NCBI GenBank assembly: GCA_038328815.1
Contig: JBBQMJ010000001.1
Location: 1-29,845 of the forward strand
DNA length: 29,845 nucleotides
Direction of reading: 5' to 3'
Origin: Fimbriimonadales bacterium
GTDB lineage: Bacteria > Armatimonadota > Fimbriimonadia > Fimbriimonadales > Fimbriimonadaceae
The stretch's first letter is position 1. The number at the start of each line of letters is the position of its first letter. The notes under the pieces are model-generated. The model was not told the DNA's origin, made no database searches, and saw only the letters and a program-made list of their open reading frames with translations. The position numbers and the translations under genes were made by a program. Of the stretch, positions 1-29,845 are shown piece by piece.

Positions 1-889
1 GATGATCGTCCGGGATGTGATAGGCGCCGTAGTGGCGATCGTGGACGATTTCCACAGTGGTCTTCCAGTTAGTCGCCGCTTCTTCAAACCTGCTTATCAT
101 GTGAGCGACCTGGGCGTCGAGTTCAGGCACGCTTGTACTCCTAGCCTCAGCTCTAATCTTCACCCAAGGACAAACCACGTTAACACCGGTGCCGCCTTCG
201 ATGATTCCGAGGTTTGCAGTAGTTTCGGGGCCGATGCGGCCGAGTTTCATGCCATGAATCGCATCTGCAGCAACTTGGATGGCGTTGATTCCCTTTTCCG
301 GATCTTTGCCTGCGTGCGCCGGGACTCCATGAACGGTGACGTGCAGATTGTCATGAGTCGCGGTCCGCGTTACGAAGCTGCCGACAGGGGGCCCGGTGTC
401 AAGGATAAAGCCGAAGTCCAAATTGAGATCTTTCAGTTCAATGGCGTCAGCGCCCTTCAGCCCAATTTCCTCGGCGCAGCTAAATAGTAGACACACGTCT
501 CCATGGGGTTGCCCAGACTCTTTAAGAGCAACAACCGCTTCAATTGCAGGGGCCATTCCACCCTTGTCATCGGCGCCTAGGATTGTGTCGGACTTGCTAT
601 AGAAGAAACCGTCCCGTTCCTCAATAATCAGCCCTGCAGTGGGTTCGACTGTGTCGAAGTGCGCAGATAGGAATACCTTTGGCGCATCGGGAAGCGTCCC
701 CCTGAGCCACGCGATGATGTTGTTTGCGTTACCACCGATCTTCGCTCCGCCGTTGTCCTCATGAACTTCCAACCCATGCTTGATCAGCAGCGCCTTGACA
801 AAGGCGACCGATTCCTTCTCCTTCAGCGAAGGAGCGTCAATTAGGCAAAGGTCTTTGAAAAGCTGGATGAGCCGATCCACTTGAATCAT
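1..889 (-). CDS. M20/M25/M40 metallopeptidase, peptidase T-like/tripeptidase (partial: 3' end runs off the left edge)
   Basis: Not in the ORF track because its stop lies outside the window. Manual translation from ATG at 889 gives MIQVDRLIQLFKDLCLIDAPS...SAHFDTVEP...LGADDKGG...CAEEIGLKGA...ILDTG...PAHAGKDPEKGINAI, which contains the M20 metal-binding motifs HxDTV, GADDK and EE plus the dimerisation domain. The frame is open to base 2. Confidence 0.9.
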   Translation of the reverse strand, partial: MIQVDRLIQLFKDLCLIDAPSLKEKESVAFVKALLIKHGLEVHEDNGGAKIGGNANNIIAWLRGTLPDAPKVFLSAHFDTVEPTAGLIIEERDGFFYSKSDTILGADDKGGMAPAIEAVVALKESGQPHGDVCLLFSCAEEIGLKGADAIELKDLNLDFGFILDTGPPVGSFVTRTATHDNLHVTVHGVPAHAGKDPEKGINAIQVAADAIHGMKLGRIGPETTANLGIIEGGTGVNVVCPWVKIRAEARSTSVPELDAQVAHMISRFEEAATNWKTTVEIVHDRHYGAYHIPDDH

Positions 890-896
890 GCGGGCC

Positions 897-902
897 AGTT
901 TA
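897..902 (-). promoter_or_regulatory. Putative -10 element TAAACT, 7 nt before the ATG (leaderless-type promoter)
   Basis: The minus strand reads tgTAAACTggcccgcATG, with no Shine-Dalgarno sequence. Confidence 0.5.
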
Positions 903-915
903 CATTCGAACGGGT

Positions 916-1287
916 TTAAGGCTGCTCAATGGGAAATTCAGCTTCCCGGCCCTGGTTCATTAGCAGGTCGACGCCGTCGGCACCGATATACCAAGAACGT
1001 TCTTGGCCGGCAGCGTCCCTTCCCCAGAGTGTACGGCCTGGGCGATTCCCCGGTATCGCGCCCATCCAAATAGCAGGGCTTTCGATAAGTCGGCCAACTA
1101 TTTCAAGCATAGGCGCTTTGCCTTCAACAGACAATTCCGGCCCCACAATGCGGCCCAAAAGGGGATCAATGGCGTCCGGTGTGAACTCAGCTTGCGCTCT
1201 ACCAGCGAAGAGAATTGCCCCGTCTGCGTCTGTGATCACGAGAGGATCGCAGTCCCAAATCTCGGTCAAGTCGTCCAGGTTTGCCAT
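916..1287 (-). CDS. Hypothetical protein (123 aa)
   Basis: Fills the gap between two co-oriented genes. AGAAGG lies upstream of the ATG and the composition is protein-like. No family recognised. Confidence 0.7.
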   Translation of the reverse strand: MANLDDLTEIWDCDPLVITDADGAILFAGRAQAEFTPDAIDPLLGRIVGPELSVEGKAPMLEIVGRLIESPAIWMGAIPGNRPGRTLWGRDAAGQERSWYIGADGVDLLMNQGREAEFPIEQP

Positions 1288-1301
1288 TCTCGTTTAACCT
1301 T

Positions 1302-2045
1302 CTATTGCGCCTTCGCGGCACCTAGCCCTTGAAAGGCAGCTATTGCCATCTTCGATTTTGGAAACTTCTGCTTGGCCAGTGTGAAGTAGAAGCGCGCTTT
1401 TGTCAACTCTCCATGACAGGCATCTTCAGCCCCGACTGCCAGCATTGAAACTTCCAGAGAATTATTGGGAAGCTTGACGGGTGGACTAATGCCGTTCAAC
1501 TCGAGTTGGCCAAAGTATTTGCCAAGGTAGTACTCACAGTAATGGCGCCGGGCATCATCCCAGGTTCGGTCCAGGGCTGCTTCCACGCAAATTCCGCGCA
1601 GGATCACCGGAGCAAGTCTATTAACCCTTCGCGCTTGCCCATATGGCTGGGCGAAGTCTTGGTCAATCCGTAGGGCGGTTACGCAGAGGCCCGGGACTTC
1701 GAAATAATGCTTCAAGAGCCGATTCCCGTCCTCAAGGCGATGAGCTCCAACATATACGTCGAACAAGGTTGCCTGAAGTCTAAGGTCATAGGAATGGTCC
1801 TTCAACTGGCCCTTGAGAAGATCCTCGGCATCGTTGTAGTGTCCAGCCCGCATCTTGTCCCATGCAAGGTGATCGGTTTCGATATCGCCATCCGGCAATA
1901 ATATTTCGTCGTCCGAAGACACCAATTTCCGATCTTGAAAATCCGGGCCTAGAATGGCAGCAGGTTGTGTCGGCACCGTCTGAGCAAGGCAAATCGAGCT
2001 CACTAGCAGCGGCCAAAGCGCAAGCACTCCTCTGAGAATTCGCAT
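1302..2045 (-). CDS. Secreted helical/TPR-like hypothetical protein
   Basis: Start reassigned to ATG 2045 (track start 2114), which gives a signal-peptide-like N-terminus MRILRGVLALWPLLVSSICLAQ. TPR-like segments include AGHYNDAEDLLK and GELTKARFYFTLAKQKFP. Confidence 0.65.
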   Translation of the reverse strand: MRILRGVLALWPLLVSSICLAQTVPTQPAAILGPDFQDRKLVSSDDEILLPDGDIETDHLAWDKMRAGHYNDAEDLLKGQLKDHSYDLRLQATLFDVYVGAHRLEDGNRLLKHYFEVPGLCVTALRIDQDFAQPYGQARRVNRLAPVILRGICVEAALDRTWDDARRHYCEYYLGKYFGQLELNGISPPVKLPNNSLEVSMLAVGAEDACHGELTKARFYFTLAKQKFPKSKMAIAAFQGLGAAKAQ

Positions 2046-2117
2046 GGTCAAATGTTCGACGTCTTGGACAGGGAAACCGTTGCTGCCTTGCCGGAGCAAA
2101 GTAATATGGCGCACTGT

Positions 2118-2441
2118 ATGAAAACCTATGAGATTTCAGTCGAGGGCTTTGAGCCCTTTAAAGCCCAGGAAGGCGAAAAACTTGCTCTAGCGATCGAAAA
2201 CGCGGGGATCGATATTAGTCACCGATGCGGAGGCAATGCTCGATGCACCACATGCCGCGTTAAGTTCGCTAGTCCAGAGCCCGAGATGCACGCGACCGAG
2301 AAGGATTGCCTGGTCGAAGATGGGGTTCTTGGCGAGTTTAGGCTTTCGTGTCAGATTCGAGTGGATCGAGATATTGATGTGAAGGTCTTGATGCGCGCTA
2401 GCGAACAGGGCTGGGAACCAGGGGTTGCGCTTGAGCCCTGA
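2118..2441 (+). CDS. 2Fe-2S ferredoxin
   Basis: Motif HRCGGNARCTTCRV...RLSCQ (four Cys ligands of the Fer2 family). The start is probably ATG 2118 (MKTYEISV) rather than 2052. Confidence 0.92.
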   Translation: MKTYEISVEGFEPFKAQEGEKLALAIENAGIDISHRCGGNARCTTCRVKFASPEPEMHATEKDCLVEDGVLGEFRLSCQIRVDRDIDVKVLMRASEQGWEPGVALEP

Positions 2442-2451
2442 TATTCACTCA

Positions 2452-2490
2452 CATCCCGCATCCGCATCCCGCATCCCGCATCCCGCATCC
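2452..2490. repeat. Intergenic heptamer tandem repeat (CATCCCG)n, about 5.5 copies with one 6-nt variant
   Basis: Reads catcccg catccg catcccg catcccg catcccg catcc. Confidence 0.95.
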
Positions 2491-2540
2491 AAAGAAATAG
2501 ACTGTTGAATCCTGGAAGCTAATTGCGTAGAAGAATCAGC

Positions 2541-2930
2541 ATGCCATCGAGAGAAAGATACAGTTCAGGTGTTAAGTGGGAGTCAATCGTTGGATACTCC
2601 CGCGCAGTTAAGGCTGGCTCAATGATTTTCGTCACGGGCACGACTGCGACGGCGCCTGACGGATCAATCGTGGGTCCAGGAGACCCTTACGCGCAGACCG
2701 TGCAGGCCATCAAGAATATTGAAACCGCGCTCGTCGCGCTTGGATCCAGCTTGCGAGATGTCGTTAGAACAAGAATCTTTGTGACCGATATCGCCCAGTG
2801 GGAACAGATTGGCCGGGCGCATGGCGAATTCTTCAGTGAAGTAATGCCAGCCACATCCATGATCGAGATCAGTAGGTTGATCGATCCAGTGATGCTCGTA
2901 GAAATTGAGGCCGACGCCGTGGTTGATTAA
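2541..2930 (+). CDS. RidA/YjgF/UK114 family protein
   Basis: WESIVGYSRAVKAG...FVTGTTA...LRDVVRTRIFVTD...PATSMIEISRLIDPVMLVEIEADA. The start is probably ATG 2541. Confidence 0.93.
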   Translation: MPSRERYSSGVKWESIVGYSRAVKAGSMIFVTGTTATAPDGSIVGPGDPYAQTVQAIKNIETALVALGSSLRDVVRTRIFVTDIAQWEQIGRAHGEFFSEVMPATSMIEISRLIDPVMLVEIEADAVVD

Positions 2931-3008
2931 TTAGCCCGGAACGAGGCCCCGCGCCTACTTTTTCCTCGTCTTCTGAAACACGTGCTGAGGTTTGCACGCA
3001 GACTTGCG

Positions 3009-3038
3009 TATAATATGACTGGATGACGAAACCAGTCA
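3009..3038 (+). promoter_or_regulatory. -10 box TATAAT plus candidate TetR operator TGACTGG-N9-CCAGTCA
   Basis: TATAAT at 3009-3014 lies 8 nt before ATG 3023. A perfect 7-bp inverted repeat at 3016-3022/3032-3038 spans the predicted TSS and start codon. Confidence 0.6.
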
Positions 3039-3676
3039 GCAATTCAATTAAGAGGAAAGAGGCTTCATGCGAAGCAATCCTTGACGCCGCGGAAGACCTT
3101 CTTGCTAGATACGGCTACAAGCGCATGACAATGGAAGATCTTGCGCAGGCTGTGGGGCTTTCAAAAGGAGCCCTCTATCTCAGATTTACGAGCAAAGAAG
3201 AAGTCGCTCTTTCGATGATTGACCGCATGAACCGAAGACTTCGGGTGCGCCTTGAACATGTCTTAGATCAACCACACGGCGCGGAAGACAAGGTCATCGC
3301 GTTACTCGTAGAGCGGGTGATGTTCAAGTACGACAGCGTGAAGAAATACTTCGCGAGCTTCGATGAAGTCTACGCAGCCCTTCGGCCAGAAATTCTCAAG
3401 CGACGCGAGGAGTATCTGATTGAAGAGTCCAAAATTCTCGCCCTCGCAATTGAGCGAGGGATCGCAGTGAGAGCTTTCAAGTGCGAGGATCCCTATCAAG
3501 CAGCATCGATGCTTGTCCTCGCTAGCAACGCATTGCTTCCCTATCGCCTAAGCCCGTCTGAACTCGGCAAGCGAAAGGAGCTCCAGGAGCGGGCAGAGCA
3601 GCTCGCAGCATTTCTCGTCCAAGCCCTGAGCCCGAACAACGTCCCGCAAGACGAACTCTATGGAGTAAAGAATTGA
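3023..3676 (+). CDS. TetR/AcrR family transcriptional regulator
   Basis: N-terminal HTH EAILDAAEDLLARYGYKRMTMEDLAQAVGLSKGALYLRFTSKEE, directly upstream of efflux genes. Confidence 0.95.
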   Translation: MTKPVSNSIKRKEASCEAILDAAEDLLARYGYKRMTMEDLAQAVGLSKGALYLRFTSKEEVALSMIDRMNRRLRVRLEHVLDQPHGAEDKVIALLVERVMFKYDSVKKYFASFDEVYAALRPEILKRREEYLIEESKILALAIERGIAVRAFKCEDPYQAASMLVLASNALLPYRLSPSELGKRKELQERAEQLAAFLVQALSPNNVPQDELYGVKN

Positions 3677-5271
3677 AAACACAAGCAAAAGAAGAACCGG
3701 TATCAAACCCAATTCAGGATAACGGAGCTGGGGAAATTGAGCCCGTCAAGGAGAAAGCCAAGCGGCCCGCGTGGCTCTTGCCCGGGATTGGCATACTCGC
3801 CGTTGTCGGAATCGTGTACCTGGTGCGTTCCCTTTCGTTTTCGAGCAATCACCAGGGCACTGATGATGCCTTTGTGACCTCACACGTTATCAGCATCTCG
3901 CCGCAGATCCAAGGCACAGTTGCGACCGTCTTCGTAACCGACAACCAGCCGGTCAAGAAGGGCACGTTGCTTGTCCAGCTAAACGACTCTGCGGAGCAAG
4001 CCGCCTATGACCAAGCAAAAGCGAACTTGGACCTTGCGATTGCACAAGCTCAGGGCGCACAACTTAGCGTGGGCCTAGCTGGCGCAACTGGTGGAGCGCA
4101 AATCCTTCAAGCCCAAGGCATTGTCTCACAGAGCCAAGCGGGCGTCGACTCCTCGATTTCTGATGTTGCGAAGGCTGCGGCTTTGGAAGCAGGCGCTAAA
4201 GCTGGAGTCAGCGGCGCAAGAGCCGGAATCAGTGGAGCTCAAGCGGCTTATGCTACGGCGCTTGCAAACGTAGCCCGTGCTAAGGCAGGCGTGGGTTCTG
4301 CGCAAGCGGACCTCCAAACTTCCATCGCATCCGCTAAGGCATCAAGATCATCGGTTGGAGCGGCACAGGCTGCTGCGACCCGAACTGAAAAAGATGCTCA
4401 GCGTGCTCAAACACTCGTGGCTCAAGGAGCAATTAGTGCCCAAACTGCCGAAATAGCCCAAGCTGCAAGTGATACCGCGAGAGCGAATCTTGATGCCGCC
4501 CAGCAAACTGCCGATGCTGCGGACGCCACAGTCAATCAGCGACGTCAAGCTATCGACGCTGCAAATCAACAGGTTATTGCCAGCCAAGCGGCGGTCGACC
4601 AAGCTCGATCGCAAATCACTGCCAGTCAGGCGCAATTAGTTGCAGCAGAGGCAAACGTTAACCAGGCGTCGGCAGCAGCTCGCACCTCACAACAACTTGT
4701 GAATCAGTCGCGAGGCAAGGCAGCTCAAGCTGCCGGCGAGCTCGCCCAGGCTAATACCACTGGAACCCAGGTTGCCCTCAGTAAGACTGCGCAGCAGCAA
4801 GCCTTTGCCCGAGTTGAACAAGCAAAGGCCGCCCTAAAGGCAGCCGAAACCAATTTGGCTTACACGAAAATCGTTGCTCCTGAAGACGGCAGAGTCAGCA
4901 AGCTCACTGTAACGATTGGCGCTTTGGTACAGCCCTTGTTCCCGATGATGTCCATCATCCCTGAGCAAGCTTCCGACCCCATGTGGGTAGTCGCGAACTT
5001 CAAAGAGACGCAACTGGGCGATATGAAGCCAGGTCAAACGGTGGACGTTGAAATTGACGGCGTACCCGGAGTTACCTTCCACGGCAAGCTCGACAGCATC
5101 TCCAAGGGCACCGGGGCTACGTTCGCGTTGCTCCCTGCGGATAACTCAACAGGCAACTTTACAAAGGTAGTACAGCGAGTCCCGGTTAAAGTGACCCTTG
5201 ATCCCGGGCAGGCCGACTTGGAACGCCTAAGTTCGGGGATGTCGGCATCCGTCATGGTGACCACTAAGTAA
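3673..5271 (+). CDS. emrA: HlyD/EmrA family periplasmic adaptor with an extended Ala/Gln-rich coiled coil
   Basis: N-terminal TM anchor, TDDAFV, ISPQIQG...V.VTDNQPVKKG lipoyl half-motif, YTKIVAPEDG, VANFKETQL and GNFTKVVQRVPV. The TTG start overlaps the tetR stop. Confidence 0.93.
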   Translation: MKTQAKEEPVSNPIQDNGAGEIEPVKEKAKRPAWLLPGIGILAVVGIVYLVRSLSFSSNHQGTDDAFVTSHVISISPQIQGTVATVFVTDNQPVKKGTLLVQLNDSAEQAAYDQAKANLDLAIAQAQGAQLSVGLAGATGGAQILQAQGIVSQSQAGVDSSISDVAKAAALEAGAKAGVSGARAGISGAQAAYATALANVARAKAGVGSAQADLQTSIASAKASRSSVGAAQAAATRTEKDAQRAQTLVAQGAISAQTAEIAQAASDTARANLDAAQQTADAADATVNQRRQAIDAANQQVIASQAAVDQARSQITASQAQLVAAEANVNQASAAARTSQQLVNQSRGKAAQAAGELAQANTTGTQVALSKTAQQQAFARVEQAKAALKAAETNLAYTKIVAPEDGRVSKLTVTIGALVQPLFPMMSIIPEQASDPMWVVANFKETQLGDMKPGQTVDVEIDGVPGVTFHGKLDSISKGTGATFALLPADNSTGNFTKVVQRVPVKVTLDPGQADLERLSSGMSASVMVTTK

Positions 5272-6858
5272 ATGGCCGCCGCGGCTGCAACCGTGCACGC
5301 TCGAGACGTTAGCGGCGAATACTCGCCAGCGGTACGTCTCGTCATCCTCATCGCGATCATGCTCAGCACGATCCTTGAGGTCCTGGACACTAGCATCGTC
5401 AACGTTGCGATTCCGGACATGCAAGGCAATCTGGGGGCGACCGTCGATCAGATCAACTGGGTCTCGACCGGCTACATCCTAGCCAACGTCATCATCCTTC
5501 CGCTGACAGGATGGCTGTCGAATTACTTCGGCCGTAGGATGTATCTTGCCGGTTCAATCTTGTTGTTCACTGCGGCTTCATTGCTTTGCGGAACGGCGAC
5601 CACGCTTAACATGCTCGTCTTCTTCCGAATCCTTCAAGGAGCCGGAGGCGCAGCGCTGCTTTCAACCGCACAAGCAACGCTCATTGAAGTATTTCCGCGC
5701 AAACAGCTCCCGATGATTCAGGCCCTGTTCAGCATGGGTCTAGTTGCCGCGCCCACTTTTGGCCCAACCGTAGGCGGATTCATAACGGACACCTATAATT
5801 GGCGCTGGATATTCTTCATTAACATCCCGATTGGCATCCTCGCGGGCTTTCTCGTCCTGACCTTCCTGCAAGATTCAAAGTACCAAACCAAGCGTGTGCC
5901 CATCGACTTCATTGGAATAGGCATGCTTGCCATAGGCCTCGGTTCGCTTCAGACCATGCTTGAAAAGGGCAACCGAGAAAGCTGGTTTGAGTCGCCCCTT
6001 ATCGTCACCCTCGCTATTTTGGCGGTCGTATTCCTAATCAGCTTCGTAATCTGGGAGTTAAAAACGGAATTTCCGGCCGTGAAACTGAGCGTTTTGCGCC
6101 ACAAGAGTTTTGCAGCGGGGTCCCTCTACGGCATGGTGCTGGGTTTTGGGCTCTATGGGGGCGTATTTATCCTGCCCATCTTCCTTCAGGAGGTGCAGCA
6201 TTTTACGGCTCTACAAACTGGGCAACTGCTGTTGCCGGGTGGCCTTGTTACCGCCCTATCCTTACCGATCTTGGGGCGGATTATGGGAAAGATTGACCCC
6301 AGAATAATCGTTTGCTTTGGTTCAATTCTCTTCGCGACGTCGATGTTCCAGATGCAACACATCAACATCGATACGGACACACGCGACTTGGTCGCACCGC
6401 TAATGATTCGCGGCCTAGCCCTGTCGTGCATGTTCCTGCCGCTTGTTCTAACTTCCCTTGCCGGACTTCCGCCCCAAGAGGTCGGTTACGCCTCCGGCAT
6501 CTTTAATTTAAGCCGGCAAGTCGGCGGCAGTATCGGGATCGCCTTTCTCACCACGCAGCTTGATCACCGAATGGCAGTGCACACCGCGAACCTAGCGAAC
6601 CACGTCAGCTTCAGCGACCCTGTCACCCAACAGCGGATTTTGATGGCGCAGCAACAGTTGGTCGCCCACGGCGTACCGCCAATTCAGGCCTTCTATTCAG
6701 CTATCGGTGCGATCAATTCAAGCATCGCGCGTCAAGCGATCACAATGTCGTTCGAAGACGGCTTTCGAATCATTGGCCTATCGTTCATCTTTGCCTTGCC
6801 GCTCTTGGTGCTGCTGCGGAGACCCAAGGGGCCGTCCGGTCCCGTTGATGCGCACTAG
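5272..6858 (+). CDS. emrB: DHA2 (EmrB/QacA) MFS multidrug efflux transporter, 14 TM
   Basis: LEVLDTSIVNVAIPDMQGNLGAT, WVSTGYILANVIILPLTGWLS..FGRR, GGFITDTYNWRWIFFINIPIG and QTMLEKGNRESWFES. Confidence 0.96.
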   Translation: MAAAAATVHARDVSGEYSPAVRLVILIAIMLSTILEVLDTSIVNVAIPDMQGNLGATVDQINWVSTGYILANVIILPLTGWLSNYFGRRMYLAGSILLFTAASLLCGTATTLNMLVFFRILQGAGGAALLSTAQATLIEVFPRKQLPMIQALFSMGLVAAPTFGPTVGGFITDTYNWRWIFFINIPIGILAGFLVLTFLQDSKYQTKRVPIDFIGIGMLAIGLGSLQTMLEKGNRESWFESPLIVTLAILAVVFLISFVIWELKTEFPAVKLSVLRHKSFAAGSLYGMVLGFGLYGGVFILPIFLQEVQHFTALQTGQLLLPGGLVTALSLPILGRIMGKIDPRIIVCFGSILFATSMFQMQHINIDTDTRDLVAPLMIRGLALSCMFLPLVLTSLAGLPPQEVGYASGIFNLSRQVGGSIGIAFLTTQLDHRMAVHTANLANHVSFSDPVTQQRILMAQQQLVAHGVPPIQAFYSAIGAINSSIARQAITMSFEDGFRIIGLSFIFALPLLVLLRRPKGPSGPVDAH

Positions 6859-6864
6859 GTAAGC

Positions 6865-6901
6865 AGCGACGCAAAGTTCGAGGCTGTTTCACTGCGTCGC
6901 T
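6865..6901 (+). terminator. Inverted repeat just after emrB (possible terminator or processing hairpin)
   Basis: AGCGACGCA-N19-TGCGTCGCT is a perfect 9-bp stem 6 nt after the stop. There is no clear U-tract. Confidence 0.4.
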
Positions 6902-6902
6902 A

Positions 6903-6949
6903 TCCTCCGATCGTCATCCCGACCGGAGCAGGGGCGAAGTGGAGGAACC
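6903..6949. repeat. REP-like palindromic element (GTCATCCCGACCGGAGC...GAAGTGGAGGAACC)
   Basis: TCCTCC/GGAGGA stem. Shares the GTCATCYYGASCG start with the element at 18834. Confidence 0.45.
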
Positions 6950-7082
6950 GGTGTTGGTCACGCCGCGTTCTCGCGGTAACGCCGCGCTTCCGATTACGGG
7001 CCATCGAGTGCTCGGGAAGACAGCCCACTAACCAGATACGACAATAACAGCCTCGGTCGATCCGTCGACTAACCAGAATCTG

Positions 7083-7403
7083 CTAGTTGATCTTGATCAA
7101 CTCTAGATCGAACACGAGTGTCGCATTGGGTGGAATTACCCCACCGGCGCCACCAGGTCCATAGGCCAAATCCGAGGGGATCGTAACTTTGCGCCGCTGG
7201 CCAACCTTCATTCCAGTAACAGCCATGTCAAAGCCCTTGATGACTTGACCTGCTCCTAATTTGAACGAGAATGGCTGGTTGCGATCGCGACTGCTATCGA
7301 ATTTGCTGCCATCGGGAAACATACCGATGTAATGAATAAGAACGGCGTTGCCCATTTGGGCCCCATCGCCTTCGCCCTCTGTGATTTCTTCGATTTCTAA
7401 CAT
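7083..7403 (-). CDS. FKBP-type peptidyl-prolyl cis-trans isomerase, single domain, cytoplasmic
   Basis: HYIG..PDGSKFDSSRDRNQPFSFKLGAGQVIKGFD...GMKVG...IPSDLAYG...IPPNATLVFDLEL. No signal peptide. Confidence 0.96.
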   Translation of the reverse strand: MLEIEEITEGEGDGAQMGNAVLIHYIGMFPDGSKFDSSRDRNQPFSFKLGAGQVIKGFDMAVTGMKVGQRRKVTIPSDLAYGPGGAGGVIPPNATLVFDLELIKIN

Positions 7404-7414
7404 TCTTTGTTCCT

Positions 7415-8146
7415 TCAGTTCTTTGGTGGCTTCGGCGGCGCTGGAGCCTCAATTTTCATCAACTCAAGCTCAAACACGAGAGTAGCAAATGCCGGAATGA
7501 CCGGCGGTCTCCAGTTGGGGCCGTAGGCCATCTGATAGGGAATCGTGACTGTTCTCTTGCCGCCAACCTTCATGCCCGTTGCACCCTTATCAAAACCGGC
7601 GATTAGACCTTTTGCACCAAGCGTGAATTCGATCGGCTCTTTCCTGGGATAGCTGCTGTCAAACACAGTGCCATTTAGGAATTTGCCGGTGTAATGCACT
7701 GACACCTTGTCGCCCGCTTTCGCGGCAAAGCCGGTTCCAGGAGCCACTTCCGCGATATCGAGGGCAGGCTTGTCGTCCTTCTTATCAACGCGCAACAGCT
7801 TGACCTCAAACACCAGGGTGCTCTTTCCAGGAATTCCTTCGACGCCCTTATCTCCGTAGCCCATTGTTGAGGGAATCGAGAGGATGCGCCTACCACCGAC
7901 TTTCATGCCGGCGAAGCCATCGTCCCAACCCTTGATCACCTCACCGGCACCAAGGCTAAATGTGAAAGGCGGCTTGCCAACGGAGCTATCGAAAACCTTG
8001 CCGTCAAGCAGATTGCCTGTGTAATCGACGGTGATCCGGTCTCCAGCAGCCGCTTCTGCTCCCTTCCCGACGGTCATATCAAGGGTCTTAAGGGCATCCC
8101 CTTGGATCGAAAGGGCCAACGCGATGGCGTAACCAAACGTGAACAT
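7415..8146 (-). CDS. FKBP-type PPIase with two FKBP domains and a probable signal peptide
   Basis: Two copies of Y.G...G.VFDSS...F.LG...I.G.D.G..GMKVGG.R...IP...YG, with a hydrophobic N-terminus. Confidence 0.95.
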   Translation of the reverse strand: MFTFGYAIALALSIQGDALKTLDMTVGKGAEAAAGDRITVDYTGNLLDGKVFDSSVGKPPFTFSLGAGEVIKGWDDGFAGMKVGGRRILSIPSTMGYGDKGVEGIPGKSTLVFEVKLLRVDKKDDKPALDIAEVAPGTGFAAKAGDKVSVHYTGKFLNGTVFDSSYPRKEPIEFTLGAKGLIAGFDKGATGMKVGGKRTVTIPYQMAYGPNWRPPVIPAFATLVFELELMKIEAPAPPKPPKN

Positions 8147-8153
8147 AGGAGCG

Positions 8154-8159
8154 AGGCTA
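8154..8159 (-). promoter_or_regulatory. Putative -10 element TAGCCT, 7 nt before the ATG
   Basis: The minus strand reads ggTAGCCTcgctcctATG, with no SD. Confidence 0.45.
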
Positions 8160-8191
8160 CCCCGACGAGGCTTCGCCCCGCAATCAGAATC

Positions 8192-10135
8192 TCAGACGCT
8201 AGAGTATTCACGGCGGTCAAACACCAAATCGCTTGCGATCTTCCAAATCTCGGGATCAATCCGGTTCTCCGGCTCGATCTTCGAGAAGTGAACGATGGCG
8301 CTTGTTAAACCTGCTTCTCTCGCGTAATGGAGGAAGACGGAATTCAATACTTGCCGCGTCGCGGGCTTTAAGCCGAAGCTCACGTTCGATACGCCAAGGA
8401 TCGTGTTCACTCGGGGATGGCGGCGGCGAATTTCTTCAATCGCCTTGATGGTTTCTTCAGCCGACTGCCTGAATTCTTCCTGCCCCCCGCCGAGAGTAAA
8501 GGTCAACGCGTCGATAAAAACATCGTGGTCTGGGAGGCCATAGTGACGGGTTCTTGCCAACAACCGATCTGCGATTTCCGCTTTCTTTTCCCAATCCTTT
8601 GCCATCCCGTCCTCATCGATAGTAAGGGCGACTATGGCCGCGCCATATTTCTGGCAAAGTGCCAGGACGCGCTCGGTTCTTTCACCTCCATCTTCGAAGT
8701 TGATCGAATTGACAATTGGCTTCCCTGCCACCATCTTGAGAGACTTTTCGATCACCGGCCACTCGGTTGAGTCAATCATTAGCGGCACGGTTACGTGCCG
8801 GTTGTAGTAGGACAGCAGCGTCTTCATATCGCGCGCCTCGTCTCGTCCCACGTAGGCGGTACAAACATCCAAGACATGGGATCCTTCCCCTTCCAGTTCT
8901 CTGGCAAGTTCGGTCAGACCCTCCCAGTTCTCCTTTGCGAGCATGTCCTTGAAAGCGCGGGAGCCGTTGGCGTTAGTCTTCTCTCCGACGATCAGGAAGC
9001 TGGCGTCTTGTTTGTAGGGTTGGAACTGATACAAAGAGGAACAGCCAACAAGGCTAAGCGCGCCCGCTTGCTCATCTGTCCTCATCTCAAAGTCGAATCC
9101 AGCGAACTTGGCTCGTTGCTGAATCCAATGTGCAGGTGCGGTATGGGGTCTCCCGCCGACAGCTTCAGCGATCGCTTTCGTGTGCTCGGGTGTCGTGCCA
9201 CAACAGCCGCCAGCCATAGCTACCCCATGTTGAGAGACAAAGCGGTCGTGGTGCTGCGCAAGTTCTTGAGGCGTCAGTTTATAGACCGCTTTGCCGCCTT
9301 CCATCATGGGAAGGCCCGCATTCGGTTGAACGGCAAGTGGACGGGTGCTGTTGTGGCCCAAGAATTGGACGTGAGAACCCATTTCCACCGGCCCAGTCGC
9401 GCAATTGAGCCCAAATGCCTTAACCGATGGGAAGGCCTCAATCATGTTAAGCGCAGCGCCGATCTCGCTGCCAAGCAGCATGGTGCCGGTTTGCTCCATC
9501 GTCACCTGGACGAAAATAGGCACATGAATTTCCGTCTCTGCCATCGCTCTATTCGCCGCAACGATGCCAGCCTTCACCATAAGGAGGTCTTGGAGTGTTT
9601 CCAGCAGCAGGGCGTCTGAACCACCTTCTAGAAGAGCTTTGAAGGAGGTGAAGTACGTCGATTCTAGTTCGTCCCATGTCGTCTGGCTAAGGCTGACCAG
9701 CTTTGTGCCGGGACCTATCGCGCCTACGACGAACCTTGGCTTTTCGGTTGTTGAAGCTGCATCCGCGGCCTTTCGCGCAACCTGCGCTGCAGCTAGGGAT
9801 ATGTCGTACACAAGTTCAGGGATCTCATACTCGGCGAGCACAATCGATGTTGAACCGAAGGTCCCTGTCTCGATAAGATCGGCGCCGGCGTTCAAGTAGT
9901 TGGTATGAATCTGCTCAATCACGTCCGGGCGGGTAAGAAGCAAGATTTCGTTGCAGCCATCAAGAAGCTTCCCGTCCAGGCGCTGTGCTGCCGCCCGGGC
10001 AACACGGGAAAGGCCTGAAATATCGCGAAGCACAAAGTCGTCCTGAGACAGCTCGGCCGCCTGGATTTGCGTACCCATCGCGCCGTCGTAAATCAACACC
10101 CGCTCTGAAAGCGCTTCGAGGAGTCTGGACTGCAT
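8192..10135 (-). CDS. metH: Cobalamin-dependent methionine synthase, N-terminal half only (homocysteine-binding plus pterin-binding domains)
   Basis: DGAMGT, GLNCATGP and GGCCGTTPEH (Zn-Hcy domain); IVGEKTNANGS, LDVC, LMIDST, NSINFEDG and LGVSNVSFG (pterin domain). The protein ends at DLVFDRREYSSV* with no DxHxxG cobalamin motif. Confidence 0.92.
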   Translation of the reverse strand: MQSRLLEALSERVLIYDGAMGTQIQAAELSQDDFVLRDISGLSRVARAAAQRLDGKLLDGCNEILLLTRPDVIEQIHTNYLNAGADLIETGTFGSTSIVLAEYEIPELVYDISLAAAQVARKAADAASTTEKPRFVVGAIGPGTKLVSLSQTTWDELESTYFTSFKALLEGGSDALLLETLQDLLMVKAGIVAANRAMAETEIHVPIFVQVTMEQTGTMLLGSEIGAALNMIEAFPSVKAFGLNCATGPVEMGSHVQFLGHNSTRPLAVQPNAGLPMMEGGKAVYKLTPQELAQHHDRFVSQHGVAMAGGCCGTTPEHTKAIAEAVGGRPHTAPAHWIQQRAKFAGFDFEMRTDEQAGALSLVGCSSLYQFQPYKQDASFLIVGEKTNANGSRAFKDMLAKENWEGLTELARELEGEGSHVLDVCTAYVGRDEARDMKTLLSYYNRHVTVPLMIDSTEWPVIEKSLKMVAGKPIVNSINFEDGGERTERVLALCQKYGAAIVALTIDEDGMAKDWEKKAEIADRLLARTRHYGLPDHDVFIDALTFTLGGGQEEFRQSAEETIKAIEEIRRRHPRVNTILGVSNVSFGLKPATRQVLNSVFLHYAREAGLTSAIVHFSKIEPENRIDPEIWKIASDLVFDRREYSSV

Positions 10136-10141
10136 ATTCTA

Positions 10142-10147
10142 ATGTTA
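10142..10147 (-). promoter_or_regulatory. Putative -10 element TAACAT, 6 nt before the metH ATG
   Basis: The minus strand reads gcTAACATtagaatATG, with no SD. Confidence 0.5.
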
Positions 10148-10384
10148 GCCCCTTCGGTCCTATGAATCAGCATGCCTTTGAATCTGAGCGTCGCTCGTTA
10201 GGCGGTTTCTCTTGTTGGCAAAAGAATGAATGGTTGAAACCAAAAAATGATGAACTCGATGATCCTAGCATTTGAACCATCAGTAAGCCTGCCGGAGTTT
10301 GATTTACCCAGCATTGATCACTGCTAATAAGCTTCCCGGTCAGGGCAAAACCTAGGCGCAAGTGTGCTTCGGGAGAGGAAGTAA

Positions 10385-10483
10385 ATGAGCTTTAATACGA
10401 TGTTGATTGCTACAACTTTGGCCGCCTTGGCGGGTGCATATGGTCTGTTAAGGGACGCGATACGAGGTAACTCTCGGCCGTAG
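10385..10483 (+). CDS. Candidate small single-pass membrane protein (32 aa)
   Basis: MSFNTMLIATTLAALAGAYGLLRDAIRGNSRP*, with SD-like GAGAGGA at 10373-10379, 5 nt before the ATG. Below the track cutoff. Confidence 0.5.
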   Translation: MSFNTMLIATTLAALAGAYGLLRDAIRGNSRP

Positions 10484-10525
10484 GGTTCCGCATTTCTGCT
10501 GGCTTCACGGTATCATCCGCAAGTC

Positions 10526-11047
10526 ATGCAGGAACTCCTCGCTCGCTCGTGCATTCGCGATGTCCCGGACTTTCCCAAGCCCGGCATCATGTTCAAGGAC
10601 ATTACGCCAGTCCTTGAGCACCCAGCCGCATTTAAGCAAGCCTGCGACTTACTTGCTGAAGATGCCAGGGCAAAGGGCGCGGAAGCAATTGTCGGCATAG
10701 AAAGCCGCGGCTTCATCTTTGGCGTTCCCGTTGCCATCAGCCTCGGGCTCCCATTTGTCATGGCCCGAAAGCTCGGCAAGCTTCCCTACGACCGCATTAC
10801 CGAAGAATATGCCCTTGAGTACGGCACGAATACTGTCGAGATGCACGTGGACGCGATCAAGAAGGGGCAGAAGGCGTATGTCGTCGATGATCTTCTGGCC
10901 ACAGGCGGTACGGCGGCTGCCGCGGCGCGGCTTGTTGAGCGTCTTCACGGAAGTGTTTGCGGCTTTGGTTTCCTTATTGAACTTTCATTTCTTGAAGGCC
11001 GGCAAAACCTGCTCGGCTACCCCATTCACGCACTCATGGAATTCTAA
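10526..11047 (+). CDS. apt: Adenine phosphoribosyltransferase
   Basis: IRDVPDFPKPGIMFKDIT, GIESRGFIFG, RKLGKLP, YALEYGT and the PRPP motif VVDDLLATGGT. Confidence 0.98.
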   Translation: MQELLARSCIRDVPDFPKPGIMFKDITPVLEHPAAFKQACDLLAEDARAKGAEAIVGIESRGFIFGVPVAISLGLPFVMARKLGKLPYDRITEEYALEYGTNTVEMHVDAIKKGQKAYVVDDLLATGGTAAAAARLVERLHGSVCGFGFLIELSFLEGRQNLLGYPIHALMEF

Positions 11048-11074
11048 GTGAGTCGCTGAGACGGCTTCACAACC

Positions 11075-11992
11075 ATGCCTGCCCAGCTAAAGACCAGCCA
11101 GCCGCTCCTTATCGCTGTCATGGGTACGACGGCTTCCGGGAAAACGCCCCTTGCTGAGGCGCTTGCAGAACGCTTAGGGGCCGGCCTAATCAATGCGGAC
11201 GCGTTCCAGATCTATCGAGGCATGGATATCGGCACCGCGAAGCCTATTCACAAGCATCGATATTCCTTGCTGGACATCAAGAATCCCGATGAAGGTTTTG
11301 GCGTTGGTGAGTGGGTCCAGTTGGCGACTCATGAACTGGAGCTTCTGTGGTCCCAAGGTCGCTCGGCTATTGTCGTTGGCGGCACAGGGCTCTACATTCG
11401 TGCTCTTTTTGAGGAGTTTGATGGGCTCCACCCTGCCCCAGACCCGGAACTACGCGCGGACCTGGAACGCCGCGAGCGCGATGAGGGACTTGCCAACCTT
11501 TTTGCAGAATTGATGGAACGTGATCTGGAAGCGGCAAAGCTCATTGATCCAAAAAATCCTGCTCGAGTCAGGCGCGCCTTAGAGCGCTTGTACTCAAACG
11601 CAGTGCCCATGACGGTCTCGATACCACCATTTATTAGGATTAAATTCGCAATTGATCGCACATTAGAAATGCTGAACGAATCCATAGCGACTCGAACACA
11701 GGATATGATGCAAAATGGTTGGTCACAGGAGGTCACAACCCTCTTGCAAAATGGCTATGTGCCGGAGAACCCTGGCTTTAGGGCCTTGGGTTACCGACAA
11801 GTGTGCAATTATTTGGAGAGAAAATTAGATTTGCAGGAAGCAATCGCGACAACGATCGCGGCCACCCGGCAGTATGCGAAGCGCCAGAGAACTTGGCTAG
11901 CTTCGGAGCCGGGATTGGTAAGGCTGACTGATGGATCTGCGCTCGAAGTTTTTGATCGAGCGATGGGCGTCATAGTCGCCACTTATAGTTAG
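11075..11992 (+). CDS. miaA: tRNA dimethylallyltransferase
   Basis: GTTASGKT P-loop, [27 protein letters not shown] and [11 protein letters not shown]. Adjacent to hfq, as is classical. Confidence 0.97.
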
Positions 11993-12005
11993 GAGCGTTA
12001 ACAGG

Positions 12006-12275
12006 ATGGGTAAAGCAATCAATCTACAGGACATGTTCCTGAACCAGGTGCGAAAAGAAGGCATCGGGGTGACAATCTATCTGACAAACAGCGTGCAACT
12101 CCGCGGGCAGGTCCGTGGTTTTGATGCGTTTACAGTGCTGCTGGATGCGCCGGGTAAGCCAACGCAGCTTGTATACAAGCACGCCGTTGCCAGCATTGTT
12201 CCTGCAAAACCTGTAGGTCAAGGACGACAGCACGAGGACGGGACCTCAGACGAATTTCGTAGAGTATCAGAGTGA
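12006..12275 (+). CDS. hfq: RNA chaperone Hfq
   Basis: [13 protein letters not shown]...IYLTN...GFD.FTVLL...[13 protein letters not shown] lies upstream. Confidence 0.97.
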
Positions 12276-13093
12276 TCCCTTTTACAAAGATGCAGGGCAT
12301 CGGCAATGACTTTGTCATGGTCGATACTCTGCAAGACGAGTTGCCGGAAATCGACATCGCCTCCCTTGCTAGGGCGATAAACGATAGGCGGTTGGGTGTT
12401 GGCGGCGATGGCCTCATCTTGATGGAAAAGGGCGAGACCGCCCCCTTCAAGATGCGCATGTTCAATCCGGACGGTTCGGAAAGTGAGATGTGCGGCAACG
12501 GCATTCGTTGCTTCGTGCGTCTTCTCAAAGACCATAACCACCTAGCCGCAGACACCGTTTCGGTAGAAACGGGAGCCGGGACGCTCAACCTTGAGCTGAA
12601 ACCGAGCGGACTTGTCACTGTCGACATGGGAATCGCCAGGCTAACTCGAGGCGAAATCGGGATGACCGGCCCATCGGACGAGCGATTTGTCGAACAACCC
12701 GTCGATAGGGGATGGCTCGGAACGGCAGTCTCAATGGGAAATCCCCACCTTGTCGTTTTCCTCGAAGATGTCAAAGCAATTGACTTAAGAGATGCAGGTT
12801 CTAGGCTTGAGAATCTATCTATTTTCACGAACCGGACGAACGTTCATTTCGTGCAGGTGCTGAGCCGCAATTCGCTTCTTCAAAGGACTTGGGAGCGAGG
12901 AGCGGGGGCAACACTCGCATGTGGCACCGGAGCCTGCGCGTGCGCCGTCGCAGCCACTCTCACGGGCCGATCTGACCGTGATGTTGAAGTTCAGCTACCC
13001 GGAGGGTCCCTGCAACTTCGGGTTGCGGAAGATTGGAGGGTCTTTATGACTGGCCCCGCAGAAACCGTATTCGAAGGCGTTTGGCAAGACTAG
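12272..13093 (+). CDS. dapF: Diaminopimelate epimerase
   Basis: [38 protein letters not shown] and [13 protein letters not shown] (both catalytic Cys present). Confidence 0.98.
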
Positions 13094-13108
13094 CTGCCTC
13101 GTAACGTA

Positions 13109-13144
13109 AGAAGCCCTGCTGCGATTTGTCGCGACAGGGCTTCT
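13109..13144. terminator. Probable bidirectional terminator between convergent dapF and the PilZ gene
   Basis: AGAAGCCCTG-N16-CAGGGCTTCT is a perfect 10-bp inverted repeat. Confidence 0.65.
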
Positions 13145-13162
13145 CAAATTTGCTGCGTTTGC

Positions 13163-13786
13163 TTACGCGGCCTGTTCATTCGCAAGGAACGTGTGAAGCA
13201 CGTACCGCGAACTGCCGATGAAATCGATAAACTCGATACCAAATCCTGCTTTCTCGTTCGAAAGGTGTGCAACGACGCCCATCATCCGGATGTTCTCTTC
13301 TGCCGACAGTGCGATCTGCACTTCGACGAGGCTGCCCGGCTCGATAGGGTGATCAAGGGTTACCCAGACTCCGCCAACACTGATATCCTCGGTCTCACCG
13401 ACGAATCGCTCTACACTTGATTCGCCTTCGATTTCGCGAATGGCTCTAAGCTGGACTCCAGCCTTGACACCCTGTCGAGGATAGCGACGGCGATCAACCT
13501 CTTCCCAGAGCTCATCTGAGAGTTGAATGTGCCACTCGCCCTCTTCCACAGCGACCGCAGTAACACCGGCTTCCGCCTTGTAATACTCGTTTCGATCAAA
13601 AAGGATGAGAAGAGCCCGATTGCCTTCGCTAACAAGCTTGGCGTCAGCGCTTGTGACGACAACGCTCAAAGGCGATGTTGATGCGATCGATGCTTTTATT
13701 GCCACAGAACCCTGCTCCGTGTAAAACACCAATCGGATTGGGCTACCGGGCCGAATTCGATTTTTCAAGGCTGCAACGTTATCCAC
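13163..13786 (-). CDS. PilZ-domain protein (putative c-di-GMP receptor, YcgR-like architecture)
   Basis: RRRYPR (RxxxR) and DISVGG (DxSxxG) in the C-terminal domain, ending GFGIEF. GTG start. Confidence 0.88.
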   Translation of the reverse strand: MDNVAALKNRIRPGSPIRLVFYTEQGSVAIKASIASTSPLSVVVTSADAKLVSEGNRALLILFDRNEYYKAEAGVTAVAVEEGEWHIQLSDELWEEVDRRRYPRQGVKAGVQLRAIREIEGESSVERFVGETEDISVGGVWVTLDHPIEPGSLVEVQIALSAEENIRMMGVVAHLSNEKAGFGIEFIDFIGSSRYVLHTFLANEQAA

Positions 13787-13842
13787 AGGAGGATTTTCGG
13801 CAATAACGCGGCATTAATTAGAGGTTATTGGCTTCCTTAACC

Positions 13843-14337
13843 TCAATAATCCAACGGCTTGCGGCTCTTGATCCTCTCAATTTCCCTGCGGGAATCGTCT
13901 TGAGCGATCTTGTCGCGCTTGTCATAACTGCTCTTGCCTCGTGCCAAGGCGACTTCCACCTTAACCCGCCCCTTGCTGCTGAAGTACATCTTCGTGGGGA
14001 TGATAGTAAATCCCTTTTCCAGGGACTTCCTGTTCAACGTCGCAATCTCACGGCCGTGCATCAACAATTTACGATCACGGCGGCGCTCCGGTTGGAAGCT
14101 TGTCGCGTGATCATAGGACTCAATATCCAAGTTGATCAAGAACAGTTCGCTTCCTTTGATCAAGCAGTAAGCGTCTGCCAGATTGGCACGCCCAAGGAAT
14201 ACGCTTTTGACTTCGGAACCGACTAGGACAATGCCAGCCTCGTAGGTCTCGACCAATTCGTAGTCGTACCTTGCTCGTCTGTTTTGTATTTGCCTCGGCG
14301 CTTCCGAGGCTTTGCTTTGTGCCTTCTTCTTCGCCAT
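13843..14337 (-). CDS. smpB: SsrA-binding protein SmpB
   Basis: [31 protein letters not shown] and [12 protein letters not shown]. The start is probably ATG 14337 (track GTG 14346). Confidence 0.98.
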
Positions 14338-14376
14338 GGCCCGCACAGTGTACCAACCGAAGGTAAAGTCAGGCCA
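14338..14376. promoter_or_regulatory. 39-bp divergent promoter region with back-to-back -10 boxes
   Basis: Minus-strand ggTACACT (14347-14352) lies 9 nt before the smpB ATG. Plus-strand ggTAAAGT (14364-14369) lies 7 nt before the FKBP GTG at 14377. Confidence 0.5.
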
Positions 14377-14766
14377 GTGAAGAAGCTTCTGTGTTTGCCA
14401 ATTCTAGTGGCGGTTGTGCTTAGTTTTACTGGCTGCGGCACTCCAACTGTAAAGACAACGGATACCGTGGTGGGTACTGGCGATGTAGCTGTTCCCGGCA
14501 AGACCGTTGGCGTGGAGTACACAGGCAAACTTCGGAACGGAATTACATTTGACACCAACGTGGCCTCCGGGAAGCTCCTCTCTTTCACCCTTGGTAAAGG
14601 CGAGGTCATCAAGGGTTGGGATGACGGTCTGCTTAACATGAAAGTAGGCGGCGAGCGAGATCTTGACATTCCCGCATCCCTCGCATACGGTCCGAATAGT
14701 CCCACCCCATTAATCCCGCCAAATTCCGACTTGCTCTTTCACGTAAAACTTGTCTCCGTTAAATAG
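14377..14766 (+). CDS. FKBP-type PPIase, single domain, predicted lipoprotein
   Basis: Start reassigned to GTG 14377, giving [20 protein letters not shown] (lipobox), followed by [22 protein letters not shown] and GMKVGG-like motifs. Confidence 0.93.
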
Positions 14767-14808
14767 GTCTAAGGCGACCGCTTCGGGCTGGAGGTAAAGT
14801 TAGCGATT

Positions 14809-15612
14809 GTGAAGTGCACCGCTCTAACCTTATCCCTTATTGCCGCTTGTCTCCTGAGCGCAGGATGCTCTGAAAAGCCGAAAGAGCCCATTGCGACCGC
14901 GCCTGTTGCTCCGAAGGCTGACGACAAGCCCACCGGTCCTGCGCTGGCTAAGCTCGATATCAAGGACACAAAAGTTGGTTCGGGGACCGACGTCGCTAAG
15001 CCTGGAGCAACCGTATATGTGACCTACGTTGGCAAGCTTGCAAATGGCGAGGAATTTGACGGCAGTGAGAAGCACAACGGCGATCCTCTCTGCTTCACCC
15101 TGGGCGTAGTGCCGCCTCAAGTCATCAAAGGATGGGACCAGGGCCTCGCGGGAATGAAAGTAGGCGGCGAACGCCATCTAGGGATTCCTGCGAAACTTGC
15201 ATACGCCGATCACCCCCCAGCCGGCATTCCATCAAACGCGGATCTTTTCTTTGATGTAAAGCTGCTGGACGTTATCATGCCTGGAGACCAAGGCACGGTC
15301 ATCACCACCGATATCAAGAAAGGTTCAGGCAAGGCTGCTAAGGACGGCGATACAGTTAGCGTCGACTACACTGGCACCCTGGCAAATGGTGTTAAATTTG
15401 ACTCGTCGAAGGACAGGAATCAGGCCTATAGCTTGAAACTAGGCGCTCACGAGGTTGTTCCTGGCTTTGAATCAGGAATCGTAGGAATGAAACTCGGCGG
15501 CGTGCGAAAGCTCAAAATTCCCCCAGCATTGGGCTACGGTCAGAGTGGTCGGCCAGGTATTCCAAGCAACTCGATTTTATATTTCGTGATTGAACTTCGA
15601 TCGATCAACTAG
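14809..15612 (+). CDS. FKBP-type PPIase with two domains, predicted lipoprotein
   Basis: Lipobox LLSAGC, then two FKBP domains (VIKGWDQGLAGMKVGG; KFDSSKDR...VVPGFESGIVGMKLGG). ggTAAAGT lies 8 nt upstream of the GTG. Confidence 0.95.
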   Translation: MKCTALTLSLIAACLLSAGCSEKPKEPIATAPVAPKADDKPTGPALAKLDIKDTKVGSGTDVAKPGATVYVTYVGKLANGEEFDGSEKHNGDPLCFTLGVVPPQVIKGWDQGLAGMKVGGERHLGIPAKLAYADHPPAGIPSNADLFFDVKLLDVIMPGDQGTVITTDIKKGSGKAAKDGDTVSVDYTGTLANGVKFDSSKDRNQAYSLKLGAHEVVPGFESGIVGMKLGGVRKLKIPPALGYGQSGRPGIPSNSILYFVIELRSIN

Positions 15613-15657
15613 GGCTTCGTGCCTGAGGCGACGTAGCTCCGGTACGATCAATAGATA

Positions 15658-16344
15658 ATGAGACTGAGCACTGCGTTGAAAGTCATTTTCCTCACAGTGT
15701 TTTCGACTCTTGCGCTTAGCGCAAGCGCGCAGGTTACGAGGTCGGGCAGCAAATACCTGATCCGCGTTATGTACAAGAAGGGCTCTACCGTCAGGTACTT
15801 GTCGAAAAGCTCGATGGTCACGGGCCCTAAGAAGACCATGACTGTCAACGTCCCGATGACCTTGAGAGTCCTTAATGTGGTCAAGGGAGTAGCGGACATT
15901 AAGGTGACCGTCGGACCAGTAACTGCAAATGGAGCAGTAATGCAGCCAGCGCGGACCACGCCGGTCGTTAAGGTCGACTCCCTTGGCAGGCCCGTGGACG
16001 GCTCCAGCACACCAATGATGAGTGGGAATTTTCCAGTGAAACCGGTTGGTGTAGGCGAGACTTGGTCATCCAACGTCTCTTTGCAGGGAATGCCAATGAA
16101 GGTAACAATGAATTTCATCTTCCGAGGACTGAAGACGGTAGCCGGCAAGTCCTACGCTGTGGTTGGAATTGCCGTGAATAGCGCGTCCAACACGAGCACT
16201 CTGACCGGCCGAGGAGAGATGAGCGTTGCCGCCGCTGACGGTATTGTCTCCAGCATGAACCTCGCGATGACCATAAAGGTCCCTGCCAGCCAGACCAGTA
16301 ATGGCGGCTCAGTTGCTTTCACAACAACGATGGTCCGCAAGTAG
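15658..16344 (+). CDS. Secreted beta-strand-rich hypothetical protein (DUF6263-like)
   Basis: Signal peptide ending ALSASA-Q and motif FPVKPVGVGETWS. The DUF assignment is from recollection only. Confidence 0.7.
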   Translation: MRLSTALKVIFLTVFSTLALSASAQVTRSGSKYLIRVMYKKGSTVRYLSKSSMVTGPKKTMTVNVPMTLRVLNVVKGVADIKVTVGPVTANGAVMQPARTTPVVKVDSLGRPVDGSSTPMMSGNFPVKPVGVGETWSSNVSLQGMPMKVTMNFIFRGLKTVAGKSYAVVGIAVNSASNTSTLTGRGEMSVAAADGIVSSMNLAMTIKVPASQTSNGGSVAFTTTMVRK

Positions 16345-16359
16345 GGTCTTGGTCGCCAA

Positions 16360-17103
16360 ATGCACTTTGAGCCCATTGAGCGAGCCGCTGGTTCGGACAA
16401 GCGTCTTCTAGAATTGCTTCGTGGCCATCCGCGGGTTACCGAAGTTCTTAAGGATGCCTCGGAGAAGGGGCTGCGCTTCGAACGCCAGGGATATTCACGC
16501 CACATTTCGATTGGTGACGCCAGCGAGCCGTTAAGAGGTCTCGTAGAGCTTCTCGACAACAACCCCCTCGTCTGCACCGATCGTTTTTCCGTCCCAGATG
16601 CCGCCGCCACTCTAGCATTGATTGCCCTTGGACCTCTTGCAGAAGCCGGCCTCATTCTCGAAGCCCCAATTTTCATCTCGAATTTGGAACTCAACGAAGC
16701 CCGCATAGACGCCTTCTTGTCGACCGCCGGCTGGCACGGAGGTGTGAATGTTTCCAGCGAAGTGTCAATAAGTAAGACCATTGGAATGGCCACCGCGATG
16801 GCTTCGATCAGAACGCCCGAGAATCTCGAAGAACTGGATGCGCTCTATGAGGAGCGCTATGGACGGTCCTTCTACGTTCGGCTCGCCGATGAATCAAGTT
16901 GGAATCCCAGTACTGTCGAGGGTCAACCCTATGCCTTATATCGCCTTAGGATATCTGTTGATGAAGGCATCAGCATTCTCACGATTCAAGTCTTGGCGGA
17001 CGTAGCGGGAAAATGTGGCGCAGCTCAAATCGTCCATGCGATGAACGTCATGTGCGGCTTCGAGGAAACCCTGGGTCTGGAGCGCGCCTATTCCGGCTTG
17101 TGA
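16360..17103 (+). CDS. ArgC (N-acetyl-gamma-glutamyl-phosphate reductase)-derived protein lacking the catalytic Cys and most of the NADPH-binding domain
   Basis: Collinear ArgC-like blocks: LLELLRGHPRV, GLVEL, FSVPDAAATLALIALGPLAEAGLI, LDALYEERYGRSFYVRL and GKCGAAQIVHAMNVMCGFEETLGL. Confidence 0.8.
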   Translation: MHFEPIERAAGSDKRLLELLRGHPRVTEVLKDASEKGLRFERQGYSRHISIGDASEPLRGLVELLDNNPLVCTDRFSVPDAAATLALIALGPLAEAGLILEAPIFISNLELNEARIDAFLSTAGWHGGVNVSSEVSISKTIGMATAMASIRTPENLEELDALYEERYGRSFYVRLADESSWNPSTVEGQPYALYRLRISVDEGISILTIQVLADVAGKCGAAQIVHAMNVMCGFEETLGLERAYSGL

Positions 17104-17369
17104 ATGATGTCTGGACCTTTCTCGCCAGCAACCTTTTCCCAGACCCCTTTACCTGCCTTCTTCCAGGTCGAGAACCCTTTCGCTGCTGCTTTGTCAGCGT
17201 CGACGCCTTTTCCGACCTTGAAACTGGCGCGGCTAATGATGCGATGAACGGCAAGGCCGCAAGTCGGGCAAAACTTGAGGTGATCCTCTTCGACTCCCTG
17301 CATTACCTCGACGACGCCGTCGCATAGAAAGCAATCTCGATCTTCCGGTTCGTATTCGTAAATGGGCAC
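17088..17369 (-). CDS. FmdB-family zinc-ribbon protein
   Basis: MPIYEY...C.LC...CPTCG..V.RIIS, with a basic C-terminal extension. Overlaps the convergent upstream gene by 16 bp. Confidence 0.88.
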   Translation of the reverse strand: MPIYEYEPEDRDCFLCDGVVEVMQGVEEDHLKFCPTCGLAVHRIISRASFKVGKGVDADKAAAKGFSTWKKAGKGVWEKVAGEKGPDIIHKPE

Positions 17370-17387
17370 GAGCTTCTACCTAAGATT

Positions 17388-18065
17388 ATGACGATCAAAC
17401 CGCCGAACACCAGATCACAATTCTTCGAGTCGCTCAACTGCGAGATTTCTGAATGCCGTTTGTGTCCTCGCCTAGTGGAGTGGCGAGAGCAAGTAGCGGC
17501 CGAAAAGCGTAAGTCCTTCGCCGAGTGGACTTACTGGGGGCGCGGCGTTCCCGCTTTTGGTGACCCTGACGCTGAGCGCCTCATTGTCGGCCTGGCGCCG
17601 GCTGCCCACGGTGCGAACCGGACCGGAAGGATGTTTACGGGAGATCGTAGTGGCGACTGGATTTACAGGGCTTTGTTCAAGGTGGGCATTGCTAGCCAGC
17701 CGACATCCGTGCAAATTGGCGATGGCCTCACTCTCAAGGGGGCAATGATTTGTGCCGTGGCGCACTGCGCACCGCCCGATAACAAGCCAACGCCCGAGGA
17801 GATTCAAAACTGCTCTACTTATCTCCTTTCGATTCTTGAGAATCAGCGCTGGAAGGCGATACTCTGCCTCGGCGGCATTGCTTGGGATCAGGTTTTGAAA
17901 CGCTCTGGTGAACGGCGACAACCGTTCGGCCACGGTCGGCAATACAGGTCCGGAAATGGCACGCTCTTCGTTGCTTCTTACCATCCTAGTCAGCAGAACA
18001 CGTTTACTGGTCGCTTAACTGAAGATATGCTGGATGAGGCCGTTGGAACGTGGGCCTGTGGATAG
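17388..18065 (+). CDS. Uracil-DNA glycosylase, family 5 (UdgB-type, 4Fe-4S)
   Basis: CRLCPRL, GLAPAAHGANRTGRMFTGDRSG (family-5 motif A), HCAPPDNKP and SYHPSQQNT (motif B). Confidence 0.95.
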   Translation: MTIKPPNTRSQFFESLNCEISECRLCPRLVEWREQVAAEKRKSFAEWTYWGRGVPAFGDPDAERLIVGLAPAAHGANRTGRMFTGDRSGDWIYRALFKVGIASQPTSVQIGDGLTLKGAMICAVAHCAPPDNKPTPEEIQNCSTYLLSILENQRWKAILCLGGIAWDQVLKRSGERRQPFGHGRQYRSGNGTLFVASYHPSQQNTFTGRLTEDMLDEAVGTWACG

Positions 18066-18255
18066 CACTATGAGTAATTCCAGTGCTCGAGTCACAAGCG
18101 AAGCCGCCTCATACGTAAAATTGGTTGGAAATAGCCAATCCTGAGCCTAGGATAGGCGAAGAGAACCCGGCGCACCTAAAGAGGTCTCCTAGCGATCCGC
18201 TGAGACGTCCAATCATCGGTCGCCTCGCATAAGGCGACAGATGCTCCTTGACAAC

Positions 18256-18654
18256 CTAGTCCTCGATTTCGTCATCCCACACAAACGGTGTCCCTGGTGG
18301 CAAAGGGTCGCGGCTGTTGTACGGCAGATAAATTCTTACTTGGTTCGCCTGCTCGCTTTCCTCGAACGGCTCTCTGCCATAAGCCTTGGGTCTGCGCCGC
18401 TCTAGCCACCACGCAGCGGCTCGCCAAGTGCCGGTCGCCGCGGCCTGCATAACTTGGGCAAGTGCCGCCGCTTCAGCCTCGGTTTCCGCTAACTCCATAT
18501 TCTCGCAAAATTTTGGATCTTCCTTAAGGTAGCGATAAAGAGTTCTCCTGCTGTAACCAGCGCGTGCAGCAGCGACGTCCCGGGTGTTCCCAGCCCTAAG
18601 AGCCTCGAACACCTTTTCATCCCGCCCCGCATCTCGCTTGGTCGGCCTACTCAT
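18256..18654 (-). CDS. Phage terminase small subunit-like HTH protein (orphan)
   Basis: From ATG 18654 (GAAGGTG upstream): MSRPTK...EALRAGNTRDVAAARAGYSRRTLYRYL...AETEAE...WRAAAWWLERRRPKAYGR...VRIYLPYNSRD. This pattern is typical of TerS-type phage HTH proteins as I recall them. Confidence 0.65.
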   Translation of the reverse strand: MSRPTKRDAGRDEKVFEALRAGNTRDVAAARAGYSRRTLYRYLKEDPKFCENMELAETEAEAAALAQVMQAAATGTWRAAAWWLERRRPKAYGREPFEESEQANQVRIYLPYNSRDPLPPGTPFVWDDEIED

Positions 18655-18833
18655 TTCTTGCACCTTCGAAACCAGTGCCAAATGTGCCAAAACCCATGCA
18701 AGTCCAAACGTTCGATCCGGGCAAAAGCTTCGGTCGCGAGCCCTAATCCGGCCTCCCAAGCGCCTCTGACCTAACGAGGAGCGATTAGCAAGGTCGAAAC
18801 GGGGAGGTCGTTGCATCGCTTCAGTTGGCCGTA

Positions 18834-18872
18834 GTTGTCATCTTGAGCGCAGCCGCAGAGAAGGATGACAAC
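18834..18872. repeat. REP-like palindrome GTTGTCATC-N21-GATGACAAC
   Basis: Perfect 9-bp inverted repeat. The GTCATCTTGAGCG start resembles the 6913 element. Confidence 0.6.
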
Positions 18873-18927
18873 AGAGGCCATTTGGCTAACAGGTAGCGAT
18901 CCAATGAAACGAGAGGCCTCGAGAATC

Positions 18928-20097
18928 CTACTTGGTCTCGTTGACGAGTGAAACACGATCCAAATCAAATCGCTTAAGGTCTCCATTGCGGGAAACGGAG
19001 ATTTTGACCTTGCTCCCAAGCGGCCCGTCAAGCATCTTCTTGAGTTGCCGGTACTGTTGCGTCGTTAAATCCACGTCGCCGATACTTAAGAGCTCGTCGT
19101 CTTCTTTCAGGCCAGCCTTGTCGGCAGGGCTACCAGGAGCAACGCTGAAAACCACAACCTTACGGTGCTGCGAGTCAAAAGCAGCTGAGAATCCAGGCTC
19201 GCCAATGATCTCGTTGCCGACCTGCTCGGTTATTCTTTCCAGCCAAACACGTCTGCGCTCATAGTCGAACGTGACGTTGAAATTCTTTAAGAATTGGTAG
19301 CCAACCGTTCCGTCAGATTCAGCCGATCCGGAAGGCAAATCAATGACATCCCATACGCTCGAAGCTACCGGGACTCCAAAAATATTCGAGTTAGCTACGT
19401 GCAGGGACCAACTGTCCACAGGCCCAGAAGCGATTTCTGCCTGGTGCATAAAATTCGCCTTCTTGCCTTCAGGCCAGAGGCCTACACGCTCCAAAACGTC
19501 CCGGTGGGTCGTAAGGTAGAAACCGTTCCCAGTATCCAGAGAAAGGACAAAGGACTTCCCCGCTCCGACATTTGCTTCCATGACAATCGCGTTGTCGCCA
19601 ATCGGGAGCATCTTATTGAGGAAGGTCGCCTTACCGTCAGGAGTCTTCGTGCTGATATCGAAGGCTTTCGGGTGGAAGATGAACATGTGCTTCTGAAAGT
19701 TGATTTCAGTCACATACTTTTGAAGCACGCTCAAGCCCAGAATTCCGTCGGTGTGGCTATGGTATTCGGCGGACATTCTTGCCATCGGTTGCTGGACGAT
19801 GACCATGTCCTGGGTGTCGATTGATTGGCCGCCCAGCTTGATGCTCTTAGCCTTGACGGTTCCAACCTCGATTTCGCCCACGAAGTCCCGCAGGGTCATT
19901 TTGCCGCTCGGCGCCCCAACGTCAATTGCATTGTTGAGAACTACTGCTCCGCCGAATCCCGAGTCAAACATGAGGGACACAGGTCGATCATTTACGACTG
20001 CATCAACAATGAGGGCGTCGTCAGTCACCCTAAAGGGAACTTCAATGTTCGCGGCTTGGGTGAGCGCTATAAAGCAAAACGCAGCAGCTAGTGGCAT
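18928..20097 (-). CDS. Aspartyl protease (two retropepsin-like lobes) with a C-terminal PDZ domain
   Basis: LMFDSGFG and LSLDTGNG catalytic motifs, DGILG and DGTVG flap/psi motifs, and PDZ motif VAPGSPADKAGLKEDDELLSIG. Confidence 0.88.
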   Translation of the reverse strand: MPLAAAFCFIALTQAANIEVPFRVTDDALIVDAVVNDRPVSLMFDSGFGGAVVLNNAIDVGAPSGKMTLRDFVGEIEVGTVKAKSIKLGGQSIDTQDMVIVQQPMARMSAEYHSHTDGILGLSVLQKYVTEINFQKHMFIFHPKAFDISTKTPDGKATFLNKMLPIGDNAIVMEANVGAGKSFVLSLDTGNGFYLTTHRDVLERVGLWPEGKKANFMHQAEIASGPVDSWSLHVANSNIFGVPVASSVWDVIDLPSGSAESDGTVGYQFLKNFNVTFDYERRRVWLERITEQVGNEIIGEPGFSAAFDSQHRKVVVFSVAPGSPADKAGLKEDDELLSIGDVDLTTQQYRQLKKMLDGPLGSKVKISVSRNGDLKRFDLDRVSLVNETK

Positions 20098-20132
20098 GTA
20101 TAAAATAGACTCCCGGATTGCGCTGACGATTA

Positions 20133-20963
20133 CTACGGGTTAGACGGCTTTTTTCGACCCGCCATTAGGTAGATAGGCATCGTAATGAAACCGAAACCGC
20201 ATACGCTACAAGATCCACAGAGAACTTGAGGGGCGATCCAGATCCAATTACCACGTCGGTCCACGATGTCCAGAATTAGCCAACCCAGCATGCCAAGCTT
20301 GTTGCCCAAGAAAAGGAGCCCCACGATCTGGGGAATGGCGTGTTGTGAGGCCGCCTGCATCCCTGCCTGATCTCCCTTAAATTGAGAAAATAGCGGGATG
20401 ATTACTGACGCGAAGTACAGGATGAACGCGAGGTCAAGCGCAGCCAAAACTGCTCCGATTCCAACCCACCCACCTCCTAATTTTGGAACAAATCCAAGAG
20501 AATGCTCAGGTGGTGCATAGCCCGCCGGATACGCGGTTTGGACCGTGGTCGTCTGACCTCCAACTGGAGCCGAGGGAGATGCGTTGCTGGGCGCGACTCC
20601 GGATTCCGATTCAATCCTAAGAATGAGGTCCCGCGCTCCCGCATGGCTTGGCTCTAAACGCGCCGCCTCTTGCGCCATGCTCGAGGCCTCAACCTTTTGG
20701 CCCTGGCTATAAAGGTGAACAGCGAAATTGAAATAAGCCTTGGCACTATCCGGACCGAGCGTAATCGACTGTCTAAACGCATCTGTGGCCGCCTGCGGCT
20801 GATTACTCTGAGACAGCGCAATAGCCCTTAAAAGGTGAGCCTCAGCATTATTCGGACTAAGCGCGACGGCCTGATCCGCGAGCTCAAGGGCTTGAGCAAC
20901 CTGCCCGCTTTGGAGGGATTGAGTTGCCTGATCGATAAATTGTTTCGCTTGTTCTTCAGCCAT
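20133..20963 (-). CDS. TPR-repeat protein with a C-terminal membrane domain
   Basis: N-terminal TPRs (ALSPNNAEAHLLRAIAL; LGPDSAKAYFNFAVHLY), a Pro/Ala/Ser linker and about 3 hydrophobic helices. Confidence 0.85.
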   Translation of the reverse strand: MAEEQAKQFIDQATQSLQSGQVAQALELADQAVALSPNNAEAHLLRAIALSQSNQPQAATDAFRQSITLGPDSAKAYFNFAVHLYSQGQKVEASSMAQEAARLEPSHAGARDLILRIESESGVAPSNASPSAPVGGQTTTVQTAYPAGYAPPEHSLGFVPKLGGGWVGIGAVLAALDLAFILYFASVIIPLFSQFKGDQAGMQAASQHAIPQIVGLLFLGNKLGMLGWLILDIVDRRGNWIWIAPQVLCGSCSVCGFGFITMPIYLMAGRKKPSNP

Positions 20964-21071
20964 GTTTTAACTCGGGATCAATGTCGGACTCGAATTTACC
21001 TAAATCTGCAACAAATGGTGAGTGGAACACAGGGGCCCACGGAAACCGTAGCAGAGGGTTAGTGATTTCTG

Positions 21072-21077
21072 TATACT
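21072..21077 (+). promoter_or_regulatory. Putative -10 element TATACT for the liv operon
   Basis: Near-consensus hexamer 57 nt upstream of GTG 21135. No good -35 seen. Confidence 0.35.
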
Positions 21078-21134
21078 GTCCACGCGGTAGAAATCTTGCC
21101 CCGCGTATCTGACCGTAATTTTGGGTTAAACCAG

Positions 21135-22412
21135 GTGAAAAGTTTGAAGATTAGCAATGCTACCAAGGCCGCCATTGCGGCTCTCGTTATCGGCCCGCTC
21201 CTTGCCGGATGTCCTGCCGGCGACGCGGCAAAGACTGAAACGGACAAAGGGACCCCAGCTAAGACTGGAGACGTTGCCAAGACCGACGCCAAGCCAAGGC
21301 CAGTCTCTACAGCGCCAGGCAACAAGGCCGCTGGCGACACGATAATCATCGGCCTCGTCGCTAGCGAAAACGGCGACCAAAAGCCATGGGGCGACGACAA
21401 TGTGAAGGGCGCTCAGCTCGCAGTTAAGGATTTTGAAGCCGCGGGAGGAATCCCTGGCAAGAAGATTCAACTCCAGATCGAGGACAGCGCCTCAAAGCCT
21501 GAGCAGGGCAAGAGCGCTGCTGAAAAGCTGATCGCTGCTGGAGCGCTCGTACTTGACGGCGAAGTGGCCAGCGGAATCACCATGCAAATGGGTCAGGCCG
21601 CATTCGAGAAGGGCGTTCCCGTTGTTGCTGTTGGAGCTACTCGCACTGACCTCACGGAGCTTGGATCAAACATGTTCCGCGTCTGCTATGCGGACGACTT
21701 CCAGGGACCGGTAATGGCGAACTTCGCTTATAAGGATTTGGGCCTTCACAAAGTCGGCGTCATGACTGACAAGAAGCTCCCATACTCCACAGGTCTCAGC
21801 GACAGCTTCAAGGCGACTTTCATTAAGCTCGGCGGCGAGATCGTTGACGAGCAGTTCTATGAGGCTGGCCAGAAGGACTTCAAAGGTCAGCTAACGAACC
21901 TAAAGTCCAAGAATCCAGAAGGCATCTTCTGCAGCGGCTACTTCACGGAAGTTGGCCCGCTTGCAAAGCAGGCCCGAGACCTGGGCATCACGGTTCCGCT
22001 CATGGGTGGCGATGGTTGGGATAGCCCAACGATCATCACTTCTGGTGGCGATGGCATCATCGGCGGCTACTTCTGCAACCACTATAACGACAAAGACTCT
22101 CGACCTCAGGTCAAGACGTTCCTTGACCACTGGGCTAAGGCTTACAACGGTTCAAAGCCTGGTACCACCATGGGCGCACTTGGCTACGATGCTATGAGCG
22201 TGACATTGGATGCAGTTAAGCGAGCCAAGGCACTCGATTCAAAGTCGATCATCGATTCGCTTGAGGACACCGACAAATTCCCGGCCGTCTCAGGAGATAT
22301 CACCCTCAAAGGCATGAGAGGCACTCCTCCAAAGCGAGCGCTCGTCGTTCAAGTCACGAAGGACGGCTTTGTCTTCAAGAAGGATTACACTCCTGATCAG
22401 GTGACTAAGTAG
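21135..22412 (+). CDS. livK: Branched-chain amino acid ABC transporter substrate-binding lipoprotein (LivK/LivJ family)
   Basis: Lipobox LLAGC, IEDSASKPEQG, FRVCYADDFQG, PLMGGDGWD and ALGYDA. The start is probably GTG 21135 (track 21096). Confidence 0.9.
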   Translation: MKSLKISNATKAAIAALVIGPLLAGCPAGDAAKTETDKGTPAKTGDVAKTDAKPRPVSTAPGNKAAGDTIIIGLVASENGDQKPWGDDNVKGAQLAVKDFEAAGGIPGKKIQLQIEDSASKPEQGKSAAEKLIAAGALVLDGEVASGITMQMGQAAFEKGVPVVAVGATRTDLTELGSNMFRVCYADDFQGPVMANFAYKDLGLHKVGVMTDKKLPYSTGLSDSFKATFIKLGGEIVDEQFYEAGQKDFKGQLTNLKSKNPEGIFCSGYFTEVGPLAKQARDLGITVPLMGGDGWDSPTIITSGGDGIIGGYFCNHYNDKDSRPQVKTFLDHWAKAYNGSKPGTTMGALGYDAMSVTLDAVKRAKALDSKSIIDSLEDTDKFPAVSGDITLKGMRGTPPKRALVVQVTKDGFVFKKDYTPDQVTK

Positions 22413-22437
22413 CTTGATCGCAGTGTTTCCAAACTTA

Positions 22438-23598
22438 ATGGCAGCGTTGGACTTTTCAACGCTGCCACAACAAGTCGTGAATGGGCTCCTCCTTGGAGCC
22501 ATTTACGCTTTGATTGCACTCGGCTACACCATGGTGTACGGAGTTCTTAAGCTTATTAACTTTGCTCATGGCGAGGTGTATATGCTTGGTGCGTACGTCG
22601 CTCTCCTTACTTCATGGAAGCTAGGCTATACGCAGGAGCAGTTGGCGGTATCGGATTTGCCAGCATCGGCGCTGAACTTATTTATCATGTTCTTCGCCGC
22701 GATAGTCATTTGCGCGATTATCGGCGTTGTCATAGAGCGATTTGCTTACCGGCCGATGCGAGGAACTTCGAGGATTGCTTCGCTGATCACCGCGATTGGC
22801 GTCTCCCTTTTCCTTCAGTACGGCGGAGCGCTCGTGCTGCCAATCAGCCCCCCACCATCCATTTCCGACCATGTCAGCCCATTCAAAGGGTCCATTACCA
22901 AGACAATAATTCCAGCCTCGGCCGCTCTCCAAGACAAGATCGCGGCATCCAAGCCGGCTTATGACGCGGCTGAGAAGACTTTTAACGACTATCTGGCCGA
23001 GAAGCACTTAGACCGATTCAATTTGCCTCCGGATGGTGAGAAGCTGCGTGACACAGCGAGCGCAGCAGAGCGGACCTATACCGAGGCCAAGGGCTCTGCA
23101 TCCAATTCTGCCGTGCAGGTCACGGTTCAGAAAGGTCAACTGATCATGTTTGGCATGGCGGTCTTCCTGATGATCGTGCTACGGTTCCTGGTTATGAAAA
23201 CGCCGGCAGGCCGCGCGATGCGAGCCGTCTCGCACGATTTCGATTCGGCGTCCCTGATGGGCATTAATGTGAACCGGATTATTGTTTTCACGTTCGTCCT
23301 TGGCTCCGGGCTAGCCGGCGCGGGCGCAATGATGACTTCCACGTTTCTCAGCACGCCCCTAACGACCTTTTATGGAATGGAAGCAGGTGTTAAGGCCTTC
23401 ACAGCTGCCGTCCTTGGTGGAATCGGAAATATTCCAGGCGCCGTGCTTGGCGGCCTGTTAATGGGCGTTGCCGAGTACATGGTTGTTTGGGCTGGCTACT
23501 CCAGCTACCGAGACGCGATCGCTTTTGTTATTCTCATTGTGGTTCTGCTCGTTAAGCCTGGTGGCCTTCTCGGTTCCTCTAAGGTGGAAAAGGTTTGA
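22438..23598 (+). CDS. livH: Branched-chain amino acid ABC transporter permease LivH, with a large inserted loop
   Basis: NGLLLGAIYALIALGYTMVYGVLKLINFAHGE, GRAMRAVS.D...ASLMGIN and KAFTAAVLGGIGNIPGA. Alternative start TTG 22414. Confidence 0.95.
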   Translation: MAALDFSTLPQQVVNGLLLGAIYALIALGYTMVYGVLKLINFAHGEVYMLGAYVALLTSWKLGYTQEQLAVSDLPASALNLFIMFFAAIVICAIIGVVIERFAYRPMRGTSRIASLITAIGVSLFLQYGGALVLPISPPPSISDHVSPFKGSITKTIIPASAALQDKIAASKPAYDAAEKTFNDYLAEKHLDRFNLPPDGEKLRDTASAAERTYTEAKGSASNSAVQVTVQKGQLIMFGMAVFLMIVLRFLVMKTPAGRAMRAVSHDFDSASLMGINVNRIIVFTFVLGSGLAGAGAMMTSTFLSTPLTTFYGMEAGVKAFTAAVLGGIGNIPGAVLGGLLMGVAEYMVVWAGYSSYRDAIAFVILIVVLLVKPGGLLGSSKVEKV

Positions 23599-24809
23599 AG
23601 TACTGGGTCGTTCGCATTGCCAGCATCGCGCTGGCTCTCTTTGCCTGCTACGGCATCGATATGATGAGTGCGGGTTGGAATTCCTACAGCCAGCGCATTT
23701 TTGCACTGGTGGGTCTGTACGTCACCCTTGCCGTTAGCCTCAACCTTATTAATGGAATTACTGGGCAGTTCTCAATCGGCCATGCGGCTTTCTATCAGGT
23801 CGGCGCCTATCTCAGCGGCTACATTAGCGTGACCTTTTACGACAAGATGGGCGTTCATGGCTTGCCCTGGCTGTTCTTGATGATGTTTGCCGGCGCCGCC
23901 GGGGCAGCAGTTGCCGGCCTCGTTGTCGGATTACCTTCGCTTCGATTACGTGGTGACTACCTTGCCATTGTAACGATGGGCTTTGGTGAGATCATACGGA
24001 TCATCGTCGAGAACACGGACAAGATCGGCGGTTCGTATGGCCTCAACGTTCAGCCCAAGTTCTTGCATGTCGGCGTCATATGGCTGCTCGCCATTGTTTG
24101 TATCGCGGTCTGCCGAAACCTACTTAAGACCGCCCACGGTCTGCCCTTCCTTGCGGTCCGAGAGGACGAGATTGCCAGTTCGGCAATGGGCGTGAACGTC
24201 ACGTCGACGAAGGTGACGGCCTTTGTTTTAGGATCTGCATTTGCCGGTGCCGCGGGCGCGCTGCTTGCCCATTACGAAGGGTTCATCACTCCGACCACGT
24301 TTGCGATGGACACGTCTTTCATCATCCTGACCATGGTTGTCCTGGGCGGAACCGGATCCATCACTGGCAGCGCCATCTCAGCTGCCCTGTTGGCCTATTT
24401 GCCTGAATACTTACGAACGCTGCAAAACGCTGATGGAACGCCGCTCGCGGTGACGGGCTCGTCGGTTATGGCCGCCCTCCTGACGGTTGCCGTCGCGGTT
24501 GGGGCCATTCGTGCCGTGATTAACATGCCGGGAGCGAGCGCGCAAAAACGGACGCTCTATATCTTGGGAGCCATTTTGGCGTCAGGGCTAGTCAAGATCA
24601 TCTTTCAAATCGCCCTGTTGCAAGTCCCCTATCTTGCCAAGCTGCATATTGAGGCGGGCCAACTTAGGATGGTCATCTTCGCCGTTAGTCTGGTAGTGAT
24701 CATGCTCATCAGGCCACAAGGAATCTTCGCTCACCACGAATTCAGTTGGAGTTGGGTTAAGAAGGTCTTGTTCAGGAAAGAAGGTCCAAAGACGGCGGTG
24801 GCCTCGTGA
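23595..24809 (+). CDS. livM: Branched-chain amino acid ABC transporter permease LivM
   Basis: LNLINGITGQFSIGHAAF, LRLRGDYLAIVTMGFGEI, AVREDEIASSAMGVN and RPQGIF. Confidence 0.95.
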   Translation: MKYWVVRIASIALALFACYGIDMMSAGWNSYSQRIFALVGLYVTLAVSLNLINGITGQFSIGHAAFYQVGAYLSGYISVTFYDKMGVHGLPWLFLMMFAGAAGAAVAGLVVGLPSLRLRGDYLAIVTMGFGEIIRIIVENTDKIGGSYGLNVQPKFLHVGVIWLLAIVCIAVCRNLLKTAHGLPFLAVREDEIASSAMGVNVTSTKVTAFVLGSAFAGAAGALLAHYEGFITPTTFAMDTSFIILTMVVLGGTGSITGSAISAALLAYLPEYLRTLQNADGTPLAVTGSSVMAALLTVAVAVGAIRAVINMPGASAQKRTLYILGAILASGLVKIIFQIALLQVPYLAKLHIEAGQLRMVIFAVSLVVIMLIRPQGIFAHHEFSWSWVKKVLFRKEGPKTAVAS

Positions 24810-25570
24810 GCCTGCTGAAGCTCAACAAGGCAACGATTCGGTTTGGTGGTCTTGTGGCCGTCAACGAAGTGAGCTTCGATCTTGAAAAGGGCGATCTCTT
24901 CGGCCTAATCGGCCCTAACGGCGCCGGCAAGACGACTTGTTTCAACCTGATTACCGGTGTATACACGCCAACGTCGGGTGAGATTGTGTTTCAAGGCAAA
25001 CAGATTCAGGGCACCCCTTCAAATCGTATAGCTAGCCTAGGCATAGCGCGAACCTTCCAAAATATCAGGCTCTTCCCCGCTCTATCAGTTTTGGAGAACG
25101 TAGTCGTCGGCGGATTCCTTAGACACAAGACCGGGCTGTTCAGCGCCCTTGCCTATCTCCCCAATTCAATAAAAGAGACAACGCGACTTAAGGACGAGGC
25201 TTACCATCTGCTAGAAATCCTCGACCTGGAAGACGTGGCTGATACTCGTAGCGCAGACTTGCCCTACGGAAAGCAGCGACGCTTAGAAATTGCCCGCGCA
25301 ATGGCCACGCAACCGGAGTTGCTCCTGTTGGATGAGCCCGCAGCGGGCATGAACCCGCAGGAATCTGAAGACCTAATGCGCACCGTGCGCAAACTTCGAG
25401 ACGAGCACGGCAAGACCGTCCTGCTCATAGAGCACGATATGAAGTTCGTTATGAACCTCTGCGAAAAGATTTTCGTGCTGGACCACGGCGAGCAAATTGC
25501 CTACGGCGGTCCCAGTGAAGTCCGCAATGACCCGAAGGTCATCGCAGCGTATCTTGGCGAAGCCGTTTAA
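24806..25570 (+). CDS. livG: Branched-chain amino acid ABC transporter ATP-binding protein LivG
   Basis: FGGLVAV, GPNGAGKTT, ARTFQNIRLF, LPYGKQRRLEIARA, LLDEPAAGMN, LIEHDM and VIAAYLG. Confidence 0.96.
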   Translation: MSLLKLNKATIRFGGLVAVNEVSFDLEKGDLFGLIGPNGAGKTTCFNLITGVYTPTSGEIVFQGKQIQGTPSNRIASLGIARTFQNIRLFPALSVLENVVVGGFLRHKTGLFSALAYLPNSIKETTRLKDEAYHLLEILDLEDVADTRSADLPYGKQRRLEIARAMATQPELLLLDEPAAGMNPQESEDLMRTVRKLRDEHGKTVLLIEHDMKFVMNLCEKIFVLDHGEQIAYGGPSEVRNDPKVIAAYLGEAV

Positions 25571-25627
25571 CTGGGAGATTTTCGTAAGTCCGGACGCAGG
25601 CCCAAACTATCCTGCGACTACATTGAA

Positions 25628-26641
25628 CTAGAAGTTAATGACTTTCTTAGCTGCTGCCACGATCTTTTCAACCGACGGCAGGACAAACGACTCCAGGGGC
25701 TTTGCCCATGGCACTGGCGTATCCAGGCGAGTAATTCTTAGCGGAGGCGCATCCAGCAAGTCGAAGGCGTTGTTGCATATCCGAGCAACGATCTCGCCTG
25801 CGAAACCGCAGGTCATGGGAGCCTCGTTGACTACAATCACACGGTTTGTCTTGGCGATTGACTTGTAAATCGTCTCTTCGTCAAGAGGGACCAACGTTCG
25901 AATATCGATGACCTCGGCTGAAATACCGTCTTTCGCCAGTTCGTCAGCTGCCTGCAAGCAGTGGTAGACATTGTTTCCGTAGCTAACGAAAGTCAAGTCC
26001 GTTCCTTCGCGGCGAACAGCAGCCTGACCTAGCGGAACGATATAATCCTCGTCTGGCAGAACCTCTTCGATCTCACGAAGCCGATACAACTCCTTGATCT
26101 CATAGAAGATAGTTGGGTTGCCATCTCGGAAGGCTGCTTTCAGCAAACCCTTAGCATCGTAAGGCGTTGAAGGAACAATGATGCGAAGACCAGGCGAGTT
26201 CGCAAACCAAGCCTCGTTCATCTGAGAATGATAGAGTGCGCCGCCGCCATAGGCGCCCGCCGGCCCTCGAACCACGACGGGCATGTTAACCTCGCCGGCA
26301 GTTCGATAGTGATAGGTCGCCATCATATTGACGATTTGGTCAAAGCCAGTTGAAATGAAGTCAATGAACTGCATTTCGGCCATGACCGTTTTGCCGTTCA
26401 GGGCAGCTCCAACGCTCGCGCCGATGATGGCCGCTTCGCTGATTGGCATGTCCATAACGCGATGCTTGCCGTGCTTTGCCTGGAGGCCCTCGGTCACGCC
26501 GAAGGCACCGCCTAGCACGCCGATGTCCTCGCCCATGGCGATCATCTCGGGATTCCGCGTTAGTTCCTCGTCAATGGCCTCTTTCAAGGCAGTGAGGTAG
26601 TTCTTTTTGATCGCAACTGGTGCGTCTTTAACCGGGCTCAT
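25628..26641 (-). CDS. 2-oxoacid dehydrogenase E1 beta subunit (branched-chain/pyruvate family)
   Basis: GEDIGVLGGAFGVT, DMPISEAAIIG, EMQFIDF, HSQ, STPYDAKGLL, EVIDIRTLVPLD and RLDTPVP. Confidence 0.95.
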   Translation of the reverse strand: MSPVKDAPVAIKKNYLTALKEAIDEELTRNPEMIAMGEDIGVLGGAFGVTEGLQAKHGKHRVMDMPISEAAIIGASVGAALNGKTVMAEMQFIDFISTGFDQIVNMMATYHYRTAGEVNMPVVVRGPAGAYGGGALYHSQMNEAWFANSPGLRIIVPSTPYDAKGLLKAAFRDGNPTIFYEIKELYRLREIEEVLPDEDYIVPLGQAAVRREGTDLTFVSYGNNVYHCLQAADELAKDGISAEVIDIRTLVPLDEETIYKSIAKTNRVIVVNEAPMTCGFAGEIVARICNNAFDLLDAPPLRITRLDTPVPWAKPLESFVLPSVEKIVAAAKKVINF

Positions 26642-27774
26642 TTCGACTCCTTAAAGACCCACATGCCGCCTTCTTCTGCTTCAGGCAGTGGTGACGCGAG
26701 AGCGAACTTGATACCCTCATCCATAAACTCCACAACCTCTGGCGGGAAGTCTTCAGTGGCTGCATCGGCGGCGTTCTTGCCTTCAGCCATGTACTTCGCA
26801 GCAACTTCCGCCGTTATGATTCCACGCTCCAAGAGCCGCTTCCGGCAAACCGCAATTGGGTCTCTAGCGCGGCCGTGCTCTACTTCTTCAGCAGAGCGAT
26901 ACTTCACAGCACGGTCGTCATCGTGATCGCCGTGCCCATAAGCACGGAAGGTCTTGCACTCAACGATGCTTGGGCCCTTGCCCGCTCTTGCGTGAGCGAC
27001 CGCTTCCATCACCTTGTCGTAAACATCGAACACATCTTGGCCGTCAGCGATTAGACCGGGAATGCCAAATCCATTGGCGCGATCGGCCACGTCGGGAGTT
27101 GGACATTCAAGCTCAACCGGCGTTCCATAAGCCCACTGGTTATTCTCAATAACTGTGATTACGGGCAGCTTGTGGATGGCGGCAAAGTTAATTCCTTCGT
27201 GAAAGACGCCCTGAGCGGTAGAACCTTCACCGTTGAACGTGAGGACCACGTTATCAGAGCCATTTAGCTTGTCTGCCAGCGCAACACCTGCGGCCACAGG
27301 AATCGTGCCCGCAAGCATCGAAGTCGAGTGGATGATGTGCTTTGCCCGGCTACCAATGTGGGACCAGTTGTCTCGAGCCCTTCCAGGCGAGCCGACTTTG
27401 CCCCAAACCTGAGCGCAAACCTCTTCAATGCTCATTCCCATACGGTTAGGGTTGCGGAGTCCCGAGCGGGAGTCCTTGAGGAAGAACATCGGCATGTCGC
27501 GGTGGATCGGGCTGATCCAGTCGCTGGCATTCAGGCCATAAATCGAACCGACGATAATCGCCTCTTGATTGTGCGATGAATACAAGGTGCCACGCAGGCG
27601 CCCTCGCTTCTTCTCTTTGATCAGCCGCACATCAAAATAACGCGCGAGATAAAGCTGCTTGAATAGCTCAAGACAGTCCTCTTTGCTCAATAACTCGCTT
27701 GGCTTTTTCAAGGTTTCATCGAGTTTACGGGTCGGTGTGGCCGTCGCTGGGCCAGTTTCAGGGCTCAAGGGCAT
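26638..27774 (-). CDS. 2-oxoacid dehydrogenase E1 alpha subunit (TPP-dependent, possibly branched-chain)
   Basis: TPP motif NGEGSTAQG...ENNQWAYGTP and TFRAYGHGDHD. The GEG variant resembles Bacillus BCKDH E1 alpha. AGGAGA SD upstream; ATGA overlap with the beta subunit gene. Confidence 0.93.
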   Translation of the reverse strand: MPLSPETGPATATPTRKLDETLKKPSELLSKEDCLELFKQLYLARYFDVRLIKEKKRGRLRGTLYSSHNQEAIIVGSIYGLNASDWISPIHRDMPMFFLKDSRSGLRNPNRMGMSIEEVCAQVWGKVGSPGRARDNWSHIGSRAKHIIHSTSMLAGTIPVAAGVALADKLNGSDNVVLTFNGEGSTAQGVFHEGINFAAIHKLPVITVIENNQWAYGTPVELECPTPDVADRANGFGIPGLIADGQDVFDVYDKVMEAVAHARAGKGPSIVECKTFRAYGHGDHDDDRAVKYRSAEEVEHGRARDPIAVCRKRLLERGIITAEVAAKYMAEGKNAADAATEDFPPEVVEFMDEGIKFALASPLPEAEEGGMWVFKESK

Positions 27775-27778
27775 AGTC

Positions 27779-27830
27779 TCCTAAGGGGTCGGAATGAACC
27801 TAAAGCTTACCCGACCAACCCTTCTTAGGA
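27779..27830 (-). promoter_or_regulatory. 5'UTR hairpin that pairs with part of the E1 alpha Shine-Dalgarno sequence
   Basis: The mRNA reads UCCUAAG...GGUCGG-N18-CCGACC-c-CUUAGGA-gacu-AUG, giving 7-bp and 6-bp stems. Confidence 0.5.
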
Positions 27831-27882
27831 TCGGCGAGTTGCGCTTAGAAAGATAGCTATCAAGCCTAGACTGTGGGCGTTA

Positions 27883-28896
27883 TTAGCCGCCGGCAGCCAT
27901 CTGCTTGGCAGTAGCCGCAGAAGCCAACACATCATCAATGGTGAATTTGCCCGCAAGACTTGTCAGCGAGGTACCGGCTTTGTCGATAAAGACAATCGTT
28001 GGGCTCTTCGTAACCTTGTACTTCAGGTTCGTCGACTTGCTGCGAGGTATGTCCAAGCGAACAAATACGAAGTCCTTACTTAGGGCCTTAAACGTGGGGT
28101 CGCTGATAATGTCGCGCTCCACAATATTGCTCTGCTTGACTGATCGATTAAAGAATAATGCGAGCACTTGCTTATTCGTTCTCGAAGCGACCTTTATTGC
28201 GTCATCCAGACTGACATACCAGCGCTCCGCAAAGAACTCATCCGGTGTCTGTTCCTTCACGCCGTCAGGGGCGTTGAATTCGAACGCGCTGGGCTTGAAT
28301 TCTCCATTTAACGTCAACGTCTTGGTATCGAGAACCAGTGTTTCACCGCTGCCCGTAATTTGGGACTCGAATTGTGCCTGCCTAGGCAAGTTGTCCTGAG
28401 GATCAAGAAACAGCGTACTGGTCTTTGACGCATCCATGTTCATCTGAAGTTGGAGGACCAGGAGGGACATATTCTTTCTAACAATCGTCCCTTGTGAGCG
28501 GGCGCCCTGCTGACCTTCGATGCCATTCGCGTCAAAAAACGGCTTCCAAATGCTAAGAGCATCGCCTTGAAAGGCGTCTAGCAATCCGCTATCCGTTTGA
28601 GGTTGCTTGCAAAAGGACAGACGGTCCTTGCTGTAGGTTGTAATGTTTGAACCGTCTGCAACGATCACGACATGGGGCGTTTCGATCCGCGCCTTATTTG
28701 GCTTCGCCATATCTACCTTGTAGTCCGAACGTGAGCCAGTGATCGTTTGAGATGAAAACGTCACGCTCAAAGACTTGGCGCCATAGATAGCTTTGTTATA
28801 GTCGTCGAGCAATGCCCGGCCGTGAGTTGTTCCCTGCCCGAAACTGCAGACCGAGAGAACCGAGACGATACCAATTCCAATAAATCTTCGAACCAT
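27883..28896 (-). CDS. Secreted LolA-like (DUF2092-type) domain fused to a thioredoxin-like domain without CxxC
   Basis: Signal peptide, then LolA-like KPNKARIET...VADGSNITTY...F.F.AP. The C-terminal part reads W..SLDDA...A....K.VL..F and PTIVFID. Confidence 0.75.
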   Translation of the reverse strand: MVRRFIGIGIVSVLSVCSFGQGTTHGRALLDDYNKAIYGAKSLSVTFSSQTITGSRSDYKVDMAKPNKARIETPHVVIVADGSNITTYSKDRLSFCKQPQTDSGLLDAFQGDALSIWKPFFDANGIEGQQGARSQGTIVRKNMSLLVLQLQMNMDASKTSTLFLDPQDNLPRQAQFESQITGSGETLVLDTKTLTLNGEFKPSAFEFNAPDGVKEQTPDEFFAERWYVSLDDAIKVASRTNKQVLALFFNRSVKQSNIVERDIISDPTFKALSKDFVFVRLDIPRSKSTNLKYKVTKSPTIVFIDKAGTSLTSLAGKFTIDDVLASAATAKQMAAGG

Positions 28897-28974
28897 AGGA
28901 CTCCTGCTAAGATAAATGACGCTTTATCCTTTGTAGTGTAACGCAGGGATGACGTATCTCACACCTGGTAAGAC

Positions 28975-29845
28975 ATGCGAACTTACGTCTTTGTAGCCTT
29001 AATCGCGCTCATCCATCTGATCTTGGCGGTTATGTACGCTGGCGCGACGCCATACCGCACTGCCGGAATCCTGAAGGGAAGCTTTTCAGCGCCCGGCATC
29101 CACGCTACTGTTGCAGACATTGGCAATCCAGATGAGCGCGCCCATGCCAACTACATTCAATATTTACTTGACGGGAAGGGTTTTCCTGTTTTCAAACAAG
29201 GCGATGGAGAGCAATACGAGGCGCATCAGCCTCCTGCCTACTATTTGCTCGCAGCAGGCTTCTCCAAGGTCGTCGGCGTTTCAGACGTTTCTCAGCCAGA
29301 AGGTGCACGCTTAAGGTGGCTAAACGCCCTGCTTGGGGCCGGAATGGTTGTCGGAGTGTTTGCCGCCGCCTTTTGGGGATTTGAGCGGAAAGATATTGCC
29401 CTCCCAGCAGCCCTTTTCGCTGCCTTACTTCCTATGCTATGCGCGCTGGACGGCGCAGTCTCTAACGACCCTCTTCTCTTTTGCGCTCTTACCTGGGCTA
29501 TAGCCCTACTCGCAAAAGGCGTTGTTCAGGGATGGAACTGGAAACTGGCGGTCGGCATCGGGGTCCTCGCAGGCATTAGCCTATTAACGAAGACCACGGC
29601 ATTGGCTCTGCTTCCAACAATTGTGGCGGCATCTTTGCTTGGTAAGCGCGCACCGCTCACTTTCGTTGGAGCCGCGCTCTTCATCGCCCTGATCCTGGTT
29701 GGGCCTTGGTGGTTTCGAAATAAACAGCTTTATGGGGATCCGCTAGCGATGTCCGCCTTTAGCAGTGGTTTTGGCAATCCGCGCCCTCAAGACATCATTC
29801 CGGGCTTGCCTGGTGGTGCGTTTGAATACTGGACCAACTGGTTTG
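28975..29845 (+). CDS. GT-C fold membrane glycosyltransferase (GT39/ArnT/DUF2142-like; partial, runs off the right edge)
   Basis: Not in the track because it has no stop in the window. Manual translation gives MRTYVFVALIALIHL...NPDERAHANY...YEAHQPPAYY...VSNDPL...LLTKTT...PWWFRNKQLYGDP. Confidence 0.88.
   Translation, partial: MRTYVFVALIALIHLILAVMYAGATPYRTAGILKGSFSAPGIHATVADIGNPDERAHANYIQYLLDGKGFPVFKQGDGEQYEAHQPPAYYLLAAGFSKVVGVSDVSQPEGARLRWLNALLGAGMVVGVFAAAFWGFERKDIALPAALFAALLPMLCALDGAVSNDPLLFCALTWAIALLAKGVVQGWNWKLAVGIGVLAGISLLTKTTALALLPTIVAASLLGKRAPLTFVGAALFIALILVGPWWFRNKQLYGDPLAMSAFSSGFGNPRPQDIIPGLPGGAFEYWTNWF

Follow-up and report, generated by a model that had tools for sequence, protein, structure and literature searches.

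A compacted ArgC-fold protein family in Fimbriimonadia-type Armatimonadota that has lost the ArgC catalytic apparatus

The gene described here encodes a compacted homologue of ArgC whose family lacks the catalytic and cofactor-binding features of that enzyme, is maintained by purifying selection, and has a function independent of arginine biosynthesis. It lies at 16360–17103 on the plus strand of the window, a 29,845-nucleotide stretch of a Fimbriimonadales bacterium (contig JBBQMJ010000001.1). With a probability of about 0.55, we read the target protein as a clade-specific, non-catalytic binding module, which would use a new patch formed by R47, E63 and the DNNPxxC residues together with the retained C-terminal helix. 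The intact 247-residue frame reported in the original prediction was recovered by an ORF check, which found it uninterrupted on that strand. The parts of the target to which the analysis refers are as follows.

16360–17103, plus strand: target gene, encoding a 247-residue compacted ArgC-fold protein with no signal peptide.
16360–16521, plus strand: residues 1–54, the remnant of the Rossmann (NADPH) domain, comprising strand 1, helix A (LLxxHPRV), strand 2 and a hairpin with the invariant R47 (secondary structure from the model).
16546–16575, plus strand: residues 63–72 (ELLDNNPLVC), the family-specific hallmark motif ELxDNNPxxC.
16594–16611, plus strand: residues 79–84 (PDAAAT), the dead active-site position, with A81 in place of the ArgC/LysY catalytic Cys (PGCYPT).
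16753–16761, plus strand: residues 132–134 (SSE), the counterpart of the ArgC HRH (His217/His219, 2I3A numbering), with Glu at the catalytic His position.
16999–17076, plus strand: residues 214–239, DVAGKCGAAQIVHAMNVMCGFEETLG, the ArgC C-terminal strand-helix motif (DNLxKGAAGQAxQNMN...GxPExxGL), which is kept.

The target is a real ArgC homologue. The ArgC model TIGR01850 matched it with a significant E-value of 2.6e-11 but a weak score of 43.3 bits, where 233.6 are required of an equivalog, and the best stretch covered only model positions 242–340; in a whole-genome search the target scored 35.4 bits with the same model. The Pfam scan returned the dimerisation domain Semialdhyde_dhC_1 (PF22698) over residues 143–197 only (18.3 bits, E 0.0022), which did not reach the gathering cutoff of 27, and gave no match to the NAD domain Semialdhyde_dh (PF01118). 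The closest solved relatives by sequence were Thermus LysY and ArgC (E ~1e-4), LysY (PDB 5EIO, 5EIN) being the top match among solved structures at E 9.5e-5 with the protein and 8.5e-6 with the family profile.

The fold gave a clearer picture of this relationship. An AlphaFold2 model of the target, for which a 20-sequence family alignment served as input, reached a pLDDT of 93.5 and a pTM of 0.91, and it displayed the GAPDH-like two-domain fold in which the C-terminal helix returns to the N-domain. Foldseek matched the model to ArgC/LysY at E 1.5e-13. Superposition on ArgC by VIA-align gave Z 21.5 and an rmsd of 2.7 Å over 230 of the 247 residues, with model residues 4–247 spread over ArgC 0–337. 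ArgC and LysY ranked best in this comparison (Z 19.7–21.5; LysY 20.9), ahead of ASADH and GAPDH (at most 17.6), and the Atlas ArgC/LysY clusters matched the model with a TM by query of about 0.8. The architecture is therefore that of ArgC (TIGR01850; PDB 1VKN, 2I3A) from end to end, and the target represents a compacted whole ArgC and not a fragment of one. A two-copy complex prediction of the target scored 0.03, a value that speaks neither for nor against a dimer.

A profile-profile alignment (hhalign) of the family against canonical ArgC sequences from the genomes of relatives placed residues 55–242 on ArgC 129–347 with a probability of 97.5% and E 7e-12. The alignment paired GLVEL with YGLPEL, SVPDAAAT with ANPGCYPT, LYEERYGRSFYVRL with LYTEFYxxQPFVxV, and DVAGKCGAAQIVHAMNVMCGFEETLGL with a 27-letter ArgC stretch. 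The features shared by the two proteins are LLxxHP, GLxEL, the P..T.LAL.PL..AGL helix, LY.E.Y...F.V and D..xK.GA.Q...MN...G..E..GL. The collinear motif matches that the original prediction had made by eye were all reproduced in this alignment, and its proposal of ArgC ancestry agreed with the significant profile and fold matches. The family branch is too long for a reliable placement of the donor ArgC lineage from the ~190 alignable positions.

The same alignment was used to locate the residues on which ArgC chemistry depends. A81 aligned with the catalytic Cys of ArgC, and an independent HMMER alignment set position 81 on Cys148 of LysY. Among 231 family sequences, this position was Pro in 133, Ala in 77, Gly in seven and Cys in one. 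S132-S133-E134 aligned opposite the HRH of ArgC, and position 134 was Glu in 142 of the 231 sequences, Asp in 33, Gln in 14 and His in two. The SGVSGAG loop and the ~20-residue PHLxPxxRG segment appeared as deletions in the target. The N-domain comprised 54 residues compared with ~128 in ArgC, so that ~75 Rossmann residues are gone and the hhalign match begins only at ArgC position 129. This domain had neither a Gly-rich loop nor the DLSxDFR segment that carries the phosphate-binding Arg, and none of the 231 family sequences had a GxGxxG-like loop. In total, the target is ~100 residues shorter than ArgC, and its family carries Ala or Pro for the catalytic Cys, xxE for HRH and the new invariant ELxDNNPxxC. 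The C-terminal motif differs at two points, namely the loss of the Asn following the Asp and the replacement of Gln327 by H226. This Asn of DNLxKGA, which probably corresponds to the nicotinamide-positioning Asn of GAPDH-type folds, occupies a variable position in the family.

In ArgC (2I3A numbering), Cys158 is the nucleophile, His219/His217 its activating base and Arg114 the phosphate anchor, and LysY has the corresponding Cys148, His209 and Arg102 together with an NADP site (PMC12041015). The target has no equivalents of the three LysY residues and no NADP site. Given the fact that the counterparts of Cys158, His219/His217 and Arg114 are all missing, and that the NADPH site and substrate loops are gone as well, reducing N-acetyl-gamma-glutamyl phosphate would be impossible for this protein. 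The alignments thus support an ArgC-derived protein incapable of ArgC chemistry. From a single sequence, the original prediction had already noted the change of PGCY to PDAA, a degenerate GxxGYxG, a deleted Rossmann segment and the absence of SGxSGAG and HRH; each of these readings was borne out across the family. It had also named the retention of the Cys in orthologues as a finding that would count against it, and the single Cys among 231 sequences is the reverse of that pattern.

Analysis of the family alignment revealed a conserved motif that is not part of the ArgC inheritance. R47, E63, D66, N67, N68, P69 and C72 were each kept in 226–230 of the 231 sequences. In a closer set of 114 members, all seven were invariant, among 31 columns conserved in at least 97% of the set. 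The ELxDNNPxxC pattern persisted in copies merely 25–32% identical to the target. E63 is inherited from the YGLPEL of ArgC, and D66, N67, N68, P69, C72 and R47 are new. In the model, C72 stands at the end of a short helix (residues 67–72) that precedes the strand of residues 75–78. This location, nine residues ahead of the dead active-site position 81, indicates that C72 is not a displaced catalytic Cys. The motif and the pairing with the upstream gene described below had both been overlooked in the earlier reading of this DNA.

In the preferred reading, a non-catalytic binding module, the gene encodes a functional ArgC paralogue that has shrunk from ~345 to ~240 residues and shows the ArgC architecture in miniature. 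The parts kept are a vestigial N-domain, the sheet of the catalytic/dimerisation domain and the C-terminal helix; the parts given up are the NADPH site, both catalytic residues (Cys and His), the Arg segment that binds phosphate, and two substrate loops, SGxSGAG and PHLxPxxRG. The protein would bind rather than catalyse, and the putative working site would consist of R47, E63, D66-N67-N68-P69 and C72 on the N-domain remnant, along with the retained C-terminal helix. The new invariant residues may make up a single patch at the surface, or they may be packed in the interior as a network.

A Cys that is invariant, set in a polar motif that is likewise invariant, would fit a new catalytic site just as well. 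Under that alternative, which we regard as possible but improbable, the protein would be an enzyme with a new, cofactor-independent active site around C72, together with R47, E63, D66, N67 and N68 and perhaps H226 and D74, and would carry out a non-arginine reaction. The near-invariance of D66, N67, N68, P69, C72, R47 and E63 is a polar pattern of a kind met more often in active sites than in scaffolds. A further pointer comes from positions 74 and 226. Among motif-bearing sequences, position 74 was Asp in 180 of 209 with H226 and in five of 11 with Q226, although these counts ignore relatedness, and the covariation gives at most a weak hint of a contact near C72. Against this alternative, H226, which replaces Gln327 of ArgC in most members, is again Gln, the ancestral residue, in 14 of the 231 sequences that otherwise look intact; not every member therefore has a fixed Cys-His pair. 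Activated thiols usually occupy the N-terminal position of a helix, whereas the model places C72 at the C-terminal end. Moreover, no cofactor site is left, and the gene context is without metabolic genes.

Following the analysis of the motif, we consider the binding-module reading in relation to arginine synthesis. Canonical argC scored above the cutoff in 50 of the 61 genomes sampled from the class, and most genomes with the target also carried it. A search for a separate canonical argC, which the original prediction had proposed, was positive in the class and negative in the source genome of the window. In that source genome neither argC nor argB was found, a result that carries no weight because the assembly is only 72% complete. 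A target homologue was present and canonical argC absent in seven genomes that are 97–100% complete. In the five of these seven that were searched for argB and argJ (G005, G035, G048, G060 and G006; 97–99% complete), neither gene was found, and the same argB search detected argB in five of five argC-containing relatives. Conversely, six genomes had argC and no target homologue, and one (G023) had only a very divergent copy. Neither the window nor the related loci inspected contained arg genes, in line with the earlier statement that none lie nearby. The five near-complete genomes without argC, argB and argJ demonstrate that the target is neither an obligate ArgC partner nor a sensor of acetylated intermediates. 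The gene is kept even where the arginine synthesis genes are gone; hence, it must have some other job.

These observations bear directly on two roles put forward in the original prediction, regulation of the true ArgC in a heteromer formed through the dimerisation domain, and metabolite sensing by what is here taken as a sensor of N-acetylglutamyl phosphate or its semialdehyde. The retained sheet of the catalytic/dimerisation domain and the presence of canonical argC in most target-bearing genomes would suit such a dead paralogue, and precedents exist elsewhere, such as the AdoMetDC prozyme. Both roles are nevertheless very unlikely. Partner and ligand are absent together in the genomes without argC, argB and argJ, and the seven near-complete genomes without argC and the six with argC alone speak against the regulator in both directions. 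In addition, the segments that contact the substrate are all deleted or replaced, and the target never adjoined arg genes at the loci examined.

JGI pipelines label many members as 'N-acetyl-gamma-glutamylphosphate reductase', and the overall fold is indeed ArgC-like. A residual activity of this type, or of another semialdehyde dehydrogenase working through unconventional residues, is highly improbable all the same. The TIGR01850 score lies far below the equivalog cutoff, and the dinucleotide-binding loop and ~75 Rossmann residues are missing. The family as a whole lacks the Cys, the His and the Arg segment, and a full-length argC stands alongside the target in most genomes, while the target also persists without argB or argJ.

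The distribution of the binding-module candidate was restricted to one part of the phylum. A word-indexed search returned 349 homologues of ~235–245 residues with 47–61% identity; the named ones all belonged to Fimbriimonas, Fimbriimonadaceae or Armatimonadetes, with no precomputed Pfam domain on any of the matches listed. An exhaustive HMMER scan of 1.84 billion representatives gave 150 clusters at E ≤ 1e-10, each of at most 277 residues and none of them a full-length ArgC. A single intact copy was present in 51 of the 61 class genomes, and these 51 span 24 genera and two taxonomic families: 47 of 53 genomes in the taxonomic family of the window, three of three in a sister family and none of four in two other families. 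The remainder of the phylum sample yielded no target homologue; its lone match (1e-12) lay within a 382-residue frame. Of the genomes that appeared to be without the target, one (G023) had a very divergent 212-residue copy in the same slot, and in two others (G050 and G040) the gene was cleanly missing. Longer "fused" open frames of up to 444 residues were rejected as start-codon artefacts with Arg-rich spurious N-termini, and the fused form was absent from the best 150 representatives.

Orthologue comparisons provided evidence of selection. Nei-Gojobori omega values of 0.16–0.5 were similar to those of the flanking UDG and dapF genes, and they are only upper bounds because dS exceeded 1 in every available pair. 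An intact frame in spite of saturated synonymous divergence is strong evidence of purifying selection, and the deletions were identical throughout the family. The earlier view that this is not simple decay was thereby upheld, both by the omega bounds and by the intact single copies and family-wide losses. Homology to an enzyme, family-wide loss of catalytic and cofactor features, and purifying selection together support a clade-specific pseudoenzyme descended from ArgC/LysY. The very low similarity to ArgC and the large deletions might suggest that an argC is decaying here or that the gene call is spurious; both readings are refuted by the comparative data, namely a ~240-residue frame intact in 51 genomes of 24 genera at saturated synonymous divergence, 31 highly conserved columns, a confident model and the same deletions family-wide.

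The genomic neighbourhood offered a loose indication of the role of the target. In the window, the gene is preceded by apt, miaA, hfq, dapF, PilZ (minus strand), smpB (minus strand), an FKBP lipoprotein gene and a DUF6263-like gene. It is followed by a convergent FmdB-type Zn-ribbon gene, UDG, an Asp-protease/PDZ gene (minus strand), a TPR gene (minus strand) and livK/H/M/G. The nearest neighbours are the following.

14809–15612, plus strand: peptidyl-prolyl isomerase of the FKBP type that has two FKBP domains and carries a lipoprotein signal (LSAGC); the first gene of a recurrent FKBP / DUF6263-like / target unit.
15658–16344, plus strand: the DUF6263-like upstream partner, encoding an exported protein of 228 residues; a signal peptide is present, the model is all-beta and barrel-like, and the gene stops 15 bp before the target ATG.
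17088–17369, minus strand: Zn-ribbon gene (FmdB-like, Zn_ribbon_8) of 93 residues, a convergent, recurrent neighbour whose 3' end overlaps that of the target by 16 bp.

Of all neighbours, the DUF6263-like gene was the most tightly linked: judged by coordinates, at least 40 of the 51 genomes had its best-scoring copy immediately upstream of the target and in the same orientation. The 15-bp gap of the window gives way to 4-bp overlaps at two loci (L043 and L047), and the pair was intact at two others (L026 and L040) despite a rearranged wider block. The pairing was absent in 11 of the 51 genomes, including all three of the sister family, and in G040 and G050 the DUF6263-like gene was present with the target lost. 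In the sister family, the target follows two upstream membrane-protein genes without a Pfam match, an arrangement that is not conserved even inside one genus. The whole ~20-kb block from apt to livG was syntenic across the clade, even around the most divergent family members, and the adjacency may therefore be partly inherited.

The model of the DUF6263-like protein (pLDDT 82) best matched autotransporter beta-domains (Z 12.4), lipovitellin-type shells (10.9) and a Bacteroidales lipoprotein (10.3), and a literature search for DUF6263 found no paper. The target is probably co-expressed with this gene. Since both upstream products are exported and the target lacks a signal peptide, it is not evident that they would interact physically. 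For the same reason, and in view of the pairing lost in 11 of the 51 genomes, the link is read as probable co-expression and not as evidence of interaction. The binding module would be made together with the exported beta-barrel protein, and often with the FKBP lipoprotein too, and a cytoplasmic role tied to these envelope proteins is loosely indicated. A scan of 14600–17500 for promoter and terminator consensus sequences gave nothing above shuffles. A TAGGGT hexamer was seen by eye 12 nt before the target ATG, beyond the N6–9 spacing earlier proposed for leaderless starts. Among the sequencing runs listed for the source there were no RNA data, only a sediment-metagenome DNA run that is probably the source of the assembly.

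Comparison with known systems helped to place the family. ArgC is the parent in fold and motif, and the target differs from it in being unlinked to arg genes and in occurring in genomes without argB, argC and argJ. LysY is a close structural match and the best sequence match among solved structures. The Zn-ribbon neighbour of the target, which could recall the acidic carrier LysW, is of the FmdB type, convergent and basic-tailed, with a Zn_ribbon_8 match just under the cutoff; no LysX, LysZ, LysJ, LysK or other lys/arg carrier-pathway genes were found in the block.

Dead enzyme paralogues are a known phenomenon, and two groups of them offer parallels. The dead branches USG-1 and, in part, Asd2 are of near-normal length and derive from aspartate-semialdehyde dehydrogenase, whereas the target family is heavily compacted, occurs only within one order of Armatimonadota, and derives from ArgC/LysY. 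These dead branches resemble the target in belonging to the same GapDH superfamily and in having lost all catalytic residues, and their function is not known (PMC12041015). The trypanosome AdoMetDC prozyme is a dead paralogue that regulates its active partner (PMC5201418). Like it, the target is a dead paralogue under selection that stands beside the active enzyme in most genomes. The target nevertheless persists in genomes wholly without ArgC. The prozyme, by contrast, requires its active partner. No ArgC-derived dead branch or pseudoenzyme is described in the review of the superfamily (PMC12041015), and none derived from ArgC or LysY was found in the literature searched, although pseudoenzymes as such are already known.

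The family presents an unusually clean case, in which a fold was kept after the excision of ~100 residues, whole functional blocks included. The catalytic apparatus is gone in essentially all members, a nearly invariant new motif has appeared, and the phyletic pattern is independent of the parent pathway. The finding also exposes an annotation problem, as members labelled 'N-acetyl-gamma-glutamylphosphate reductase' should not be counted as ArgC; such labels wrongly credit arginine prototrophy to genomes without argB, argC and argJ. The protein offers a compact model for the minimising and re-use of a two-domain dehydrogenase scaffold. If the alternative of a new active site were true, it would represent an uncharacterised enzyme class on the semialdehyde-dehydrogenase fold, restricted to Fimbriimonadia-type Armatimonadota. 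With its near-universal presence across one taxonomic family, the gene can also open a way into the biology of a phylum that has received little study.

The target gene lies within a conserved block of about 15-20 kb, which was also found at two loci in relatives (L041 and L043).

Window ~10500-25600: the conserved block, with the gene order apt-miaA-hfq-dapF-PilZ-smpB-FKBP-DUF6263-target-Zn ribbon-UDG-Asp protease/PDZ-TPR-livKHMG

This order was kept even where the target proteins are just 26-32% identical (L041, L043), and the synteny is unusually stable considering that the housekeeping genes of the block are unrelated. Two FKBP-type PPIase paralogues, each with two FKBP domains, lie ∼7 kb apart in the window, and the downstream one is the first gene of an FKBP/DUF6263-like/target unit. 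At its 3' end, the target shares 16 bp with a convergent, previously unlisted FmdB-type Zn-ribbon gene, whose Zn_ribbon_8 match (E 5.6e-8) is slightly below the Pfam cutoff.

7415-8146 (-): FKBP-type PPIase, upstream paralogue
14809-15612 (+): FKBP-type PPIase, downstream paralogue, with a lipoprotein signal (LSAGC)
15658-16344 (+): DUF6263-like exported protein
17088-17369 (-): FmdB-type Zn-ribbon protein, 93 aa

Many relatives carry this same Zn-ribbon gene after the target, and at L043 and L047 the two genes overlap by 4 bp. The DUF6263-like family presented 1-7 matches per genome in the class, some of them inside open frames of ~1150-1220 aa, and the window's genome (G000) holds a further match at G000:C418:1812-2411. 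The fold is predicted to be a beta-barrel or a lipid-shell-like sheet; no mention of DUF6263 was found in the literature search.

A few distant relatives of the target were identified among metagenomic proteins (P0250, P0252 and P0268; 218-221 aa, 21-25% identical). Neither the DNNPxxC motif nor the GFEExLG tail is present in these proteins, which are either a subgroup that has degenerated further or an offshoot of its own.

The sole other semialdehyde-dehydrogenase-like gene found in G000 is a 424-aa open frame at locus L001, whose match to the ArgC model (E 4e-14) covers positions 2-190 only.

G000:C5:9465-9956 (open frame L001:1240-2514): semialdehyde-dehydrogenase-like protein

Similar matches are present in almost all relatives, and the frame is probably an aspartate-semialdehyde dehydrogenase or a relative of it. 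Neither argC nor argB was found in G000, a genome that is just 72% complete. Given that argC, argB and argJ were all not found in several near-complete relatives that keep the target protein (G005, G035, G048, G060 and G006), the results suggest that the acetylated-glutamate route to ornithine has been lost repeatedly in the class, and point to arginine auxotrophy or another route in the genomes without these genes.
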